Assembly (NCBI GenBank): GCA_964653975.1 | Contig: CAZZIG010000070.1 | Coordinates: 3,198-67,197, forward strand | From: an uncultured Acidimicrobiaceae bacterium | GTDB taxonomy: Bacteria; Actinomycetota; Acidimicrobiia; Spongiisociales; ZC4RG35 | Direction of reading: 5' to 3' | DNA length: 64,000 nucleotides | Shown: in pieces, positions 1 through 64,000 of the stretch | How the letters are laid out: each line of letters opens with the position of its first letter | Numbering within the stretch: the stretch's first letter is position 1 | The notes under the pieces: model-generated | The model's input: the letters and a program-made list of their open reading frames with translations, nothing else | Told to the model about the DNA's origin: nothing | Databases searched by the model: none | Position numbers and translations under genes: made by a program

Positions 1-1237
1 TCACGACGATCACCGTCCCCGCGCGGTCGACGTTGAAGATGGGCATCCCGTAGATCGGCGAGCCCGGGTCGTCCCGGGCCGACGGGTTGACCACGTCGTT
101 GGCCCCGAGGATCAGAACAACGTCGGTCTGGGGGAGTTGAGGGTCGGCCTGCTCCAGGTCGAGCAGTTGCTCATACGGCACATCCGCCTCGGCGAGCAGG
201 ACGTTCATGTGCCCGGGCATCCTGCCGGCCACCGGGTGGATGGCGTAGTGCACCTTCGCTCCCCGATCCTCCAACGCATCGGCCAGCTCACGGGCCGCAT
301 GCTGGGCTTGGGCCACGGCCAGACCGTATCCGGGGACGATCATCACCGAGTCGGCATAGGCGAGTGTGATCGCCGCGTCCTCGGGTGTGGCCCGTTTCAC
401 CGGCTTGTCCGACATGGTCGCCGCCTCCGTTGCCCCTTCGGTACCGAAACCGGCGAAGAGCACATTGGCGAGCGACCTGTTCATCGCCTCGGTCATCTGG
501 ACGGTCAGGATCAGCCCGGCAGCCCCCACGAGAGCGCCACCGATGATGAGCGGGTTCGACTCGATGACGAAGCCGGCCGCCGCCGCTGCCAGACCCGAGA
601 ACGAGTTGAGCAGAGAGATCACCACGGGCATGTCCGCGCCGCCGATGGGGACGACGGTCATGATCCCGAGCAACAGCGCCAGCCCGGCGACGACCCAGTA
701 GCCGGTTTCATTCCCGGTGACGCCCGCCCAGACCGCGAACCCGATCACCGCCACCACGAGGAGACCGTTGACGATCCTCTGGCCGGTGAACAGGAGGGGC
801 CGCCCGGGAACCAGCCCCTGCAGCTTCGAGAAGGCGACGAAGCTGCCGGTGAAGGTGATCCAGCCGATGATCACCGAGATCAGGATCGTGACGATGGTCT
901 CCGCCGGGAGCCCGCCCATGTCCGACTCGACTACTTCGGTGGCGGCGACCAACGCCGAGGCGGCACCACCCAACCCGTTGAATATGGCGACCATCTGCGG
1001 CATGGCGGTCATCTGAACGCGCACGGCCGCCCAGCCGCCGAGGATCGCACCGATGACGAGCCCGCCGGCGACAACCCCCCAGTTCAGTATCCCCTCCGTG
1101 ATCAGGGTGATCACGATGGCGGCCAGCATCCCCAGGGCGGCGATCCGATTACCCGACCGGGCCGTCCGCGGGGAGCCGAGACGTTTCAGCCCGACGATGA
1201 ACGCGACGGCCGACGCAAGGTAGAGAATGGTGGTCAC
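1..1237 (-). CDS. pntB: NAD(P) transhydrogenase beta subunit PntB; partial, the C-terminal part continues past the window start
   Basis: Reverse-strand translation from GTG at 1237 (GTGA overlap with the pntAB stop) gives MTTILYLASAVAFIVGLKRLGSP...GMPIFNVDRAGTVIVV, the typical PntB multi-TM plus NADP(H)-binding domain. Not in the ORF track because it runs off the edge. Confidence 0.88.
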   Translation of the reverse strand, partial: MTTILYLASAVAFIVGLKRLGSPRTARSGNRIAALGMLAAIVITLITEGILNWGVVAGGLVIGAILGGWAAVRVQMTAMPQMVAIFNGLGGAASALVAATEVVESDMGGLPAETIVTILISVIIGWITFTGSFVAFSKLQGLVPGRPLLFTGQRIVNGLLVVAVIGFAVWAGVTGNETGYWVVAGLALLLGIMTVVPIGGADMPVVISLLNSFSGLAAAAAGFVIESNPLIIGGALVGAAGLILTVQMTEAMNRSLANVLFAGFGTEGATEAATMSDKPVKRATPEDAAITLAYADSVMIVPGYGLAVAQAQHAARELADALEDRGAKVHYAIHPVAGRMPGHMNVLLAEADVPYEQLLDLEQADPQLPQTDVVLILGANDVVNPSARDDPGSPIYGMPIFNVDRAGTVIVV

Positions 1238-1539
1238 CGCTGGGGCCGCCCCCTCTCCGACCTGCTCTTGAACATCTCCAGCATCCGGTCGGTGACCAGA
1301 AAGCCCCCGACGACGTTGACCGTGGCAGTGACGACTGCGAGGAGACCGAGGATCTGGGCCAGGGGAGTCGCCCCCAGGCCGGCGGCGCTGAGAGCCCCGA
1401 TGATGGTGATCCCTGAGATGGCGTTGGCACCCGACATCAGGGGGGTGTGCAGGGTGGGCGGCACCTTGCTTATCACCTCGAAACCGACGAACGCGGCGAG
1501 GACGAACACGGTGATGCCGACGAGGAGGGCGCTCACGAC
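1234..1539 (-). CDS. pntAB: NAD(P) transhydrogenase alpha subunit part 2 (small membrane subunit)
   Basis: FVGFEVISKVPPTLHTPLMSGANAISGITIIGAL...VVGGFLVTDRMLEMFK is the PntA-II signature. The start is probably the GTG just after the pntAA stop; the track ORF is over-extended at its 5' end. Confidence 0.8.
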   Translation of the reverse strand, partial: VVSALLVGITVFVLAAFVGFEVISKVPPTLHTPLMSGANAISGITIIGALSAAGLGATPLAQILGLLAVVTATVNVVGGFLVTDRMLEMFKSRSERGRPQR

Positions 1540-2666
1540 TCCACCTCGAGACCCATCGCCCGACGCACCACCGAATGGGTCACCCGTCCGTCGTGGGTGA
1601 TGCACGCCTCGGAGACGATCTCGTTCTCGAAGTCGTAGACCCGCTGACCGTCTTCGTCGGTGATCCTGGTTACGAACGAGGCCAGATTCCGGGCGTACAT
1701 CTGAGAGGCGTCATGGGCGACCCGGCCCGGGAGGTCGGTCGGGCCGATCACCTTCACACCGTCGACGTCGACCGTCTCCCCGGGTCGGGTCAGCTCGCAA
1801 TTGCCACCCGAGGGGGCGGCCACGTCGACGATAACCGAGCCGGGTCGCATCCCCTCCACCATCTCCCGGGAAACGAGAAGTGGCGCCGGCGAACCGGGGA
1901 TTTGGGCGGTGGTTATCACCACGTCGGAATCGGCGACCACCTTGGCGAGGGCGTCCTGCTGTCTCCGTTGGGTCTCGTCGGAGACCTCCTTGGCGTAGCC
2001 GGTGGCGGCAGCCGCCGACTCGTCTACCGGAGCAGCTACGAAACGGGCACCGAGACTCTCGATCTGCTCTCGGACCTCGGGCCTGATGTCGTAGGCGGAC
2101 ACCGAGGCCCCCAGCCGGCGGGCGGTGGCGATGGCCTGCAACCCGGCGACACCCGCCCCTAGAACGAGGAGTTTCACCGGTGGGATGGTCCCTGCGGCGG
2201 TGGTGAGCATCGGGAAGAAGCGTGGTGTGGCCGCAGCGGCGACGAGCACGGCGTGATATCCAGCCGCAGTGGCCTGGGATGACAGGGCGTCCATGCTCTG
2301 CGCCAATGTGGTGCGAGGGATCGCCTCCATGGCGAAGGAAGTGATGCGACGTCTCGCCAGCACCGAGACCAGATCCTTGGCCGAGAAGGGGTCGAGAAAG
2401 CCGACCAGGGCAGAGCCCTCCGGATATCGGGACGCCTGCTCAGCGGTGGGCGGGCCCACGACGGTGATCAGTTCGACGCCGGGAAAGGGGTCGGCGGCCA
2501 CCTCCGCTCCCACGTCACGATAGGCCTGATCGGAGAAACCAGCCTCGCCTCCGGCGCCGGTCTCGACGACGACCGAGTGACGGTCTTCGATGAGCCGCAG
2601 CGCCACCTGGGGGGTCAGGGACACACGTCGCTCATGCGGCGATTCGACAGGCACGGCTATTCGCAT
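1533..2666 (-). CDS. pntAA: NAD(P) transhydrogenase alpha subunit part 1 (alanine-dehydrogenase-like NAD-binding domain)
   Basis: MRIAVPVESPHERRVSLTP...LVLGAGVAGLQAIATARRLGASV (Rossmann fold); first gene of a pntAA-pntAB-pntB operon. Confidence 0.9.
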   Translation of the reverse strand: MRIAVPVESPHERRVSLTPQVALRLIEDRHSVVVETGAGGEAGFSDQAYRDVGAEVAADPFPGVELITVVGPPTAEQASRYPEGSALVGFLDPFSAKDLVSVLARRRITSFAMEAIPRTTLAQSMDALSSQATAAGYHAVLVAAAATPRFFPMLTTAAGTIPPVKLLVLGAGVAGLQAIATARRLGASVSAYDIRPEVREQIESLGARFVAAPVDESAAAATGYAKEVSDETQRRQQDALAKVVADSDVVITTAQIPGSPAPLLVSREMVEGMRPGSVIVDVAAPSGGNCELTRPGETVDVDGVKVIGPTDLPGRVAHDASQMYARNLASFVTRITDEDGQRVYDFENEIVSEACITHDGRVTHSVVRRAMGLEVES

Positions 2667-2685
2667 CGTCTCCGACGCTAACGCC

Positions 2686-4350
2686 TCAATCCGCCTCGGT
2701 CAGGTCGAGCTCGGTGACGTCGGCGTCATCCCCCAACGCTGCCAGAGCCGAACGCAACGCTTCCCGGGCCCTGGCCGCCGACTCCGGGTCGAGGCTCTTG
2801 GGGTCGAGGGTGAGGTTGAACGCGCCAATCTCGGTCCTGATGGTTTCTCCCAGATCGAAGTCGCTGTACTCCCCCACCACCTCGTAGGTCCGCAACGGAT
2901 GGCTGATGCCCTTCAGGCCCTGCTCACCCAACGGCCGGCAGTAGATGTCGTCTTTGACCAGCATGTAGGTGGAGTGCGAGATCTGGATCTGATCGGGAGC
3001 GGCCGACGACTCGAGACGTGAGGCGGTGTTCACCGCCGCTCCCACGATGGTGTAGTCGAGACGGGCCTCCGACCCGAAGTTACCCACGGTGCAGTAGCCC
3101 GTGTTGATCCCCATGCGGGCGTGCATGGGCTCGGGCCCGACCCGATCCTCCCATTGGGCGCGCAACTCCTCGATCCGCCGTCGCATCCGCAGCGCCATCC
3201 GGACACAGGCGAGGGCGTCTTCTTTGCGTCCCCTGGTCTCCGGGTCTCCGAAGAAGATCATGATGCCGTCGCCTATGAACTTGTCGACCGTGCCACCGCA
3301 CCCGTCGGCGATCGACGCCATCTCACTCAGGTACGAGTTGAGGATCTCGCTGATCTGTTCGGCCTCGAGACGGTCGGTGAGGTCGGTGAACCCCTCGATG
3401 TCGGAGAAGAACACCGTGAGCTCCTTGCGGTACGACTGAACCCGCACCTCGGTTCGACCTTCGAAGATGGAGTCGTATACCTGCCTGGAGAGATACTTGG
3501 CCAGTTTCGCCGACAGCGCCTCCAGCTGTTCGTTCTTCTCGTTCAGTGACTTGTTGGCCAGATGTAGGGCATGTTCGGCCACTTTCCGCTCGGTGATGTC
3601 CCGGATGATCCCGCTGTAGAAGCGCTCACCTCCGACATCCCAGGTGGCCAGGGAGAGCTCGATCGGGAACTCCCTGCCGTCCCGGTCGAGGGCGGCCAAT
3701 TCAACCGTCTTGCCGATGACGTGATGCTCGCCACCGGAGCCGACCCGCTCCAGACCTTCGGCATGCGCCCCGCGGAACCTGTCTGGGATGACCGCGTCGA
3801 GAGTCTCTCCGATCATCTCCTCCCTCGTGTATCCGAACATCTCCACGGCCCCCTGGTTCCAGACCACGATCGTGCCCGTGGCGTCGATCGAGATCACCGC
3901 GTCGTTCGCCGACTGGAGGATTGCGTCGAGCCTCTGCTCGGATAAGGAGAGAGCGCGGGTCAGGGCGGTGCGCTCGGTGATGTCACGGATGATGCCGGAG
4001 AAGAATCGGTCATCGCCCTGCAACCAGGTCGCCAATGAGAGTTCGATGGGGAATTCGCTGCCGTCTCTGTGCAAGCCGAACACTTCGACGGTGCGGCCGA
4101 TGATCCGGGTCTCCCCGGTTGCGACCACCCGCTCGAAACCCTCGGTGTGAGCGGCCCGGAACCGCTCCGGCACGAGAGTGGCGAGTCGCTTTCCGACCAT
4201 CTCGTCGTCGCGATAGCCGAACATCGCGGCGGCCGCCGGGTTCGCGGCCACGATGATCCCGTTGGCGTCCGCGGTCACGATCGCATCCGCCGCCGTGTTG
4301 AATATCGCGTCGAACGACCCCGCCGAGATCCCACCGTTGCCCGTGCTCAC
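2686..4350 (-). CDS. tandem PAS-domain sensor fused to a class III adenylate/guanylate cyclase
   Basis: Two PAS repeats (…FPIELSLATW…SGIIRDITER… appears twice), then the CHD cyclase motifs FSDIEGFTDLT…KFIGDGIMIFFGDP…GINTGYCTVGNFG. Confidence 0.85.
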   Translation of the reverse strand: MSTGNGGISAGSFDAIFNTAADAIVTADANGIIVAANPAAAAMFGYRDDEMVGKRLATLVPERFRAAHTEGFERVVATGETRIIGRTVEVFGLHRDGSEFPIELSLATWLQGDDRFFSGIIRDITERTALTRALSLSEQRLDAILQSANDAVISIDATGTIVVWNQGAVEMFGYTREEMIGETLDAVIPDRFRGAHAEGLERVGSGGEHHVIGKTVELAALDRDGREFPIELSLATWDVGGERFYSGIIRDITERKVAEHALHLANKSLNEKNEQLEALSAKLAKYLSRQVYDSIFEGRTEVRVQSYRKELTVFFSDIEGFTDLTDRLEAEQISEILNSYLSEMASIADGCGGTVDKFIGDGIMIFFGDPETRGRKEDALACVRMALRMRRRIEELRAQWEDRVGPEPMHARMGINTGYCTVGNFGSEARLDYTIVGAAVNTASRLESSAAPDQIQISHSTYMLVKDDIYCRPLGEQGLKGISHPLRTYEVVGEYSDFDLGETIRTEIGAFNLTLDPKSLDPESAARAREALRSALAALGDDADVTELDLTEAD

Positions 4351-4387
4351 CGAGCCAGGTTACGCCGACGCCCCAAACCCTGCCTGC

Positions 4388-4507
4388 TTTCCTCAGGAAG
4401 TGGGACCCGTATGTGGGTCTCTCCGCCTCGAGAATTTCTCGAGGCGGAGAGACCCACATTTCTCGAGGCGGTACGGCCCGGATACGGGCCGTACTTCCTG
4501 AGGAAAG
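4388..4507. repeat. cluster of nested perfect palindromes (putative structured leader RNA or miniature inverted-repeat element)
   Basis: Outer 15-bp inverted repeat ctttcctcaggaagt (4388-4402) / acttcctgaggaaag (4493-4507). Inside it: a ~45-nt perfect palindrome gtgggtctctccgcctcgagaa|t|ttctcgaggcggagagacccac (4413-4458), a 14-nt direct repeat atttctcgaggcgg (4434-4447 and 4458-4471), and a 10-bp hairpin gtacggcccg-gata-cgggccgtac (4471-4494). Confidence 0.7.
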
Positions 4508-4516
4508 TATCACCAC

Positions 4517-4539
4517 GTTAGTGACTAACATCTGATGTT
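4517..4539. promoter_or_regulatory. two overlapping 13-nt odd palindromes directly abutting the TetR start (putative TetR operators)
   Basis: gttagtGactaac (4517-4529) and aacatcTgatgtt (4527-4539), each a perfect inverted repeat around a central base; the TetR GTG start is at 4540. Confidence 0.55.
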
Positions 4540-5100
4540 GTGAGCCGGAGTGAGGAAACCAGACGGCGTCTCCAGGAGGAGGCGATCAGATTGTTCACGA
4601 CGCGGGGGTTCGACGACGTCACCGTCGAAGAGGTGGCCAGGGCCGCCGGGGTATCGCACATGACCTTCTTCCGCAACTTCCCCACCAAGGAGGCAGTTGT
4701 GCTCGACGACCCTTACGACCCCGTCCTCGGAGCCGCCGTGGGCGCCCAGGACGACTCTCTTCCCCCGCTGGAGAGAGTGAGGCGCGGTGTGCTCGAGGCG
4801 TGGGAGGGGGTCGAAGAGCCTGGTGACGAGATGACCCGCGCCCGCATCGAACTGGCCGCGACTCACCCAGGGTTGCGAGCCAGGGTGTGGGAGAACAACC
4901 GGATCACCGAGCAGGTCATCGTCGACGCACTCACGACGAGTGGAGTGTCCGCACTGGACGCGCGAATCGCGGCAGGGGCGGCACTCGGGGCGCTCACCGC
5001 CGCCCTCTTCGACTGGGCCGACAACCCCACGGGAGACTCCCTCGGCGACCGGGTGCGCCGGGCGATGCACCTGCTCGCACCGGTCGGGGCCAGTCGATGA
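4540..5100 (+). CDS. TetR/AcrR family transcriptional regulator
   Basis: N-terminal HTH RRRLQEEAIRLFTTRGFDDVTVEEVARAAGVSHMTFFRNF; stop overlaps the start of the downstream ABC ATPase (ATGA). Confidence 0.85.
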   Translation: MSRSEETRRRLQEEAIRLFTTRGFDDVTVEEVARAAGVSHMTFFRNFPTKEAVVLDDPYDPVLGAAVGAQDDSLPPLERVRRGVLEAWEGVEEPGDEMTRARIELAATHPGLRARVWENNRITEQVIVDALTTSGVSALDARIAAGAALGALTAALFDWADNPTGDSLGDRVRRAMHLLAPVGASR

Positions 5101-5825
5101 CCCTTCCACTGGCCACCGAGGACGTGCGTCGCCACTTCGGCGCCGAAAAGGCGGTCGACGGGGTCGATATCGGGGTCGCCGCCGGTGAGATCCACGCCGT
5201 CGTGGGTCTCAATGGCGCCGGCAAGACCACCCTGATGAGACTCCTCCTCGGCATGCTCCGCCCCGATACCGGCCGGGCCACCGTCTTCGGCCACGATGCC
5301 CACCGTGCGCCTCCTCAGACCTGGAGTCGGGTCGGCCATCTCATCGAGACGCCTTTCGCCTACCCGGATCTGACCGTCCGGGAGAACGTGGCCGCCGCCG
5401 CCCTCCTCCACGGGCGCGACCAGCGACACGATCGCGCAGTCGACGAGGTCATCGCCGACTTCGAACTGGGCCATTGGGCCGATCGCAGGGCGTCGACTCT
5501 CTCGTTGGGCAACAGACAGCGGTTGGGGCTGGCTTCCGCCCTGGTCCACGAACCCGCGGTGGTGGTCCTCGACGAGCCCGCCAATTCTCTCGACCCGGCC
5601 GGGGTGGTGTTCGTCCGCGACTTGTTGACCGCCTACGCCGAACGTGGCGTCGCCGTGTTGGTCTCCAGCCACCACCTCGACCAGCTCGCCCGCGTCGCGC
5701 ACACGATCACTGTGATGCACCGGGGACTGGTCGTGGGCGCACTCGATCCTGGGGGTGTCGACCTAGAGCAGAGATTCTTCGACCTCGTCCACCAACACGA
5801 CCTCGAGATGGGAGCCAGGTCGTGA
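5097..5825 (+). CDS. ABC transporter ATP-binding protein
   Basis: Walker A GLNGAGKTT, signature LSLGNRQRL, Walker B VVVLDEP. The true start is the ATG at 5097 overlapping the TetR stop; the track ORF is over-extended upstream. Confidence 0.9.
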   Translation: MTLPLATEDVRRHFGAEKAVDGVDIGVAAGEIHAVVGLNGAGKTTLMRLLLGMLRPDTGRATVFGHDAHRAPPQTWSRVGHLIETPFAYPDLTVRENVAAAALLHGRDQRHDRAVDEVIADFELGHWADRRASTLSLGNRQRLGLASALVHEPAVVVLDEPANSLDPAGVVFVRDLLTAYAERGVAVLVSSHHLDQLARVAHTITVMHRGLVVGALDPGGVDLEQRFFDLVHQHDLEMGARS

Positions 5826-6589
5826 GGGCCGCCTTGCGTGTCGAATGGCTGAAGTTGCGACGATCGCCGGTCACTCTGGTCGCCACCATCCTCACCGGTT
5901 TGCTGCTCCCTGCGATGGGGCTCGGCTTCTACACCGTGGCGATAAACGGCGGTGTCGGTGCCCTCGCCGACAAGGCGGCGGCCTTCCTGGTCGGCGAGGG
6001 ATGGGTCGGCTATCTCGGACTCGTCGACCAGATCGCCGCGGTGGCCGTGTTCCTGGGTGCCGGGGTGGTCGTCGCCTGGGTTTTCGGTCGGGAACACGTC
6101 GATCGCACCTTTGCGTCGTTGTTCGCACTCACTGTCCCTCGTGCCACGATCGCGCTGGCCAAGTTCGTTGTCCTGAGTGCGTGGATCGTCGTGCTGGCCG
6201 TGGTCATCGGCGGTGTCGCCGTCTTCTTCGGCATCGTCGGCGGGGTCGGCCCCCTCGACGCCGCGATTGTCGGTGGGGCGACGGCGCGGCTCATGATCGT
6301 CGCCGTAAGCGCCGGACTGCTCGCCTTGACCATGGGATACGCCGCCAGTTTGGGTAGGGGATACCTCCCCGCCATCGCCGCTATGGCCGTGATCATCGCT
6401 GCCGCCCAGGTGGCCGTGCTGTTCGGGACCGGCGGTTGGTTCCCGTTCGCCGTCCCCGGGCTGATGGCGGTAGCGGGTGCCGAGGGCGCACCCGACCTGA
6501 ACCCGGCCCAGATCGGCTTGGTCCCCGCCGTGGCCTTGGCCTCGATCTGGGTGACCACCCGATGGTGGGGAAAAGCCGAGGTCGTCTGA
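5822..6589 (+). CDS. ABC-2 family transporter permease
   Basis: GTG at 5822 overlaps the ATPase stop (GTGA). Hydrophobic multi-TM protein MRAALRVEWLKLRRSPVTLVATILTGLLLP…; the 371-aa track ORF is an upstream over-extension. Confidence 0.75.
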   Translation: MRAALRVEWLKLRRSPVTLVATILTGLLLPAMGLGFYTVAINGGVGALADKAAAFLVGEGWVGYLGLVDQIAAVAVFLGAGVVVAWVFGREHVDRTFASLFALTVPRATIALAKFVVLSAWIVVLAVVIGGVAVFFGIVGGVGPLDAAIVGGATARLMIVAVSAGLLALTMGYAASLGRGYLPAIAAMAVIIAAAQVAVLFGTGGWFPFAVPGLMAVAGAEGAPDLNPAQIGLVPAVALASIWVTTRWWGKAEVV

Positions 6590-6615
6590 ACGACTCCCAT
6601 CTAGCCTCACCCGAC

Positions 6616-7788
6616 ATGATCGACGTCTCCCGAGCCCGGGCCATGACCCCGGGATCCGGCGAGCGGGCCCATCTCAACAATGCCGGCGCCGCTCTGATGA
6701 CACAGGGAGTCCTCGAGACAACGGTTGCCCATCTCGAGTTGGAGACGCGCATAGGTGGCTACGAGGCGGCCCGCACCGCCAGCGAACGGTTCGACGCGGT
6801 GTACACCTCGATCGCCGCTCTCATCGGGGCATCTCCCGGCGAGATAGCCATTGTCGACAACGCCACCGCCGCCTGGCACCTCGCCTTCCAGTCGGTTCCT
6901 CTGAAGGAGGGCGACGTGATCCTGACCGCGGAGGCGGAGTACGCCACCAACTACATCATGTATCTGAAGACGGCACGGGAGCACTGTGTCGAGATCCGCG
7001 TGATCCCGAGCGACGAGACGGGCCAACTCGACGCGGCGAAGTTGAAGGACGCGGTCGACGAGCGCACCGGGCTCATCTCAGTGAGCCACGTCCCCACCAA
7101 CGGAGGGCTCATCAACCCCGCCGCCGAGATAGGGGCGGTGGCCAGGGACGCCGGGGTCCCCTTCCTGCTGGATGCCTGCCAGTCGGTCGGCCAACTCGCC
7201 GTCGACGTCGCCGAGGTCGGCTGCGACTTCCTGACCGCCACGGGGCGCAAGTTCCTCCGAGCCCCCCGTGGCACCGGCTTCCTCTACGTCCGGTCGGAGA
7301 TGCTCCGCGACCTCGAGCCTCCCCTCATCGACATGCACGGAGCCGATTGGGTCGAACCCGACCGATACGAGCTGCGCCCCACCGCTCGCCGCTACGAGAC
7401 CTGGGAGTTCAACCACGCCGCGGTCCTCGGTCTGGGCGCCGCAGTCGACGAGGCCCTCGATTGGGGGATCGGAGACATCGAGGATCGGGTCATCCGGTTG
7501 GGCACTCTCCTCCGCGACAAGCTGGTGGAGGCCGGTTTCGAGACCTATGACATCGGTCGCCGGTTGTGTGCCATCGTCACCACCAGAGTCCCCGGCGTCG
7601 AGGCGCCCGAGGTGATGGATCGTCTCTTCGCGCAGGGGATCAACGTGTCGGTGACCCCACCGTCCTCGACGCTGATCGACGCCCGGAGACGAGACCTGCC
7701 CGACCTGATCCGGCTCTCCCCGCATTACTACAACACCGAAGACGAGCTCGACAGGGCTGTCGACGCCCTGGTCGCTCTCCGCCCGTGA
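6616..7788 (+). CDS. class V aminotransferase (cysteine desulfurase / isopenicillin-N epimerase-like PLP enzyme)
   Basis: MIDVSRARAMTPGSGERAHLNNAGAALM…SVSHVPTNGGLINP…LLDACQSVGQLAVDV…TATGRKFLRAPRGTGFLYV (the PLP-lysine region). Confidence 0.85.
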   Translation: MIDVSRARAMTPGSGERAHLNNAGAALMTQGVLETTVAHLELETRIGGYEAARTASERFDAVYTSIAALIGASPGEIAIVDNATAAWHLAFQSVPLKEGDVILTAEAEYATNYIMYLKTAREHCVEIRVIPSDETGQLDAAKLKDAVDERTGLISVSHVPTNGGLINPAAEIGAVARDAGVPFLLDACQSVGQLAVDVAEVGCDFLTATGRKFLRAPRGTGFLYVRSEMLRDLEPPLIDMHGADWVEPDRYELRPTARRYETWEFNHAAVLGLGAAVDEALDWGIGDIEDRVIRLGTLLRDKLVEAGFETYDIGRRLCAIVTTRVPGVEAPEVMDRLFAQGINVSVTPPSSTLIDARRRDLPDLIRLSPHYYNTEDELDRAVDALVALRP

Positions 7789-8405
7789 CCGGTGAGCGCC
7801 TGGGCGGCTCGGGGGCTGTGCTCACGGTGGAACTCGAGCGGGCCCGCAGCGCCGGCGAGGCCGGCCAGGCGGTCATCTTGGTCGAAGGGGTGAGCGATCA
7901 GCGGGCGGTGGAATCGCTCGCCAAACGCCACGAGCGAGACCTCGAAGCCGAGAACACCACGGTCATCCCGATCGCCGGGGCGACCAACCTCGCACGTTTC
8001 CTCGACCTGCTCGGCCCCGACGGTCACGGTGTCCCTCTCGCCGGACTCTGTGACGCCGGCGAGGAGCTCGAGTTCAGCCGCACTCTGGAAGCCGCTGGTG
8101 TCGGGCTTCGCTTCGACCGGGTCGGCATGGAGCAGGCGGGCTTCTACGTTTGCGTGACGGACCTCGAGGACGAGTTGATCCGCGCCCTGGGGGCCGACCG
8201 CATGGTGGAGCTCATCGAGTCGCAGCGTCACCTGAGGCGGTTCCGCAGCTTCCAGAACCAGCCCGCCCAACGTCACAAGACGGTCGAGCAACAACTGTGG
8301 CGGTGGCTGGGCAACCACAAGATCCGCTACGCCCCGCTCATGGTCGACGCCCTCGACCTCGACGCGGTGCCCCGACCGCTCCGCGGCGTCCTGGCTCACC
8401 TGTGA
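7785..8405 (+). CDS. small Toprim-like (OLD-family-nuclease C-terminal-domain-like) protein, translationally coupled to the aminotransferase
   Basis: GTG at 7785 overlaps the upstream stop (GTGA). AVILVEGVSDQRAVESLA…VIPIAGATNLARFL…LCDAGEE…VCVTDLEDEL resembles a Toprim Glu / DxD acidic core. Assignment is from motif recall only. Confidence 0.4.
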   Translation: MTGERLGGSGAVLTVELERARSAGEAGQAVILVEGVSDQRAVESLAKRHERDLEAENTTVIPIAGATNLARFLDLLGPDGHGVPLAGLCDAGEELEFSRTLEAAGVGLRFDRVGMEQAGFYVCVTDLEDELIRALGADRMVELIESQRHLRRFRSFQNQPAQRHKTVEQQLWRWLGNHKIRYAPLMVDALDLDAVPRPLRGVLAHL

Positions 8406-8411
8406 ACCGAA

Positions 8412-9143
8412 TTACTCGCGGCGGAGCAGCCGATAAGCGATGAGGGCGGTGGCCACGGCGATCGCACCCAGCGCCAACAGCGCCGTGGTGTCGAGCCCCT
8501 CGCCATTCCAGGGTCGGCTCACCGCCGAGATCACCAAGCCGATCGGTGTCACCTCGACGAAGTCGTTGATCGCGTCGGGAAGCAACGACGGTGGCGGGCC
8601 TCCGCCGGCGATGAAGAACAGGCCGAAGAAGATCAGCAACCCGACCCCTTGAGCGGCGCGTGCGGTGGGGAGTAGGGCGCCGAGAACGAGCCCGATGCCG
8701 GTGAAGGCGACGACTCCGGCGAACAGGCCAACCACCACCCCGCCGGGAGACTCGGGTGGGGTCAGGTCGGCGGTGGCGAAACCGGCGATGATCGCCAGGG
8801 CCGAGCCCACCGCCACGATCACGGTGGTGATGGCCAGTTGTGAGCCCATGTAGACGCCGGGCCGCACACCTGAGGCCCGGTAGCGACGGAGGACACCCTC
8901 TTGTCGATAGCTCGCAACGTGGGTGGGCACGCCGAGGAGACCCATCACGGCGACGGCTGCGGTGGCGTACACGGGCACGTAGAAGTCGGTGCCGCCGACA
9001 CCACCGAAGTCGGGGTCGGGGTCGTTGCCGAACGAGGTTCCCAACAACACCAACAGGACCAGAGGAAAGAGGACACCGACGAGGAGCGTGAGAGGCTCCC
9101 GTGCCAGCAACTTGGTTTCGGTCCAGGCGAGATGCAGGGTCAT
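8412..9143 (-). CDS. ABC-2 family transporter permease
   Basis: Six predicted TM segments (MTLHLAWTETKLLAREPLTLLVGVLFPLVLLVLLG…); start overlaps the stop of the upstream ATPase. Confidence 0.75.
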   Translation of the reverse strand: MTLHLAWTETKLLAREPLTLLVGVLFPLVLLVLLGTSFGNDPDPDFGGVGGTDFYVPVYATAAVAVMGLLGVPTHVASYRQEGVLRRYRASGVRPGVYMGSQLAITTVIVAVGSALAIIAGFATADLTPPESPGGVVVGLFAGVVAFTGIGLVLGALLPTARAAQGVGLLIFFGLFFIAGGGPPPSLLPDAINDFVEVTPIGLVISAVSRPWNGEGLDTTALLALGAIAVATALIAYRLLRRE

Positions 9144-10063
9144 GGTTGGTCCTCCTGATCGAGGTGACGTCCGGTTTGGGCGAGAAACACGTCTTCGAGA
9201 GTCGGGTGATGGGTGCGGTAGTCGAAGGGGACGATCCCTCTCTCCGCCAGGACCGCTGCGACGCGGACCGCGATCTGGCCCGCTCCGCTGATCTCCACCG
9301 ATCGCCGACCCAGCGCCACGGACTCAACTCCTTCGAGGGTCTCGAGAAAGCCGAGGTCGTGTCCATTGGACGAGAAGCTGACCCGGGTCGTGGCGCCCTC
9401 CGATCGGGCGGTGAGGGTGGCAGGCGAGTCGAGTGCGACCACCCTCCCCTGATCGACGATCGCCACCCGGTCGCACAGCCCCTCGGCTTCCTCCATGAAG
9501 TGAGTGACCAGGACGATGGTCGCCCCGCTGTCCCGCACCCGGCGCACCAATCGCCAGGTGGAGCGACGGGCGACCGGGTCGAGTGCAGCGGTGAGCTCGT
9601 CGAGGAAGACCACCTCGGGGTCCCCGAGCAACGCGAGGGCGAGGAAGAGCCGCTGCCGTTGACCACCCGACAGGGTGCCGAAGGCTCGTCGACGCAGCGG
9701 AGTCAGATCCCATTCGTCGAGCACGTCGGCAACGACGACGCGACGTCCCTGGGCCCGCGCGAAGAAGCTGACCGCCTCCCCGACCCGCATCCGGTCGGGG
9801 AGGGCCGCCGACTGCAACTGCGATCCGATGTGGCGGCGAAGACGATCGGGATGCCGGGCGGGGTCGAATCCGAGAACGGTCACGGCGCCACCGTCCCGAG
9901 AGCGGAGACCCTGCAGACACTCGACCGTGGTGGTCTTGCCGGCTCCATTGGGCCCGAGGATCCCGAAGATCTCGCCACGGGCCACTTCGAAGCTCACGTC
10001 CTCGACGGCCACCACGTCGCCGTAGCTGCGCCGAATACCGTCTACCGAGATGACAGGTTCCAT
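9140..10063 (-). CDS. ABC transporter ATP-binding protein
   Basis: MEPVISVDGIRRSYGDVVAVEDVSFEVARGEIFGILGPNGAGKTT…LSGGQRQRLFLALALLGDPEVVFLDELT; start taken at the internal Met (MEPVIS…). Confidence 0.9.
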   Translation of the reverse strand: MEPVISVDGIRRSYGDVVAVEDVSFEVARGEIFGILGPNGAGKTTTVECLQGLRSRDGGAVTVLGFDPARHPDRLRRHIGSQLQSAALPDRMRVGEAVSFFARAQGRRVVVADVLDEWDLTPLRRRAFGTLSGGQRQRLFLALALLGDPEVVFLDELTAALDPVARRSTWRLVRRVRDSGATIVLVTHFMEEAEGLCDRVAIVDQGRVVALDSPATLTARSEGATTRVSFSSNGHDLGFLETLEGVESVALGRRSVEISGAGQIAVRVAAVLAERGIVPFDYRTHHPTLEDVFLAQTGRHLDQEDQP

Positions 10064-10153
10064 GACCCAGAAGCTATGGAAACGGGTCACCGATGTCGTC
10101 TGCGGGATGGAGCATTCCACCGATACTCCGTTTGGAGTATCGGGCGAGAGGAC

Positions 10154-10831
10154 CTACTCCAGACGGACCAGACCGGCGCCGTAGGCGATTGCCGCCGCCT
10201 GGCCGCGGCTGGGCACACCCAGCTTGGTGAGCACGCGGGACACGTGGGTCTTGGCGGTCAGCTCCGAGATCGTGAGTCGCGCGGCGATCTCCCGATTGGA
10301 GCACCCAAGACCCACCAATTCGAGCACTTCACGTTCCCGGGCGGTCAAAGCTTCGATGACGTCGACGGCAGGGGACGAAACCGGGCGACGCGCCTGGACC
10401 AGATGATCGACGAGACGTCGGGTGGTTTGGGGCGAGATGACGGCACCCCCGGACGCCGCCGCCCGGACCGCCTCGATGAGCTGGGCAGGGGGCGTGTCCT
10501 TGACGAGGAAGCCGGCCGCACCCGCCTCCAGGGCGTCGAAGACGTTGTCGTCGGTGTCGAATGTGGTGAGGATCAGAACCTCGGGTGGGTGGTCGAGGTC
10601 GCGGATGCGCCGGGTGGCTTCGATGCCGTTGCTCCCCGGCATCCGGATGTCCATGAGCACGACGTCGGGTCGACTCGCCACCACCTCGGCCACGGCGGCA
10701 TTGCCACTGTCGGCCTCGGCTACGACCTCGATGTCGTCTTCGGCGTCGAGGAGTGCCTTGAAGCCGGCCCGGACCAGCTCCTGGTCGTCGACCACCACGA
10801 CCCGGATGTTCCCGTCGGCATCGCTCATCAC
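10154..10831 (-). CDS. NarL/LuxR-family response regulator (REC + HTH)
   Basis: [20 protein letters not shown]…[17 protein letters not shown]…[45 protein letters not shown]. Confidence 0.9.
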
Positions 10832-12012
10832 TCACTCCCTTCGAGCGGGAACCGGGCGGTGACCCGGAACTCCCCGGCTTCCGTTGCGGTCTCCAACTCC
10901 CCACCGTACAGAGCGGCCCTCTCCGCCATCCCACGCAAGCCCAGGCCACGTTCTCCGACCCTTTGCCTGACGCCAGCCTTCAACCCGTTGACCACCTCGA
11001 CCGCGATCGATTCGGGATCGTAGGTGACGGTCACCGAAGCTCTGCTTCCAGGGACGTGCTTGACCACGTTGGTGAGAGCCTCTTGGACTATGCGGTACAC
11101 GGCCAGCTCGAGACCCGGTGACAGCTCGCGTCTGGCTCCCCGTGTGGTCAGCGCAACCTCGAGATCGGCCTGACGCACCTGCTCGAACAGGGCGGGCAGA
11201 TCGTCGAGGGTCGGTTGGGGGTGCTGGGGGAGCCCTTCGGAATCGCTGTCCCGGAGGACGGTCAACATCCTCCTCATCTCCTCGAGCGCCTCCCGGCCGG
11301 TGCGCTCGATGACGGCGAGGGCCTCGACTGCGGGGTCGGACCGTCGCTCGCCCAGATGCGCCCCTACGCCGGCCTGGACGGTGATGACGCTCATCGCATG
11401 GGCGACCACGTCGTGGAGCTCCCGTGCGATCCGGGCTCGCTCGTCGGCGACGGCGCGGTCGGCGAGCTCCTGGCGGGCCTCCTCCAGGTCACGGGTGCGG
11501 GTCTCCAATGCCAGGGTTTGGGCGCGGCGGTCGGCGATGAGGACCCCGAGAACCCATACGAAGACGAAGAACACGGCGATGAAAGTCAGCTCGAGGAAGT
11601 CGGCGTCCCAGTTCAGGGTCCCCCCCACCACCATCCACAACGGTGTGATCAGACCCAGGGAGCGCAGCCACAGGGGACGATCCCAGGTCCCGACGGCGAA
11701 CATGGCGGCGATGGTGGGGAGCGATTGCAACTCGTGCGTGGGGTGGCCCAGTGCCACCCAGGCCGGGTAGGCCACCGAGAAGGTAGCCAGCACGACGAGC
11801 GGGTTGCGACGTAGTGCCAGCAACGGCAGCGTGTTGACGGCGATCAGAGCCAGCTCACCCGCCAACCCTTCCCGGTCGATCCCACTTTCGGACCAGCCGG
11901 ACCCGGCGAACACCAGCACCATGAAGAAGGTGAGGGGGACCACCCACCATTCCTCCCGCCAGTGCCCTGGGGTGGAGAGCCGTCCCTCCCCCGAGGGGCC
12001 ATGCTGTGCCAT
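10828..12012 (-). CDS. sensor histidine kinase (HisKA_3/DesK-type) paired with the downstream response regulator
   Basis: N-terminal TM helices, H-box [18 protein letters not shown], HATPase [19 protein letters not shown]…[19 protein letters not shown]. The start is ambiguous; Met at 12012 chosen. Confidence 0.8.
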
Positions 12013-12979
12013 GGGCGAGACCCTATCTGTCGATCGTCCGCGACTGCTATACCTGCGCGACATGCTGTTGACCGAGACCACCGTCGACTGGCTGCTCGAC
12101 TCCGACCCCTCCATCAGGTGGCAGGTCATGCGCGACCTGACCGAGGAGGCCCCGGAGAAATTCGCCCAAGAGCGCTCCCGGGTCGCCATTGAGGGCTGGG
12201 GGGCGACGCTGCTCGGGCTGCAAGCCGACGACGGGAATTGGGGTGGCGGCGCCTACACACCGAAGTGGACCTCGACGACCTACACACTGCTCTTGCTCCG
12301 GCACCTCGGGATCGATGCCGACGACGAGAGAGTGCGGCACGCCATCGAATTGGTTCGAGATCGTGTCGTCATGGGGGGACAGGAATCGCCATTCTTCGAG
12401 TACCGCACGGAGGCATGCATCACCGCGATGGCATTGGCGTTGGGCTCGTATTTCCTGGAGGACGCACGGGACATGCCACAACCCGAGTATCTGCTCGACA
12501 GACAGCGCGAGGACGGTGGCTGGAACTGCTCGGTCCGTTCCGACCGGTCCTCGTTTCACACGACGATCTCCGCCCTGGAAGCTCTCCTGGAGTACGAGCG
12601 CGCCGTGGGGAATGATGGAGCCATCAGCGAGGCGCGCTCCCGGGCCCACGAATATCTCCTAGGACGGCGCCTGATGTATCGGCTCTCCACCGGCGAGTTG
12701 GTCGACAAGCGGTGGCTGCTGTTGTCGTTTCCCCCTCGCTGGCACTACGACGTGTTGCGCGGGCTCGACTATCTGCGGGACGCCGGGGTCGAGCCGGATG
12801 AGCGTTGTGAGGAGGCGCTCGAGTTGATCACCTCGAAGCGTCGGAAGGACGGGACCTGGCCTCTGCAAGGCCGCCACGTCGGCAAGGAGCACTTCCAGAT
12901 GGAGGAGGGTTCGGGGAAGCCAAGTCGCTGGAACACATTGCGTGCCCTTCGTGTGCTCCGCTGGCACACGTCTGGCTGA
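12011..12979 (+). CDS. prenyltransferase / squalene-oxidase-repeat protein (class II terpene-cyclase-like alpha/alpha toroid)
   Basis: Repeated QxxDGxW motifs: LQADDGNWGGGAY, DRQREDGGWNCS, KRRKDGTWPL. About 320 aa; the ATG at 12011 overlaps the divergent kinase start. Confidence 0.6.
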   Translation: MGETLSVDRPRLLYLRDMLLTETTVDWLLDSDPSIRWQVMRDLTEEAPEKFAQERSRVAIEGWGATLLGLQADDGNWGGGAYTPKWTSTTYTLLLLRHLGIDADDERVRHAIELVRDRVVMGGQESPFFEYRTEACITAMALALGSYFLEDARDMPQPEYLLDRQREDGGWNCSVRSDRSSFHTTISALEALLEYERAVGNDGAISEARSRAHEYLLGRRLMYRLSTGELVDKRWLLLSFPPRWHYDVLRGLDYLRDAGVEPDERCEEALELITSKRRKDGTWPLQGRHVGKEHFQMEEGSGKPSRWNTLRALRVLRWHTSG

Positions 12980-12982
12980 GGG

Positions 12983-13483
12983 TCAGGACAGGGCCAGGCG
13001 CATCCTGACGTCGGTGAGTGAAGGGTTCGACGCCAGTGGCTGCGACTCCCCTGTCCGGATGAAGCCCGCCCTCTCGTAGAGAGTCCGTGCGGGGAGATTC
13101 GACTCGACCACCCACAGCTTCACCTCGTCGGCCCCGGTTTCGATGCTCCACTCCCTGACCGCATCCACGAATCGCTGTCCCAGCCCCGACGACCGCGCCT
13201 CGGGTGCCACCCACATGCCGTAGAGGTGACGCGTGTTCGGCTCGTCGGCACGAGTGAAGGCGCCCACCATGCCGACGAGACCTTCATCGTCTTCTGCGAC
13301 GAGGATGATCTCATCCTCACCGGTCGAACCGGCTGCGGCGATCTCCTCCCACACGTGGTCGTCACGGGTCGAGGCCTGGTCGTGGGAGGCAGCGAAGGCG
13401 TCGGGGTCGGTTCGCAACGCCCGCAACCTGACCTCCCGGAGGCGCGATCCTTCGCCCTGGCGGATCCGTCTGATGGTCACCAT
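12983..13483 (-). CDS. GNAT family N-acetyltransferase
   Basis: …LYGMWVAPEARSSGLGQRFVDAVREWSIETGADEVKLWVVESNLPARTLYERAGF is the acetyl-CoA-binding motif. Confidence 0.8.
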   Translation of the reverse strand: MVTIRRIRQGEGSRLREVRLRALRTDPDAFAASHDQASTRDDHVWEEIAAAGSTGEDEIILVAEDDEGLVGMVGAFTRADEPNTRHLYGMWVAPEARSSGLGQRFVDAVREWSIETGADEVKLWVVESNLPARTLYERAGFIRTGESQPLASNPSLTDVRMRLALS

Positions 13484-13485
13484 GC

Positions 13486-14655
13486 TCAGATGATCCTCGC
13501 AGCATGCTCACGCAAAGGCCGGTCCTCCAGGATCCGTCCGGGCCCGAGCCGGCTCAGATCGAGGCTGGGCGGGGACCCCGCGATCGTCTCGGCGAGATGA
13601 CGCCCCACGGCGTGACATTGCTGGAAACCGTGCCCGCTGAACCCGGTGGCCAGGTGCAGCCCGTCGATACCGGGCCATTCCCCCACGATGGCGTTGGCGT
13701 CGAGGCGATTCTGGGCGTATAGACCGGCCCAGGAGCGGATCACCTCGAGACGATCGAAGGCGGGGAGTGTCCCGGCTAGCTCGGGCCAGATGAGGTCGTA
13801 GAAGCGAGAGCGAGGAGCGGGCGTGAAGTCGTACCCGACCGGATCGTCTTCGGTTGACCACGCGATGAAGAAGGTGCCATCGGACTCGGGGATCACGTAG
13901 ACCCCGGAGGGGAGGAACACGCTGGGCAGTCTGTCGCCTCCTGCCACTTCGCCGGCGACCACGTAGACGGTCCGCATCACCGGCTCGACCGGGATCTCGA
14001 CACCGGCGGTGGCGAGGAGGTCTCTCGACCATGCACCGGCGCAAACCACCACCGTGTTTGCCGAGATCGTCGAGCCGTCGATCACCGTCACGCCGGTGAC
14101 CCGATCCGCATCGACGACGATCGATCCCACCTCGCCGGTCTGGACGGCGACACCGTTCCGGATCGCCTGACGGCGGTATCCCTCGACAACGGCATGGGGG
14201 TCGACCGACCCGTCATGGGGTCCCAACGTGCCTCCCACCAGGTCGTGGGAAGCCAGGGCGGGGAAACGTCGGCCGATCTCGTCGATGTCGAGCCACTCCG
14301 AGTCGCATCCGAGCCGCTGCTGCGTGGCCAAACCGGCGAGCGCTTCTTCCTTGCCGTCAGCGTCGACGAGGAAGAGGTTGCCCTGCTTGCGCATCTGCGG
14401 ATCGGGGGTGAATTCGCCCACGGCCATCACCTCCGGAAACGTCTCCAAGACCTCCATGGCGTACTTGGAGATGGCGACGTTCTCTTCGAGGTTGAACTGG
14501 ATACGGACGTTGCCGTCGGAGAGCATCGTCGAGGAATAGCGCAGCGTCGGGTCGCGCTCGACGACGGTCACCGCGGTGCCGGGGACGAGCCGTCGCAGGT
14601 GGTAGGCGGTTGCCCACCCCATGGCGGCACCACCAACGATGAGGACGTCGGTCAT
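13486..14655 (-). CDS. FAD-dependent oxidoreductase (DAO family: glycine / sarcosine / D-amino-acid oxidase-like)
   Basis: MTDVLIVGGAAMGWATAYHL (dinucleotide fold) … VCAGAWS…; start taken at the internal Met. The longer track ORF is a GC-driven extension. Confidence 0.8.
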   Translation of the reverse strand: MTDVLIVGGAAMGWATAYHLRRLVPGTAVTVVERDPTLRYSSTMLSDGNVRIQFNLEENVAISKYAMEVLETFPEVMAVGEFTPDPQMRKQGNLFLVDADGKEEALAGLATQQRLGCDSEWLDIDEIGRRFPALASHDLVGGTLGPHDGSVDPHAVVEGYRRQAIRNGVAVQTGEVGSIVVDADRVTGVTVIDGSTISANTVVVCAGAWSRDLLATAGVEIPVEPVMRTVYVVAGEVAGGDRLPSVFLPSGVYVIPESDGTFFIAWSTEDDPVGYDFTPAPRSRFYDLIWPELAGTLPAFDRLEVIRSWAGLYAQNRLDANAIVGEWPGIDGLHLATGFSGHGFQQCHAVGRHLAETIAGSPPSLDLSRLGPGRILEDRPLREHAARII

Positions 14656-14713
14656 CGACTCGGAGGGTAACGGTGCCACCATGGCCGAGGAGGAGGCCTG
14701 CGACGACGGAAGG

Positions 14714-15070
14714 TCAGTCCGCTTCCTCGGTGCCCAGCAACGGCGGGTCGAATACACAAACCAGTCGCATCGGCGTGCGGGCGGTGATCCGGTGGGGCTC
14801 GCCGATACCGGCGGAGTAGAGACTGCCGGGAGCGAGTTGTTCCACCCGACCATCGCTCAGGTCTTCGATGACCCCCTCACCTTCGACGCAGTAGACGGTC
14901 TCCCGGTGGTCCCGGTACTCGAACTCCAGCTCCGCACTCTCATCGAGGGTGGTGACGTGGAACGAGTACTTCAGCCCGTCTTCGGCGACGACCAGACGTC
15001 GACTCCTCCAACCCGGTCCATGGACATCCCGCTCCGTCTCGGAGACCTGGTCGAGATGACGTATCAGCAT
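14714..15070 (-). CDS. EctC-like cupin (ectoine-synthase family) with no ectA/ectB
   Basis: Full-length collinear match to EctC: MLIRHLDQV…SFHVTTL…ETVYCVEGEGVIEDLSDGRV…PGSLY…MRLVCVFDPPLLGTE (compare MIVRNLEEA…SFHITRI…EAVYCIEGEGEVETLADGKI…PGDIY…MHLACVFTPGLTGNE). Confidence 0.8.
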   Translation of the reverse strand: MLIRHLDQVSETERDVHGPGWRSRRLVVAEDGLKYSFHVTTLDESAELEFEYRDHRETVYCVEGEGVIEDLSDGRVEQLAPGSLYSAGIGEPHRITARTPMRLVCVFDPPLLGTEEAD

Positions 15071-15122
15071 TGGCGGGACTGTATTGGACGGTCCCCGCCC
15101 GGGTCGGACGAATCGGTCGTGC

Positions 15123-16118
15123 TCAGGGCGTGAGGACCACCGGATACTCCCTGATGTCGATGCGGGACCCGTCTTTGGGCGAGTCGGCCCAGACGATGAG
15201 CGCGCCGGTCTGGCGACGGTCGACGTCGTAGTCGATGGTGAAGTCGAAGCCTCCCCATCCGGTCCCGATGTTGGTCATGGCGATGCCCTCCTCGAGGATC
15301 AGCCCGTCGGCGTCGGTGAGGACGTATTGGAAGGTGGCTTCGAAGACCGCTCCGAACCCGGTGACCCGGAGCGGATCGCCTGCCGGACCGCCGTACACAG
15401 GCGATTCGACGGAGATCGCCGCGGCCAACTCCAGATAGTCCCAAATCCCGACGGGACGGCTCACCAGGCTCCCGTCGCCGATCTGGATCGACACCGGCTT
15501 GCCCTCCTGGTGGAAGAGCACCTCGGCGACGCTGTCGAAGCGGGAGAGGGTGAACACCACCTGTGCCGCTCTCTGCGCCACGGTGGCGGAGTCGTCGGTG
15601 GCGTCGAATTCGGCGGACAGGTCGACCGTTGCCACGTCACCGGTGATGGTCAGACCGAGCAGCCGCACTCCGGATGGGATCGCCGTCGAGATCGCCGGCA
15701 CACCCTGTCGTTCTCCGGCGCCAGGGCCGGCGAGGAGTTGCTCCATGGCGGCCCGGGCCGCGGCGACGGTCCGGTCGACCTCCCGGGCCACGGGAGACAG
15801 GAAGGGGCCGGTGCGTTCGGCGCGCCCAGCCTCGTCGACGTAGAAGTAAGGGGCCACGACCATCTTCGCCGCGGGGCGGGTCGAGGTCGTCGGGCTCGCC
15901 GAGCTGGTGGTCGTGACCGGGGCGACGCTGGTGGTGGTCGTCTCGAGGGCAGCAGTCGTGGTCGTCGCGATCGACGTTGTCGTGCTGGCCGGGGTGGTGG
16001 TGGATGTGGCTGCCGACATCGTCGTCGATGTGCTCGGCTGCGTTCCTCCAGGGTTGGCCGTGTTGGTGCCACAGGCCACCAGGGCCAGTGTCGCCAGGAC
16101 GGTGACGATGCGACGCAT
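15123..16118 (-). CDS. lipoprotein with a Thr/Ser-rich linker and a GerMN/Gmad2-like domain
   Basis: MRRIVTVLATLALVACG is a signal peptide with lipobox; a long TSTT-rich low-complexity segment follows; C-terminal …DLSAEFDATDDSATVAQRAAQVVFTLSRFDSVAEVLF… is GerMN-like. Confidence 0.6.
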   Translation of the reverse strand: MRRIVTVLATLALVACGTNTANPGGTQPSTSTTMSAATSTTTPASTTTSIATTTTAALETTTTSVAPVTTTSSASPTTSTRPAAKMVVAPYFYVDEAGRAERTGPFLSPVAREVDRTVAAARAAMEQLLAGPGAGERQGVPAISTAIPSGVRLLGLTITGDVATVDLSAEFDATDDSATVAQRAAQVVFTLSRFDSVAEVLFHQEGKPVSIQIGDGSLVSRPVGIWDYLELAAAISVESPVYGGPAGDPLRVTGFGAVFEATFQYVLTDADGLILEEGIAMTNIGTGWGGFDFTIDYDVDRRQTGALIVWADSPKDGSRIDIREYPVVLTP

Positions 16119-16255
16119 CGCGGGTTCCTTTCTCGTGAGATGACTCCGCCACCTCTGAGACGTAGGAGACACCCCGAATGGGTGACACCCCTGTGAGAAA
16201 TCCAGATCTCCGGCAGCGAACGTCCGGCTAAGCCCGGCGGGGCTAGAGCCCTGCC

Positions 16256-17026
16256 TCAGCCGGCGAGCGACCCCCCAAAGATCTGCCAGGCCAGGACACT
16301 CTTCGCCACCAGACTGAGGACGAGATAGGACTTCTCCCCAAAGAGGTAGTCCGCCCACCGGCCAACGCCCTGATATTGCAACCATTGGTTGAGCCCGAAG
16401 CTGAAGAAGAAGACGAACTGGGCCACGACGATTCCGTAGACGAAACCCGGCACGGTCTCGGCGCCGATCACATTGACCGCAATCGCCACCCAGGGAGCAA
16501 GACCGGCCACTGTCCCGAACCAGAACGGGAGCATGGTGGTCCTGTCACGCCCCGGCGGGTTCATGAGCTCTTGGAGCCACCCGAAGAGGATCATGGCGAT
16601 GTTGGCCCCGGCGATGGCGATCAACGCATCGACCCCCGAGATGCCGGAGTAGAGGCTGATCAGGATCACCATCAGCGTGGCGCTGAATGAGTATTCGACC
16701 CAACGGAACCGGTTGATCCCCCGTCTGAGGTCGCGCTCATACAGATCGCGGGCGACAGTCCCGGTGAGTAGGTGATCGAGGGCGGCCAACGCCAGGAAGA
16801 TCGCCGTGGTCCAACCGATCGGCACGTCGAACAACGGCGCCGGCGCCGGTTGAGGCGCGCCCGGGGGGCCTTCGGGGAAGGTGGACGTGATCGAAATGGC
16901 GAAGTCGCCTGCGAGGACGACGATCGCCACGGCCTGAGCGAGGTGAAGGATGGTGAGACCGAGGTTCCATCTGCGCAGGCCTCGAAGACGTTCCTGGGTG
17001 TTCTGGGTCGATTCAGCAGTCGTCAT
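16256..17026 (-). CDS. heliorhodopsin-like 7TM retinal-binding protein
   Basis: Seven TM helices with heliorhodopsin-family motifs: LRRWNLGLTILHLAQA (TM1), RFRWVEYSFSATLMVILISLYSG, MILFGWLQELMN, FWFGTVAGLAPW, and TM7 YLVLSLVAKSVLAWQIFGG with the Lys expected for the Schiff base. Start taken at the Met at 17026, which has a GGGAG SD 6 nt upstream. Confidence 0.72.
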   Translation of the reverse strand: MTTAESTQNTQERLRGLRRWNLGLTILHLAQAVAIVVLAGDFAISITSTFPEGPPGAPQPAPAPLFDVPIGWTTAIFLALAALDHLLTGTVARDLYERDLRRGINRFRWVEYSFSATLMVILISLYSGISGVDALIAIAGANIAMILFGWLQELMNPPGRDRTTMLPFWFGTVAGLAPWVAIAVNVIGAETVPGFVYGIVVAQFVFFFSFGLNQWLQYQGVGRWADYLFGEKSYLVLSLVAKSVLAWQIFGGSLAG

Positions 17027-17352
17027 GACGGCTCCCATGTTGTCTATCGCTGTACCCGAGGCGAAACAGCCGTCGAGCCGGCGACGTCGTCTCTTCCGAG
17101 ATCAGACCTCTCGCTCGTCGTTGCGATCGTGCCGCAACTACCGAGGGGTCGACCAGGGTCCTATGTCCCTGGCTAGCCGGGGACTGTCGACGATACGCGC
17201 AGGAGACCGAGCTCGATCGGTTCGGATCGCTCAATGGGACGGCACCCGTCCATCGAAGCCCACCAGTCGCTCGATGACACCGTCATCGTCGAGACCGGGG
17301 GTCTCCGTGCTGCTCTAGCGGCGAGGCGAACCCTCGCTGGCTCTCACCTTGG

Positions 17353-18027
17353 TCAGGTTGGCGAGAATGTCAGTGTGCGAGCCACGACTTCTGAGGCCGT
17401 GTCCATGAGGAGACGGTCGTGAGCCCAGGCGTGGGCTCGGAGCACATCGGCGGCGGAGCCGGCATCGATTCCCAGCTGCGATATGACCATGCCGGTGGCT
17501 TGATGGAACGTGTCGTGTTCGGCTGGCTGGTCCAGGGAGGCGGGCTGTTGACTGAGAGAACCGACCACGAGTGAGGCGAGCTCCGCTGCGATGTGCTCGG
17601 CATCGGCGAGAGTTTCGGGGGTGATCCTGCCGTGTCGGTCCTGGAGGTTGAGTGTGGCGAAGGTGGTTCCTCCCGCTCGCAGGGGAACACCTGCGATGGC
17701 TTGATAGCCGATGGCTTGGGCCTTGGCCGAGAGCAGGGGCCACGGGTTGGTGTTGGAGGGAGCGGTTTCTGCGCTCTTCGATGTGCTGTCCACTCCGGCG
17801 TCGAAGCATGGCCCCTCTTGGAGGGTGAACTCCCATTCGTCCAGAGCGCGAGCGTCGTCCGAGGAGGCACACACGTTGGGCTGATCGGAGGCTCCGACAA
17901 AGGAGATGCTGATGTCGCTGACGTCCAGGAGTCGGGCACAGTCAGTGGCCAGCGAACCCGGTAGTCCGGGTTCGTCCCATGTTGCGAATGACTCTCGCAG
18001 AGCATCGAGTTCGGAGGGGCTGATCAT
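17353..18027 (-). CDS. GAF + ANTAR domain RNA-binding antitermination regulator
   Basis: C-terminal ANTAR: HQATGMVISQLGIDAGSAADVLRAHAWAHDRLLMDTASEVVAR; N-terminal GAF-like. Start (ATGA) overlaps the STAS stop. Confidence 0.7.
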   Translation of the reverse strand: MISPSELDALRESFATWDEPGLPGSLATDCARLLDVSDISISFVGASDQPNVCASSDDARALDEWEFTLQEGPCFDAGVDSTSKSAETAPSNTNPWPLLSAKAQAIGYQAIAGVPLRAGGTTFATLNLQDRHGRITPETLADAEHIAAELASLVVGSLSQQPASLDQPAEHDTFHQATGMVISQLGIDAGSAADVLRAHAWAHDRLLMDTASEVVARTLTFSPT

Positions 18028-18404
18028 CGGTTCACTCGCTCCTCGATCATCGAGTCCAAACCGACCACTTCGAGCAGGCGGCACACCGACGATGAGGGTT
18101 CTCGTATGGTGATCGTCTCGGGGCCGAGCCCAACAACAGCATCGAGTAGAGCGTGCAAGCCGCTGGCATCCATGAACTTCAGCTCGGGGAGCAGGTAGAT
18201 GACCCTGCGGGGATGACCATTGTTCCCGCTCGAGTCGGCGTAGGGCTCCAGGTGCTGTTTCAGCATCGGGCCGGTGTAGAGGTCCAGTTCGCCTCGCACC
18301 TCGATCGCCCAAGCGGAGGGATCTTCGATTCGCACTGAAACGTCTAGAGGAGGAGGGTCGTAATCGAATGTGCCTGCTGTCGGTTCGGAAGTTCTGACGG
18401 TCAT
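18024..18404 (-). CDS. STAS-domain protein (anti-sigma-factor antagonist family)
   Basis: …VIYLLPELKFMDASGLHALLDAVVGLGPETITIREPSSSVCRLLEVVGLDSM is the SpoIIAA-like fold signature. Confidence 0.72.
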   Translation of the reverse strand: MTVRTSEPTAGTFDYDPPPLDVSVRIEDPSAWAIEVRGELDLYTGPMLKQHLEPYADSSGNNGHPRRVIYLLPELKFMDASGLHALLDAVVGLGPETITIREPSSSVCRLLEVVGLDSMIEERVNR

Positions 18405-18524
18405 GTCCTGGCCTCTCCTCAGATCTTTGAGGGTCCGCCAGGATCTAGAGCAGACTCGTTCGGGCTGTGCTTGTCCGCCACTCTACAGGAGCATCCGCCC
18501 TACGGGAAGAACGCGAAACCAGCC

Positions 18525-19259
18525 TTAATCGGCAGAGGTCAGGTGGGGTGGCGTCAAGTCGCCCGAAACGATGGCGGCGGAGATGTCTCGCAGCCGCTCG
18601 TTGTTGTTGCGGGCATGATCCCGGATGCGCCTGAAAGCCTCGTCCATGGTCAGGCCGGTGACATGTGCGACGATCCCTTTCGCCTGCTCTATCACCACCC
18701 GGGTCTCGAGAGCTGTTCGCAGCTGGGAGATCAGCGTCCGGTCGTCGATGGTCGACCGGTCCTGGAGAACGGCGATTGTGGCCAGATCCGCCAGAGCCTG
18801 GGCGACGGTCAAGTCCTCGTCGGTGAGGTCGACTGTCTCGGTCAAGAACAGGTTGAGCGCCCCCACGACCTGACCGCGGAGGCGCATCGGAACAGCTGTG
18901 ACCGCGCTGAATCCGGCCGAGAATGCCGCCTCCCCGAACTCTGTCCATCTGTGCCGAGCCTGAGATCCGGCAAGGTCGCCAGACCTGACCGGCCGGCCGG
19001 TCCGAAACGCCTCCATACCCGGGCCCCCCTGGTTAACCAGCTCCAAGAGTTCGACTACGCCGGTCGCTTCGCTGCTCGCCGCCACCACCCGCAACACACC
19101 GTTGCCTTCGGTCACCAACAACCCCGCCTGTGCCACATCCAACAGATCAGTACAACTCACTACCAGCTCATAGAACAAGTCGACCGCGTCGAAGTCCGAG
19201 ACCAGCGTGTCCGCCATGCTCACCAGCACCCGGACCAACCGACCCTCCCTTGACGTCAT
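18525..19259 (-). CDS. GAF + ANTAR domain regulator (second copy)
   Basis: GAF (…VAQAGLLVTEGNGVLRVVAASSE…MRLRGQVVGALNLF…) plus ANTAR (IEQAKGIVAHVTGLTMDEAFRRIRDHARNNNERLRDISAAIV). Confidence 0.75.
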   Translation of the reverse strand: MTSREGRLVRVLVSMADTLVSDFDAVDLFYELVVSCTDLLDVAQAGLLVTEGNGVLRVVAASSEATGVVELLELVNQGGPGMEAFRTGRPVRSGDLAGSQARHRWTEFGEAAFSAGFSAVTAVPMRLRGQVVGALNLFLTETVDLTDEDLTVAQALADLATIAVLQDRSTIDDRTLISQLRTALETRVVIEQAKGIVAHVTGLTMDEAFRRIRDHARNNNERLRDISAAIVSGDLTPPHLTSAD

Positions 19260-19687
19260 GACGAAAGGGTAGACCCCAGAGTTCGCAGGCGAAACGGGAA
19301 GCCGGGGTCCCGGCCCACAGACGCAATGTCGGAGAGTCCTTGCCGTTCTACGTCAAAGGTGAGCGTCGCTGTTCGGGCTCGGATAGCGAGCAGCGACACG
19401 CCTGACCAATCTCTGCGATTCCGACGTGCTCACACCGAACGAGGGGATGAAGCAACTCCTCGATGTTGGCCGACGCTCCGGTGGGAGGGGCACAGATGGC
19501 ATGATCGTTGGTGTTCCGTCTTTTTCGGATGGGCCGCCGCAACAGTCTCCCGAGCGCCCGAAGCAAAGGCCCCCCTCGAGGCAGAGACGGCAAACGCGCG
19601 GAACCCCCACCCAGCCGAGTCGGTGTTGAGGAGCCCGCCAGGACCGATATACTTCAACGGTCGGCCCGGACTCTCGGGCAAGCTCCA

Positions 19688-19765
19688 GGGCGCGTAGAAC
19701 AGTCTGGAGTGTTCGCCGGCCTGTCAAGCCGGAGGTCGCGGGTTCAAATCCCGTCGTGCCCGCCA
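19688..19765 (+). tRNA. tRNA-Asp (GUC)
   Basis: Hand-folded cloverleaf: acceptor GGGCGCG/CGUGCCC, D-arm GAAC…GUUC, anticodon stem CCGGC/GCCGG with loop CUGUCAA (anticodon GUC), T-arm GCGGG-UUCAAAU-CCCGU, discriminator G, encoded CCA. Confidence 0.9.
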
Positions 19766-19791
19766 ACCGATTCCGCGAGAATTGGTTGCAT

Positions 19792-19864
19792 GGTCAGGTA
19801 GCTCAGTTGGTAGAGCGCCGGTCTGAAAAACCGGAGGTCGACGGATCGACGCCGTCCCTGACCA
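19792..19864 (+). tRNA. tRNA-Phe (GAA)
   Basis: Acceptor GGUCAGG/CCUGACC, D-arm GCUC-AGUUGGUA-GAGC, anticodon stem CCGGU/ACCGG with loop CUGAAAA (anticodon GAA), T-arm GACGG-AUCGACG-CCGUC with an unusual A54, discriminator A; CCA not fully encoded. Confidence 0.82.
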
Positions 19865-20197
19865 CCTAGCTGCGTAAACGCCCGAGACGCCTTGTGGCAG
19901 CCGGAGTCTCTGCGTGCCTGCTCGACGGTTTCGCGACATTGCGCGACGATTCAGGTCGTTTCATGGACTCTCGCGGAGTATCCGCGTGCTCCTCCGTCGG
20001 GAGAGCATTCCGAACAGCATCCAGCGGCTCCGGAGTGGGAGGGTCACCGTCAGTGGTGAGAGAATGAACATGAGGCGAACCAGATGGCCCACGCACTCGA
20101 GACATATGCCAGATGCCGTTGGTGAACGAGTATTTCGACCCTGGCCGGGCGAGGCGGGGTCGACGAATATTCGATCAGATAGCACTCAGGAGCTGGG

Positions 20198-20689
20198 ATG
20201 TCTGCGATAGCCCCATCGAGAGGCGCGGCTGAAACTGGTGAGAGTCGGCGGCTGCCATGGAGCATCGTGGTGCTGGCAGTGCTCCTCGGGTTTCTCATCA
20301 TCGGCACCTTCGAGGCGGCCCGGGCAATGACCACCAATCCATTAGAGCCTCTCGGCATGACGACAGAGTGGCTGGAGAACACGCCCGTCGAAACCTACTT
20401 CTGGCCCGGCATCTTCTTCGGCGGAATGACCCTGGCCTCCCTGGTAACTCTGACTGGCCTCCTTTTCCGCTGGTCTTGGAGATGGGCCCGACGCATCGAG
20501 GCCCTCATTGGCTATCGCTGGCCGTGGTTGGGCGCGGTGTCGACCGGAATAGTGCTGCTTGTCTTCGAGATCATCGAGCTGTTTCTGGTGCCATTCCATC
20601 CGGTAATGCACCCGCTGTTGATCGTCTGGTCGGTGGCCATCATCGGGTTGCCATTCACCCGCACGGCAAGACACTGGCTGAAGGTCTAG
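20198..20689 (+). CDS. hypothetical membrane protein (4 predicted TM helices)
   Basis: Hydrophobic ORF LPWSIVVLAVLLGFLIIGTF…; lies in the lower-GC region downstream of tRNA-Phe. Confidence 0.5.
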   Translation: MSAIAPSRGAAETGESRRLPWSIVVLAVLLGFLIIGTFEAARAMTTNPLEPLGMTTEWLENTPVETYFWPGIFFGGMTLASLVTLTGLLFRWSWRWARRIEALIGYRWPWLGAVSTGIVLLVFEIIELFLVPFHPVMHPLLIVWSVAIIGLPFTRTARHWLKV

Positions 20690-20745
20690 AGATCACCGAG
20701 ATCATTCCGCTCTTTTCCCTGGCCCGCAGCACCGGCCAAGGACGC

Positions 20746-21237
20746 TCAACTCTCCTTGCCCACCATCTCGGCTACAGCCCACTGGTGGATCCGCTTCAAC
20801 GTCTCCAATTGCTCGCTTGCCCGTTCCTCGAGAGCGACAAAGTCGAAGTCGGACCATTCGGGATGAGACGGGGCCGCTGTGTGCAATGCCACCCACAGAC
20901 TCTGCTTTCCGCGGATGCCGGACATGAGAGCTTCCAGCTCCAAGACTCTGCTCAGGGGTGAATATGTGAGGAGATGGCCGTTCAGCTTCAATCGGCCGGC
21001 CCGCTCGGTGAGCAGAGCTGCCGCCCTCTTGAAGTCTCCTCCCGTGACCCCGACCGCGGTCCGGACATCGTCCAAGGCGGCCAGATCCTGTTCGATCGAC
21101 TCGGCGACCTTCTCGATGATCGGCCCCCACTCCGTGCGGCGATTGCTGCGCCAGATCCGCCTGACCAACGCTCGCCCCGCAGTGGCTCCAGCGCGGTGGT
21201 CGTTCAGGTATGTCTCCCAATACTGCTTTGTTTCCAT
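20746..21237 (-). CDS. hypothetical protein
   Basis: Start at METKQYWETY… is preceded by a strong SD (aaaggag); the longer track ORF is an upstream extension; no family recognised. Confidence 0.5.
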   Translation of the reverse strand: METKQYWETYLNDHRAGATAGRALVRRIWRSNRRTEWGPIIEKVAESIEQDLAALDDVRTAVGVTGGDFKRAAALLTERAGRLKLNGHLLTYSPLSRVLELEALMSGIRGKQSLWVALHTAAPSHPEWSDFDFVALEERASEQLETLKRIHQWAVAEMVGKES

Positions 21238-21442
21238 TTCGGAACGCTCCTTTGACGGACGTTCTTGCCCGGCAGCCAGTGTTCCCAACCGGTTTGTGCG
21301 TTCCTCGTTCCCCCCAGACTCGAACAACCGACCTGGTGAAGCCCATACGTGGCGATGTGGCGCAGACCCTGAATCGCCAGCGGAACGTCCGAAGTCCGTA
21401 TGTAGCCTGGCGACAAACGGCTGAGTCCTTCGAGGAGAGTGG

Positions 21443-21821
21443 TGTGGGTGGCTTCGTGACGGGATCGAGAGAGATCGCGGCCGCCCCCTCCACCGTCTGG
21501 GCGATACTCGCCGATGTCGAACGCTGGCCGGAGAGACTCACTCCGCATCTGAAGTCGGCTGCCTTACACGGCCCCCTCGAAACCGGAACGAAAGGCTCAG
21601 AACCGCTCACAATTGCGACACATACTCGATCTGGTGGCATCAGGTGCGGTTCGGGTGGAGATAGCGTCGATCCTTCCCCTCGCCGACGCAGCGAGGCGCA
21701 ACGGCTGAGTGAGTCCGGTCACACGCGAGGGAAGATCGTCCTCGTCCCCTCACAACGCTTAAGCCCCGAGGTTCGCTTCTGCCTCGACACGAGGTTGCGG
21801 CACGTCGGACCGAGCGCATAG
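21443..21821 (+). pseudogene. SRPBCC (polyketide cyclase/dehydrase-like) gene remnant
   Basis: N-terminal ~55 aa (IAAAPSTVWAILADVERWPERLTPHLKSAALHGPLETGTKGSEPL) match the SRPBCC fold; the reading then decays into Arg/Gly-rich nonsense, and alternative frames hit stops. Confidence 0.4.
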
Positions 21822-21896
21822 GCCAATGTTCGGTCAGCTCTGAGCTGTCGTCATTGGACATCTTCTGTTCCCGTTGGGGCTGGTACCGTCCGCGCC

Positions 21897-22178
21897 GTGA
21901 AAAGGTGGAGGAGGAACAGATCGGTGGCGATGCTGTTCGTCGTCTGCTCATCGCTCGTGCTCGCATCCTGTTCCAGCGCCCCAGATTCACGGCGTGCGAC
22001 CGAGGTCTTCGCCGAGTGTCTGGAGCGAAACGGAGTCGAGGTGCAAGATCTCGAAGTCACCCTCGACGCGGACGGCTCGGTGGGAAGCATCTCGGCCACC
22101 ATCCTGGGCGAGGCCGACGTGCCCTACGAGCCGACCATCCGCCTCGCCTGCACCGAAGAGGTCGAACTCGACCGCTGA
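21897..22178 (+). CDS. small putative lipoprotein
   Basis: Signal peptide plus lipobox (MLFVVCSSLVLASCSS), about 90 aa; overlapped by a longer alternative-frame ORF judged spurious. Confidence 0.45.
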   Translation: MKRWRRNRSVAMLFVVCSSLVLASCSSAPDSRRATEVFAECLERNGVEVQDLEVTLDADGSVGSISATILGEADVPYEPTIRLACTEEVELDR

Positions 22179-22259
22179 GACTTCGAGTCGGCGGAACCGA
22201 CCGACTCGGTGCCCACTATCTGCTCGTCATGGTCGGACATGCGCTAGTGAGGGATCGAG

Positions 22260-22583
22260 TTACCGCACCCCGAAGGGGAGGTCCTCGACCACCCAACCCC
22301 ACATCGCCCAGCCCGCGGTCACATAGGCCCACAGGGCGACGAGCGCGACGGGGGCCGTTGCGAGCACCCAGTACGACCCTCTCCGCATGAGCCGGTAGGC
22401 GACCCACAACCCCACGAGCCAGCCTCCCCACAGAGGCACCAACCAAAGCCTCGGCACGAAGAGCAACCCGCCAATCAGGAAGACCAGCCCTGCTGCCACA
22501 TAGGCAAGGAACCCGACGTAGGTCAGCGGCGGCCTCGAGTGCTCGGTCCTCTCCTTCCGATCGATGTGACCCTGCATGGGCAC
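22260..22583 (-). CDS. small membrane protein (Trp-rich, 3 TM)
   Basis: …YVGFLAYVAAGLVFLIGGLLFVPRLWLVPLWGGWLVGLWVAYRL…. Confidence 0.45.
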   Translation of the reverse strand: MPMQGHIDRKERTEHSRPPLTYVGFLAYVAAGLVFLIGGLLFVPRLWLVPLWGGWLVGLWVAYRLMRRGSYWVLATAPVALVALWAYVTAGWAMWGWVVEDLPFGVR

Positions 22584-22837
22584 TCCTTCTCATCGGATCG
22601 TCTGACTCCATCATCGAATCGGGGCCGTTCCCTCGTAAGAGCCGAACGTCACAACTACGAAGCGAACAGTCGGAGACGTCAGCGTGGAGATGTCAGCTCC
22701 TCAGAGACTTCAGGATTTGGCAGGTCGAGAGGTCTCTGCCTTCGGTCGAGCGATCGCGGAAACGTACGACCTCGTCATCGACCGAGGCGGTGAGGACCTG
22801 CCACGACCCATCCCACGGGCGAAGAGCAATCATCTGC

Positions 22838-23367
22838 TCAGAGGACGTCGCGGTAGACGAGTGTTCTGCCCGAAGGGAGCGTAGCCAGCGCTTGAAATCC
22901 CTCCCTCTCGAACATCGCGAGGGTGCCAGTGGAGAAACCAGGAGGGAGCCGCCCATCACGGACCGAGGTGTCGATCGGATAGCCCTCGATGGCACGCGCC
23001 CGTTGACGACGAGCGTGGTCGATGGCACGGTTGAGAAGGGTCGTTGCGATCCCCTGACGGCGAAGCGGCTGCGGCACCAGGATGCAGTAGATGGACCACA
23101 CGTCGGGGTCTTCGCGGTCGTAGCGGCTGTGTCGGGTGACGAGACGGCTGGCGAGAACATGCCGGAGACGGGTCGTGGCTCGACACCACACCATCCCACT
23201 GGTTCTTCCCCGGCCAGCGCCACCAGACCCCGGGGAGGGTCGAGGGCGATGACCTGGTCACGGAGAAGCTCTCGTCGTGATTCCCGCGTGGTCTCCCGTT
23301 GGGCCCGATTCTCGAGAATATGGAAGTGACACCAGCAATTGCGGGTCGAGGCATCCGTCATCAGCAC
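22838..23367 (-). pseudogene. GNAT acetyltransferase disrupted by a frameshift
   Basis: The N-terminal GNAT part (…LVALAGEEPVGWCGVEPRP…) and the C-terminal acetyl-CoA motif (…PQPLRRQGIATTLLNRAIDHARRQRARAIEGYPID…) sit in different frames (track ORFs 22693..23367 and 22838..23194). Confidence 0.5.
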
Positions 23368-23843
23368 CGTCTCGACGGCATCCCACCCGGCGTCACGGCC
23401 GGCACCACCAGTGTTTCGATCTCACTCATGCCCAGAAAATACGCAAGGATCACGAAACGGCTGATCGGTCTGGTCACGTCCTTGATCGTCAGATCACCGG
23501 TCATCTCGCCCCGGGAACCGGCCCAGGTGATCTCTGTCGAGGTGAATGTTGCCTGCGGGAACCTGTCCATGTCGAAGAGGTGGGCGGATCTGAGCTTGTC
23601 GTCCCGGGTCTCGAAACCGCTGTGCACCGAAGCCATCTCGACTGTGGCCGTCACCGAGCTGTCCTACGGTCCCTCCCCGATACGGAGCTCACCATCCACT
23701 TTGGTGAATCGTCCCCTGACTTTGGTCAGCATGAAATGACGTCCCACGAAAGCGACCTCGGCGTGGCTGGGATCGGTCTTCCAGGTTCCCGGGGCGGGAA
23801 GTTCGATCCCCTCCACGAGCCGGGTGGGTGCAGTCTGTGTCAT
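23361..23843 (-). pseudogene. YceI-family gene with an in-frame TAG and a 3' frameshift
   Basis: MTQTAPTRLVEGIELPAPGTWKTDPSHAEVAFVGRHFMLTKVRGRFTKVDGELRIGEGP-TAG-DSSVTATVEMASVHSGFETRDDKLRSAHLFDMDRFPQATFTSTEI…GDLTIKDVTRPI, after which the YceI similarity is lost. Confidence 0.55.
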
Positions 23844-24003
23844 CGGCCTTCTCGTTTCCCTATCGACGAGTCACCGGCTGTGACCGCTGTCTAGAGAGAG
23901 GACGGATGAGCGACGGTTCGTGTGACACGGTCCTTCATGTCGTTCCAGACACCGAGTTGGCGCCAAGCCGCCGACCTCTTCACCGATGGGCGCAGTCAGG
24001 CGG

Positions 24004-24246
24004 CTGGCGGGAGCGCATCGTTGTTTCGGTCCCGCTCCTGCGCATGCAACCGTCTGGTTCTGAGCCGGCGGGCGAGCCGAGGAGGTCTGGTGTCGCGGGG
24101 GCGGATCCTGAAACGCCAGTATCTCCCGCCGGAACGACTCTTCCGGTCCGGAGCAACGTGGGTGCGCTCGGGATTCGCCTTCTCGGTGTTCTGGTCGGCT
24201 CTGCCGTTGAGAACCTCTGACAGGGCGTATATGTGCAACGGGTCCA
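24004..24246 (-). CDS. possible small protein divergent from the LysR regulator (weak)
   Basis: Ideal SD (aaggag-ccacc-ATG) at 24246; N-terminus MDPLHIYALSEVLNGRADQNTEKANPE… is protein-like but the C-terminus is Arg-rich and could be GC-frame artefact. Confidence 0.25.
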
Positions 24247-24430
24247 TGGGTGGCTCCTTGATCATTGGCCACGACCGGGCGGAATCGCCTCGCTCGAGAC
24301 CTCATTCGTTCATCAGATGCCACCATCAGCCTTCGCGCCCCCTGTGTCCAACACCTGTTGACGCGGCATTGACGCATCCGGGTTGTCGATCGAGGAAATC
24401 GCCCAAGAACGTTGGGTCTAATCTGCACCG

Positions 24431-25405
24431 ATGGGCGATCTCGACCTCCGTCTGCTGCGCCAATTCGTGACCGTCGCAGAAGAGCTCCACTTCGGCCGGG
24501 CCGCCGCCCGATTGTTCATCGCTCAGCAGGCACTCAGCCGCTCGATCGCACGGCTCGAGCGTCAACTCGGGGTGAGCCTGTTCGACCGCTCTACCCGGCA
24601 TGTGGCCATCACCCCCGAAGGGGAACGGCTGCTCCCTCTCGCCCGCCAACTGCTGGCACTCGAAGATCGGCTCCTCCAGGAGGTGCGAGGATCCGACCGC
24701 CCACTCGTGGTCGACGTTCTGCGGGACGGGACCACCGCCGCGCGCGTCCTCGACATGGCTCGTGCGATGACAGACGGAGTCCTGCTGGAGGGACGCTTCC
24801 ACGGTGGCCACGGGGCTGCTCTCGCCGCCCTGGCCGCGCACCGCCTCGACGTCACCTTCGGTCGTAGCAGCGTCGACCAAGCCTTCCCCGACCGGTTGAC
24901 CCGCCGGCTGGTCCGGCTCGAGCCCCTAGCGCTGCTCCTCGCCGACGACCACCCCTACGCCGATCTCCCCTCCATGACCGTCGGCATGATGGAAGGTCTC
25001 ACTATCGACACCAGCGCCGGCAACCGTGCTGCTCCCGAATGGGTGGAGTTGGCGACCGAGCTGGTCGAACAGAACGGCGGCACACCCTCACCTGCGCACC
25101 ACCCCGGGATGGAGGCGGTCGCCGCCGCCGGTGTGGCCGAGACCGCGCATCATCTCCGAGCCACCGGGTGGCCGATTCTCAGCATGCTCGACGTACCGGC
25201 CGTCCCCGGAGCGGTCCTGGTTCCGCTCACCGACCCGGTGCCGCTCTACCCATGGACCATGGTCCACCGGCCCAACCTCCGCCATCCCGCTCTGGAGGCT
25301 CTCAACTCCGCGATCGACCGTCTCGTCGAGACGGAGCATTGGCACGAGGTGCCGGCCTCGTTCTGGATGGCGTCCGGCGACCAGGCTCTGCTCGAGACGA
25401 TCTGA
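24431..25405 (+). CDS. LysR family transcriptional regulator
   Basis: [50 protein letters not shown] is the LysR HTH. Confidence 0.85.
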
Positions 25406-25563
25406 ACGACCGCGGAATGACTCGACCGCGTTGCACCCCGTGACGCCGAGCGCTACGTCATGCAGCCCAGAACAGACGACCACAGTTGCCCCGACCACCA
25501 TCCGTCACGGGCCGGGTTTGCAGTGTGTAGCTTCGGGGGTAAGGCCGAGTCGACCAAGGAGGA

Positions 25564-25725
25564 ATGATGAGTGCCAGCGAGAGAACACCGGGAAGCCTGA
25601 CCGACGAGGACATCGAGACCCTGAAGCGGCAGACACCCAAGGCGACGACGAGGGATAGCGACGGCGTCGACTCCACCGACAGCGACGGCGTGGACACCAC
25701 AGACAGCGACTCTCGGGACAGCTGA
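25564..25725 (+). CDS. small acidic ORF with a D/S/T-rich tandem repeat, immediately upstream of and overlapping the JmjC oxygenase
   Basis: SD aaggagg at 25556-25562; product MMSASERTPGSLTDEDIETLKRQTPKATTRDSDGVDSTDSDGVDTTDSDSRDS; a 24-nt near-perfect tandem DNA repeat lies at 25654-25710. Confidence 0.35.
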   Translation: MMSASERTPGSLTDEDIETLKRQTPKATTRDSDGVDSTDSDGVDTTDSDSRDS

Positions 25726-25901
25726 CCCTGCACACTGTCACCGACCCAACCGACCTGGAGGGGCGTGAGGCGCTCGCTCGTGCGGTTGGAGACCTGGAGC
25801 ATTTCGCTCAGAGGCTGTGGGGTAAGAGACCCCAACACCGGAGAGGCGCCGAGCCCAACGGTTTCGACGACCTCCTCTCCCTCGACGACGTAGACCTGAT
25901 C

Positions 25902-26912
25902 GTGTCCACCACGGGTCTCCGTCTCCCTGCGTTTCGGCTGGTCAAGGATGGCGAGACCCTTGCGTCGGGTCGTTACACGAAGACCACACGGACCGGATCA
26001 CACCAGGCCACGGGTGTCATCGACGCCGCGTCGGTGTTCGCCGAGTTCGACAACGGGGCGACCATCGTCTTCCAGAGCATGCATCGCTACTGGGAACCGC
26101 TCGCCAGGTATTGCCGTGGCCTGGAGTTGGCACTGGGCCACCCCGTTCAGGCCAACGCCTACATCACGCCTCCGGGAGCCCAGGGCTTTGGCGCCCATGA
26201 GGACGAGCACGATGTGTTCGTCCTCCAATCACACGGCACCAAGCAGTGGCGTGTCCACAACCTTCACGATCTGGCGCCGACCGGCCCCCTACTGATCGAC
26301 GCCGTCTTGGCGCCGGGAGACTCCTTGTACATCCCCGCCGGATTCCCCCACTCGGCCGCCACCCAAGACCGAGTCTCGGTGCACATCACGATCGGGATCC
26401 TGGCGATCAGATGGACTGTTGCCCTGGACCTGGCCGTCAAACAAATCGCGTCCGACCCGGAACTAAACCAGCCCCTACCTCTCGGATTCGTCTCCAACAC
26501 TGACCGACTGACCGACGAGATCAGCGAGCGTCTGGCGACGATCGCGAAATCTCTCGCCGAACTCGACCCGTCGATGCTGGCTCGCTCCTTGCGCCGCAAG
26601 GTTCTCACCACCAGACAGCCTCTCCTGAGGGGTCAGATCCATCGTCTCCTCACCATCGACGAGATCGACGACGACTCCGTCGTCGCCCGTCGTGAAGGAT
26701 CGATGTGTCATCTGGAGACCGTCGGCGGCCGGCTCTCGGTCCTGCTCGGTGATCGCGAGCTGCGCATGCCCGGCTGGTTGGAGCCGGCCATGACGGTCAT
26801 CGCCTCCGGCGAGCGGGTGAGCGTGGCGGACCTGCCCGGGCCCGACGAGGAGAGCCGACTCGTCCTGATCCGTCGGCTCGTCCGTGAAGGACTGCTCGAG
26901 GTCGTCGGTTGA
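25902..26912 (+). CDS. JmjC / cupin-4 2OG-Fe(II) oxygenase (ribosomal-protein hydroxylase-like); true N-terminus lies upstream
   Basis: Facial triad HxD…H in ANAYITPPGAQGFGAHEDEHDVFVLQSHGTKQWRV. The conserved N-terminal region (…DLEGREALARAVGDLEHFAQRLWGKRPQ…FDDLLSLDDVDLIV) is open in the same frame back to a TAG at 25656 with no ATG/GTG/TTG. Confidence 0.75.
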   Translation: MSTTGLRLPAFRLVKDGETLASGRYTKTTRTGSHQATGVIDAASVFAEFDNGATIVFQSMHRYWEPLARYCRGLELALGHPVQANAYITPPGAQGFGAHEDEHDVFVLQSHGTKQWRVHNLHDLAPTGPLLIDAVLAPGDSLYIPAGFPHSAATQDRVSVHITIGILAIRWTVALDLAVKQIASDPELNQPLPLGFVSNTDRLTDEISERLATIAKSLAELDPSMLARSLRRKVLTTRQPLLRGQIHRLLTIDEIDDDSVVARREGSMCHLETVGGRLSVLLGDRELRMPGWLEPAMTVIASGERVSVADLPGPDEESRLVLIRRLVREGLLEVVG

Positions 26913-27799
26913 CGTCGGCCGACTGGCGATGCTCGGCCGAGGCGGTGGCCCGTGCCGAGCCTCTCTACGCCACGGCATCCCTGGTCTCGGCCTGGCTTCT
27001 CGTCGAACAGTCGGGTGCCTGGGGCCCGGACGCGCTGACGGATTCGAAGTTCCCGTCTGAGATTGCCGTCGAACTGCAACGGAGGACGTCGAATGTCCGA
27101 ATCCTGCTCATTCGACACCGGAAGACGAAGAGGAAGCCAGTCGTGTTCAAGACACATTCGGGGAGTCCGGACCAGCCACCGTCGATCGTCTCGATGCCCC
27201 TGACCGACCCCGCAGCCCTCCTCGACGTCGACTTCGACGCTCTGGCCGGCGGCGATGTAGGCCCGGGCGCGACGGTCGACCACCCGGTCTATCTGGTCTG
27301 CACCCATGGCCGCCACGACATCTGCTGTGCGGACAACGGCCGCCCCTTGTACCGGGCCATCTCCTCGATTCGACCTGATCGGGCCTGGGAGGTGTCCCAC
27401 ATCGGAGGCGACCGTTTTGCCGGCAATCTCCTCGTCCTCCCGAGGGGCGATTACTTCGGTCGGGTGGGATCCGACGACGCGGAGCGACTGGTCACCGAGT
27501 ACGAGGCCGACCGACTCGACCTCGCCCACCACCGGGGGCGCAGCACCCAACCCCGTCTGGTTCAGGCGGCAGAACACTTTCTGCGCGAGAGCGAAGGCCT
27601 GCGCGGTTTCGACGACCTGGCGTTGTCGGGGTATCGGAGGGACGGCGATCGGGCCGAGGTGGTCTTTGCCGACCGGGCCGGGCCGATCCGGGTGCAGGTT
27701 GCAGCACGCAGTGTCCAAGAGCCCCGACGACTCACCTGCCGGGCCGACGCCGCCGGTGATCCCGTTGCCTACGACCTCGTCTCCATCAGCCGGGGGTGA
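26909..27799 (+). CDS. sucrase/ferredoxin-like (thioredoxin-fold) family protein
   Basis: …VYLVCTHGRHDICCADNGRPLY…; TTG start overlaps the JmjC stop. Confidence 0.5.
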   Translation: MTSADWRCSAEAVARAEPLYATASLVSAWLLVEQSGAWGPDALTDSKFPSEIAVELQRRTSNVRILLIRHRKTKRKPVVFKTHSGSPDQPPSIVSMPLTDPAALLDVDFDALAGGDVGPGATVDHPVYLVCTHGRHDICCADNGRPLYRAISSIRPDRAWEVSHIGGDRFAGNLLVLPRGDYFGRVGSDDAERLVTEYEADRLDLAHHRGRSTQPRLVQAAEHFLRESEGLRGFDDLALSGYRRDGDRAEVVFADRAGPIRVQVAARSVQEPRRLTCRADAAGDPVAYDLVSISRG

Positions 27800-27935
27800 G
27801 TCTGGCGAGCGAGATCCGCCTGGTCGATTTTGGTCAGGCGCTGCCTGGTGAATCCGCCAGCCAGACCTGCCGTGATCGCTTCGTTGGATGACGATGAGGA
27901 GTCGAGGAGATGGGCGAAACGGGGCGACCCTCGCT

Positions 27936-28778
27936 CTAACTCCCGCCGCGACGGGCGACCACGAGGAGGTACTCGTAGATGTACTCCGCGGGGCCTTCGG
28001 GCGGGCCAGTGTTGCGGCTCGTCGCAAAGTCGAGGAAGTCACGATCGAGTGCTGCCAATCTCTCGGGGTCGTCGCTCAGGCTGGCATAGGTGGCGACCAC
28101 GGGACCGAAGTTCTCCTTGAAGAACTCCCGGTAAGCGACAGGAGTCTCGGCCTTCTCCACGTAAGTCCTGCGGGTCATCTCCAGCGAGTCGACGCGGTCA
28201 CCGAACAACTCCCACACGTGGTCCTCGCTGCCCCAGAGAGCGGGCGGAAGAGCGCCCGGAGGAGGTGGGGGCATGTAGGGAGCGAGCGCATCGAAGAACG
28301 GTGTGATCATGCCTTCTGGCGTGAAGTTGAGCATCCCGATCGTCCCTCCCGTCCGGCACACCCGGAGCATCTCGTCGGCCACCGCCTGGTGGTCGGGGGC
28401 GAACAGCGCACCGAACGACGAGGTGACCACGTCGAACTCGCCATCGCCAAAGGGAAGGTCCTCGGCGTCCGCCTCGACCCATTCCAACTGCACGCCGTGA
28501 GCATCGGCCTCCCGACGACCGGCATCGAAATTCTCCGGGGTCAGGTCCGAGGCCACCACCTCGGCACCGGCCTCAGCGGCCCTGATCGCGGTATTGCCTG
28601 TTCCGGCGGCGACATCGAGGACCCGCTGTCCGGCGGAGATCCCACAGGCGCGCACCAGCACCTCGCCGCCTTCCCAGACTGTTCCCTTGGCGAACTTGTG
28701 ATAGTCCCCGAGGGCCCAAGCGGCCCTCGTTGCCCTCTTCATCTCCGAGTCGACATCGCTCGTCCCCGGCACTTCCAC
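27936..28778 (-). CDS. class I SAM-dependent methyltransferase (Methyltransf_11/25-like, small-molecule type)
   Basis: VLDVAAGTGNTAIRAAEAGAEVVASDLTPENF…FDVVTSSFGALFAPD. Confidence 0.8.
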   Translation of the reverse strand: MEVPGTSDVDSEMKRATRAAWALGDYHKFAKGTVWEGGEVLVRACGISAGQRVLDVAAGTGNTAIRAAEAGAEVVASDLTPENFDAGRREADAHGVQLEWVEADAEDLPFGDGEFDVVTSSFGALFAPDHQAVADEMLRVCRTGGTIGMLNFTPEGMITPFFDALAPYMPPPPPGALPPALWGSEDHVWELFGDRVDSLEMTRRTYVEKAETPVAYREFFKENFGPVVATYASLSDDPERLAALDRDFLDFATSRNTGPPEGPAEYIYEYLLVVARRGGS

Positions 28779-28970
28779 TGGTTCGCCATCTGTTTCCTCC
28801 GTTCGTCGCCGACACTGGCAATCTCGTGGATCCTGGCGAGCGCGGCGGCCGCGAACATCCCCCGTCCGATGGCCATCCGACGCGCCATCGCTCGAAAGTA
28901 ACCCGGCATCCCGGCGGTGTCTTCGCCGGAACCGGGGATCTTCGCCGCCCGATGTGGCCAGATCTGGCTA

Positions 28971-30614
28971 TCAGTCGAGTAGGCCGGCACGGACCGCATA
29001 GGCGGCCGCGGCCGCGCGTGACGGGAGATCGAGCTTGCGCAGGATGTTGGTCACGTGGCGGTGAACAGTGTGCTCGGAGACTTCGAGACGCTGCGCGATC
29101 TGTCGGTTGGTCAGACCCTCGGCGAGGAGTTCCAGGACATCTCTCTCCCGGGATGTCACCTTTGAATCCGGGACTCCTCCACCCGGTCTCAACAAGTTCC
29201 GCGCTCGATCGGACTCGGCCACCGCACCGAGATCGAGGAGGACCGTCGAGGCGATGCCGACCTCACGCTCGGCGAGCTCGGTGTTACCCAGAGCGGCGAG
29301 ACTCGTCGCCAATTCGATCCGAGCCTGTGCCGCCTCGAACGGGGCCTCAATTCGGCCGAACCGATCGACTGCATCTTCGAGAAGCACCCGTGCCCTCTCG
29401 TGATCGCCACCGGCCGCCTCGATCTGACCCTCGACGAGGTCAGTGACCGCACGCAGGGGATCGGTCCCCACCATCGCCTCGATCTCCCGCAGTGCGGTGA
29501 GCGCCCGACGGGCCTCGGCCTGCTCGCCCGAGGCCACATATGCCCGGATCAGGATATGGAGAACCGGAACGCGCTCCAGCTTTGCTTCGGGTGCCATTTG
29601 GCGGAGGAGACGCTCGGCCAGGTCCACAGCGCGCCGCGGCTGGCCCCCGTCGAGATCGAGGCGGGCCCGGCAGATCTGGGCCGACATCGAAGTTCCGGCC
29701 CGGTCGAGGAGCGAGTTCGCTTCCTCCACACGCGCCTGTCTTCTTCTCAACTCCGCCAGGCTGACCAGCGGCGCCGTCACCATCGCCGGCCTCGAGCGAG
29801 AGAAGTCCTTAATTGAAGCCTCCAACATTTGTTCGGCGTGGTCCCAGCGGCCCCGCCACAGATACACCTCCCCATACTCGGCACGACAGAACGCCAGCAT
29901 GTACCCGCTTCCATAACGGTCGGCGAACTCGGCGATGCGATCGCACCATTCGAAGGCACGCTCGTAGTCGAAGACGGCGGTGCAGGAGCCGACCAGGAAG
30001 CAGCACGCCCAGGCACCCGAGATGGGGATGGTGGCCTCTCCGGCCATGGCGGTGGCGGTCGCCTCGTCGAGAAGCCTCATGCCCTCTTCGATTTGCGCCT
30101 CGGAGACGAGGACGGATCCTTCGAGCGCCAGCCCGAGCATCTCAAGATCCGGGACTCCGTGGCGGTCACCCGCTTGGGCCGCTTCCCGGCCCAACTCGGC
30201 GGCTCTACGGCTCTCACCCCAGTGCAACGCGACGAAGCCTTCGTGAAACGCCAACCAACCGTGCTCGGGACCCGGTTCGACGGTTTCGAGGAGCCTCCTC
30301 GCCCGTTGCAGCCAGCCGCTGGCCACCGCGGTCCCACCCCGGAAGTCGAGCTCGTCGGCTGCCCGCCAAGTGGCCATTCGCGCCGCTCCGGCCGGCTCCC
30401 CCTGTTGCCGGTAGAGGAGATAGGCGCGCTCACGCGTTGCGAAGACGGTCTCGGCGTCGTCCATCCACCATGCAGCCCAGCTCAACCCTTCGAGTGCCTC
30501 AGGCGTCTCCCCAGCTTCGAGAGTCTCTGTGAACTTGGCTCTGGCGGCCTGCCACTCAGCGTCGGTGAGCAGTTCCCACCCTGTGGCGATCGGATCGGTG
30601 GCTGCCTTGGCCAT
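28971..30614 (-). CDS. LuxR-family transcriptional regulator with a large helical (TPR-like) N-terminal domain
   Basis: C-terminal HTH RERDVLELLAEGLTNRQIAQRLEVSEHTVHRHVTNILRKLDL; no Walker motif recognised in the N-terminal ~470 aa. Confidence 0.75.
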   Translation of the reverse strand: MAKAATDPIATGWELLTDAEWQAARAKFTETLEAGETPEALEGLSWAAWWMDDAETVFATRERAYLLYRQQGEPAGAARMATWRAADELDFRGGTAVASGWLQRARRLLETVEPGPEHGWLAFHEGFVALHWGESRRAAELGREAAQAGDRHGVPDLEMLGLALEGSVLVSEAQIEEGMRLLDEATATAMAGEATIPISGAWACCFLVGSCTAVFDYERAFEWCDRIAEFADRYGSGYMLAFCRAEYGEVYLWRGRWDHAEQMLEASIKDFSRSRPAMVTAPLVSLAELRRRQARVEEANSLLDRAGTSMSAQICRARLDLDGGQPRRAVDLAERLLRQMAPEAKLERVPVLHILIRAYVASGEQAEARRALTALREIEAMVGTDPLRAVTDLVEGQIEAAGGDHERARVLLEDAVDRFGRIEAPFEAAQARIELATSLAALGNTELAEREVGIASTVLLDLGAVAESDRARNLLRPGGGVPDSKVTSRERDVLELLAEGLTNRQIAQRLEVSEHTVHRHVTNILRKLDLPSRAAAAAYAVRAGLLD

Positions 30615-30647
30615 GAGGCCATTCTCGCGCCGATTCAGCTCGTCGTG

Positions 30648-31283
30648 TCAGGTCGACTCGGGATCCTGGCTGTCGAGGTCGGGGGCGAACTGGGCCAGTG
30701 ACATCTCGACACCGGCAGCGATCTCCTCGCTGCTCGCGGTACCGGCCGCCTCGACCACGGCCCGCCACTCGTACACCGACTGCCTGGAGAACTCCTGGGC
30801 CTCGGTCGAATTGGCTGCGGCCACCGGATCGTCGGTCGTCTCCCGACGCAGGTAGAGGTCGAGACCCAAGAGAGCACCGTCCCATCCCGGTCCCACATAG
30901 AAGGCACCAGCCACGCTGCGTGCCATCTCTATGGGCACTGTGTGCTCCAGTTCCAGGATGGTCTCGCTCCCTGTGTCTGCCGCCAGTCGCAACTCGACGA
31001 TGCTGTTCGGTGCCCCGAAGGTCACCCGGAGCAGACGCGGGGGATCACATTCGAGGATGTCGCCGCCTGCGTTCCCCTCGAGCTGGAAGTTCCCTCCCTC
31101 ACGGAGTTCTCCACTGACAGGGAGGAACCAGCGCTCCATGCGCTTCGGATCGGTGAGGGCGCTCCACACGTCTTCGATCGTGGCGTCGTAGCTGCGGCGG
31201 AGCAGAACCCCGACGGCATCCCCGTCGTTGCGTTCGCCGACCTCGCGATGGATGGCTTCGAGTTGGCTGCGGATGTCGATCAT
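30648..31283 (-). CDS. SRPBCC / AHSA1-domain protein
   Basis: …SYDATIEDVWSALTDPKRMERWFLP… fold signature; commonly paired with ArsR. Confidence 0.7.
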   Translation of the reverse strand: MIDIRSQLEAIHREVGERNDGDAVGVLLRRSYDATIEDVWSALTDPKRMERWFLPVSGELREGGNFQLEGNAGGDILECDPPRLLRVTFGAPNSIVELRLAADTGSETILELEHTVPIEMARSVAGAFYVGPGWDGALLGLDLYLRRETTDDPVAAANSTEAQEFSRQSVYEWRAVVEAAGTASSEEIAAGVEMSLAQFAPDLDSQDPEST

Positions 31284-31681
31284 GTCTTCTTCTCCTTGTC
31301 TCCATTGTCGGGCGATGAGGTGGTGCCTTCTCTGCGCCGCTCCCGCTTGCCCCTGGCGAGCTCAGTCGCAAGGGCGTCCAGATGCTGGCTCCAGAATCGG
31401 CGGAATGGCTCCAGCCACATGTCGACCTCCTCGAGCGGCTCCCCGTTGACCGCATAGTGGCGGCGAGTGCCCTCGGCGCGAACCGTGGTGAACCCGCTTT
31501 CACGCAACACGCGGAGATGTTGGGACACTGCCGGCTGTGAGATGCCGAACTCATCCTGAATGGCGTGGGCAATGGCTCCCGAGGTCAGTTCGTCTTCAGC
31601 GAGCAGTTCTAGGATCCGCCGTCGTACCGGGTCGCCGAGAACATCGAAAGCATGCACCTGGGCGATTATTGCAGCCTTCAC
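31280..31681 (-). CDS. ArsR/SmtB family transcriptional regulator
   Basis: FDVLGDPVRRRILELLAEDELTSGAIAHAIQDEFGISQPAVSQHLRVLRESGF. Confidence 0.85.
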   Translation of the reverse strand: MKAAIIAQVHAFDVLGDPVRRRILELLAEDELTSGAIAHAIQDEFGISQPAVSQHLRVLRESGFTTVRAEGTRRHYAVNGEPLEEVDMWLEPFRRFWSQHLDALATELARGKRERRREGTTSSPDNGDKEKKT

Positions 31682-31758
31682 TTATATAAGTCAAGACTGA
31701 AGCTCTGAGGCCTCCTCATAGAGACAGGTCCGTACAACCCTCTTCTGCTCCCGCGGGC

Positions 31759-34077
31759 TCAGCTCCCTTGCAAGGAGGCGTAGAGCTCTTCCTCCTGGGC
31801 GAAGTGGAGCTCGAGGATGGCGTAGAGACCGTAGAGAGTGCGCCGTAGATCTCTCAGATCGGCCGCCCCGGGCCCGCCGGCCGGCAACTCTGCGACCTGG
31901 CGTTCGAACAGCTCGACGAGGTGGAAGATCTCACGGTGGGTCCGACTCATCATGGCCATCGGGTCTTCGCCGGGCATGATCTCGGCTATCCGGGGGTAGA
32001 TTTCGCTTTCGTCTCCGGCCTCATGGGGCTGGATCTCCTCGACGAGGAATCGCTCGACCTCCTTCAGCAGCCGCACCCCCTCGGCCGGGGGGAGGGTGTC
32101 GATGGTGTCAGCAGCCTGTCGGAGTCTGTTCAATTGGGGCATGAGCTCTCGATGCTCGGCCTGCAGCCGGTCGGCGAGGTCGGCAGGGAGCACGGCTCCA
32201 TCCTCACTCGGGCTCCTACCGCCAAGGGCTCGCAACGAATTGAGGATCGCGATCACGTCGATGCCCTCCTGGACCAGGGCGCCGACGATGGGGACCAGCA
32301 GTCCGACGGATGCCGCCGTCATCGCCACCAGTGAGAGCCCCATACCGATGAGCACGGTCTGCACAGCGATGTGGCGGGAACGCTGTGCAATCCCGATGGC
32401 GTCGACGAGCAACTGGAGACGGTCGACCACGAGGACTATGTCCGCAGCTTCTGAAGATGCGGTCGCACCACGCGCCCCCATGGCGACGCCGACATCTGCC
32501 GCGGCCAGGGCGGGTGCATCGTTGATGCCGTCGCCGACCATCGTGGTGACGCCTGTTCGCTGCAAATCCTCGAGCACCCTCACCTTCTCCTCGGGTGTGG
32601 CCTCTGCGAGGATGTCGTCCGCACCCACGGCAACCCCGACCGACCGCGCCACCAGCGGTTGGTCTCCGGTCGCCATCACGACCTGCTCGACACCAAGACG
32701 ACGTAGGGCGCGGATCGTGCGTGCCGCGTCGGGCCGGATCCGATCGTCGAAGACGAGAGCACCAACGACGTCACCGTCGACCGCGACGTAGACGACGGTC
32801 GGCGACACCTTGGTGACTCGACTCCGAAATGCTTCGACCTCCGGTGGCTCCGGCGACCCATCGAGGATCCACGACAATTTCCCGACGGAGACACTCCTCG
32901 TCCCGACGGTCGCAGAGACTCCCGCACCATGTCGCTCTTCGACCTCGGTGGGCAGGACGAAGTCGACCTCACGTTCATGGGCGGTAGCGACGATCGACCG
33001 GGCCAAAACATGTGATGAGACCTGATCGACCGACGCCGCCAGAGACAGCATCTCCTGTTCGGACATCGACCCATCGAAGACGGTGACCGAGTGAAGGACT
33101 GGCCGGCCGACAGTTACGGTTCCGGTCTTGTCGATGACGACATTCCGCGTCTGCGCCAGGGTCTCCAACGCTCCACCTCCCCTGAACACGACACCGCGAC
33201 GGGCGGCTCGCGAGATGCCGGACACCAGGGCGATCGGCACGCCGAGCAACAGCGGGCAGGGCGTGGCGACGACGAGTACGGCGAGACCGCGCATCTGATC
33301 GCCGGACAGCAGCCACGCCATCCCGGACACCACGAGTGCCACGGGCACGAACCAGCCCGCCCACCGGTCCGCCAGACGCACCGCCGGCGCACGAGACTCG
33401 CGCGCCGACTCCACCAACCGGATGATCCCGGCGTATGTGCTCTCCCCGGCCTCTTCCGTAGCCTGGATTTCGAATACGTCCGCGGCATTCACGGTGCCAC
33501 TGCTGACCAGGTCGCCGCTGGTCTTCTCCACCGGGAGCGGCTCCCCGGTGAGCGCCGACTCGTCGACGACCGCCACACCCCCTACGACCACACCGTCGAC
33601 CGGGAGAACCTCACCGGCCTTCACCAACAGGCGGTCGCCGCGACGAATCTCGTCGACATCCACAGTCTCGACGGACTCACCCCTCACCCTATGAGCCGTC
33701 CTTGGCGCCCGCTGGATCAGCGAGGTCAATTCACGCTCCGCCCGCCCGGCCGCGTAGTCCTCGAGGAACTGACCGGTGGCCAGCATCAGTCCGATGATTG
33801 CTGCGGTGAGCAACTCTCCCAGGGCCAGCGCCGCCACCACCGCGAGCAGCGCTATGACGTCGACCCCCATCTCACGGCGCCTCAGCTTCTGGACCATCTC
33901 GCGCAGCAGTGGGACGAGTGGAAGCACCGCAACCAAGATCAGCGCCCAGTCGACACCGACACCGAGGTCGAGGAGGGCGAAGAGACCGGCGACCGTCAGC
34001 CCGACGACCACGAACGCCAGCATGATCGTGGCCGAGCGAGCGGAGCGCATGTCCTCAGTAAACCCTGCGAGCCTCAA
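31759..34077 (-). CDS. P1B-type heavy-metal P-type ATPase with a C-terminal hemerythrin-like domain (P1B-5 architecture)
   Basis: TM TPCP motif ([11 protein letters not shown]), phosphorylation site VIDKTGTVT, hinge [17 protein letters not shown]; C-terminal ~150 aa carry H…HxxxE hemerythrin/HHE repeats (…EHRELMP…[13 protein letters not shown]…[12 protein letters not shown]…[10 protein letters not shown]). Confidence 0.8.
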
Positions 34078-34224
34078 CCGTTACAGGGCAGGCGGTCACT
34101 TTTGTCGAGTGACCTTCGTCACCTGGGTTGTCAGGGGGCTCATGGCCAGGACCGACAGTCGAGGACTTAAGACCCTATCGAGCGCACCACAGCGGACTGA
34201 GGATGAAATGGAAAGGGGTAGAAG

Positions 34225-34974
34225 TTGGGTTCGACCGAGATCCTCGTGCTGGCCCTGATCCTCGTCTGGTTCGGGTCTGGTGCCGTCGTGACGCTATGGA
34301 TGCGGCGCTCCGGATACGACCTCGAGCTCTGGCTCGCTCTGAGCTTGCTGCTGGGGCCTTTCTCCTTCGTCTTCGCGGCGGAACGTATTCGCCACCTTCC
34401 ACGTCGACACGCCATCGATATAGCGGATCGGGCCGACGGGGCCTTTGACGTGCTCGCGGGTATCGACCCTTCCGACGAGTCGGGCCGTGCCGTCACGCAG
34501 GCACTCGAACTATTTGGGCCCAATGTGACGAACCTGACCCTCGTCTCCGTCCTCGACTATGACTCGAGCGGGCCCTTCTCGGGCATCGGGGCACAGTCGA
34601 AGGCATACGACCGGCTGGTGGCGGTGGCCACCGAGATCGGGTTTCAGGCGGTGGAACTGGAGATCCTCTACGGACGACCCTCGACCGAACTGGCGGTGTT
34701 CGCACGAGACGCCGGAATCGAGTTGATAGTGGTCGGAGCCCGTGGTGAGGGGATGTCCAGGGCGCTCTTGGGAAGCGTCAGTTCCGAGCTCATAGGGACT
34801 TCGGAGGTCCCCGTGTTCGTCGGACCGGCTCGACCGCTCCACCTAGATCCACAGGCGACCGACACCGATTCCTCGGCTTCGGATGACGGTTTCAACCGGA
34901 ACCTCGGGCCCTCGGCTCCGGATGGCGGTGCCGACTCCGCGGATGATCCCCGCCGAAGACGGTCGTTTCGCTAG
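34225..34974 (+). CDS. membrane-anchored universal stress protein (UspA family)
   Basis: N-terminal TM helices, then USP fold with ATP-motif region VVGARGEGMSRALLGSVSSELIGTSEVPVFVG. Confidence 0.65.
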   Translation: MGSTEILVLALILVWFGSGAVVTLWMRRSGYDLELWLALSLLLGPFSFVFAAERIRHLPRRHAIDIADRADGAFDVLAGIDPSDESGRAVTQALELFGPNVTNLTLVSVLDYDSSGPFSGIGAQSKAYDRLVAVATEIGFQAVELEILYGRPSTELAVFARDAGIELIVVGARGEGMSRALLGSVSSELIGTSEVPVFVGPARPLHLDPQATDTDSSASDDGFNRNLGPSAPDGGADSADDPRRRRSFR

Positions 34975-35429
34975 TCGAACAGGTGTCGGGTTTGGGAGTA
35001 GCGGCCCTTCGCAAACGCGAGGACCTTGATGGGCTTTACTTCGTAGACCAGCGCCAGACCTCCGATCTCGTTGAGGAAGCCTCCTTCGACAGGCTCGAAC
35101 TCCCATCGGCCATCCCACTTGGTGCGCCAGGCCGCAGCAAGTCGCTCCAGCTTCGACCGATCCGTAACCCGGGTGGCGACACCTTCGACGACGACGTCGG
35201 TGCCTCCATCCCAGGCCTCGGTGCCGGTTGTCAGGGCGATGGCAGGGTTTTGGCTCAGGTTTACTGCCTTCTGCTCCTCCGGCCCGGTGCAGAAGTAGAC
35301 GGCATCGTCCCACCACACGGTCACCAGGGGGGTCACATGAGGGCGGCCGTCGGACCGGACGGTCGTGATCCACGACACCTGAGCCTTCTCCAGGTTGGCA
35401 CGGGTCGTTTCCCAGTCCGTCACCGTTGC
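34971..35429 (-). CDS. pyridoxamine 5'-phosphate oxidase family protein (F420/FMN-binding split-barrel)
   Basis: …AQVSWITTVRSDGRPHVTPLVTVWWDDAVYFCTGPEEQKAVNLSQNPAIALT…; probable GTG start inside the longer track ORF. Confidence 0.65.
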   Translation of the reverse strand, partial: ATVTDWETTRANLEKAQVSWITTVRSDGRPHVTPLVTVWWDDAVYFCTGPEEQKAVNLSQNPAIALTTGTEAWDGGTDVVVEGVATRVTDRSKLERLAAAWRTKWDGRWEFEPVEGGFLNEIGGLALVYEVKPIKVLAFAKGRYSQTRHLFD

Positions 35430-35646
35430 ATCAGGGTCGCTGAACCGCGGGTCCAGTTCGGTTGCTGGCTCGGTCAGGGTGTCTCCTCTCGTCGTCGTGC
35501 AGTATCCAACACAGTCGTTCCCGGATCCCCAACCCCACTTTTCCCACCATCCGAGTATGCATGGGGCCGTCCATCCGTCGTTTCGTGGCGACTGACCCTC
35601 GGCCACTACGGGACACCGATCTCTCCGGGTTCACTATTGTTCCGGT

Positions 35647-36336
35647 ATGGCTCGGCGGAGAGCGCCCGAGATGGTTCCGGTGCTCTCGCGTGGCAAGCAC
35701 CGGAACCCTCGCAAGGGGGCGTGCTTCATGGAGTACGCCTCGTTGCTCGCCGGCGAGCGCTGGACCGACCATCCCCAGTGCAGCCACCCACTTCTGGCTG
35801 CCGTCGCTCGACAGGTCAACGACCACATCTCCGATGGCGCCCGCTCCCGTCTCGTCGGTTTGATCCCCGAAGTCATCGGTCTCAACGGAGACGACCCCCG
35901 GCTCGATGCCGTGATCGCCACTCGATGCGCGGCCACGGCGATACCCGTCGCCGCCGAGCACCGACAGCGAGCACTCGCCGTCGGTCTTCTCGCTTCGCAG
36001 CGGTTCCTCCTCCAAATGGACGGTGAGGATGGCCCAAGCCGTGGCCCCGACCCGATCGGGCTCGCCGGGTCGGCCCTGAAACGCTTCCCCCACGCCGCTC
36101 GCTGGGCAGAGGACTTCGCCATCGACCGTCAGATGACCCCGAAGGCATATCGTCGCCGCTCGGCGCCCGCCATCGTCCGCGTGGCGGTAGCAGGTATCGC
36201 CGAGGCGGCGACCGCCGACCCCGATGCGATGCTCTACGAGCTCCTCGCATCGGTCATCCACGACTGCACCGAATGGCTCCGTCGGGAACCGTCGCCTGCC
36301 TCCCCCTGGGCTCGGCTTCCCACCACCACCGGGTAG
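35647..36336 (+). CDS. hypothetical protein
   Basis: ORF with protein-like composition; no family recognised. Confidence 0.4.
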   Translation: MARRRAPEMVPVLSRGKHRNPRKGACFMEYASLLAGERWTDHPQCSHPLLAAVARQVNDHISDGARSRLVGLIPEVIGLNGDDPRLDAVIATRCAATAIPVAAEHRQRALAVGLLASQRFLLQMDGEDGPSRGPDPIGLAGSALKRFPHAARWAEDFAIDRQMTPKAYRRRSAPAIVRVAVAGIAEAATADPDAMLYELLASVIHDCTEWLRREPSPASPWARLPTTTG

Positions 36337-36436
36337 AGCCCGGGCCCCGCCCGCGCTAGAACGTCATGCAGCGCAGAGTGGGGACTGATGTCGTTGGCCA
36401 TCCAGGACCCGCCACGGCAACGGGTAGGTTGATCCC

Positions 36437-37726
36437 ATGGGCCATCTCCTGCCCGACACGCCGATCACCGACCTCGCCGCCTACGAGTCCGCCGGAGGCG
36501 GCCTGGGTTTGGCGGCAGCGTTCGAAGCCGGGCCCAACGCCGTCATCGACCGTATCCGCAGCTCCGGTCTCCGGGGCCGTGGCGGGGCGGGGTTTCCCAC
36601 CGGCATCAAGTGGCGGGGCGCCGCCGACGAGCAGGCCGACCACCGCTACGTCGTGTGCAACGCTGCCGAGGGGGAGCCAGGGACTTTCAAAGACCGGGCA
36701 CTGATCCACCACAACCCCTATCAGCTCCTGGAGGGTCTGGCGATAGCCGGATATGCGGTGGGAGCCGAGGATGTCTTCGTCGGGATCAAGGACCGTTTCG
36801 GGGTCGAGACCGAGCGGCTGCGGGCCGCGTCCTCCGAGGTGGCGGCTGCTGGGTGGCTCGACCACGTCGAGTTGCGCATCGTCACCGGCCCGGACGACTA
36901 CCTCTTCGGAGAGGAGACCGGGCTGCTCGAGGTGATCGAGGGCCGGGACCCCCTTCCCCGGCTCTACCCCCCGTACGTGCAGGGTCTGTTCACCGACCAG
37001 GACCATCCGGTCCGGCCCACGGTCGTCAACAACGTGGAAACGCTCTCCCACGTGCCCCACATCCTCGCCAGGGGCAGTGAGTGGTTCCGCTCCCTGGGGA
37101 CCGACGAGTCGCCCGGGACGATGGTGTTCACGATCTGTGGCGACGTCAACCGGGAGACTGTCGTCGAGCAAGAACTGGGCACGCCCTTGTCATATCTGAT
37201 CCACGGACCGGCCGAAGGGATCAGGGAGGGACGGAGGACGAAGCTCGTGATCTCAGGTGCCTCGAACCGGCCCCTCGCCAACGAAGAGCTCGACGTGCCG
37301 GCGAGCTACGAAGCCCTGGCCAGGATCGGTTCGGGTCTCGGTGCCGGAGGGTTCATCGTCTACGACGAGACCACCTGTGTGGTCGAAGTCGCCGCCGCGT
37401 TGTCGACGTTCCTCTTCGAAGGTTCCTGTGGTCAATGCCCACCCTGCAAGCTCGGCACCGCAGCCTTCATGGAGCGGTTCGGAGCCATCGCCTCCGGTGG
37501 GGGCACCACCCAGGACGTCGAGGAGGCGGCAGCTTGGGTCCTGCGGGTCACCGACGCCAACCGCTGCGGGCTGGGCGCCGGCCAGCGTCTCCTCGCAGCG
37601 GGAATCCTCGAGCGGTTCACCGACGAATTGCTGGCATGTCTGGATGGGGGATGCCCTGGTCACCGAGGACTGGAGGCCCCCATGCTCACCGACTGGGACG
37701 TCGAGTCGGGGCGCTTCACACGCTAG
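36437..37726 (+). CDS. NuoF-like NADH dehydrogenase 51-kDa-subunit homologue (FMN/NADH-binding, 4Fe-4S), stand-alone
   Basis: GRGGAGFPTGIKW…VVCNAAEGEPGTFKDR…EGSCGQCPPCKLGT; no nuoE/nuoG neighbours. Confidence 0.8.
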   Translation: MGHLLPDTPITDLAAYESAGGGLGLAAAFEAGPNAVIDRIRSSGLRGRGGAGFPTGIKWRGAADEQADHRYVVCNAAEGEPGTFKDRALIHHNPYQLLEGLAIAGYAVGAEDVFVGIKDRFGVETERLRAASSEVAAAGWLDHVELRIVTGPDDYLFGEETGLLEVIEGRDPLPRLYPPYVQGLFTDQDHPVRPTVVNNVETLSHVPHILARGSEWFRSLGTDESPGTMVFTICGDVNRETVVEQELGTPLSYLIHGPAEGIREGRRTKLVISGASNRPLANEELDVPASYEALARIGSGLGAGGFIVYDETTCVVEVAAALSTFLFEGSCGQCPPCKLGTAAFMERFGAIASGGGTTQDVEEAAAWVLRVTDANRCGLGAGQRLLAAGILERFTDELLACLDGGCPGHRGLEAPMLTDWDVESGRFTR

Positions 37727-37753
37727 GAGTTCCGCAGAGCAACGAATGATCGA

Positions 37754-38299
37754 TCACGAGGGCCTCCCGACGGGGCGCCATCTCCACACGTACGCGATGA
37801 CGACCACAGCCATGGAGAGCGCCACGAGAATGGGTATCGCTGTCGAGTACCGAATCGTGTAGTCCTCGCCGGGGCGCACTGCTCCCTCGAGAAGACCTAT
37901 CGTGAGCTGCGGGCCAACCGGCATGACCAACCCGAGTCCCGCCGCCCACCAATTCGGCGACACGAGCGGCCTCTCCGGTCTGGCGAAGACGAAGACATAG
38001 ATCGCGACCAACACTGCGGCTGCTACCAATCCGCCCGCATAGCCCTGCACGTTGCCGGCCCAATCACCCACGAACGCATACTCGACGCTGCCTCCTGCCG
38101 GCAGACAGAGGTTCACCCGTTCCACCTCCCAACCCAGCACCGTTCCCGTCACGGCATGGGCCATCTCGTGGATGTTGCAGGCTGCGGCCGTGGCCAAGGC
38201 AACTGCGAAGACGAAAGACACGGCGACACCGAGAGCCGTCCCGGGCCGTTTCAGGTCAGACCGCGACCATCGGGCCATATCTATTCCCACCGGCCTCAA
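37754..38299 (-). CDS. membrane protein with an HExxH motif (putative zinc metallopeptidase-like)
   Basis: …AACNIHEMAHAVTG… within a 4-5 TM protein. Confidence 0.45.
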   Translation of the reverse strand: MRPVGIDMARWSRSDLKRPGTALGVAVSFVFAVALATAAACNIHEMAHAVTGTVLGWEVERVNLCLPAGGSVEYAFVGDWAGNVQGYAGGLVAAAVLVAIYVFVFARPERPLVSPNWWAAGLGLVMPVGPQLTIGLLEGAVRPGEDYTIRYSTAIPILVALSMAVVVIAYVWRWRPVGRPS

Positions 38300-38377
38300 G
38301 CTACGTGCCCGCGCCGGGTCGGGGCCGGTTTCGGTTCGGCCCGTCTATCGTGGCATCGACTCCTCATCGAGCCTCAG

Positions 38378-38800
38378 ATGATCTCCCGACTCGAGAACGA
38401 CAACCGCCGACTGCTCAGAGCGCGCGACCTCATGGACCGCGACTACTGGCGCAGCCTGGACATCGACCGGCTCGCCGACGTGGCGTTGATGTCGCCGGCC
38501 CACTTCATTCGCTCCTTCAAGTCCACCTTCGGCGAGACGCCCCACCGCTACCTGCAGCGACGCCGCGTGGAGAGGGCGATGTACCTGCTGCGCACCACCG
38601 ACCGCTCCATAACCGAGATCTGCATGAGCGTCGGATTCTCCAGTCTGGGCACCTTCAGCAGGACTTTCACCGAGATCGTCGGAGAGACACCGACCTTCTT
38701 CCGGACCCGGGGGGACATGCCTGCGGTGCCGGTCTGTTTCGTCAAGACCTGGACGAGACCGAGCAGTTTCGGAGAAGCGTCCTGGTCGGCGAACCAATAG
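38378..38800 (+). CDS. AraC-family HTH regulator (DNA-binding domain only)
   Basis: …LADVALMSPAHFIRSFKSTFGETPHRYLQRRRVERAMYLLRTTDRSITEICMSVGFSSLGTFSRTF; start at the internal ATG at 38378. Confidence 0.75.
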   Translation: MISRLENDNRRLLRARDLMDRDYWRSLDIDRLADVALMSPAHFIRSFKSTFGETPHRYLQRRRVERAMYLLRTTDRSITEICMSVGFSSLGTFSRTFTEIVGETPTFFRTRGDMPAVPVCFVKTWTRPSSFGEASWSANQ

Positions 38801-38801
38801 C

Positions 38802-39254
38802 TTGGGTGGCATGTACAACGCAATCACCCGATCACAGGTCTTCGTCCTCGATCAGAACGAGGCTCTCGACTTCTACACCAACAAGCTGGGAATGGAGCTC
38901 GCCGCCGACATCGACCTCGGCTTCATGCGCTGGCTCACGGTACGGGTCCCAGGCGATACCGAACGTGAGATCCTCCTCGAGTTGGTGGGACCGCCCGCCA
39001 TGGATGAGGAGACCGCCGCGACGGCCCGAGAGCTGCTGACCAAGGGAGCGATGGGAGGATCGCTCTTCCTGTCCACCGACAATGCCCAGAACACATTCGA
39101 GACGCTGGCAGAGCGGGGGGTCGACATCACCGACGAGCCCACACCGCGACCCTACGGAATCGACTTCGGCATCCGCGACCCCTTCGGCAACGCCATCCGC
39201 ATCGGTGAGATGTTCGACAACCCCGAGGGCGCCTTCGGCGGGCCGGAAGCCTGA
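38802..39254 (+). CDS. VOC / glyoxalase-bleomycin-resistance family protein
   Basis: …RSQVFVLDQNEALDFYTNKLGMEL…DPFGNAIRIGEMF. Confidence 0.75.
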   Translation: MGGMYNAITRSQVFVLDQNEALDFYTNKLGMELAADIDLGFMRWLTVRVPGDTEREILLELVGPPAMDEETAATARELLTKGAMGGSLFLSTDNAQNTFETLAERGVDITDEPTPRPYGIDFGIRDPFGNAIRIGEMFDNPEGAFGGPEA

Positions 39255-39256
39255 CC

Positions 39257-39961
39257 ATGACCGAACCCCACACCAACGGATTCGACGGGACCGCCGCGGT
39301 CACCCGTTCCTTGCTTGGGTGGGGCGTGGTGGCCGGGATGTCCTACCTGGCGGTGGGTGTGATTCGGGGCCTCACCCGCGAAGGCTTCTCCTTCACCGAG
39401 CATGCCTTGAGCCTCCTGATGCTGGGCGAGGGCGGATGGATCCAATCTGCCAACCTCATCGTCAGCGGAGCCATGGTCGTTGCCGCCGCTCTCGGCTTCA
39501 ACCGGGCGATGTCTCCCGGGAAGGGCGCCAGGTCAGCCGGGCTCCTGGTCGGTGTCTACGGTGCGGCGCTGATTGGCTCGGGGATCTTCCCACCCGACCC
39601 GGTCGACGGGTTCCCGGACCCCGCATCGACGGCGGAGGCGACTGCGGGAGGTGTGATGCATGTCGCCCTGGGTGGCATCGGGTTCCTCGCCCTCGTCGCC
39701 GCAACCTTCGTCGTCGCCAGGTGGCTCACCCGTCGCGGTGACCTCGGCGCAGCCAACCGGTCACGGGTGGCGGGAGCAGTGGTCCTGATCGGTTTCCTCG
39801 GTGGCGCCGCCCTCTCCGCTGGCGCTGCCGGGGTGGCGTTGCTGTGGATGGCCGTGATCGCCAGCTGGGTCTGGCTGGCGTTCACCTCCCTGGGTTTGTA
39901 CCGGAATGTTCCGCACCCCGATCCGGACAAGCGCGTCACGACGGCTCGATCGGAGCGGTAG
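39257..39961 (+). CDS. DUF998-like multi-TM membrane protein
   Basis: Six predicted TM helices; no catalytic motif recognised. Confidence 0.5.
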   Translation: MTEPHTNGFDGTAAVTRSLLGWGVVAGMSYLAVGVIRGLTREGFSFTEHALSLLMLGEGGWIQSANLIVSGAMVVAAALGFNRAMSPGKGARSAGLLVGVYGAALIGSGIFPPDPVDGFPDPASTAEATAGGVMHVALGGIGFLALVAATFVVARWLTRRGDLGAANRSRVAGAVVLIGFLGGAALSAGAAGVALLWMAVIASWVWLAFTSLGLYRNVPHPDPDKRVTTARSER

Positions 39962-39994
39962 GAGGCTCGCCCGTCGGGTTTGCCTCCTATCCAC

Positions 39995-40786
39995 TCAGCG
40001 CAGTGTGTCCATGAACGCTTGGGCGATGGCGTGGTACCCGCTCTTGTCGGGGTGCAGGCAGTCCTGTCCCCCCACGAAATCATCGCCATCGAGGGCACCA
40101 AATGTCTCCGCCACCTCGACATCGGTGGCGGCGGCGGTGGCTCGGATGATGTCGTTGAGGCCGAACGGCACTCCGGGACCGCCTTCCAGCACATTGTCGG
40201 CCAGCGGCTCCAGGTCGGCCAGGAAGCACGATCCCAACGGGTTGTAGTAGGTCATGATCACGATCCGCGTATCGGGACCGGCGGCCTGTCTCAGCGTTCC
40301 CAGGATCAGACCCAGGTTCTGAGCGTACGTGGTCAGGCCGTTTGTGATCACCTCGACGCACTCCGCTGTGACCCCTCCCGAGCAGGCACCCACAACCGGG
40401 TTGAACAGATCGTTGCCACCGATGGTCACCGTGATCAGCACGACGTCGTTGCCGGGATCGGCATCGTTGTTCCGGGTGCTGATCAGCTGAGTTGCAGCGG
40501 GCAGCTGCCCCGATATCAAGCTGGCCGACGTAGCGCCGGGCACCGCCATGTTGACGAGCTCCAGGCGCGGACAACCCGACGGGTTGCCTGCTCGACAGTC
40601 GATGCCACGAGCCCACCGGCTGACTACAGCGGTGTAGCCGTGCTGTTCGGGTCGCTCCGTCCCGAATCCGAATGCCACCGAGTCTCCTACACCCACATGC
40701 ACCGGATCCTCGCCACTGCTGGCGCCTGCCGGCATGGCCGCCGTCAGCAAGGTGAGGAGTGCAGCGATAAACACGAACCTTCGCAT
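39995..40786 (-). CDS. secreted SGNH/GDSL-family hydrolase
   Basis: Signal peptide MRRFVFIAALLTLLTAAMPAGAS; block I GDSVAFG, …GGNDLF…, C-terminal DxxH (DCLHPD). RBS gggagg precedes the ATG at 40786. Confidence 0.75.
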   Translation of the reverse strand: MRRFVFIAALLTLLTAAMPAGASSGEDPVHVGVGDSVAFGFGTERPEQHGYTAVVSRWARGIDCRAGNPSGCPRLELVNMAVPGATSASLISGQLPAATQLISTRNNDADPGNDVVLITVTIGGNDLFNPVVGACSGGVTAECVEVITNGLTTYAQNLGLILGTLRQAAGPDTRIVIMTYYNPLGSCFLADLEPLADNVLEGGPGVPFGLNDIIRATAAATDVEVAETFGALDGDDFVGGQDCLHPDKSGYHAIAQAFMDTLR

Positions 40787-40921
40787 AGGTCCTCCCTTCT
40801 CCGACGAGACTAAGGACCTCCGACCCGTCCCGTCCATAGGGGTTCACCCCCATGGGTGAGGAACCACGACGTAGCGACACTCGTCCAAACACATGAGCTT
40901 CAAGAGAATCGCCCGGTCGTG

Positions 40922-41725
40922 ATGGTCCTGATCTCCATCGTTGCATGCGCGAACGGGGACACCGGATCGACGGAACCGGGGGGCGAGGTGAGACAAATGG
41001 CTCATCGGGTCCTGATCGACGGGTTGGCGGGAGGCGGGCAGCCCTGGACCACCGGGCTGGTCGAAACCGAGTCGTCATTCCACGAGCTCGTGCCGGGGGC
41101 CGTCGTTCGTCGCGACTGGGAGTCAGAGGTCGTGTTCAGGTTCACCCTCGCCGAGTCGAGCACCTGTCCATTCGACGAGATGCAGGATCTCGAATACTCG
41201 GAGCCGGATCTGAGGCTCTATCCGGTGGTGCCCCTCGTCGGGGAGCCCGAGGTCTGCACCGACGACGCCATGCCACACACCATGGTCGTTGCCGTGGCCC
41301 GTGACGATCTGCCAGATGGAGACTTCTCGATCTGGGTAGACGGCGAGGACCCACCCGGCGGGGTGAACGACGGAGTCACCCGGTTTGCCGCCGGTGAGCT
41401 CGACGACCCAGGATCGTCGGACATCGCACCGCTCAACGCAGCCGGAGACCTGCCGGTGGGAGAGACCAGGATCGGCCACGACGTCACCACCCACTGCGGA
41501 CTCGACCGGATCTACCGGGAGATCGCCGGTGGGGAATGGGCTCTGGCGGACAACGGTTCCAACCAACTCGACTACGTCCCACCGGAGTGGCAGCCGGGGG
41601 TCGAAGGGGAGCAGATCGATCTCATCGTGGAGCGGGCCGACGAGGACCTCCTCGTCGTGACCGCCGTCCGCACCGATCTCCAGCTCAGATACGAGCCGGC
41701 GGACGAGTTCCTCGGCTGCGACTGA
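40922..41725 (+). CDS. hypothetical lipoprotein
   Basis: MVLISIVACANG lipobox; acidic secreted-type domain; no family recognised. Confidence 0.45.
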   Translation: MVLISIVACANGDTGSTEPGGEVRQMAHRVLIDGLAGGGQPWTTGLVETESSFHELVPGAVVRRDWESEVVFRFTLAESSTCPFDEMQDLEYSEPDLRLYPVVPLVGEPEVCTDDAMPHTMVVAVARDDLPDGDFSIWVDGEDPPGGVNDGVTRFAAGELDDPGSSDIAPLNAAGDLPVGETRIGHDVTTHCGLDRIYREIAGGEWALADNGSNQLDYVPPEWQPGVEGEQIDLIVERADEDLLVVTAVRTDLQLRYEPADEFLGCD

Positions 41726-42901
41726 TCAAGCTGGCTCCTCGGACATCCGGCCCGAGGCCCCGAACGGGGCCACCGGGATGGCGCAGAGAGCGACGGAGAC
41801 TCCCATGACCACCATGAGAATTCGATAGTCGACCAGCCCGATCAGAGCGGCACCCATCGCCGTTCCCAATGTTTGAGGACCGTTCAGGGCCATGTTCGAG
41901 GCGGACGAGACCCGACCCTGGAGCCGGGAGGGCGTGAGACGTTGGCGAAGCGTGACGAATCCCACCACGACCCAGGGAATGGAGATCCCGACCAGGATCA
42001 CCGCTGCGATGACGACCGGGATGCTGGGCACGATCGCCACCACCATGCCCGCGCCCAACGCCACCAGGCCGATCGCCACCACCGAACGCTCCCCGAGACG
42101 GTGGATCAGGGCGGCTGCGGTGATGCCTCCGAGGACCGAGCCCCCGCCCTGGATGGAGGCGAGGACACCGAAGAACTCCGCCCCCCTTCCCAGACCCTGG
42201 TCGATCACGGCGAAGATCGTCGTGTTGGCCAGACCGCTCACCGCGAACGCGATGCCAAGGCCGAGGATCATCCGTGACAACACGGGCACGGCTCGGAGGT
42301 GTCTGACCCCGGCTGCCACCTCTCCCCAGAACGACTCCTCATCGTCGGGCACCGGGTCCGACTCCTCGATCCGGAGCGTCATGAACACCAAGGCGGCGAT
42401 CGCCAGGGCAACAGCCGTCACCACCGAAATGGCGAAACCGCCGAACAGGGTGTAGGCACCGGCCCCGACGAGCGGACTGAGAAGTCGTAACCCCTGGTCG
42501 ATGGTATTGAGGATCCCGTTTCCGCTGGCGAGTTGCTCATCCTCCAACATGTCCCTGATGAGACCCGACCCGGCAGCGGCGGTGGTGTAGGTGAGCAGGC
42601 CGTAGAGGAAGGTGACGAGGTAGATGAGCCACATCTGCCCGGGGCCATCGACAAACCAAAGTGAGAGCACGAGGAGTGCCGCCCCGAGGTTGGTGACGAT
42701 GATGACGCGGCGTCTCGAGTGACGGTCGACGATCTGGCCGGCGAAGGGCGCCAGGAACACCGGAAGGCCGAGGAACAAGAAGACGAGACCGGCAGAGGCG
42801 TCGCTGCCGGTGAGGTCCTTGGCCCAGATAGCGAGGGTCAGGAAGAGGACGCTGTCGCCGAAGTTGGAGAACGACCAACCCACCACCAACCGGCGGAACA
42901 C
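41726..42901 (-). CDS. MFS transporter
   Basis: Twelve TM helices and an MFS-type loop motif (…GQIVDRHSRRRV…). Confidence 0.8.
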   Translation of the reverse strand: MFRRLVVGWSFSNFGDSVLFLTLAIWAKDLTGSDASAGLVFLFLGLPVFLAPFAGQIVDRHSRRRVIIVTNLGAALLVLSLWFVDGPGQMWLIYLVTFLYGLLTYTTAAAGSGLIRDMLEDEQLASGNGILNTIDQGLRLLSPLVGAGAYTLFGGFAISVVTAVALAIAALVFMTLRIEESDPVPDDEESFWGEVAAGVRHLRAVPVLSRMILGLGIAFAVSGLANTTIFAVIDQGLGRGAEFFGVLASIQGGGSVLGGITAAALIHRLGERSVVAIGLVALGAGMVVAIVPSIPVVIAAVILVGISIPWVVVGFVTLRQRLTPSRLQGRVSSASNMALNGPQTLGTAMGAALIGLVDYRILMVVMGVSVALCAIPVAPFGASGRMSEEPA

Positions 42902-42918
42902 CGGCAGCCGGAACAGGC

Positions 42919-43506
42919 TCAGGGCTTGGCTCCCTTTCGCCTCTCCCGGACCACATCGACGTGCGCTGCGGCGAAGAGACTGATCGGTCGCGCCCCTTCG
43001 GGGCGGAGCGACGGGTCGTCATTGCGACCGGCATACGGGGCCGTGAGGTTCTGGATGATCTGGCTGAACTCGGCGAGTTCCTCGGAGGTGGCCCAGAACT
43101 GTGATCCGTTGATCGTTGAGGCATGGATCCACTCTTTGGACTCGTTGGCGACCGAGGACAACCACTCCCGGATGCCCTCCACCGAGTGCTCGACGAAGAG
43201 TTGTGCGATCTCGCCGACGGCGCGCACCGACTCGGGCTCGTCGTCGGGTCGGATGTCGCGGCCGGGCGAGGTCAGCCGCCAGGGCTTCTCGCGACCTCTG
43301 CGCTCGGCCGGCTCGATGAACCCGTACTTGGCCAGCATGCGGAGATGGAACGAGCAACTGGCCACGCTCTCGCCGGTGGCCTCGGCGCACTCGGTGGCGG
43401 TTGCGGGGCCGTCCACGAGAACGTCCATCAGTTCGAGACGCAGGGGATGTGCCAGAGCACGAATCCGCACCGGGTCGGAGATGCGGGGAAGCTCTTCGGC
43501 GGGCAT
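42919..43506 (-). CDS. ArsR-like winged-helix transcriptional regulator with a C-terminal extension
   Basis: …IRALAHPLRLELMDVLVDGPATATECAEATGESVASCSFHLRMLAKYGFI…; paired with the downstream MFS gene. Confidence 0.7.
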   Translation of the reverse strand: MPAEELPRISDPVRIRALAHPLRLELMDVLVDGPATATECAEATGESVASCSFHLRMLAKYGFIEPAERRGREKPWRLTSPGRDIRPDDEPESVRAVGEIAQLFVEHSVEGIREWLSSVANESKEWIHASTINGSQFWATSEELAEFSQIIQNLTAPYAGRNDDPSLRPEGARPISLFAAAHVDVVRERRKGAKP

Positions 43507-43519
43507 GGAGGCATCCTAC

Positions 43520-43557
43520 GTTTCTAAAGGACTCTTTAGCAAGAGATCTCTAGAAAC
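43520..43557. promoter_or_regulatory. AT-rich nested palindromes upstream of the ArsR-like regulator (putative operator)
   Basis: gtttcta…tagaaac outer inverted repeat with inner ctaaag/ctttag and agagatctct palindromes, in an otherwise GC-rich genome. Confidence 0.5.
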
Positions 43558-43628
43558 ATCGAACGGGCGGCGCCACAGGTCTGTGAACCAGTGTGCGTCA
43601 CCGACTCCAGGTCAGGGGTCGAACCGAA

Positions 43629-44384
43629 TCAGTCCGAGTACTCGACGGTGATGTCACCGTTGGAGGTTCGCAACGTGATCGAGAGTGTTGCCGCCGGGTC
43701 GGTGCGAATCGGGGTCTCGACTCTGCCGTTCGAAGTGGAGGCCTCCACGGCGTAGGTGGGTGCATCGGATGGGAGAAGCACTTGGATCGACCCGTTGCTC
43801 GACCGTGCCGACACCGCGCTCGGTGCAACATCGAAGCTGAGTTCGATCCTGCCGTTGCTGGTGGCGACGTCGACATCGTCGGAGCCCAGTGCCTCTCCGT
43901 TGATGGCCCCGTTCGAGGTGCGGACCGAGACAGACGAGGAAGCCACCTCCTCCAACGTGACCCGCCCGTTGCTCGTGGTCACGTCGACCGGGCCCTCGAG
44001 GCCGAAGATGGAGATGGTCCCGTTGGACGTCTCCCCACCGATCTCGGCGGTTGCGGGAAGAGTGACCTCGAAAGAGGCCTGACAACGCCACGAGAAGATG
44101 CCGGGGCAGCTCTGTTCCAGCCGCAACACGTCGCCGTCCTGGTCCAAAGAGACCCGGGCGTCACTCAGGAAGCCAGTGGAGAACGAGTAGTCGACCACCA
44201 CCTCGTCTCCACCTGCCCTGAACTCGATAGGACTGTTCGACAGATCGAACTCCACGACGGAAACACCGGTGAAACTCTCCGCCGCCGACTCGCGGGTGAA
44301 ACCGGACAGTGGTGAGAACAAGAGGGCAACGAGGCCGGCCGCCACCAGGAGCAAACCGACGACCACGGCCGTGTTGCGCTTCAC
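43629..44384 (-). CDS. DUF4097-family beta-helical repeat protein (putative adhesin) with an N-terminal TM anchor
   Basis: Repeated …TSNGRV/TSNGAI/TSNGSI… units; GTG start at 44384 with SD gaaggag. Confidence 0.65.
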   Translation of the reverse strand: MKRNTAVVVGLLLVAAGLVALLFSPLSGFTRESAAESFTGVSVVEFDLSNSPIEFRAGGDEVVVDYSFSTGFLSDARVSLDQDGDVLRLEQSCPGIFSWRCQASFEVTLPATAEIGGETSNGTISIFGLEGPVDVTTSNGRVTLEEVASSSVSVRTSNGAINGEALGSDDVDVATSNGRIELSFDVAPSAVSARSSNGSIQVLLPSDAPTYAVEASTSNGRVETPIRTDPAATLSITLRTSNGDITVEYSD

Positions 44385-44463
44385 AGTGCTCCTTCCTCGT
44401 CCGGAGGGCTCTTGAGAGGTGCCCGGGTGGAGCCTACGGGACCATGGCGTCCCGTAGGCCCAC

Positions 44464-45108
44464 TCACGGCCACAGTGGTCCTTCGACGGGGAAGCCGAGC
44501 CCCTGGCCCCAACGGTTGTGATAGGAGACTTGCTCCACCGGGGCACGTTCGGCGACACCCCATCGCCCCAACGGGAACCCACAGGACACCGCCGCCGCCA
44601 GCTGCCAGCCCTTGTCGACGGGGACATCCAGGAGATCGAAAACCTCTGCGGAGCGAAAAGCACCGAGGATCGTCGTCAGACAGGTCCCAACTCCCCCACC
44701 ACGTCCCGCCAGCATCGCGGTCCACACCGCCGGATAGATCGAAGCGCCGGAGGGGTCGTTGCGGGTGAAGAAGACCAGCCACAGCGGAACCTGCTCGAAG
44801 TTCTCCGCCAGCCAGTCCGAGGAGCGCATCACCCTCAAAGTGGTGACGTCTCCACTCTTCTCGGCCGCCTGACGCCGTCCGGCGTAGGCCCTCTCCTGCA
44901 GCTCCCGGTATGCCTCGCGGTAGACCGGCCCGAGCTGGCCCCGCAGCTGCTCGTCGTCGACGACCACTATCCGCCAGTTCTGTGCGTTCCCGCCCGATGG
45001 GGCCCTGATCGCGGCGTCGAGCATGCGAGCCACGATCTCATCGGGGATCGGATCGGGTTTGACCCGACGCATGGCGCGGGTGGTGTAGAGAGCTTCGTTG
45101 AGGTCCAT
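44464..45108 (-). CDS. nitroreductase family protein
   Basis: …RRVKPDPIPDEIVARMLDAAIRAPSGGNAQNWRIVVVDD…. Confidence 0.8.
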   Translation of the reverse strand: MDLNEALYTTRAMRRVKPDPIPDEIVARMLDAAIRAPSGGNAQNWRIVVVDDEQLRGQLGPVYREAYRELQERAYAGRRQAAEKSGDVTTLRVMRSSDWLAENFEQVPLWLVFFTRNDPSGASIYPAVWTAMLAGRGGGVGTCLTTILGAFRSAEVFDLLDVPVDKGWQLAAAVSCGFPLGRWGVAERAPVEQVSYHNRWGQGLGFPVEGPLWP

Positions 45109-45196
45109 CCGGCCAGCCTACGTCCACTGATCCGGCGGACCGACGGTGAGGGCAGACGGGCCGGCCTCCTCCATGGTGCCGGCCCGTCGGCCGTCG

Positions 45197-45784
45197 TCAG
45201 TAGTCGTAGTCGAGGGGTGCGTCCTGGTCGTCCGACACACCAGTGGCAGCGGCTTCGATCATGTTCCCCTCGGCGTCGACCACGAACCACACGTCATTGA
45301 AGCCCTGACCGGTGGTGTCTCCCGGGCTCGTGTCCGGTGTGTACAGATAGAGCGGCATGCCGCTCACGGTCAGCTGGGTGGTGCCGTCGGTCCTCTCGAT
45401 GGAGCCGAACATCGAGGCGTCGAGATCGGCCCCGATGGGAGTGTCCGCAGAGACTGGCGGCCACAACTCGGCGCAGGCTTCGTAACACGCACTCTCCCCC
45501 TCACTGTCTGCGGTGAAGATGTAGAGAGTGAAACCGTCCGGGTCGACGAGTATCGGCCCGAGATCGGTCTCGGCGACATGGACTCCGTCCATCGTCTCCG
45601 CCGTTGTCGTCGTGGGGTCTTCGGTAGCCGCCGTCGTGGTGGTCGGATCCTCCTGACCGGCGTCGGCCGAGGTCGTCGTGACCTCCGGCACCGTCGTAGT
45701 GGAGGTGCCTTCCCCCTCTTCGGCCCCGCAAGCAGCCAAAGCCACCACCGCGACCACGAATATGCCCAAGGTGCGCCATCTCAT
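45197..45784 (-). CDS. secreted lipoprotein with a Y-x-(F/W/Y)-x-x-D repeat (COG4315-like)
   Basis: Signal peptide plus lipobox (…VALAACG), Thr-rich linker, two GxxLYxFxxD-type motifs (GFTLYIFTAD, GMPLYLYTPD); SD gaggag before the ATG at 45784. Confidence 0.65.
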   Translation of the reverse strand: MRWRTLGIFVVAVVALAACGAEEGEGTSTTTVPEVTTTSADAGQEDPTTTTAATEDPTTTTAETMDGVHVAETDLGPILVDPDGFTLYIFTADSEGESACYEACAELWPPVSADTPIGADLDASMFGSIERTDGTTQLTVSGMPLYLYTPDTSPGDTTGQGFNDVWFVVDAEGNMIEAAATGVSDDQDAPLDYDY

Positions 45785-45858
45785 GTGAAATCTCCTCATT
45801 TCTCGCCCCGACTACGCATCAACGTCGCAGATGGTTCGCGTCCTGGCACAATCCCGGT

Positions 45859-46377
45859 GTGGATCGTGAAGTTCTAGAGCGGTTTCGCGACGGTGAGGAG
45901 AGTGCGGTGAAGGCCGTATACGAACGGTTTCGCGGGCCCGTCTTCGCCATCTCGATGAGCGTCCTGCACGATCATGGGCTGGCCGCGGACGCCACCCAGC
46001 AGACGTTCATCAAGGCATGGCAGGCGGCCACCACCTACGACCCCGAGCGCGAGCTCGGCCCCTGGATCTACGCCATCGCCCGTCGCACCGCCATCGACAT
46101 CTACCGCAAGAGCTCCCGCGCCCTTCCCAGCGACGAGGTCGACAGCACCGCACTACCCCCGGCGCTCGACACGATCTGGGAGGTCTTCGAAGTTCGCTCG
46201 GCCATCGACCGGCTGCCAGACGAAGAGAGACAGGTGATCAAGCTGAGCCACTTCGACGGTCTAACCCACGTCGAGATCGCCGAGCACATGGGGATCCCGG
46301 TCGGAACCGTCAAGTCACGCTCACACCGGGCCCACCAACGACTCATCGAGCTGCTCCGGCACGTGGAGGAGACATGA
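45859..46377 (+). CDS. ECF (sigma-70 family) RNA polymerase sigma factor
   Basis: Region 2 (…TFIKAWQAATTYDPERELGPWIYAIARRTAIDIYRK) and region 4 (LPDEERQVIKLSHFDGLTHVEIAEHMGIPVGTVKSR). Confidence 0.88.
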   Translation: MDREVLERFRDGEESAVKAVYERFRGPVFAISMSVLHDHGLAADATQQTFIKAWQAATTYDPERELGPWIYAIARRTAIDIYRKSSRALPSDEVDSTALPPALDTIWEVFEVRSAIDRLPDEERQVIKLSHFDGLTHVEIAEHMGIPVGTVKSRSHRAHQRLIELLRHVEET

Positions 46378-46428
46378 TCTCTGCGAACCGTTGCCCTGGC
46401 GCGATCCGTACTCCATACGGGAGAACCC

Positions 46429-47055
46429 ATGTCTGACCAACGCGCCGAATACCTGGCCTCGGCATCGGGGCCCGCGCCCGCCGACCGAGAACGTCTCGAC
46501 CTGATCCGCGACATCCTCGGAAGCGAGGCCACCTGGGCCGAGCCGCCTCCCGAGGTAGCCGACCGGCTGCTTCGCGCCATCGGCCGACAGAGAACCTCCG
46601 CCGAGCCCATCGCGTCGACCCCAGGTCGTCGCTGGGGCTGGGCGGCTGCCACGGTCGCTGCCGCGGCCGCCGCGGTGGTGATCGTCGCGGGTCTGTTCGG
46701 AGTCTTCTCCCCTCCGGCGGAGCAACTCGTCGCCATCGCAGGGACCGATCTCGAACCCGACGCCACCGGAGAGGTGACCATCCGGGAGAGCGATGCCGGC
46801 TGGTGGATCCGTCTCGACGTGGAGGACCTCCCCGCGGCAGGCGACGGCACGTACTACGAAGGTTGGCTCTGGAACGACGACGGTGACGGTGTCAGCATCG
46901 GCACCTTCCATCTCCGGGGTGCCGATCAATCCGTGGTCCTCTGGTCCGGAGTCGATCCGGCCGACTACCCGGCGATCTGGGTCACCCTCGAGGACGAGGA
47001 CGGCGATCCCGCGGCCTCGGACCGAATAGTCATGTGGGGCCGCCCCGACGGGTAG
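46429..47055 (+). CDS. anti-sigma factor (RskA-like; single TM helix with a periplasmic domain)
   Basis: Immediately downstream of the ECF sigma; TM helix WGWAAATVAAAAAAVVIVAGLFGVF; C-terminal RskA-like region. Confidence 0.7.
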   Translation: MSDQRAEYLASASGPAPADRERLDLIRDILGSEATWAEPPPEVADRLLRAIGRQRTSAEPIASTPGRRWGWAAATVAAAAAAVVIVAGLFGVFSPPAEQLVAIAGTDLEPDATGEVTIRESDAGWWIRLDVEDLPAAGDGTYYEGWLWNDDGDGVSIGTFHLRGADQSVVLWSGVDPADYPAIWVTLEDEDGDPAASDRIVMWGRPDG

Positions 47056-47113
47056 AGCCCGGTTTCGGCACCCCGAACTCCGGGGTACATGGTTTCTCCA
47101 CTAATGTCCATAT

Positions 47114-47821
47114 ATGGCTGTTGAGATCGTCACCTGGAAGGGCCGCTTTGGCCCTATGGACTTGAAGGTCGGGCGAGAGACCTTCCGTCCCAGCACGATC
47201 TCGACTCTGCTCGCCGACGCCCTCGATTTCGAGCCAGGCAGCGTGGTGGTCGACGTGGGTTGCGGCTCAGGCATCCTCTCGATTATCGCCGCCAAACTGG
47301 GTGCCTCCAAGGTCTACGGGGTGGACGCCGCCCCCGAGACCGTCGAGATCGCCTCTGCCAACGCGGTGGCCCACGGAGTGGGCGATCGCGTCGAGTTCGC
47401 CCAAGGTGACATGTTCGACCCATTGGGGCCGGAGGTCGAGGCCGACGTCGTCATCGGTGATGTCTCGGGGATACCCGATGCGATCGCCACCGCCTCCGGG
47501 TGGTTTCCGTCCGGGCTGGCAGGCGGGCCCACCGGGGCCGAGTTGCCGATGCGGATGATCGAGGAGTCCAAGCGTCTCCTCAAGAAGGGAGGGAGCCTCT
47601 TCCTTCCCACCGGATCACTCCAGGACGAGAACTCCATCATCGAGCGGGCCCGCTCGGTGTTCGGGTCGATGAAGCAGCTGGCGGAACGCAACATCCCGCT
47701 CCCCTCCGCCCTCGCCGAGGACCCCGCCGTCCTCAAGGCCCTCAAGGCGAAGGTCATCGCGCTGAAACAGCGGGGCAGCCGCTACCAGTGGACCGCCCGC
47801 GTCTGGAGACTCGACGCCTGA
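47114..47821 (+). CDS. class I SAM-dependent methyltransferase (small-domain / HemK-RsmC-like)
   Basis: VVDVGCGSGILSIIAA…VYGVDAAPETVEIASANA…VIGDVSGIP. Confidence 0.75.
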   Translation: MAVEIVTWKGRFGPMDLKVGRETFRPSTISTLLADALDFEPGSVVVDVGCGSGILSIIAAKLGASKVYGVDAAPETVEIASANAVAHGVGDRVEFAQGDMFDPLGPEVEADVVIGDVSGIPDAIATASGWFPSGLAGGPTGAELPMRMIEESKRLLKKGGSLFLPTGSLQDENSIIERARSVFGSMKQLAERNIPLPSALAEDPAVLKALKAKVIALKQRGSRYQWTARVWRLDA

Positions 47822-48018
47822 CCTGTCCTTGCTGATCGGTTCGCCACCGGAGGCTCCTGATCCCGTGAACCCTGGGTTGCCGTCAACCCACCCGTCCGCC
47901 CCACCCCCCACCGTTCGCCCCACCCCTTGACTTTTGAGCGGGAATTACCGACTATACGGGAATAGCAGACCATAAGGCGCCCGACTACGAGCTGGACGAC
48001 ATCCTCGAGGTCGACCAG

Positions 48019-48537
48019 TTGGAGCAGTTCAAGGCACTCTTCGAGGAGACCAGGCTGGCCATCGTCGATCTGCTGCTGGAACGGGCCGCCACCAACAAAG
48101 ACCTCGCCGAAGCCTTGGACAAGCCAAAAGGGACCATCGGCCACCACCTCTCCGTACTGGAGGACGCCGGTCTCATCCGCGTGGTGCGGACGAAGATGGT
48201 GCGCGCCATCGAGGCGAAGTACTACGGGAGGGTGGCCCGGACCTACTTCCTGGCGGACAAGGCCGACGTGGGCTTCGGGTTGGCGCCGGACCACTTCCTG
48301 CAGAGCGCTGCAGCCGATTTCGCCAAGGTGGAGGATTCGTCCACCGGCACATTGAGCACCCTGCGTTACGCACGGATCCCCGACGAGCGGGCCGACGAGT
48401 GGGTGGAGAGGCTCATCGAACTGGCGCATGAGTTCACCGCCGAAGCGCGCGGTGGTGAGACCACCTACGGGCTGCTACTCGCCATGTACCCCACCGACCG
48501 TCCCCGCCTGCCCGACCCCGACGAGGACGACCGGTGA
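48019..48537 (+). CDS. ArsR-family transcriptional regulator
   Basis: …FEETRLAIVDLLLERAATNKDLAEALDKPKGTIGHHLSVLEDAGLI…; TTG start; paired with the downstream MFS gene (TGA/ATG overlap). Confidence 0.75.
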   Translation: MEQFKALFEETRLAIVDLLLERAATNKDLAEALDKPKGTIGHHLSVLEDAGLIRVVRTKMVRAIEAKYYGRVARTYFLADKADVGFGLAPDHFLQSAAADFAKVEDSSTGTLSTLRYARIPDERADEWVERLIELAHEFTAEARGGETTYGLLLAMYPTDRPRLPDPDEDDR

Positions 48538-49850
48538 GCCGGCCGCTCGGGCGCAACTATTGGAAGCTGTTCTCCGCCTCGGTGGTCTCCAACCTGGGCG
48601 ACGGCATATCGATCATCGCCTACCCCTGGTTGGCATCGGCACTCACCCGCGACCCGCTCCACATCGCCGCGGTCGCGGTGGTCACCAGGATCCCTTGGCT
48701 GCTCTTCAGCCTGCCGGCGGGTGTCATCACCGACCGGGTCGACCGGCGCCGGTTGGTGGCGTGGATGGATGTCTTCCGCTTCCTGTTCACCCTGGGAGTG
48801 GCCTTCGCGGTCTTCACGGTGCAAGCCGATCTGTCCTCACCCGACGACATCGCCTCTGGAGTGGCGTCACCCCCTGAGAGCGCCCCGCTGCTGCTCGGGC
48901 TCGTCTATCTGGCCGCCCTCCTGCTGGGAACCGCGGAGGTGTTCCGCGACAACTCGGCGCAGACCTTGATGCCCTCGATCGTGGACAAGTCGGTCCTGGA
49001 GAAGGCCAATGGCCGCATGTGGGGCGCCGAGATGGTCACCAACGCCTTCCTCGGCCCTCCCCTCGCCGGTGTGCTCCTCGCCGCCGCATTCGCCCTGCCG
49101 TTCTTCATCGATGCCGGGACGTTTGCCGTGGCCGCCGCCCTCGTTTTCATGATCGGCGGGTCCTTCCGACCGAACCAGGAGGACGACACCCCGGTGCCCG
49201 CCAGCTTCTGGGACGATCTCAAGGAGGGGGTCAGATGGCTGTGGGGCCACGCCCTGTTCCGCCCGATGGCTATCGCCCTGGGAGTCGCCAACGCCACCAA
49301 CACGATGGCCACGGCGACCTTCGTTCTCTTCGCCCAGGAAGTGCTGCAACTCGACGCCACCCGGTTCGGATTGCTCACCACGGGGTTTGCGGTGGGCGGC
49401 GTCATCGGGTCGTTCACCGCCGATCGCATCTCGCGGAAGCTGGGCCAGGGCGCTTCCTTGCTCTGGTCGATCGTGATCTTCATCCTCACCCTGTTGGGCA
49501 GCGGCCTCACCTCGTCGTTCTGGGTGTTCTGGTCGATGGGGGTGGTCATGTCGATCAGTGTCATGTTGTGGAATGTGATCACCGTGTCCCTGCGTCAGAC
49601 TCTGATCCCGGACCGTCTCCTCGGCCGGGTCAACTCCGTCTACCGGTTCCTGGGGTGGGGCATGATGCCGATCGGCGCCGTGCTCGGGGGAACAGCGGTG
49701 GCCGTTGCGGAACCGGTCCTCGGAAGGGAATGGGCCCTGCGTTGGCCGTTTCTGGCCGCGGCACTCATCAACGTGGCCCTGTTCGTCTATGCGTTGCCCC
49801 GACTCAATTCGGCCCGGATCGCCGAGGCGAGGGAGCGGGCGGAGGTCTAG
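48534..49850 (+). CDS. MFS transporter
   Basis: Twelve TM helices; conserved loop 2-3 (…GVITDRVDRRRLV…). Confidence 0.8.
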   Translation: MSRPLGRNYWKLFSASVVSNLGDGISIIAYPWLASALTRDPLHIAAVAVVTRIPWLLFSLPAGVITDRVDRRRLVAWMDVFRFLFTLGVAFAVFTVQADLSSPDDIASGVASPPESAPLLLGLVYLAALLLGTAEVFRDNSAQTLMPSIVDKSVLEKANGRMWGAEMVTNAFLGPPLAGVLLAAAFALPFFIDAGTFAVAAALVFMIGGSFRPNQEDDTPVPASFWDDLKEGVRWLWGHALFRPMAIALGVANATNTMATATFVLFAQEVLQLDATRFGLLTTGFAVGGVIGSFTADRISRKLGQGASLLWSIVIFILTLLGSGLTSSFWVFWSMGVVMSISVMLWNVITVSLRQTLIPDRLLGRVNSVYRFLGWGMMPIGAVLGGTAVAVAEPVLGREWALRWPFLAAALINVALFVYALPRLNSARIAEARERAEV

Positions 49851-51625
49851 ACCCGCCGCAACGCCGGGTGATCGGCCAGCTCCCCGGGGACGTCGATCTC
49901 CAAGTCGAGCAGCTGCTGGGCCACTGCCTTGCCCTGGGGGTCGAAACGGAGCGAGGCCGTGCCCCCGGCGCCGAGCCCTCCTTCCAGGACGAAGTTCAGG
50001 GCATGGATTCCGACCAGCTCATGACGTCTCACCTCGTCGGCACCGAGATGGGCTAGGTGCTCGGCGACTCTTCGTTCGGTGAGCTCCCGCTGGATGACCG
50101 GCCAGAAGACCGGGTCCCGGGCTCTGATGCCGATGTTGAGATCGGCTCCCTTGTCCCCGGACCGCCCGTGGGCGATGGTGACCAACGGTGCGGTGAAGGT
50201 CCCACCTGTCCTGGGAGCCTCCCTACGTCCGGTATCTGTCGAAGCGAACTCGGTCCGGGACACGGCTGGCGAAAACGCGGCGCCCGCGGGTGTGTCGTCG
50301 AACTCGACGGGCATCCCACCGACCTCGACGCGAGTTTGCGGCGCGTCACGGGGGACCGGGAAGCACTCCAGGCGGAGCAGTGGAGAGGGTCTGGGGAGAC
50401 CGGCACCGCCGCCCGACACTCCCGGAGGCCCGCTCAAGCCGATCGAGGGGATCTCGCGTATGAACGTCGCAACCGCCTCCCGGCTCTCGTGGTGGACGGC
50501 GATCTTCAGGACGACCTCACGGGCGGACTGCGCCCGGGAGTGGGGCCCGTAGGTGTCCTCGCTCCCCAAGACCTCGACATGTGTCTCCCTGAAGTCGGCG
50601 AGACCTGACCGGGCGAGCATGGCCCGCCCACGGGCGATCAGGTCGTCGCCGACGCGCTGCGCCTTAGCCACCGCGTCTCGTCCCCCGATGAACAACAGGC
50701 TCTGTGCCCTCCACCCGTCCGGGATCTGGACACATCCCTTGAGGAACTCGGGTGGAGGTTTCCCCCTCGCTCCGGCCACGGCCACCAGACGCGGCCCGAC
50801 CTGGTCCACGGTGACCCCGGACCAGTCACAAGTCACGTCGGGCAGGAGATAGGCAGTGGGATCAGATATCTCGTAGAGCAGCTGCTCGGTGACCGTGCGC
50901 ACGTCGATCAGGGCATCGGTGTCCTCGGGAGCAGTGATCACGAAGCTTCCGTCTGATGCGACCTCGACCAACGGATAGCCGGGATTGGTCCAACTGGGTG
51001 TGTCTTCCCAATCGGTGAGGAGGCCGCCGGTCGACTGAGGCCCACACTCGATGAGATGCCCGGCGAGTGAACCAGCTGAGAGCAGATCGAGGTCGTCGAA
51101 GCTCCAGCCGAATTCGTGAATGAGAGGACCCAGGACGAGTGCGGAGTCGACGACGCGCCCGGTGACCACCACTTCGGCACCAGCGTCGAGGGCTGCGGCG
51201 ATCGGGCGGGCTCCGAGATAGACGTTTGCCGAGAGGGGCTCTCCGTCGAGATCGGCCGACTCGAGAACGGGCTGACCCATGAGATCGTCACCGGACACCA
51301 CACCGACGGCCACCGTCGAGTCGGCTTCGCGGATCACATCCGCGGCCGCATGTGGATTGACACCTCCCGCATTGGTCACGACCTTCATCCCCCGCTCTCG
51401 ATATCCGGCCAAATTGGCGGCGATCACCTCGATGATGTCGCGGGCATAGCCCTGTCCGGGATCCGTGATCTTCGCTCGGGTGAGAACTGCCATCGTTGTC
51501 TCGGCGAGACCTTCGTAGACGATGTAGTCACTACGACCGTCGGCTAGCAGCTGGGGAGTGGACAAGGAGGAGTCACCCCAGGCACCCGCAGCTCCTGAGA
51601 GGACGACCTTTCGAGTTCCGGCCAT
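49847..51625 (-). CDS. AtuA-like acyclic terpene utilisation family protein (DUF1446 plus C-terminal domain)
   Basis: MAGTRKVVLSGAAGAWGDSSLSTPQLLADGRSDYIVYEGLAETTMAVLTRAK… is the characteristic AtuA N-terminus. Confidence 0.7.
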   Translation of the reverse strand: MAGTRKVVLSGAAGAWGDSSLSTPQLLADGRSDYIVYEGLAETTMAVLTRAKITDPGQGYARDIIEVIAANLAGYRERGMKVVTNAGGVNPHAAADVIREADSTVAVGVVSGDDLMGQPVLESADLDGEPLSANVYLGARPIAAALDAGAEVVVTGRVVDSALVLGPLIHEFGWSFDDLDLLSAGSLAGHLIECGPQSTGGLLTDWEDTPSWTNPGYPLVEVASDGSFVITAPEDTDALIDVRTVTEQLLYEISDPTAYLLPDVTCDWSGVTVDQVGPRLVAVAGARGKPPPEFLKGCVQIPDGWRAQSLLFIGGRDAVAKAQRVGDDLIARGRAMLARSGLADFRETHVEVLGSEDTYGPHSRAQSAREVVLKIAVHHESREAVATFIREIPSIGLSGPPGVSGGGAGLPRPSPLLRLECFPVPRDAPQTRVEVGGMPVEFDDTPAGAAFSPAVSRTEFASTDTGRREAPRTGGTFTAPLVTIAHGRSGDKGADLNIGIRARDPVFWPVIQRELTERRVAEHLAHLGADEVRRHELVGIHALNFVLEGGLGAGGTASLRFDPQGKAVAQQLLDLEIDVPGELADHPALRRV

Positions 51626-51663
51626 CGGCAGAAACTAACCTCGCCATCCCCGGTGCGCCCCCG

Positions 51664-52818
51664 ATGAACCTCTCACCCTTCACCCAAGAGCACGACCTCC
51701 TCCGCCAGGTAGTCCGCGAGTGGGTCGACACCGCGATCGCCCCGCACCTGAGCAAGTGGGAGGAGGCCGGTGACTTCCCCGACGAGATCTTCCATCGCGC
51801 AGGCGAGCTCGGCTTCCTCGGTCTCGCCTTCCCAGAGTCGGCAGGCGGCCAGGGAGGCGATTACTGGAGCCAGGTGGTCTTCCTCGAAGAGGTGGGGCGG
51901 GTCAGCCAGGCGATCGCCATGGTGCTCTCCGTCCAGACCGACATGGCGACACCCCCCATCCTCGAATTCGGCACCCAAGACCAGATCGACCGCTGGTTGA
52001 GACCCGCCCTGCGCGGCGAGTTGATCGGTGCCATCGGGATCACCGAGCCCGACACCGGATCGGACGTGGCATCGATCCGGACCCGGGCGGTACGCGACGG
52101 GGATGAGTGGGTGCTCAACGGGTCGAAGATGTACATCACCAACGGAGCCAGAGCAGACTTCATCACCATGGTGGTCCGCACCGGGGATCACCACTCGGAC
52201 AACCCGTGGTCCGGCATCTCGATGTTCATCGTCGACACGAGCCTGCCCGGCTTCGAAGTCTCACAACGACTCGAGAAGTCGGGGATGAAGCTGTCTGACA
52301 CTGCCCTGCTCTACGTGGACGACATGCGTCTGCCAGCCGACGCCCTTCTCGGTGTGGAGGGTGAAGGGTTCAAGCAGATCATGTGGGAGCTGCAGGGGGA
52401 GCGTCTCGGGGTGTCGGTCTTCGGCGTGGCCGGAGCCCGCGCCGTCCTCGACGAGGCGGTGCGCCATGCTGGGGAGCGCGAGGCGTTCGGAAGGCCAATC
52501 GGCGACTTCCAGGCGGTGTCACACCGTCTCGCCGACATGGCCACAGAGGTCGAAGCAGTCCAGGCACTGGTCTACGAGTGCTGCGACCTGTGGAATCGCG
52601 GGACCTACGCCACCGAGGAGGTGGCGATGGCCAAGCTGGCCGTCGGCCAGCTTTCGAATCGTGTGGCCGACGTGGCGGTGCAGACATTGGGCGGCGCCGG
52701 TCTGGTAACGGGGACCTTCGTCTCCAGAGAGTGGCTCGGCATGCGCATCGGCCGTATCGGGGGCGGGTCCGACGAAGTGCAGCGTCAGATCCTCGCCCGG
52801 ATCATGGGCATCGGATGA
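51664..52818 (+). CDS. acyl-CoA dehydrogenase
   Basis: …IGAIGITEPDTGSDVASIRTRAVRDGDEWVLNGSKMYITNG…QTLGGAGL…; start at the internal ATG at 51664. Confidence 0.88.
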   Translation: MNLSPFTQEHDLLRQVVREWVDTAIAPHLSKWEEAGDFPDEIFHRAGELGFLGLAFPESAGGQGGDYWSQVVFLEEVGRVSQAIAMVLSVQTDMATPPILEFGTQDQIDRWLRPALRGELIGAIGITEPDTGSDVASIRTRAVRDGDEWVLNGSKMYITNGARADFITMVVRTGDHHSDNPWSGISMFIVDTSLPGFEVSQRLEKSGMKLSDTALLYVDDMRLPADALLGVEGEGFKQIMWELQGERLGVSVFGVAGARAVLDEAVRHAGEREAFGRPIGDFQAVSHRLADMATEVEAVQALVYECCDLWNRGTYATEEVAMAKLAVGQLSNRVADVAVQTLGGAGLVTGTFVSREWLGMRIGRIGGGSDEVQRQILARIMGIG

Positions 52819-53996
52819 GCGGTTTCGAGCCTCTGTTCCGGGAAGAGCACGAGGCCTATCGCGAGGCCGCTCGCCGGTTCGTGTCTGCTGAGATCGCACC
52901 CCATGCCGACGACTGGGAGAGGGCACGGGACTATCCGCGGGATCTGTTCTCCAAGGTCGGGGCCGCCGGGCTCTTCGGCGCCAAGTTTGGCGACGAGTGG
53001 GGCGGGACAGGGCCGGATTTCGCCGCCGAGGCGGTTTGGATCGAGGAGCTGAGCAAGGGCCTCACCTATGGCACCGCAGCCGACCTCGGGGCTCACAGCC
53101 AACTCGCCTCCCTCTACATAGACCGCTTCGGGGACGAAGAGCTCAAGGAGCGCTACCTGCGTCCCTCAATCGATGGGTCGAAGCTCGGTGCACTGGCGAT
53201 AACCGAGCCGGGGACGGGAAGCGATGTGAACGGGATCGTCACCCGGGCGCGTCGCGACGGCGACGAGTGGGTCATCACGGGGTCGAAGGTCTTCATAACC
53301 AACGGCTCCTGGTCCGACTACGTGGTGTTGGCGGCACGAACCGCGGATGACCCAGGGCACGACAACATCACCCTGTTCGTCGTCGAGACCGACAGCCCCG
53401 GGTTCGAACGGACTCGCATGGACCTGATCTCCTGGCACACCTCACACACCGGCGAGCTCTTCATGGACGACGTTCGGGTTCCCGACGAGAACCGCATCGG
53501 TGACGTGGGGTCAGGATTCCGCCATATCATGAGCAACTTCCAATGGGAGCGGCTGATGATGGCCCTGTCGGCAGTAGCCCTCGCCGAGCTCGCGCTGGAG
53601 ACCGGCCTGGCCTATGCCCGGGAACGCAAGGCCTTTGGGCGGCCGATCATCGGGTTCCAGGTCTGGCAGCACCGTTTCGCCGATCTGGCGACGCGGATTC
53701 GCACCGGCAAGGCCCTCACGTATCGGGCCCTCCGTCTCCACATCGCAGCCGAGACCGGCACGTCGGTTTCCCGTGCGGAGCTGGTGCGGCTCACCTCGAT
53801 GGCGAAGCTGCACACCCAACGTCTCGCCTGGCAGGCAGCCGACGAATGCGTCCAGGTACACGGGGGCGCCGGCGCACTGATGGAGTACCCGGCGCAACGT
53901 CTCTGGCGCGACACCCGGGTCGGCCCGATCGGTGGTGGCACCGACGACATCATGCGCAACATCATCGCCGCGACCATGGGTTTGGGGGCGGCGTGA
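52815..53996 (+). CDS. acyl-CoA dehydrogenase (second copy, translationally coupled)
   Basis: ATGA overlap with the upstream ACAD; …LGALAITEPGTGSDVNGIVTRARRDGDEWVITGSKVFITNG…QVHGGAG…. Confidence 0.88.
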   Translation: MSGFEPLFREEHEAYREAARRFVSAEIAPHADDWERARDYPRDLFSKVGAAGLFGAKFGDEWGGTGPDFAAEAVWIEELSKGLTYGTAADLGAHSQLASLYIDRFGDEELKERYLRPSIDGSKLGALAITEPGTGSDVNGIVTRARRDGDEWVITGSKVFITNGSWSDYVVLAARTADDPGHDNITLFVVETDSPGFERTRMDLISWHTSHTGELFMDDVRVPDENRIGDVGSGFRHIMSNFQWERLMMALSAVALAELALETGLAYARERKAFGRPIIGFQVWQHRFADLATRIRTGKALTYRALRLHIAAETGTSVSRAELVRLTSMAKLHTQRLAWQAADECVQVHGGAGALMEYPAQRLWRDTRVGPIGGGTDDIMRNIIAATMGLGAA

Positions 53997-54042
53997 CGGT
54001 GGGCCGGGACCCGAGATCAGAACCCTGGGGCGTGTTCCCTGG

Positions 54043-54891
54043 TCAGAGACCGATCATGGGGGAGTCGTCACCGGGCTCTCGCCCGGCGGCCTCGGCCGCG
54101 GCCTGAAAGAAGCGGCCCTGCATCGCGTAGAGCCCGCCACCGTCGTTGGAGACGATCTGGCCGTTGAGCCAGCGAGCCTCAGGGAGGCAGAGCAGGGCGA
54201 TCGCCTCCGCCGCCACTTCCGGGGTGGCGGCCTCCCGGAGCGGGTGTGTCTCGACTTCGGCCCGCTTCAGCGTCTCGTAGAGCGGCCCGGTCATCATCCG
54301 GATCGAGTCGGTGTCGATGTAGCCGGGGAGCACTCCGACCGCGGTGACGCCGGCCGGGCCCAACTCGGCGGCCATGTAGCGCACGAGTGTCTCCATCGAC
54401 GACTTGGCCGCGGCGAGGAGACCGTGGGTCGGTATGTAGCCGACTGTGTCGGCACCGGAGACTGCGATGACCCGACCACCCGTCTTCTCCAGAAGGGGGA
54501 AAGCCAGTTGCACCATGAGGATGAAATGCCTGACCGAGATGGCGAACGTCTTGTCGACCTGATGCATCTTCAAGGCGAGCAGCGGCTTCAAGGCGGTGGC
54601 CGCCGCATTGGCGATGAGAAAGTCGAGCCGCTCCTCCGCAGAGGTGACCTGGTCGAACGTCTTGCGGACGCTGACCTCGTCCGTCAAGTCCATCTGGATC
54701 GCCCGGGCACCGGGAGTGTCCCCAGAGCACGCCTCGACCACAGTTTCCGCCGCGTCGGAATGTTGCCGGAAGGTGATGATGACCCTTGCGCCCCAGCGGG
54801 AGAGATGTCTGGCCGCCGCGGCGCCGAGACCGCGGCTGCCACCGGTGATGAGAGCGACTTTGCCTGCGAGAGGGAGGGTGCCGTCGATCAT
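54043..54891 (-). CDS. short-chain dehydrogenase/reductase (SDR)
   Basis: LAGKVALITGGSRGLGAAAA (TGxxxGxG); catalytic Y/K region in …GYIPTHGLLAAAKSSMETLVRY. Confidence 0.85.
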   Translation of the reverse strand: MIDGTLPLAGKVALITGGSRGLGAAAARHLSRWGARVIITFRQHSDAAETVVEACSGDTPGARAIQMDLTDEVSVRKTFDQVTSAEERLDFLIANAAATALKPLLALKMHQVDKTFAISVRHFILMVQLAFPLLEKTGGRVIAVSGADTVGYIPTHGLLAAAKSSMETLVRYMAAELGPAGVTAVGVLPGYIDTDSIRMMTGPLYETLKRAEVETHPLREAATPEVAAEAIALLCLPEARWLNGQIVSNDGGGLYAMQGRFFQAAAEAAGREPGDDSPMIGL

Positions 54892-54969
54892 GGCGGCACC
54901 CTATACCCACTCCCCCTACCGGGACCGCCCCCTCGACGGACCCGGCGCCCCCCAGTTCTTCACCGGCCG

Positions 54970-56370
54970 CTAGGCCGGCTTGATGTTCCTGTTGACCCGG
55001 AAGAGGTTCTCCGGGTCGTACTTGGCCTTCACCCCGGCCAGACGGGTGAGATTGCCGCGATACGACTCCGCAGTGCGCTCGTCCGGCTCGTCATCGGTCT
55101 GGAAGTTGATGTAGTTGCCTCCGGTGGAGTGACTCTTCAGCGTTGTCCAAGCCTGACGCACCCACTCCTGATTGGCCTCGGCCGGGCCCCCCTCCGGCCA
55201 CATGGATTGGATGACACAGGCGAAGGCCGCATCGCGGTTGCCCACGGCGCCGTCGGACTCATCGAACCCGGCGAGGGCGCCTTCGAGGTGGAAGAGGACA
55301 ATCTGGTTCGCCGGCGCGGTCATCCCTTCGAACTGGGCGCGATAGTCGGCCAGCAACCCGTCGCTGAGCCCGGGCAGGAACTCCGACTTCCAGTAATAGT
55401 GCATCCCCTTCGGCTGGGTGGCGTCGAGCATCGACTGTTGTGCGGTGTACTCCTTGACCTGGATCAGGTCGGCCCATGGCTCACCGTGAGACCGGATCTC
55501 GGCCAAATCCGCTTCTGCCTGGCCCGGGTCGCCGGTGTGGCACACCACGAATCCGATCATCGGCTTGCCGTGGTGCTCTTGGCTCAACCACGGCGCCGGC
55601 GGGGCGTTCCGCATGAGCATGGCGACAGTCATCTCTCGCGGCGCCGACGAGGTCACCCGGTGGAACAGATCGGTGATCGACTCGGCATCGTCGGCCGACC
55701 AAGCGATCAGTCCCGCGGTGACCTCAGGGCCGACGTCGTGGGTCCGGAAGACGAACTCGGTGACCACCCCGAAGTTCCCCCCGCCGCCTCGGATCGCCCA
55801 GAGGAGATCGTCGTTCTCGTCACGGGACGCCCTGATGACATCACCGTTCGCCGTGACCAGCTCCACCTCGAGCAGGTCGTCGACGGTCCAGCCGAACTGC
55901 CGGGTCAGATAACCGAACCCGCCACCGAGGGTGAGACCGGCCACACCCGTCTCGGAGACGAATCCCAGCGTCGTAGCTTGACCGTGTTGCTGGGTGGCGC
56001 GGTCGACGTCGCCCAGGTTGCATCCCGGCTGGACGGCGACCGTTCGAGCAACAGGATCCACATCCAAATCGCGCATCCGGGAGAAGTCGATGGTGACGCC
56101 TCCTTCGGACAGGGCGAGACCAGCGATGTTGTGGCCTCCACCCTTGATGGAGAGCTCGATGCGGTTGTCCCGGGCGAATGCCACGGTGGCGACCACATCG
56201 GCGACGGATGTCGGCTGGACAACCAGACCCGGGGTCTTGTCGATGGAGCCGTTCCATATGAGTGTCGCCTCGGCGAAGCCATCGTCGCCGGGAGTAAGCA
56301 CACTCCCCTCGACGGTGGCGGCGAACCGGTCGAGCGCATCCGACGGGGTGGTTGGTAATAGTGTCGTCAA
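54970..56370 (-). CDS. FAD-linked oxidase (PCMH-type FAD-binding plus BBE/berberine-bridge-like C-terminus)
   Basis: …RDNRIELSIKGGGHNIAGLAL…GGGFGYLTRQFGW…; TTG start at 56370 with SD gaggaaagg. The 808-aa plus-strand ORF over this region is antisense artefact. Confidence 0.8.
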   Translation of the reverse strand: MTTLLPTTPSDALDRFAATVEGSVLTPGDDGFAEATLIWNGSIDKTPGLVVQPTSVADVVATVAFARDNRIELSIKGGGHNIAGLALSEGGVTIDFSRMRDLDVDPVARTVAVQPGCNLGDVDRATQQHGQATTLGFVSETGVAGLTLGGGFGYLTRQFGWTVDDLLEVELVTANGDVIRASRDENDDLLWAIRGGGGNFGVVTEFVFRTHDVGPEVTAGLIAWSADDAESITDLFHRVTSSAPREMTVAMLMRNAPPAPWLSQEHHGKPMIGFVVCHTGDPGQAEADLAEIRSHGEPWADLIQVKEYTAQQSMLDATQPKGMHYYWKSEFLPGLSDGLLADYRAQFEGMTAPANQIVLFHLEGALAGFDESDGAVGNRDAAFACVIQSMWPEGGPAEANQEWVRQAWTTLKSHSTGGNYINFQTDDEPDERTAESYRGNLTRLAGVKAKYDPENLFRVNRNIKPA

Positions 56371-56488
56371 CCTTTCCTCACTTCCAGGAGTGGGCGTATT
56401 GTCAGGCCGGGCACTGGCAGTTGCCTTGCAGCCTCCTTGCAGCTGCTTGCGGTGATGGCGCCCCCCTCGCACCCACTCGGTCGTAAGG

Positions 56489-57766
56489 CTACTTCCACCA
56501 CCGAAGCTTCCCTGAGTCTTCGAAACCAACACTCTCGTAGAAGGCAGCGGCATGACTGCCGTCGTCCGTCACGACACGGACTGTGTGCATCCCCGCAGCT
56601 CTCATCTCGGAGAGGCCGTGGTAGATCAAAGCTCGCCCCAAACCCCGACGTTGGAAGTCTGGATGTGTGCCAAAAGGCTCGATCTGGGCGACCCCCGAGG
56701 GATCCTTCCACCACACCATGAAAGCGGCAACCTTGCCTTGGGGCGTCACGACGACGAGATCCCGGTCCGGCACATAGACCGGGGATCTCATGAAATTCAG
56801 ATATCGCTGTAGATGCATCGCACCGGGCATCGTCGAGCCGAAGGCCGCATGGGACGCGGCCCGGCGCGAGTTGGCCTCGGCTTCTCCCGCTACCGACCGG
56901 AGGGCCCATCCTCTGGGCAGGTCCGGACGGGGAATCCGGCGGGTGGCCAGGTCCCACCGATGGACGCTGTGGACGTACGTCGGCTCATAGCCATCACGCT
57001 CCAACTCGTCGATGAGCGCTCGATCCTCATCAGCGACCCAACCGATCTCCCCCGCCCCGCCAAGACGTCGTTGTGACCACCGGATCAGTGGCATCCGGTC
57101 GGCACCGGGGCGGGTGAACACGCCGACCTCGCCGTCATGGGGGCCTCGGGTGTCGATCGTGGCGAAGCCCGAGTCGCCGTGGATCCAGGTGGAGAAGTGG
57201 TCTGGGAACCGGGGGTCGTCGTGGTAAAGCCACCACGAATAGTCCCCGGGGTGGATGTAATAGGGCCCGTCCCCCACTCTCAAGCCGTCCGAGAGGATCG
57301 AGTGGATCAGTTGGAGGTCGTCGCGGGTGGCCGGTCGGATCCCGGGTGCGATCGGATCAGGGTTTGAATCCACCTCCAGATGCGCGGTGTCCAGGCCGTG
57401 GCTCGATGCTCCGAGAACCGCCATGGCCACATACCAGTCGTATGGGGGTCCCGGATGCGGCCCGCCTTCGAAACTGTATGTGAGAACTGCCTCACCGTCG
57501 ACTGTGACGACTAGCGGCGTGTACCCCGGCTCTGCCGAGTCGAGTGCATGTCGCTCATCATCCGCTACGTCGTATATGACACCGGGAGTGGCTGCGGCGG
57601 GATCTGGACGGATGTTGAGTTTCGCCGACCCATCATCGGATGGCTTGTCGTAGGCCACCCTCCAGCCTTCGAGAGTGCCCGTGGCCACCGCGGTCGCCGA
57701 GGCGCAGCGGCTTCTCATCTGGGGGACCCAGAGATTCGAGCCGTACGCGAAATAGCGAAACGTCAA
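56489..57766 (-). CDS. fusion protein: N-terminal gamma-glutamyl-cyclotransferase (AIG2/GGCT-like) plus C-terminal GNAT acetyltransferase (MshD-like tandem fold)
   Basis: N-terminus MTFRYFAYGSNLWVPQM (GGCT YGSNL motif); C-terminus …GVAQIEPFGTHPDFQRRGLGRALIYHGL… GNAT acetyl-CoA motif. Confidence 0.65.
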   Translation of the reverse strand: MTFRYFAYGSNLWVPQMRSRCASATAVATGTLEGWRVAYDKPSDDGSAKLNIRPDPAAATPGVIYDVADDERHALDSAEPGYTPLVVTVDGEAVLTYSFEGGPHPGPPYDWYVAMAVLGASSHGLDTAHLEVDSNPDPIAPGIRPATRDDLQLIHSILSDGLRVGDGPYYIHPGDYSWWLYHDDPRFPDHFSTWIHGDSGFATIDTRGPHDGEVGVFTRPGADRMPLIRWSQRRLGGAGEIGWVADEDRALIDELERDGYEPTYVHSVHRWDLATRRIPRPDLPRGWALRSVAGEAEANSRRAASHAAFGSTMPGAMHLQRYLNFMRSPVYVPDRDLVVVTPQGKVAAFMVWWKDPSGVAQIEPFGTHPDFQRRGLGRALIYHGLSEMRAAGMHTVRVVTDDGSHAAAFYESVGFEDSGKLRWWK

Positions 57767-58311
57767 TCTGGGATCCAGCCCTCCAGCGGTATCCCGAGAC
57801 CGTCGGCGATCCGGTTGGCGTATGCGAAGTAGCCGACCACCTCCACGATGTGGAGGATGTCGAGGTCGCCGAATCCCGCCTGGCGCAGTGCGACCACGTC
57901 CCCTTCCTCGACCTCGGCCGGGGCCCGGGTCAGTTTCGAGGCGTAACGCAACATCGTCTTCCGCTTCTCGCTGATACCGGCAGTCTCGAAATCGGAGACG
58001 ATCGCCTCGGCCAGATCGTCGTCACGGAGGAGACGGCGCAGACCGCGCCGGTGATGGGTCACTCAGTAGTGACACTCGTTGATCTGTGACACCACCACGG
58101 CGATCATCTCCCGGTCCACCTTGCGCAGTGACTTCGTGCCCTTCATCGCCTGGCGGTACAAGATGTCGTGGGCCGAGAGGCTGCCGGCATCGAGAGCGTG
58201 GATGCGCATGATCCAATCCACACGGTCGTAGTTGGGATCGGTCACCCGAGGCTTGAGATCATCGAACTCCGGGCCCCAATCGTCCTCATGGGGCGCTTCG
58301 ATCCATGGCAT
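57763..58311 (-). CDS. carboxymuconolactone decarboxylase / AhpD-like peroxidase-related family protein with an in-frame TGA at the second active-site Cys (candidate selenoprotein, C-H-Y-U motif)
   Basis: Track ORFs 58063..58311 and 57763..58062 are contiguous in one frame, separated only by TGA (58063-58065): …AVVVSQINECHY-TGA-VTHHRRGL…, matching the family motif …EINGCxYCVxxH… with TGA in place of the second Cys. The C-terminus …GYFAYANRIADGLGIPLEGW matches the family's …NYFNRVAGTEIDFP. Confidence 0.6.
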
Positions 58312-58324
58312 CGGGTGAAGATAC

Positions 58325-59596
58325 CTAGCCGATATCGCGAGCGAGCAGGTCGTCGTAGGTCTCCCGTCGGATCACCTGACGGACCTGACCGTCTTTGACG
58401 AAGACCACCGGTGGACGCAGCACCATGTTGTAGTTTGAGCCCATCGAATGCCCGTAGGCGCCGGTGACCGGTGTGGCGAGGGTGTCATCGAGACGAAGAT
58501 CGGCGGGGACCTTGCCTTCCCACACGATCACGTCACCCGACTCGCAGTGTTTCCCCACGAGCCGGATCTCCCGGTCTCGGTCCGAGGTCGTCGCCCGGGG
58601 GAGAAAGACCTCGTAGCCGCTGCCGTAGAGCACCGGTCGAGGGTTGTCGCTCATCCCACCGTCCACCGAGACGTAAGTGCGGACCCCCGGTATCTCCTTG
58701 ATGGTCCCTGCCGTGTAGAGGGTTATGGCCGACCGGGCCACGATGGCTCGTCCTGGCTCAGCCGTGATCCGCTGGCTGATCCCGGCCGACTCTGCCGCGG
58801 CCCGGATCGTCTCTCCCCATTCGGTGATCGTCGGGGCAGTCTCACCTTCGACGTACGGGACACCCAACCCTCCCCCTATCGACAACTCGGTCACGTCGAT
58901 CGGCGCCACGAATCCGGCCAGGGTCTCGACGGCTTTCGAGAAGGAGGAGACATCGAAGACCTGACTCCCGACGTGGGCGTGGATGCCGACGAGTTCGAGG
59001 GCGTCCGCCGCCTCGATGCGTTCGACGGCGGCTGCGGCCAATCCGCCCGCTATCGAGACACCGAACTTCGAGTCGGTGGCACCGGTTTGGAGAAAGTCGT
59101 GGGTGTGCGCCTCGATCCCGGGGTTGATGCGGAGCATGACTCTCGCTCCCTTCGAACGATGCTGAAGCACCTCCTCGAGTCTGTCGATCTCCGGCACCGA
59201 GTCGATGACGATCCGGCCCACCCCGTCCTCGACAGCGGTGGCGAGCTCCCGGGTCGACTTGTTGTTGCCGTGGAAGATCAACCTCTCCGCGGGGACTCCG
59301 GCAGCCAGGGCCACATGGATCTCGCCACCGGTGGAGACGTCGAGATCCATGCCCTCCTCGACTGCCAACCTCGCCATCGCTGTGCAGAGGAAGGCCTTGG
59401 TTGCGTAGGCCACCCCGTCGGGGAAAGCAGCCACTGCCTCCCGACAGCGGGAACGGATGTGATCCTCGTCGTATACGAAGAGCGGGGTGCCGTATTCGGT
59501 GGCCAGGTCGATGACGTCGCAACCCGCCACCATGAGCCGACCACCGGCATCGGTGGAGGCGTTGTCGGGCAGCAGACTCCAGGGAAGAACGCTCAT
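58325..59596 (-). CDS. lysA: diaminopimelate decarboxylase
   Basis: …AYATKAFLCTAMARLAVEEG (PLP Lys) …GGGLGVPY…CESGDV… are LysA signatures. Confidence 0.88.
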   Translation of the reverse strand: MSVLPWSLLPDNASTDAGGRLMVAGCDVIDLATEYGTPLFVYDEDHIRSRCREAVAAFPDGVAYATKAFLCTAMARLAVEEGMDLDVSTGGEIHVALAAGVPAERLIFHGNNKSTRELATAVEDGVGRIVIDSVPEIDRLEEVLQHRSKGARVMLRINPGIEAHTHDFLQTGATDSKFGVSIAGGLAAAAVERIEAADALELVGIHAHVGSQVFDVSSFSKAVETLAGFVAPIDVTELSIGGGLGVPYVEGETAPTITEWGETIRAAAESAGISQRITAEPGRAIVARSAITLYTAGTIKEIPGVRTYVSVDGGMSDNPRPVLYGSGYEVFLPRATTSDRDREIRLVGKHCESGDVIVWEGKVPADLRLDDTLATPVTGAYGHSMGSNYNMVLRPPVVFVKDGQVRQVIRRETYDDLLARDIG

Positions 59597-59689
59597 CAGC
59601 GTGGAGATGGTGCCACACCGCGAACCCCGGGTTGCACACGTCGCTCAGCGGTGTCTGGAACCCTGGGTTCGAGAATGCCGCCCGAAGAT

Positions 59690-60454
59690 CTAATTGCTGA
59701 AGGTGACCGAGAACGCCGGGGCCCAGCGGGTGACCACTCGGCCGTAGCACTCCCCGGCTCGCATCATGTCCCCGGCCTCGAGGGCGTCGAGTGACTCCTT
59801 GACCTGCTCGCACGAGTCATCGAGGACCAGTTCCTTCGGGTCGAAGAGCTCGGAAACTGACCCATAGTCGAGCTCCAGCATCGACCCTTCGGGAAAGGGC
59901 TCCAGCCATGCGAGCACCTGGCTCAACTCCTCAGCAGGACCGACGAAAACCGCCAACTTCGTGAGGATCTCATATGCCCTCCTCACCCGTCGCCGGGCCT
60001 CGTCGATGTCGGTCCGGAACCTGAGACGGGGTCCTTCGGGTCCCTCGTAGATCTCCTTCTCCGAGGGCTCGAACGCCGAAAACCACCGCACCGGGACATG
60101 CCAAGCCGAGGTGAGGATGTGAGACCGGTGTTCGGGGTGGTTCCGGTGATAGGCCTTCAATTCTCGGTCGGCAGCCTGGGCGGCACCCTCGGGGATCAAC
60201 CCCGCGCCGAGACCGCGAAATGCGTTGGCAAAGGCGACCGTGGACTCCAGGACACGCAACCGCAGATTGCGGGGACAGACCAGCCGACGCCCCTCCCACT
60301 CGACCGTCCAGTGGCTATCACCCTCGTCTTCGGAGAGGATGCCATAGGTGCGGACGAAGCCGGGCACAGGGTCGCTGGAGCCGGAGACTTCCGGCGAGTA
60401 CACCCTCAGGAAAGCCGATTTCGTCACCCGACCATCCTTGCACATGAGACTCAC
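59690..60454 (-). CDS. conserved hypothetical protein
   Basis: 254-aa ORF with protein-like composition; no family recognised. Confidence 0.4.
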   Translation of the reverse strand: MSLMCKDGRVTKSAFLRVYSPEVSGSSDPVPGFVRTYGILSEDEGDSHWTVEWEGRRLVCPRNLRLRVLESTVAFANAFRGLGAGLIPEGAAQAADRELKAYHRNHPEHRSHILTSAWHVPVRWFSAFEPSEKEIYEGPEGPRLRFRTDIDEARRRVRRAYEILTKLAVFVGPAEELSQVLAWLEPFPEGSMLELDYGSVSELFDPKELVLDDSCEQVKESLDALEAGDMMRAGECYGRVVTRWAPAFSVTFSN

Positions 60455-60532
60455 AAACTGCCCGGGGCGCTTTGTGCGAAGCGCCGGTAAGATCCAAAGT
60501 CACCCCGTTCGAGATTCGAGGAGGTCAGAACC

Positions 60533-61615
60533 TTGGGTGTATTCGACGTCGTAGCAAAGGAGGGCTATGAGCAGATCCTTTACGGCTACGACGATGTATC
60601 TGGCCTCAAGGCGATTATCGCCATACACAGCACGGCATTGGGTCCCGCTCTAGGCGGGACTCGTTTTTTTCCGTACGAATCCGAGGAGGATGCGCTCCAC
60701 GACGTCCTCCGACTCGCCAAGGGCATGACCTACAAGGCGGCGGCCGCCGGGCTCGACCTCGGTGGTGGGAAAGCGGTGATCATCGGCGACCCGCGTGAGG
60801 ACAAGAGCGAACGTCTCTTCCGCGCCTACGGCCGCATCGTCGACTCGCTGCAAGGCCGCTACATAACCGCCGAGGATGTCGGGACGACCACCAACGACAT
60901 GGACATCGTCCGGAGAGAGACGAGGTGGGCACTGGGGAGTTCCGTGGCGTTGGGTGGATCGGGCGACCCGTCCCCGGTCACGGCGCGCGGGCTCTATGCC
61001 GCCACCCGGGCGGTGGCACAGAAGCTGTGGGGCGACACCGACCTCGCCGGTCGCCGCTTCGCCGTCCAAGGCGTGGGCAAGGTGGGCACGGCGTTCGTGC
61101 AACTACTCGTCGAGCATCGGGCAGAGGTCGTGGTCACCGATGCCTACGAACGCGCCATCGAGTCGGCGGTGGAGACGTATGGGGTCAAGCCCGTCGACCC
61201 CGACGAGATCTACGAGGTCGACTGTGACTTCTTCTCGCCATGTGCACTCGGAGCAGGTTTGAACGAGACGACCATCCCACAGCTGGGCTGTCGGGCCATC
61301 GTAGGCAGTGCCAACAATCAACTGGCCACGGACGAAGACGCCGACCGCCTGGCCGCTCGGGGCATCCTCTACGCCCCGGACTTCGTCGTCAACGCCGGTG
61401 GCTTGATCAACGTCTACGACGAGCTCAACGGGTATTCGAAGACCCGGGCGATGCACCGGGTCGACTCGATCTTCGACGCCACTCTCAAGATCCTCGAGAC
61501 GGCCGAGGAACACGGGATCAACCCGAATCAGGCTGCGTTGAAGGTGGCCGACGACCGCATCAGGGACATTGGCGATCTGCGCAGGTTCCGCCGCAGTGGC
61601 GAGGACAGGAACTGA
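60533..61615 (+). CDS. Glu/Leu/Phe/Val dehydrogenase family: leucine/valine dehydrogenase-like
   Basis: …AIHSTALGPALGGTRFFPYESEEDALHDVLRLAKGMTYKAAAAGLDLGGGKAVIIGDP… (catalytic Lys box) …AVQGVGKVG…. Confidence 0.85.
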   Translation: MGVFDVVAKEGYEQILYGYDDVSGLKAIIAIHSTALGPALGGTRFFPYESEEDALHDVLRLAKGMTYKAAAAGLDLGGGKAVIIGDPREDKSERLFRAYGRIVDSLQGRYITAEDVGTTTNDMDIVRRETRWALGSSVALGGSGDPSPVTARGLYAATRAVAQKLWGDTDLAGRRFAVQGVGKVGTAFVQLLVEHRAEVVVTDAYERAIESAVETYGVKPVDPDEIYEVDCDFFSPCALGAGLNETTIPQLGCRAIVGSANNQLATDEDADRLAARGILYAPDFVVNAGGLINVYDELNGYSKTRAMHRVDSIFDATLKILETAEEHGINPNQAALKVADDRIRDIGDLRRFRRSGEDRN

Positions 61616-61635
61616 GAGTGATCCACACCGAGGAG

Positions 61636-63645
61636 ATGCCAAAGCACCGCAGCCTCGGGCTCACCGACGAGGAGATCGTCGAGATGTACCGGCTGATGCT
61701 GCTCACCCGGCGGGTCGACGACCGGATGTTCGCCCTGCAACGCCAGGGGCGCGCCGCCTTCGTCCTCGGCTCGTCCGGACACGAAGCGATCCAGGTGGCC
61801 TCGGTGTTCGCCCTGGACAAGGAGAGGGATTGGGTCCTCCCCTACTACCGGGACATGGGAGTGGGGCTCGCCTGGGGCTTCACTCCGCTCGAGATCTTCC
61901 TCGCCGTCTTCGCCAAGAAGGACGACGTCTCCTCTGGGGGGCGACAGCTCCCCAGTCATTGGTCCGACCCCGCCCGCCGTGTCTTCACCCAGTCTTCGGT
62001 CATCGGGACCCAGTTTCCCCACGCCGCCGGTATCGCTCACGGTCTCAAGCTGCGAGACCAGGGAGAGATCGCGGTCGTCTACGGAGGGGAGGGCGCCACC
62101 TCCGAGGGTGACTGGCACGAGGCGATGAACTGGGCCGGCATCCACGATCTACCCCTCATCTGTGTCATCGAGAACAACCACTACGCCATCTCGGTCCCCA
62201 CGGAGGAGGAGGTGGCGGGGAGCGTCGCCGACCGCGCCGCCGGATACGGGTTCCCGGGCCACAAGATCGATGGCAACGACCCTTTCCAGGTCCTGGAGAC
62301 GATGCAGACGGCCGTGGAGCGGGCCCGTTCCGGCGAAGGACCCACCATCATCGAGGCCGAGACCTACCGCTACTACGCCCACACCTCAGACGACAACGAT
62401 GCCCTCTACCGGTCCCGGGACGAGGTGGAACGGTGGCGCAAGAAGGACCCCCTGGGACGACTCGAGCAGTACCTCATCGAAAACCGGCTCCTCACCGAGG
62501 CCCAGGAGCGGGACCTCGACGACGGAGTCGTCGAGGTCCTGGCGCGGGCGGTCGAAGAGGCCGAGGCGGCACCAAATCCCGACGAGCCGACCACCAGGGT
62601 CTACGCCCGAGTGATCACCCCCGGGCCTGCAGCGACCACTCCCGAGCCTGCACCCCAGGGGGAACAGGTCAACCTGATCACGGCGATCAACAGGACACTC
62701 CACGAGATCTTCGCGGCTCACGATGACGCCATCCTCTTCGGTCAGGACGTGGCACGACGCAAGGGAGGGGTATTCAAGGCGACCGAGGGGCTGACAGACC
62801 GTTTTGGCCCCGAACGCTGCTTCAACGCACCGATCGCCGAGTCGTCGATCGTGGGATGTGCCATCGGGATGGCAGCGACCGGCTACCGGGTCCTGCCCGA
62901 GATCCAGTTCGCCGATTACATCCATCCCGCTTTCGACCAGATCGTCTCCGAGGCCGCCCGGGTGAGTTATCGCTCCGACGGTCGTTGGAACGTGCCGATC
63001 GTGATCCGCACTCCTTTCGGGGCGGGGATCCACGGCGCCCAATATCACTCCCAGTCGGTGGAGTCGTTCTACGCCCACGTGCCCGGTCTCAAAGTCGTGG
63101 TGCCTTCCACCCCGGCCGACGTCAAAGGGCTTCTCCACACCGCGTTCGAAGACCCCGACCCGGTCATGTTCCTCGAGCCCAAGAAGCTCTATCGACTGGC
63201 CAAAGGCCCCTACCCCGAAGGTGAGCACCGGGTGCCGTTGGGCAAGGCCGCCATCCGCCATTCTGGACGTGATCTGACCATGATCGCCTACGGCGCAATG
63301 GCCCACTTCGTCATGGAGGCGGTCCCCCTGCTCGAGGAGCTGGGGATCAACCCGGAGGTGATCGATCTTCGCTCTTTGAAGCCCCTCGATTGGCCCACCA
63401 TCGAGGAGTCGATCAAGAAGACCTCACGGGCCCTGATCATCCACGAGGACAACGAGTTCGTCGGCTACGGCGCCGAGATCGCGGCACAGATCGCCGACAA
63501 GACCTTCGAGTGGCTCGACGCCCCGGTGAAGCGTTACGGGCTTCCCGACGTCCCGATCATGCCCTACGCCGGGTCGTTGGAGAACGCCCTCTACCCAACC
63601 CCGGAATCGATCGTGGAGCGTGCCCAGGAGCTCGCCAAGTACTGA
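61636..63645 (+). CDS. fused E1 alpha+beta component of a 2-oxoacid (branched-chain keto-acid / pyruvate-type) dehydrogenase
   Basis: The alpha part with TPP motif (…GEGATSEGDWHEAMNWAGIHDLPLICVIENNHYAIS…) and the beta part (…FNAPIAESSIVGCAIGMAATGYRVLPEIQFADY…) are in one polypeptide. The start could instead be the GTG at 61618; the track ORF from 61240 is an over-extension. Confidence 0.82.
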   Translation: MPKHRSLGLTDEEIVEMYRLMLLTRRVDDRMFALQRQGRAAFVLGSSGHEAIQVASVFALDKERDWVLPYYRDMGVGLAWGFTPLEIFLAVFAKKDDVSSGGRQLPSHWSDPARRVFTQSSVIGTQFPHAAGIAHGLKLRDQGEIAVVYGGEGATSEGDWHEAMNWAGIHDLPLICVIENNHYAISVPTEEEVAGSVADRAAGYGFPGHKIDGNDPFQVLETMQTAVERARSGEGPTIIEAETYRYYAHTSDDNDALYRSRDEVERWRKKDPLGRLEQYLIENRLLTEAQERDLDDGVVEVLARAVEEAEAAPNPDEPTTRVYARVITPGPAATTPEPAPQGEQVNLITAINRTLHEIFAAHDDAILFGQDVARRKGGVFKATEGLTDRFGPERCFNAPIAESSIVGCAIGMAATGYRVLPEIQFADYIHPAFDQIVSEAARVSYRSDGRWNVPIVIRTPFGAGIHGAQYHSQSVESFYAHVPGLKVVVPSTPADVKGLLHTAFEDPDPVMFLEPKKLYRLAKGPYPEGEHRVPLGKAAIRHSGRDLTMIAYGAMAHFVMEAVPLLEELGINPEVIDLRSLKPLDWPTIEESIKKTSRALIIHEDNEFVGYGAEIAAQIADKTFEWLDAPVKRYGLPDVPIMPYAGSLENALYPTPESIVERAQELAKY

Positions 63646-63651
63646 TTGCGG

Positions 63652-64000
63652 TCAGCCCCTCTCGACTCGACGGGCCAGCTTCTCCAGAGACATCGTCCAC
63701 CCCATTTCGTTGGCCTCCGGGCTGACGCCTGGGGGCAGGTTCTCGTGGATGCCCGTGAGCACCGTGGCACCGTCGCCGTCCTCGGAGAGCGAATAGGTGA
63801 CTGTCATCTCCCCCGACACATCGGGATCCTCGGTCTCGAACTCGATGACCTGGACCACCTCACGTGCAGGAACCAGCTTCACGAAGCGTCCTTCGAAGGT
63901 GTCGGTGCTCCCCTCCGTCTTTCCGTCGAGGGTGGGGTCGTCATAGGTGAGTGAGATACGGAATCTGCCTCCCTCCGACGCCTCGAAGCCGTGCACCCGG
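63652..64000 (-). CDS. SRPBCC/AHSA1-like protein; partial, the N-terminus lies beyond the window end
   Basis: C-terminal 114 aa (…RFRISLTYDDPTLDGKTEGSTDTFEGRFVKLVPAREVVQV…) with stop at 63652. Confidence 0.5.
   Translation of the reverse strand, partial: RVHGFEASEGGRFRISLTYDDPTLDGKTEGSTDTFEGRFVKLVPAREVVQVIEFETEDPDVSGEMTVTYSLSEDGDGATVLTGIHENLPPGVSPEANEMGWTMSLEKLARRVERG

Follow-up and report, generated by a model that had tools for sequence, protein, structure and literature searches.

The segment at positions 4387-4507 of the 64-kb stretch of DNA analysed here (the window) is most probably one copy of a dispersed, non-coding, REPIN/MITE-like family of non-autonomous mobile repeats that has been inserted between two promoters. 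An earlier inspection of the sequence had offered three readings for this nest of palindromes, i.e., a structured leader RNA, a small MITE/REP-type repeat or a binding array for a protein, and it is the second one that the data bear out, with homologous units at seven other loci with unrelated flanks, and with filled and empty states at two loci. The family is, in its type, a known kind of miniature mobile element. The conspicuous structure is thus explained without a new regulatory RNA.

Anatomy of the unit and its locus

The unit lies in the 189-nt intergenic region (4351-4539) between a cyclase gene and a TetR gene, the latter being the first gene of a TetR-ABC transporter operon. The features of the locus are as follows (a dot marks features without strand).

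2686-4350, minus strand: gene of a PAS-PAS-class III nucleotidyl cyclase, then pntAA (ORF and homology)
4357-4362, minus strand: probable -10 hexamer TAACCT of the cyclase promoter (conservation)
4387-4507, dot: complete nested-palindrome repeat unit of 121 bp (family alignment; covariance model, 119.9 bits; empty site in L113-L116)
4387-4401, plus strand: left terminal inverted repeat CTTTCCTCAGGAAGT, with a small palindrome TTCCT-C-AGGAA (repeat finder)
4402-4421, plus strand: left imperfect sub-hairpin GGGACCC / GTATGT / GGGTCTC (read from the sequence; arm homology)
4411-4459, dot: central perfect palindrome, 24+1+24 (4411-4434 / 4436-4459), helix P2 (repeat finder)
4434-4447, plus strand: 14-nt direct repeat ATTTCTCGAGGCGG, copy 1 (repeat finder)
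4458-4471, plus strand: direct repeat ATTTCTCGAGGCGG, copy 2, at the P2/P3 junction (repeat finder)
4471-4494, plus strand: right hairpin P3, 10-bp stem and 4-nt loop, GTACGGCCCG-GATA-CGGGCCGTAC (repeat finder)
4493-4507, plus strand: right terminal inverted repeat ACTTCCTGAGGAAAG (repeat finder; family alignment)
4517-4529, dot: conserved 13-nt palindrome GTTAGTGACTAAC, probable TetR operator, overlapping the -10 hexamer TAACAT (invariance)
4526-4531, plus strand: probable -10 hexamer TAACAT of the TetR promoter (conservation)
4527-4539, dot: second 13-nt palindrome AACATCTGATGTT, not conserved (orthologue comparison)
4540-5100, plus strand: gene of a TetR-family regulator with an MftR-type C-terminal domain (ORF and homology)

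The elements of symmetry that the original prediction had listed were all recovered, with two small corrections: the perfect 15-bp outer inverted repeat (4387-4401 / 4493-4507) starts at 4387 and not at 4388, and the central palindrome is slightly longer (24+1+24) than the quoted 22+1+22. The 14-nt direct repeat, the perfect hairpin with a 10-bp stem and a 4-nt loop, and the two overlapping 13-nt palindromes before the TetR start were found at the positions given above. That such symmetry is unusual was also right, and it lies far beyond chance. The single-strand DNA fold of 4380-4515 is a three-way junction of -58.2 kcal/mol, and the DNA shuffles reached -19.7 +/- 2.8 kcal/mol (z = -13.9; 0 of 200 shuffles were as good); the RNA fold of the unit gave a z of -12.4, and the unit is by a wide margin the strongest inverted repeat of the 64 kb. 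Complementarity between the left arm (4387-4434) and the right arm (4460-4507) is 81%, and each arm has its own sub-hairpin. In an alternative fold, a long hairpin, copy 2 of the direct repeat pairs with 4423-4434. The left sub-hairpin (4402-4421) can be read as a diverged counterpart of P3, and its 3′ half doubles as the outer part of the central palindrome.

No ORFs cross the unit except long ones in alternative frames, which overlap the cyclase gene, and the unit is accordingly non-coding. Independent JGI, ENA and Logan assemblies contain the same or homologous units, and since they agree an assembly artefact is excluded. When nine family copies were aligned, unit positions 1-11 were invariant, and so were the end palindromes, TTCCTSAGGAA, and the cores of the three CTCGAG-centred motifs in the unit. 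The end palindromes are 106 bp apart, about 10 helical turns.

Homologous units at other loci

Metagenome contigs, the source of all the family copies, were scanned with a 21-nt degenerate end pattern. The scan returned homologous units of 118-122 bp that are 83-91% identical and have mutually unrelated flanks. Full units were found in L080, L095 (= L100), L102, L061, L067 and L086/L050; L074 has a decayed unit, and L058 a fragment at the end of the contig. The seven other loci in total are flanked by ordinary chromosomal genes, in these arrangements (arrowheads give the direction of the genes).

polA > unit > rpsA
smpB > unit > tmRNA
M15 peptidase > unit > dnaE-like gene
HD hydrolase > unit > ABC ATPase
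SulP-cNMP transporter > unit
unnamed gene > unit < ROK (convergent)
alcohol dehydrogenase > decayed unit > RRM protein

Six of these seven loci have a stop codon 4-11 nt before the start of the unit, and at the smpB locus the GGTAGT arm of the unit itself contributes the stop codon; in L058, ~16 nt separate a further stop codon from the contig-end fragment. On the far side, 26-75 nt are left between the unit and the next gene or RNA, unless the unit directly adjoins another stop codon, a convergent one. With respect to the upstream gene, units in both orientations occur. The window copy, between two start codons, is the exception in placement. Homologues of the neighbouring proteins (67-81% identity) are labelled Acidimicrobiia, and the G+C content is 60-66%; by these sequence affinities the family probably has its host lineage in the Acidimicrobiia. 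Exact look-ups of the TetR and cyclase proteins of the window, and of the protein cluster of the cyclase, returned neither a record nor a name.

The copies are thinly spread. No second copy was detected within the window by exact and mismatch patterns, by a profile HMM (nhmmer) or by an unfiltered covariance model, which scored the focal copy at 119.9 bits and the next match at 17.9 bits, and the terminal repeat had no other match in the window. Three 20-kb flanks of other family copies held no extra copies, and none of the other loci is present in the window, as judged by tblastn with the neighbour proteins of the other copies. The pattern TTCCTSAGGAAGTNNGNCCCG gave 37 single matches in 185,579 representative genomes, which is about the chance level, and none of them was homologous, which places the source species outside this collection; several of these chance matches fall in a coding sequence that is conserved in Eremiobacterota. 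The element had no BLASTN match among plasmids or phages, and the pattern scan of viral contigs returned one chance match only. No transposase adjoining any copy was found, and no RAYT partner. In the literature, we found no description of this family.

Conservation of the fold and exchange between the arms

With RNAalifold, eight copies gave a fold of three helices, namely the outer stem P1, the long hairpin P2 at the centre and the hairpin P3 on the right. The fold has 51 pairs; 96.8% of the cells are paired, and in 6 pairs both sides have changed. Shuffles matched these values of pairing and compensation in 0-1 of 500 cases, and a control with slid partners had 39-50% of the cells paired and 0-1 doubly changed pairs. 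One P2 position is G-C, C-G or A-U among the copies, two pairs of this helix show compensatory changes across the family, and three P3 pairs differ between the window copy and the rest of the family, all three being compensated with respect to the family consensus GTGGGACCCG/CGGGTCCCAC. The central palindrome is perfect or near-perfect within each copy, despite the differences among copies. Hence, the fold, and not just the sequence, is conserved through compensatory changes that keep the three-way junction.

The terminal repeats of the other copies measure 11-15 bp and usually contain one A.A or T.T mismatch. Most members have a single P1 mismatch, with GGAAGT in one arm and GGTAGT in the other, and the outer repeat of the window copy is perfect because it carries GGAAGT on both arms. 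The left-arm modules GGAAGT/GGTAGT and GTACGRCCCGGAT/GTGGGACCCGTAT occur in all four combinations, which indicates that the arms exchange sequence, by inversion of the interior or by conversion. From the module patterns, such an exchange between the two arms of a unit evidently takes place.

The placement past stop codons and the conserved pairing raise the question of whether the family is mainly a 3′-end RNA module useful to the host, terminator-like or blocking exonucleases, of which the window copy would be a misplaced and non-functional example. Units close to stop codons and 26-75 nt before the next gene are what such a module would have, and RNA folds of -84 to -109 kcal/mol were predicted for the intact copies with their flanks. 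In addition, pairing is preserved by compensatory changes, one orientation has AUCCUUUCU after P2, and a terminator-like repeat, SPRITE, is already known (PMC10969869). However, both orientations are used and neither has a proper U-tract, a terminator scan found none at the window copy, and this copy, which stands behind no gene, is yet the most perfectly paired one. Compensatory changes are equally expected of a substrate for single-strand DNA transposition, and the stop-proximal placement may also arise because no other spot in short intergenic regions is neutral. We therefore regard a mainly 3′-end role of the family as improbable. A REP-like barrier at the 3′ ends of transcripts at the usual sites is plausible on the predicted folds.

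Filled, decayed and empty states of the site

Orthologous loci were retrieved through homologues of the cyclase and TetR genes, and they form a series. The site is empty in L113-L116, where the cyclase is 88% identical (83% nucleotide identity) and the gene order is the same; only ~77 nt lie between the two genes there, with AGGTTA, then 34 nt, then GTTAGTGACTAAC. When the 121 bp are subtracted from the window, 33 nt are left in the interval AGGTTA-GTTAGTGACTAAC, vs the 34 nt of L113-L116. In L109-L112 (cyclase 96% identical, 93% nucleotide identity), a ~80-nt remnant of the same subtype is found at the same place, with the central palindrome deleted and several 1-nt indels in the arms. The unit is intact in L001-L006 and L009 (96% nucleotide identity), which differ from the window copy only at the centre base and in GGCGG vs GGCAG, two changes at unpaired positions. 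L007/L008, with a TetR that is 83% identical, have neither the element nor the cyclase. A second locus, M15 peptidase-dnaE, is filled in several strains and empty in L124.

These alignments make the unit at this locus a clean 121-bp insertion into a spacer of ~33 nt between two back-to-back promoters. A target-site duplication was not seen, since no direct repeat of 2-10 bp abutted the ends in 8 copies. The divergence of the empty sites (78-88% protein identity) is too great for the junction to be fixed at single-base resolution, and short likenesses between these sites and the core of the element (CTCCGCC, GGGTCTC) were judged to be within chance. The contigs of L001-L006 and L009 all end inside the palindrome, as expected of de Bruijn-graph assemblies; a practical point is that the perfect palindrome breaks such assemblies at the cyclase-TetR locus.

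The copy of the sister lineage, L109-L112, decays at about the neutral rate, which argues against a conserved local function. At 4-fold sites, the L109 lineage is 17-18% diverged from the window, and the window copy has kept its ~96 paired nucleotides without a mismatch over ~9% 4-fold divergence per lineage. About 8-9 hits are expected in the paired nucleotides, with a P(0) of ~2e-4 if equal rates and one ancestral insertion are assumed. Perfect pairing despite this divergence would point to selection on the fold, to conversion between the arms or to refreshment from a paralogous copy, so that there is a hint of one of these and against pure neutrality. The comparison of the element with synonymous-site conservation between the window and L001 offered few differences only.

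Probable promoters and operator at the insertion site

The conserved GTG of the cyclase (4350-4348) has the hexamer TAACCT 6 nt upstream, outside the element; hexamer and spacing are shared by the window, L109 and L113, although their spacer sequences differ. On the other side, the TetR start, which is GTG or ATG, is preceded at 6-8 nt by TAACAT in each of the six orthologues. Both -10 hexamers are thus conserved with or without the element. An E. coli-type sigma-70 promoter scan returned nothing at the locus, and for this reason the promoter calls are made from conservation only. No Shine-Dalgarno sequence is visible before the cyclase or the TetR start. Leaderless mRNAs are frequent in Actinobacteria, and both mRNAs are probably leaderless here, starting from the -10 boxes located between the element and the start codons.

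It had been proposed that the two 13-nt palindromes next to the TetR start are its operators, and this stands for one of the two. GTTAGTGACTAAC is invariant in the six orthologous loci (window, L001, L009, L109, L113 and L007) and is kept even where the element or the cyclase is missing, and by this invariance it is probably a TetR operator. In contrast, at the site of AACATCTGATGTT the orthologues read AACATCTCGTAGATG, AACATGAATTCTCATG, AACATCGAGTGATG and AACATCTGGTTGTG, and the second palindrome is probably fortuitous.

The positions of the -10 boxes bear directly on the proposal that the palindromes are the structured 5′ leader of the cyclase mRNA, or a riboswitch-like RNA specific to either mRNA of the locus. 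In favour of such an RNA are a very stable predicted fold and the place of the unit upstream of a signalling gene. With a conserved -10 hexamer between the element and each of the start codons, however, both transcripts would begin downstream of the element, which is then not a leader. Moreover, genes and promoters (among them TAACCT, kept in the relatives free of the element) persist where the element is missing (L113-L116) or degraded (L109-L112), and homologous units are found at unrelated loci. The Rfam search of 4000-5000, with E up to 10, gave only generic hairpin matches of the microRNA type, at most 38.6 bits vs a gathering score of 100, and at the gathering score the whole window contained only two tRNAs. 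The leader reading is largely refuted, and we give it hardly any probability.

The third reading was an array of palindromes for protein binding. More generally, the unit might act at the DNA level, as such an array or as a cruciform that responds to the negative supercoiling caused by divergent transcription, and tune the cyclase and TetR promoters. The unit stands exactly between two divergent promoters, its perfect 49-bp palindrome is a good substrate for cruciform extrusion, and the invariance of the end palindromes and CTCGAG cores in 9 copies, together with the ~10 helical turns between the ends, would suit a protein-binding array. Nevertheless, the unit is also found behind unrelated genes with no promoter to regulate, some orthologous loci with both promoters in place have no such unit or a decaying one, and its variable positions co-vary for pairing rather than for sequence. 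No candidate binding protein is known, and direct support for a binding array did not emerge; a regulatory role of this kind appears very unlikely. The invariant TTCCTSAGGAA ends could still be bound by a recombinase.

A possible route of mobilization and its local consequences

For a mobile repeat inserted between promoters, the following course may be proposed. As a single strand, the unit would fold into the three-way junction or into one long hairpin, and an enzyme acting in trans would recognise the folded ends and copy the unit. A single-strand, IS200/RAYT-like route is favoured because no target-site duplication was seen. Where it has landed past a stop codon, the unit would be transcribed as a very stable 3′ structure. 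At the locus in the window, the main effect would be architectural, with the -35/UP DNA of both promoters replaced and the TetR operator moved ~121 bp further from the cyclase promoter; the distance from GTTAGTGACTAAC to the -10 box of the cyclase is ~34 nt in the relatives free of the insertion vs ~155 nt in the window. The insertion thus remodelled the control region of cyclase and TetR.

Comparison with known systems

Several known classes of structured sequence resemble the unit in part. Intrinsic terminators were considered and rejected, as the window copy follows no gene and no U-tract is present; no terminator-like site was found in 4250-4650, and the other copies past stop codons have no U-run. 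With no U-tract, a classical terminator role is not supported. Like SPRITE, the family is a small interspersed repeat that resembles the hairpin of a gene end, but it differs in having no U-tract, a much larger nested structure and both orientations. Riboswitches and other cis-regulatory RNAs of Rfam were dismissed for want of a covariance model match, their defining feature. Integron attC sites are 60-140 bp long, carry conserved stem mismatches and are recombined as a folded single strand, and the unit shares with them the imperfect palindrome behind an ORF. It has, however, no GTTRRRY/RYYYAAC core sites, its ends being CTTTCC...GGAAAG, and its neighbours are housekeeping genes (polA, rpsA, smpB, dnaE) and not an integrase or a cassette array; attC was rejected.

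The likeness to prokaryotic MITEs, e.g., Correia (CREE), ERIC/IRU and RUP (reviewed in PMC10969869), is closer. The family is ~100-200 bp in size (within the 50-500 bp of MITEs), non-coding and foldable, has terminal inverted repeats, and is dispersed in intergenic regions with presence/absence among relatives; a location in a promoter region, with altered regulation, also occurs among MITEs, and the arm-swap variants of this palindromic family recall the interior inversion reported for Correia. Unlike MITEs, 8 copies have no target-site duplication, there is no known parent insertion sequence with the same ends, and nearly all units stand no more than ~10 nt from a stop codon. Membership among the MITEs fails on the missing duplication, and the family is hence not a classical MITE.

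The abundance of REPIN and REP sequences is usually tens to hundreds of copies per genome. The density of the present family looks low for a REPIN, with a single copy in 64 kb and no further one in the flanks, and no transposase or RAYT partner was found; both observations go against the preferred reading. As the window has this one repeat only, no gene in it is flanked by repeats, and the genes beside the other copies are not transposases. The host is actinobacterial and not proteobacterial, the unit contains, in addition, a perfect central palindrome of 49 bp and a direct repeat of 14 nt, and its ends are exact terminal inverted repeats of 11-15 bp, all in contrast to REPINs. REPINs are inverted REP doublets that form hairpins and owe their mobility to RAYT tyrosine transposases (Bertels & Rainey 2011, PMC3116915); folding into either a long hairpin or a 'clover' has been described for them, as have compensatory changes, and they are thought to move as folded single strands via RAYT/IS200-type enzymes (PMC3116915). 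The same traits recur here. Two inverted REP-like arms pair into a long hairpin, across which compensatory changes occur, and a 'clover' is the alternative fold; the units are extragenic and free of target-site duplications, and on one arm of most copies GTAG stands ahead of a G+C-rich hairpin. Sub-terminal hairpins, a conserved stem mismatch and decay to remnants at orthologous sites complete the likeness.

A more far-reaching version is that the family represents an undescribed REPIN-like system in Actinomycetota, with a three-way-junction module of DNA or RNA whose pairing is actively maintained, a structure-guided and duplication-free placement within ~10 nt of stop codons, a single-strand transposase or recombinase and a role as a mobile 3′-end RNA element. 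We hold this as a tentative and rather doubtful proposal; if it is true, the window copy would be a natural rewiring of a divergent promoter pair under TetR control. The strict placement at gene ends, the structure-preserving evolution and the actinobacterial host are the points of note, and they recommend the family for studies of how such repeats are mobilised and of whether they serve their hosts as 3′-end modules. If followed up, the family would be an actinobacterial counterpart to the REPINs.

Genomic settings of the repeat unit

At the smpB-tmRNA locus of a metagenome contig that carries the repeat unit (L095), the smpB reading frame extends 13 nt inside the unit, so that its stop codon is the TAG within the GGTAGT arm of the unit, and the tmRNA gene starts 26 nt past the unit. 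In the M15 peptidase-dnaE locus, a LexA-type SOS box followed by TATAGT was observed immediately 5′ of the dnaE-like gene that lies downstream of the repeat unit. The features are as follows:

L095 4706-4826 and 4330-4680, smpB, repeat unit and tmRNA region
L124 ~3920-3945, L123 ~10955-10980 and L117 ~11030-11055, LexA-type SOS box, TCGAACATATGTTCGA (in L117, TCGAACGTGTGTTCGG), with TATAGT after it

Short G+C-rich strings resembling the core of the element were present in both empty sites, namely CTCCGCC in the empty orthologue of the cyclase-TetR locus (L113 ~1700-1730) and GGGGGTCTCCCCC, a small hairpin directly after the stop codon, in the empty state of the M15 peptidase-dnaE locus (L124 ~3886-3900). 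Such strings are within chance for two sites; they could also be a hint of a hairpin or homology target. In a relative whose TetR is 83% identical, the PAS-cyclase gene was missing (L007 2795-3000 and L008 451-704) and pntAA was directly divergent from the TetR gene; therefore a gain or loss of the cyclase gene took place in this clade.

Other structured candidates in the window

The second-ranked match of the family covariance model in the window (35652-35753, plus strand; 17.9 bits, rough E 0.013) was rejected as a family member and judged a generic hairpin, because its centre is a 15-bp hairpin located where two genes meet and its sequence does not resemble that of the repeat family. ARAGORN called a tRNA-Pyl with the anticodon CTA at 60616-60693 (plus strand), which is probably a false positive, since this segment scored under the gathering cut-off of the Rfam tRNA model.

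Variation of the palindrome among close relatives

At their first bases, all the Logan contigs of the closest relatives (L001-L006 and L009) terminate within the palindrome or its direct repeat. That they break at unequal points may also be a sign that the element varies among strains. When the window was compared with the 96%-identical relative L001 at the palindrome centre, the single unpaired base of the perfect palindrome was T in the window (position 4435) and A in L001 (position 19), as would be expected from inversion of the palindrome. At the M15 peptidase-dnaE locus, a single substitution at unit positions ~62-63 separates L117, L118 and L120 from L119 (= L086), GGCGGCCAGACCC versus GGCGGACAGACCC, and disrupts one pair of the central palindrome. 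The M15 peptidase is identical among these strains. Mismatches do arise, and they are not corrected immediately.

Follow-up and report, generated by a model that had tools for sequence, protein, structure and literature searches.

A canonical heliorhodopsin gene in a recently rearranged genomic neighborhood of an Acidimicrobiaceae bacterium

The function of heliorhodopsins (HeRs) is largely open, so a conserved link between a HeR gene and an RNA-binding antiterminator or a metabolic operon would be a testable lead. A locus that seemed to offer both kinds of link lies in a 64,000-nt stretch of DNA from an uncultured Acidimicrobiaceae bacterium (contig CAZZIG010000070.1; referred to here as the window), which has a GC content of 62 to 68%. 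An original prediction made from this sequence placed a HeR gene behind a STAS and double GAF-ANTAR regulatory module and ahead of a string of genes for a lipoprotein, an EctC-like cupin, an oxidase, and a GNAT protein, and it held that these neighbors bear on what the HeR does. Is the gene a HeR, and do its neighbors say anything about its function? The identity of the gene was supported and the reading of its context as informative was not, so that the earlier interpretation as a whole is supported in part. The reading that we favor, with a probability of roughly three in four, is that the gene encodes a canonical HeR that acts as a stand-alone light sensor or regulator and forms its own transcription unit, that the locus does not reveal its partner, and that its present neighbors are coincidental.

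Identity, key residues, and predicted topology of the heliorhodopsin

The HeR coding sequence occupies positions 16256 to 17026 on the minus strand and specifies 256 aa. If another in-frame ATG, at 17038, is taken as the start, the open reading frame (ORF) is longer (16256 to 17038, minus strand; 260 aa). The ATG at 17026, which is the start used in the original prediction, is plausible: a Shine-Dalgarno-like GGGAG (17036 to 17032, minus strand) lies 5 nt 5' of it and is kept in the related loci L081 to L083. The protein matched the Pfam Heliorhodopsin model (PF18761) with an E value of 9.8e-100 and a score of 333 bits (cutoff, 26.7 bits) over profile positions 1 to 242 of 242, and it matched the NCBIfam HeR equivalog NF038020 with 277 bits (cutoff, 100 bits), whereas the bacteriorhodopsin model PF01036 gave no match at an E value of ≤0.01 in the Pfam scan. 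No better 7TM family was found; the sole other Pfam match, to DER1, scored 19.6 bits, which is under the cutoff for that model. The assignment of the 7TM ORF to the HeRs and the stated lack of a type 1 rhodopsin signature were both borne out by these comparisons, and the heliorhodopsin-type motifs quoted with them (RRWNLGLTILHLAQA, SLYSG, FGWLQE, and LSLVAKSVLAWQIFGG) were all found in the ORF.

Homologues are numerous: in a large protein collection, more than 6,000 proteins matched at an E value of ≤1e-20, the best of them 92% identical. An exact-sequence lookup with either start returned no record, and relatives were used in its place. The annotated homologues carry the source name “heliorhodopsin HeR,” and their hosts are Acidimicrobiia and other Actinomycetota. 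The traits by which HeRs are typically recognized include binding of all-trans retinal, a slow photocycle, a lack of ion pumping, and a monoderm host; in keeping with the last of these traits, the closest loci come from MAGs of Acidimicrobiia and Actinomycetota. Judged by its sequence, the gene is genuine and full length and encodes a typical, canonical actinobacterial HeR. The family to which it belongs as a standard member is very large and automatically annotated, and genes of this kind are already known.

The protein aligned from end to end with HeRs of solved structure. The alignment with 48C12 (PDB 6SU3; also 6SU4 and 6UH3), the founding actinobacterial HeR, had an E value of 2e-69 and 47.7% identity over 243 aligned residues, and TaHeR (6IS6; E value, 3e-50) and the eukaryotic Cv06 (9VFC) also aligned end to end. 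The Schiff base lysine position, which the original prediction had correctly assigned to TM7, is K246 in helix 7 (motif SLVAKS), aligned with K241 of 48C12. The single glutamate at the counterion position in helix 3 is E115 (E107 in 48C12), the histidine pair is H32 and H89 (H23 and H80), and S242 corresponds to S237; all five residues were invariant across 24 close relatives. Most residues of the retinal pocket are the same in the two proteins, and N101, R104, W105, Y108, N138, M141, E149, and Q213 are among the further 48C12 residues that are kept. Helix boundaries were placed by hand with the hydropathy profile and the alignment to 48C12 as guides. With these boundaries, the N terminus and loops BC, DE, and FG hold 14 lysine and arginine residues and loops AB, CD, and EF and the C terminus hold none, so that all 14 are on the predicted cytoplasmic side. 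By the positive-inside rule, this charge pattern fits an inverted topology, in which the N terminus would be cytoplasmic and the C terminus outside; it implies the same N-in orientation as in 48C12.

The window HeR departs from 48C12 at several positions (N207 to F212, S76 to A85, S112 to A120, and C166 to T176), and its EF loop is 5 residues shorter. The asparagine is kept in three HeRs with solved structures (N207 in 48C12, N204 in TaHeR, and N255 in Cv06). The corresponding residue is phenylalanine here (codon at about 16403 to 16405, minus strand) and in at least 90% of the 24 close relatives, and F212 is, across these alignments, a clade-wide peculiarity.

In 48C12, N207 lies at a proposed carotenoid-binding fenestration, where the asparagine is reported to position the carotenoid (preprint 10.1101/2025.11.27.691015). 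A rival reading is that the window HeR serves mainly in light harvesting or transport rather than as a sensor, either as a two-antenna carotenoid-binding rhodopsin of the type proposed in that preprint or as a proton transporter like the viral V2HeR3. The fenestration-forming residues named in the preprint are indeed present (F172, G179, and F211, for F162, G169, and F206 of 48C12), and the residues that match positions 166 and 210 of 48C12 are small (T176 and G215). However, the bulky F212 takes the place of the carotenoid-positioning asparagine, carotenoid genes are not in the window, the bacterial HeRs tested so far do not transport ions (PMC11109279), and transport has been reported only for the viral subfamily (PMC9448325). 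We regard such a role as distinctly unlikely and favor a canonical HeR, one that probably transports nothing. When about 45 further ORFs of the window were scanned against Pfam, no gene for phytoene synthase, phytoene desaturase, lycopene cyclase, or Blh was found, in agreement with the earlier statement that retinal biosynthesis genes are lacking there. Little can be read from this result, since a genome is far larger than 64 kb. The same scans found no photolyase, glutamine synthetase, or type 1 rhodopsin gene in the window.

The regulator cassette and the heliorhodopsin leader

The domains named for the three upstream genes were confirmed, and all three genes are co-directional with the HeR gene. 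The first encodes a GAF-ANTAR regulator of 244 aa (18525 to 19259, minus strand; E values of 7.7e-19 for ANTAR and 5.7e-14 for GAF_2). The second encodes a STAS-domain protein of 126 aa (18024 to 18404, minus strand; PF01740 E value, 4.5e-7), whose score against TIGR00377, the anti-sigma factor antagonist superfamily, was under the cutoff. The third gene (17353 to 18027, minus strand), which we call ANTAR1, adjoins the HeR gene and encodes a GAF/ANTAR-like regulator of 224 aa. The start codon of ANTAR1 and the stop codon of the STAS gene overlap (ATGA), and the ANTAR domain of the encoded protein is weak, scoring 23.9 bits against a Pfam gathering score of 27.3, with 23.3 bits for GAF. The gap between ANTAR1 and the HeR gene is 326 nt, as the original prediction gave it.

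The closest relative with usable flanks, L081, carries a HeR that is 92% identical to that of the window. The two sequences are collinear from window position 17293 down to 7683 (blastn; 92.3% DNA identity over 9.6 kb), a span that includes the genes for the HeR and the GerMN, EctC-like, DAO, GNAT, and SQHop-like proteins as well as histidine kinase, response regulator, and ABC transporter genes. A second block, with 99.6% identity by blastn (window, 19618 to 19866; L081:1411-1659), covers the tRNA-Asp/tRNA-Phe region, and the two tRNA genes (19688 to 19866, plus strand; ARAGORN and Rfam) form a conserved anchor beyond the cassette. Between these anchors, L081 has 327 nt, within which an intact 119-aa ORF begins, and the window has 2,324 nt (17294 to 19617, minus strand), which hold the three regulator genes. 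The tRNA-Asp/Phe promoter region borders this strain-specific 2.3-kb cassette on one side, and the HeR leader borders it on the other. The 119-aa ORF is intact in L081 (L081:1690-2049) and in L082 and matched no Pfam family. In the window, a 3' remnant of it marks the right-hand cassette breakpoint (17240 to 17308, minus strand; tblastn to L081 residues 95 to 117, 70% identity): the last ~23 codons are retained, with a stop codon in common with L081, in an open frame of at most 27 codons. The left junction is sharp (19617/19618), and no direct repeats flanking the cassette were found. Since L081 is collinear without the cassette and the small ORF is cut in the window, the arrangement in the window is the derived one: in this strain, the 2.3-kb cassette recently took the place of one portion of a small gene.

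Orthologues of ANTAR1 (77 to 86% identity) occur in three other Acidimicrobiia contigs (L087 to L089). The gene order there is that of the window, with a GAF-ANTAR gene (237 to 244 aa), a STAS gene (126 aa), and an ANTAR gene (224 to 230 aa) that has the identical 4-nt overlap. No HeR gene lies beside the cassette in any of the three contigs, and the downstream genes there are unrelated. Because the cassette is found without a HeR gene, it can be taken as an independent, self-contained three-gene unit that stands ahead of the HeR gene in this strain only by chance. The regulators did not recur across HeR loci either. We compared the 10-kb flanks of HeR genes from 80 species-representative genomes, whose HeRs are 65 to 84% identical to the window HeR. 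Homologues of ANTAR1 and of the STAS protein were found at 0 of these 80 loci, and a GAF-ANTAR homologue was found at 2, in other positions and on the opposite strand. The claim that the upstream regulators inform on HeR function did not survive these comparisons.

The RNA targets that ANTAR proteins recognize consist of a tandem pair of hairpins with A1/G4 hexaloops, in which the second hairpin competes with a terminator. A custom search for such a dual pair of A..G.. hexaloop hairpins, which the original prediction had proposed as a check, found none in the leader (17027 to 17352); two single hairpins of this type lie there about 50 nt apart, one of them within the cassette, and they do not form a tandem pair. 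Across the window, dual-hexaloop sites numbered 5, compared to 5.3 in shuffled sequences. No Rfam match was obtained in positions 16000 to 19700, which include the 326-nt leader, even at an E value of ≤5. The leader showed no excess folding stability (z = −0.72 versus dinucleotide shuffles), and no terminator-like site was found within it. Neither the gap between ANTAR1 and the HeR gene nor that between the HeR and GerMN genes gave a predicted intrinsic terminator, and the hairpins after the ANTAR1 and HeR stop codons were no better than those of shuffled sequences. A promoter and terminator scan of positions 12800 to 19800 gave terminator-like sites only inside coding sequence, at the level of shuffles, and a promoter-like site on the tRNA side. 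The latter, TTGAGG-16-TATACT (19626 to 19653, plus strand), was the sole sigma-70-like promoter match in the scanned interval; it lies just 5' of tRNA-Asp, in the part of the 99.6% L081-identical block that extends from 19618 to 19687, and the cassette boundary is directly beside it.

The original prediction implied that the ANTAR regulators drive HeR expression by antitermination within the 326-nt leader, which would make the HeR an output of the STAS/GAF-ANTAR module. The position of the co-directional ANTAR gene invites this explanation and resembles that in known ANTAR antitermination systems (EutV, NasR, AmiR, and actinobacterial ANTAR RNAs), in which ANTAR genes likewise stand upstream on the same strand. 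The HeR leader differs from those systems in that it does not have the defining RNA target and in that the adjacency is not conserved; tandem hairpins, an overlapping terminator, and co-occurrence of regulator and target, which together characterize ANTAR-regulated transcripts, were all lacking. The part of the leader that is common to L081 (17027 to 17293, minus strand; 92% identity, collinear to 17293) probably holds the HeR gene's own promoter and 5' untranslated region. This part is older than the cassette and therefore cannot have evolved as a target of it. Taken with the 92%-identical relative that has no cassette, the ORF cut by the insertion, and the cassettes that have no HeR gene, these results make control of the HeR by ANTAR antitermination highly improbable. 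Since no strong terminator was predicted between ANTAR1 and the HeR gene, passive read-through from the cassette is possible, although unsupported, and read-through from the HeR gene into the GerMN gene is possible as well.

Downstream genes and the survey of heliorhodopsin loci

Pfam and NCBIfam agreed with the original prediction on the four genes that follow the HeR gene on the minus strand. They encode a putative GerMN + Gmad2 lipoprotein (15123 to 16112; E values of 3e-20 for PF10646 and 2e-17 for PF10648), an EctC-like cupin (14714 to 15070), a DAO flavoprotein (13486 to 14685), and a GNAT protein (12983 to 13483). The description of the gaps as short was right for the later ones (52 nt between GerMN and EctC, about 28 nt between EctC and DAO, and 2 nt between DAO and GNAT) but not for the first, since 143 nt separate the HeR and GerMN genes. 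The EctC-like, DAO, and GNAT genes form a tightly spaced trio that is probably a separate unit from the HeR gene. Convergent with the GNAT gene is a gene for an SQHop-cyclase-repeat-like protein of 312 aa (12041 to 12979, plus strand; PF13249, 30 bits). A histidine kinase gene and a response regulator gene lie 4 to 6 kb downstream of the HeR gene, and the criteria of Bulzu et al. (PMC8612252) would score them as a two-component linkage, which is a point against the stand-alone reading; the only ABC transporter genes near the HeR gene are more than 6 kb off, behind this two-component system.

Two minor features of these genes are of note in their own right. The EctC-like cupin is short (118 aa) and just reached the cutoff of the NCBIfam ectoine synthase subfamily (129.5 versus 128 bits). 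No ectA or ectB gene lies near it, its gene is tightly linked to those for the DAO-family oxidase and the GNAT protein, and the EctC-DAO-GNAT arrangement looks like a “solitary EctC” cluster. The SQHop-like protein had weak PDB matches to squalene-hopene cyclase (E value, 0.004). By tblastn, its gene was found within ~5 kb of the HeR gene in the four closest relatives only (L081, L002, L001, and L014), despite rearrangements; there are two paralogues in L002 and none near more distant HeRs.

Outside the window, a GerMN gene follows the HeR gene only in L081 to L083 and in L002, and in L002 an SCO4226-like/class III cyclase gene is interposed between the two. The EctC-DAO-GNAT trio was found near a HeR gene only in L081 and L002, and a lone GNAT homologue also adjoins the HeR gene in L001. 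In L001, whose HeR is 83% identical, the HeR gene is inverted relative to the GNAT/SQHop-like pair, and the genes that come after it are a SHOCT gene and genes for a P-type ATPase and a cytochrome c, with no string. In L014 (84% identical), the string is not next to the HeR gene. Overall, the GerMN-EctC-DAO-GNAT string was missing within 10 kb of the HeR gene at 79 of the 80 species-representative loci. The comparison identifies the string as synteny common only to the closest relatives, and the claim that it bears on HeR function was not supported, given its absence in L001 and L014.

An operon in which the HeR, in the light, modulates the GerMN protein and/or the EctC-like, DAO, and GNAT proteins has to be weighed against this pattern. 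All five genes lie on one strand, their order (HeR-GerMN-EctC-DAO-GNAT) is common to the window, L081, and L002, and there are precedents for HeRs that regulate the products of adjacent genes (PMC11109279), the analogues being pairs with glutamine synthetase, photolyase, or an ABC transporter. However, the 143-nt gap between the HeR and GerMN genes greatly exceeds both the operon criterion of <10 bp used by Bulzu et al. (PMC8612252) and the peak of intergenic distances, at −20 to 30 bp, quoted in PMC11109279. Furthermore, the interposed cyclase gene in L002 and the absence of the string beside HeRs as close as 83 to 84% count against the operon, and the conservation that does exist is no greater than shared descent predicts at 75 to 92% DNA identity. 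We consider such an operon unlikely. A related proposal is that the HeR has been rewired in this lineage, whether by read-through from the cassette into the HeR gene or as part of a light-modulated HeR-GerMN/EctC-like/DAO/GNAT unit for envelope or compatible-solute metabolism. This would add a new class of partner to the few known for HeRs if it were true, and we judge it very unlikely.

To see whether any neighbor family recurs with HeRs, we clustered all plausible ORFs within 6 kb on either side of the HeR gene at 83 loci. No family was present at more than 11 of the 83 loci, the commonest being a short-chain dehydrogenase, and the neighbors found in the window recurred only in the 2 to 4 closest relatives. 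The absence of a dominant neighbor family is in line with surveys in the literature. In the work of Kim et al., only 38.6% of HeR genes had cotranscribed neighbors, and the authors described ten recurrent flanking groups, namely, glutamine synthetase, NAD+ synthetase, and photolyase along with MerR, TerC, ABC transporter, SDR, alpha/beta hydrolase, DUF2177, and DUF2238 (PMC11109279). None of these ten groups is immediately adjacent to the window HeR gene. The marks of a HeR-partner operon were thus lacking on both sides, with gaps of 326 nt upstream and 143 nt downstream and no recurrent partner family.

The comparative evidence gives no conserved link between this locus and a regulator or a metabolic operon; the neighborhood appears, from these alignments, to have been rearranged recently and to be uninformative on HeR function. 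With a cassette that is strain specific and downstream genes that are confined to close relatives, the locus is therefore one more ordinary Acidimicrobiia HeR among the thousands catalogued. Its main value is as a caution: the HeR gene of this clade lies beside a variable region, and its neighbors differ even between genomes with 92% identity.

Nucleotide cyclase genes were noted at some HeR loci. In L002 (the same locus as L086), a gene for an SCO4226-like protein with a class III nucleotide cyclase domain (4684 to 5508) begins 51 nt after the HeR gene, and a divergent gene before the HeR gene (2974 to 3726) encodes a membrane protein with a C-terminal cyclase-like VLFADIVGFT motif. The window has its own PAS-PAS-cyclase gene (2686 to 4350), 12 kb from the HeR gene. 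A general association between HeRs and class III cyclases was rejected because homologues occurred at only 4 species-representative loci (L002, L001, L055, and L022), where both their distance from the HeR gene and their strand varied.

Proposed mode of action and other features of the window

How might a stand-alone HeR of this kind work? We propose that Lys246 in helix 7 would form a Schiff base with all-trans retinal, for which Glu115 would serve as the counterion, and that His32 and His89 would lie nearby. By analogy with 48C12, AbHeR, TfHeR, and OcHeR, light would isomerize the retinal and give rise to a long-lived photointermediate. This state may alter the arginine-rich cytoplasmic loops, which include R97, R102, R105, R106, R110, and R112 in the BC loop and R227 and K236 in the FG loop, and the altered loops could modulate a partner protein by direct contact, so that the HeR would act as a sensor or regulator rather than as an ion pump. 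Most likely the HeR gene is transcribed as a unit by itself, and the partner would be encoded elsewhere.

The proposal draws on bacterial HeRs of the same family for which a partner has been described: AbHeR with glutamine synthetase (PMC9529153), TfHeR with photolyase (PMC9769723), and OcHeR with the OmrDE ABC exporter (PMC11109279). Such HeRs do not pump, their photocycle is long, and it is through arginines of the intracellular loops that they act on their partners, whether glutamine synthetase, photolyase, or an ABC exporter (PMC11109279, PMC9529153, PMC9769723). The arginine-rich intracellular loops 1 and 3 that have been implicated in partner binding in these proteins are also present in the window HeR. 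In contrast, the partner genes are adjacent to the HeR genes in those systems, whereas the window HeR gene has no member of a recurrent partner group beside it.

Two features far from the HeR gene were also noted. ARAGORN reported a “tRNA-Pyl” with a CTA anticodon at 60616 to 60693 (plus strand), for which the Rfam tRNA model gave no match at its gathering score or at an E value of ≤5, and this call is probably a false positive. Finally, a gene at 31759 to 34077 (minus strand) encodes a P-type (E1-E2) ATPase with a C-terminal hemerythrin domain, which is an uncommon fusion.

Follow-up and report, generated by a model that had tools for sequence, protein, structure and literature searches.

The open reading frame at 58311..57763 of the window (the whole 64-kb stretch of DNA that was analysed) very probably encodes a 182-residue selenoprotein of the TIGR01926/COG2128 branch of the AhpD/carboxymuconolactone-decarboxylase (CMD) superfamily, in which the in-frame UGA codon 83 is read as selenocysteine (Sec). 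We regard it as almost certainly a genuine selenoprotein gene and, as a further member of an already known family, an unsurprising one. The relevant features are:

57763..58311, minus strand: AhpD-like (peroxidase-related enzyme) gene, 182 codons including the putative Sec83, terminal TGA at 57765..57763; from sequence and translation
58063..58065, minus strand: in-frame TGA, codon 83, probable Sec codon; TGA also at the matching codon in orthologues
58063..58074, minus strand: putative redox motif C80-H81-Y82-U83 (CxxU); C80 invariant, column aligned with the CxxC of PDB 2pfx and 3c1l
58108..58110, minus strand: Glu68 codon; with His87 completes E-x11-C-x2-U-x3-H
58051..58053, minus strand: His87 codon, part of E-x11-C-x2-U-x3-H
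58034..58050, minus strand: SECIS-type hairpin; 5' arm CGGCGC 58050..58045, loop GGUCU 58044..58040, 3' arm GCGCCG 58039..58034
58325..59596, minus strand: lysA (diaminopimelate decarboxylase; TIGR01048, 428.8 bits), directly upstream, with a 13-nt gap to the AhpD-like ATG
56489..57766, minus strand: GGACT (gamma-glutamylcyclotransferase-like) + GNAT acetyltransferase fusion gene (PF06094, PF00583), downstream

Translation agrees with the initial annotation of a 182-codon frame broken by one TGA: the only internal stop (n = 1) lies at 58065..58063, in the context SQINE-C80-H-Y-[TGA]-V-T-H-H-R-R-G-L-R-R, and further frame lesions are absent. E68, C80, [TGA]83 and H87 fit an E-x11-C-x2-C-x3-H motif, and we take the corresponding E-x11-C-x2-U-x3-H spacing to be the AhpD catalytic motif. 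E68, C80, H86 and H87 were invariant in an alignment of 27 sequences (A3).

Membership in the CMD/AhpD family, for which the initial annotation had proposed PF02627 and TIGR01926 as a check, was confirmed by scores above cutoff for both profiles: 143 bits against 81.8 for TIGR01926 ('peroxidase-related enzyme', residues 2–175 of 182) and 43.5 bits against 23 for PF02627. The canonical AhpD profile TIGR00777 stayed under its cutoff (20.2 bits against 191.95), as did NF041238, the AhpD_rel_CFYUT (seleno)protein profile (51.9 bits against 175), which is a separate AhpD-related selenoprotein subfamily. The PDB homologues 2pfx and 3c1l matched over residues 31–172 (E = 1e–30), placing their CxxC onto C80/TGA83. 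As a structural proxy for the window protein we modelled the Cys form P0001, which is 70% identical to it. The AF2 model (pLDDT 92.9) forms a single helical domain across the active site and superimposes on 3c1l, 2pfx, 2prr and 6k40 with TM 0.84–0.87 over ~175 residues. Judged via this Cys-form model, the window protein has the predicted AhpD-core all-helical fold; and because one domain spans the TGA site in the model, the two gene halves cannot be independent domains.

We collected as orthologues 31 syntenic or related loci (L001–L031) from species-representative MAGs, mostly Acidimicrobiia. Codon 83 was TGA in the window and in every one of these loci (32/32), and never TAA or TAG; L039 and L045, at 45–54% identity, also have TGA there, bringing the total to 34 loci. 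The Cys forms L036–L038 have TGC at this position, and the second motif position is Cys in the Cys-form homologues P0001–P0007 and in 2pfx and 3c1l, an alignment that upholds the original placement of the TGA exactly on the second Cys of C-x-x-C. When the orthologue column was checked for Cys or Sec, as had been suggested, it held Cys/TGC or TGA, the sole Leu being L044 and the occasional Trp of database proteins an artefact (see below). In L044 the codon is TTA, one base from TGA, and the hairpin is intact; in L033, a close neighbour, the gene has been lost through a frameshift and two deletions. Together these two loci indicate that the residue and the gene are dispensable in some lineages. 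Among 23 orthologues pN/pS was ~0.29 before the TGA and 0.35 after it, values that place both gene halves under purifying selection and, with no other lesion in the frame, bear out the view that this is a live rather than a decayed gene.

The hairpin begins 12 nt 3' of the TGA, encodes R88-R89-G90-L91-R92-R93 and was recovered in both the centroid and the MFE folds, so that sequence and folding agree with the 6-bp, GGUCU-looped element first proposed. It has what is qualitatively expected of a bacterial SECIS element (PMC1088965), namely a position directly past the UGA and a small apical loop with G (58050..58034). The suggested similarity to the E. coli fdhF SECIS loop proved real: the fdhF pattern of TGA, 18 nt and GGTCT was a 100% match in the fdhF of 5,413 E. 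coli genomes, so that fdhF and the window agree both in GGUCU and in how far it lies from the TGA. By analogy, the loop would be of the SelB-binding type.

The fold energy of the window sequence (65% G+C) was unexceptional against dinucleotide shuffles (z = –0.43), that is, the hairpin in this sequence alone is not beyond chance. Taken across the aligned orthologues, the evidence for TGA and hairpin together does go beyond chance. The two occurred together in 31 of 31 orthologues, and 96.6% of pair cells were paired (31 sequences), vs. 21–56% for slid registers. Compensatory double changes were found at three of the seven pairs (12 cells), and none of 500 shuffles reached the observed covariation score. 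The compensated pairs were 18/30 (GC to AU), 21/27 (CG to UA) and 15/33 (CG to UA), all at synonymous third positions, and L044 adds one more (CGUCGC/GCGACG). The loop codon Gly90 was GGT in 22 of 23 orthologues, whereas GGT accounts for 22% of the Gly codons in other parts of these genes. The peptide RRGLRR is itself conserved, and a share of the nucleotide conservation could therefore stem from protein constraint. The Cys (TGC) forms retain the peptide RRGL(R/Q)R, with the hairpin intact in L036, carrying one mismatch in L037, and reduced to a GGAUU loop and a broken stem in L038; these sequences suggest that the RNA constraint relaxes once the site is Cys, with the hairpin decaying in close Cys forms. 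An Rfam scan of 57000..61500 found no SECIS family at E <= 10, only noise. This is weak negative evidence because Rfam models cover bacterial SECIS elements poorly; a preprint on Actinomarina reports that they likewise fail on such elements. A second small hairpin around the UGA itself (GUCACU-ACUG-AGUGAC) was rejected as functional, as it is not conserved in orthologues.

The observation that selA, selB, selD and tRNA-Sec genes are not visible in the window stands: none was found within the 64 kb. A phmmer search with E. coli SelA, SelB and SelD covered the six-frame ORFs of all loci and of the window. SelA and SelB matched in L031 only; SelD matched in neither the window nor any locus, and tRNA-Sec was likewise found in none of the fetched loci. 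On the L031 contig, selA (TIGR00474, 393 bits) and selB (TIGR00475, 341 bits) precede the orthologue at a distance of 4.3 kb. Operons of selA and selB occur commonly among MAGs of the Acidimicrobiia. In the assemblies compared, the SelA-bearing contigs and the TGA loci all came from different ones, so the same-genome link between the TGA gene and the machinery comes from L031 only. The window's own genome probably carries selABCD. ARAGORN called a 'tRNA-Pyl' with anticodon CTA at 60616..60693, which we rejected as a tRNA: it coincides with the GPALGGTRFF motif inside a conserved ORF for an amino-acid dehydrogenase (60533..61615), the Rfam tRNA model was silent, and the false call was repeated in L029. 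It would not be a tRNA-Sec in any case. A window scan for further selenoprotein candidates (an in-frame TGA with coding-like codon-position G+C on both sides) returned only two, both of them adjacent same-frame genes (AHSA1-like + LuxR; ECF sigma + anti-sigma).

That the TGA is a nonsense mutation which killed a former Cys-type gene, leaving a pseudogene, we consider extremely improbable. The step from TGC or TGT to TGA takes one base, the window is without visible Sec machinery, and true decay of the gene is known in L033; but that decayed copy is unlike the window gene, in which the TGA is shared with more than 30 species-level relatives, the downstream half shows purifying pN/pS and no second lesion, and the hairpin has been kept by covariation at synonymous sites. 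Alternatively, the gene might be split, with translation stopping at the UGA and reinitiating at a GTG in codon 84, and chains of 82 and 99 amino acids joining non-covalently. A break on the catalytic Cys column would, however, remove the nucleophile and would cut a one-domain fold where a core helix begins, and the stop is invariably TGA. A GTG does directly follow the TGA in the window and in 19 of 23 full-length orthologues, and the C-terminal half is annotated by gene callers as a 100-aa protein starting 'MTHHRRG'; yet in L004, L008, L017, L018, L028, L031, L039 and L045 the next codon is ATC, ACG, ATT, GTA or GTT, unusable as starts. Since the hairpin moreover covaries and has the loop and spacing of fdhF, we find a split gene very unlikely.

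We give an equally slim chance to the UGA being read as a standard amino acid (Trp, Gly or Cys), for example through near-cognate suppression boosted by the hairpin. Hairpins in general can promote read-through, and the database proteins P0009–P0012, P0024 and P0027 have 'W' at the Sec column. The DNA underlying these entries is, however, TGA (L039, L045), and the 'W' is TGA mistranslated by gene callers. TGA is moreover an ordinary stop here, as it terminates 5 of the 10 genes checked in the window, the AhpD-like gene included. Trp or Gly in place of the nucleophile would be inactive, selA and selB occur in the lineage (adjoining the orthologue in L031), and the loop is of the presumed SelB-binding type.

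Under the preferred selenoprotein reading, Sec is probably inserted at codon 83: the UGA would be decoded by SelB·GTP·Sec-tRNA(Sec), with SelB recruited by the in-coding hairpin CGGCGC-GGUCU-GCGCCG, whose apical loop starts 18 nt past the UGA. The product would be one compact all-helical domain with the active site E68...C80-x-x-U83...H87 at a helix N-terminus and with Sec in place of the second Cys of CxxC, the presumed nucleophile of the AhpD mechanism. The enzyme most likely alternates between a selenolate/thiol and a selenenylsulfide state, and is predicted to reduce either a peroxide or a partner of the peroxiredoxin or disulfide type.

The gene sits in a conserved, putatively operonic arrangement in the order 254-aa unknown protein, lysA, AhpD-like gene, GGACT-GNAT gene. 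There is no terminator-like site between lysA and the AhpD-like gene, and this synteny was seen again in 14 other loci. Downstream, the TTG start of the GGACT-GNAT gene and the AhpD-like stop share 4 nt (ATTGA), and the abutting layout recurs in L001, L002, L006, L010 and L015. Use of Sec in the class Acidimicrobiia has only lately begun to be described (Actinomarina preprint, 2026). One broader reading, which we put forward tentatively and think somewhat unlikely, is that a large Acidimicrobiia clade, most of it uncultured, has passed on the Sec-type gene vertically as a core selenoprotein that nearly all its members have, fixed in the lysA operon; that selenium supply or Sec-decoding efficiency could gate GGACT-GNAT translation; and that the SECIS may have imposed the R-R-G-L-R-R peptide, which persists as a fossil in Cys revertants. 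On that reading, the gene would serve as a handy marker of the Sec-decoding trait in Acidimicrobiia.

The practical consequence concerns annotation. Among the 120 best database clusters, 93 are 100–103-aa fragments starting directly past the TGA, showing that the orthologues are systematically split by gene callers. The gene and hundreds of its orthologues exist in three wrong database forms, namely fragments of 100 aa labelled 'hypothetical protein' or 'peroxidase', full-length proteins in which a Trp is wrongly placed at the active site, and entries in which the N-terminal half is missing. Once the TGA is taken as Sec, the redox enzyme is whole again. The gene leaves the current view of selenoprotein biology unchanged. 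It would bring a wide range of uncultured high-G+C Acidimicrobiia into a familiar selenoprotein family, implying that these bacteria rely on selenium in one or more antioxidant or redox roles, and it may offer a clean natural case in which a SECIS restricts both codon choice and peptide, a restriction that eases after Sec-to-Cys replacement.

Compared with the fdhF element of E. coli, the window element has in common the 18-nt UGA-to-loop distance, GGUCU, the same frame (Gly-Leu at +7/+8) and a G+C-rich closing stem. The two differ in that the fdhF stem is longer and bulged (the bulge presumably being a bulged U), whereas conservation in the window element covers only 6–7 bp, and neither a bulge nor a lower stem is evident.

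AhpD-like selenoproteins with CxxU have been described since 2005 (Zhang, Fomenko & Gladyshev; PMC1088965), in line with the initial annotation of a known class. Its view that they are rare does not hold: in the GOS ocean survey (Zhang & Gladyshev 2008; PMC2398784) only three selenoprotein families were more abundant than 'AhpD-like 1', and a 2026 review (PMC13188914) includes an 'AhpD-like protein, TIGR01926, CxxU'. The window gene shares with this family TIGR01926, CxxU with Sec (here predicted) in second place, homologues with Cys at that site and, directly past the UGA, a SECIS hairpin whose small apical loop contains G. The main sources of published members are marine metagenomes plus a small number of Deltaproteobacteria and Clostridia genomes, whereas the window gene belongs to a lysA-linked, high-G+C Acidimicrobiia group, present in databases as 100-aa fragments and not as a selenoprotein.

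Among proteins of known structure, 3c1l (Mlr4105), 2pfx, 2oyo, 2prr and 6k40 (D. radiodurans AhpD), at 33–36% identity, have the same fold and CxxC position, but carry Cys rather than Sec. After the motif they read 'HGAAVRQL' where the window has 'HHRRGLRRL', and these Cys-type structures therefore do without the SECIS-encoding peptide. No AhpC partner gene lies near the AhpD-like gene. The AhpD of Mycobacterium tuberculosis (TIGR00777; PDB 1knc, 1gu9) has the E...CxxC...H motif and the superfamily in common with the window protein, but with TM of only ~0.5 between the P0001 model and 1knc/1gu9, and with TIGR00777 under cutoff, it is not an orthologue.

An AhpD-like gene on the minus strand of the window is, with high confidence, a genuine selenocysteine (Sec)-encoding gene. 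The initial annotation had called it a candidate selenoprotein, and it was right in that interpretation as well as in the underlying observation: the 182-codon frame is continuous except for one TGA, at codon 83, in the peptide SQINE-C80-H-Y-[TGA]-V-T-H-H-R-R-G-L-R-R, and the 6-bp GC hairpin with a GGUCU loop that it described does begin twelve nt past the TGA, appearing in both MFE and centroid folds.

Features of the AhpD-like gene and its cluster
58311..57763, minus strand: AhpD-like gene, ATG start, 182 codons, terminal TGA (sequence and translation)
58065..58063, minus strand: TGA at codon 83, the sole frame interruption (translation)
58050..58045, minus strand: hairpin 5' arm, CGGCGC (MFE and centroid folds)
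58044..58040, minus strand: hairpin loop, GGTCT, 5 nt (MFE and centroid folds)
58039..58034, minus strand: hairpin 3' arm, GCGCCG (MFE and centroid folds)
59690..60454, minus strand: 254-aa ORF (conserved ORF)

For family scoring the TGA was replaced by Cys. Residues 2-175 then matched TIGR01926 ('peroxidase-related enzyme') at 143 bits, against a cutoff of 81.8, and the protein matched PF02627 (CMD) at 43.5 bits; its scores for canonical AhpD (TIGR00777) and for a separate selenoprotein subfamily (NF041238) were far under the respective cutoffs. The CxxC of its best solved relatives, 2pfx and 3c1l (E = 1e-30), aligns onto C80 and TGA83, placing the TGA on the second Cys of the motif as had been proposed. 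E68, C80, H86 and H87 are invariant among 27 homologues, and the resulting spacing, E-x11-C-x2-U-x3-H, is that of the AhpD catalytic site. The AlphaFold model (pLDDT 92.9, pTM 0.88) of the Cys-form database cluster P0001, 70% identical, consists of a single helical domain whose helix 81-95 opens with the motif, and it superposes on 3c1l, 2pfx, 2prr and 6k40 with TM 0.84-0.87 over ~175 residues; judged from this model, the TGA lies midway through one domain and at its active site.

A search at the protein level found 548 relatives, and 93 of the best 120 clusters were fragments of 100-103 aa that hold the C-terminal 54% only and start 'MTHHRRG...', that is, the piece past the TGA as called from the adjoining GTG. 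Among GTDB species representatives, a scan found 35 loci, almost all from Acidimicrobiia or Actinomycetota MAGs; the site codon was TGA in all 31 loci that cover it (TAA or TAG in none), with unbroken flanking frames. Seven close full-length clusters (P0001-P0007, ~70% identity) have Cys at the site, so that inspection of this column in orthologues came out in favor of the proposal. Among 23 full-length orthologues, pairwise pN/pS was 0.29 before the TGA (codons 1-82) and 0.35 after it (codons 84-182), indicating that both halves are translated and under selection. Remoter Sec forms with TGA were L045 (54% identity) and L039 (45% identity, low G+C). Some Sec-form relatives are deposited as full-length CHYW proteins (P0009-P0012, P0024, P0027 and similar); the DNA behind the 'W' is TGA in L039 and L045, whose products carry it at the active site because gene calling on short metagenome contigs adopted a TGA=Trp code. 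Separately, a Gemmatimonadales MAG (JARRMU010000042.1, ~10150..10170) encodes a remote member of TIGR01926 (102.5 bits, 28% identity) that has an in-frame TGA at the Sec column in the motif G-A-P-[TGA], lacking the first Cys, and a hairpin GGCGGC-AGUUC-GCCGCC 14 nt past the TGA; this one instance may represent a family variant with a single Sec (xxxU).

Termination at the TGA with a restart at the adjacent GTG is contradicted by eight loci where the codon after the TGA is a non-start, by the exclusive use of TGA at the site, and by the single-domain fold. Read-through of UGA as Trp is contradicted likewise: TGA serves as a normal stop in this genome, ending five of the ten genes checked (the AhpD-like gene included), which excludes a recoded genetic code, and the codon sits at the catalytic position. 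A pseudogene, in turn, is contradicted by the conservation of the gene and the selection on it. Real decay can be seen in L033 (CAZLEQ010000002.1, uncultured Acidimicrobiaceae), where the flanking genes are kept (LysA 84.6%, dehydrogenase 87%) and the AhpD-like remnant (10001..10265) has a 1-nt frameshift and two deletions, one removing 'VDWIM' and a large internal one taking out the CxxU/SECIS region; going by its sequence, the selenoprotein has been lost here naturally. Such lesions are absent from the window gene, and the earlier view of it as a live gene holds.

If codon 83 is read as Sec, the hairpin would be its SECIS, the element after UGA that directs Sec insertion. Its single-sequence stability was unremarkable against shuffles in this 65% G+C DNA (z = -0.43), so the case rests on comparative data. 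In an alignment of 31 sequences from the TGA onward, helix 15-21/27-33 was paired in 96.6% of cells, versus 21-56% in slid registers. Three pairs showed double compensatory changes (GC to AU at 18/30, CG to UA at 21/27 and at 15/33), in 12 cells, and the observed covariation score was reached by 0 of 500 shuffles. All varying helix positions are synonymous third codon positions, 22 of 23 orthologues use GGT for the loop Gly, a codon that accounts for 22% of Gly in the rest of these genes, and L039 encodes a different peptide (HHGEGLLKL) yet retains a GGU-loop hairpin at equal distance. These patterns argue that the hairpin is an RNA element, more than a peptide-coding stretch. The suggested likeness to the E. 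coli fdhF loop proved correct: that element, a 100% match in fdhF of 5,413 genomes, is TGA + 18 nt + GGTCT, equal to the window gene in TGA-to-loop distance, loop sequence and frame, with Gly-Leu at +7/+8. No Rfam family matching the hairpin was found; an Actinomarina preprint likewise reports that Rfam SECIS models are insensitive to bacterial elements (10.64898/2026.04.03.716425). A second small hairpin, GUCACU-ACUG-AGUGAC (58060..58077, minus strand), with the UGA at its loop/stem junction, is unconserved in orthologues and probably fortuitous.

Cys forms examined at the DNA level have the codon TGC and a genomic context (ApbE, sulfate transporter, ECF sigma) that differs from the lysA cluster.

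Cys forms
L036, L037 and L038, sample ERZ25039492: proteins P0001, P0002 and P0006

All three retain the peptide RRGL(R/Q)R; the hairpin is intact in L036, has a mismatched closing pair in L037, and has a disrupted stem and a GGAUU loop in L038. The direction of this decay, in three cases, is as expected if the hairpin were needed only with UGA, and the region has the look of a fossil SECIS left behind when Cys replaced Sec. One further orthologue, L044 (JAJRYI010000263.1, 2501..3049; protein P0008; 58% identity), differs from TGA by one base at the Sec codon, which reads TTA (Leu), and has an intact hairpin with one more compensated pair (CGUCGC-GGUCU-GCGACG); this TTA, carried by a single contig, reflects a recent inactivating G-to-T change or else an assembly error.

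Within the 64-kb window selA, selB and selD are absent, and the only tRNAs are tRNA-Asp and tRNA-Phe. In L031, an orthologue that has both TGA and hairpin (61% identity) is accompanied by selA (TIGR00474, 393 bits) and selB (TIGR00475, 341 bits) on its own contig at 2561..5676, 4.3 kb upstream; there the AhpD-like gene follows the selA-selB block instead of lying within the lysA operon. Homologues of the L031 SelA are numerous, several named Acidimicrobiia proteins by NCBI, and five further loci (L040, L041, L043, L046, L049) hold selA-selB operons at ~10001..13100. The conserved neighborhood (Mrp/ParA Fe-S assembly ATPase, M23 peptidases, selA, selB, WhiB, NfeD, response regulator, CNNM/CorC) across these loci suggests that the Sec trait is old in Acidimicrobiia. 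Neither tRNA-Sec nor selD was found in any relative's locus retrieved or within 10 kb of the selA-selB operons. An ARAGORN 'tRNA-Pyl' (anticodon CTA; 60616..60693, plus strand) inside the amino-acid dehydrogenase ORF (60533..61615) has no support from the Rfam tRNA model; it arises from an 11-bp hairpin with T7 after it (60639..60673), a stretch coding for a GPALGGTRFF motif, recurs in L029 (7369..7447, minus strand), and is a recurrent false positive, not a suppressor tRNA.

The gene order, common to most loci, is amino-acid dehydrogenase (divergent), 254-aa protein, lysA, AhpD-like gene, GGACT+GNAT fusion, with lysA absent from the cluster in about half. The 254-aa ORF has no Pfam or NCBIfam match, and is found at 60-85% identity in the same position (dehydrogenase to lysA/ahpD-like) in ~27 Acidimicrobiia loci. 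No terminator-like site separates the minus-strand genes of the cluster, and the AhpD-like TGA stop and the TTG start of the GGACT+GNAT gene share 4 nt (ATTGA, 57763..57766), as also in L001, L002, L006, L010 and L015, making translational coupling of the two plausible; GGACT+GNAT translation may hinge on ribosomes getting past the Sec codon.

The AhpD-like protein (COG2128) with CxxU entered the literature as a new selenoprotein family from the Sargasso Sea, numbering 27 sequences (PMC1088965), was known in 2006 from two sequenced bacterial genomes (PMC1794560), ranked in GOS as 'AhpD-like 1', the fourth commonest selenoprotein family, with 299 Sec versus 902 Cys homologues (PMC2398784), and is entered in a 2026 review as 'AhpD-like protein, TIGR01926, CxxU' (PMC13188914). 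The window gene agrees with this family in every testable respect and belongs to it. What is new is modest: the lineage, as reports of Sec use in Acidimicrobiia are only now appearing, for Actinomarina; the gene's conserved place in an operon; clear SECIS covariation together with a fossil SECIS in Cys forms; and the scale on which databases misannotate the family.
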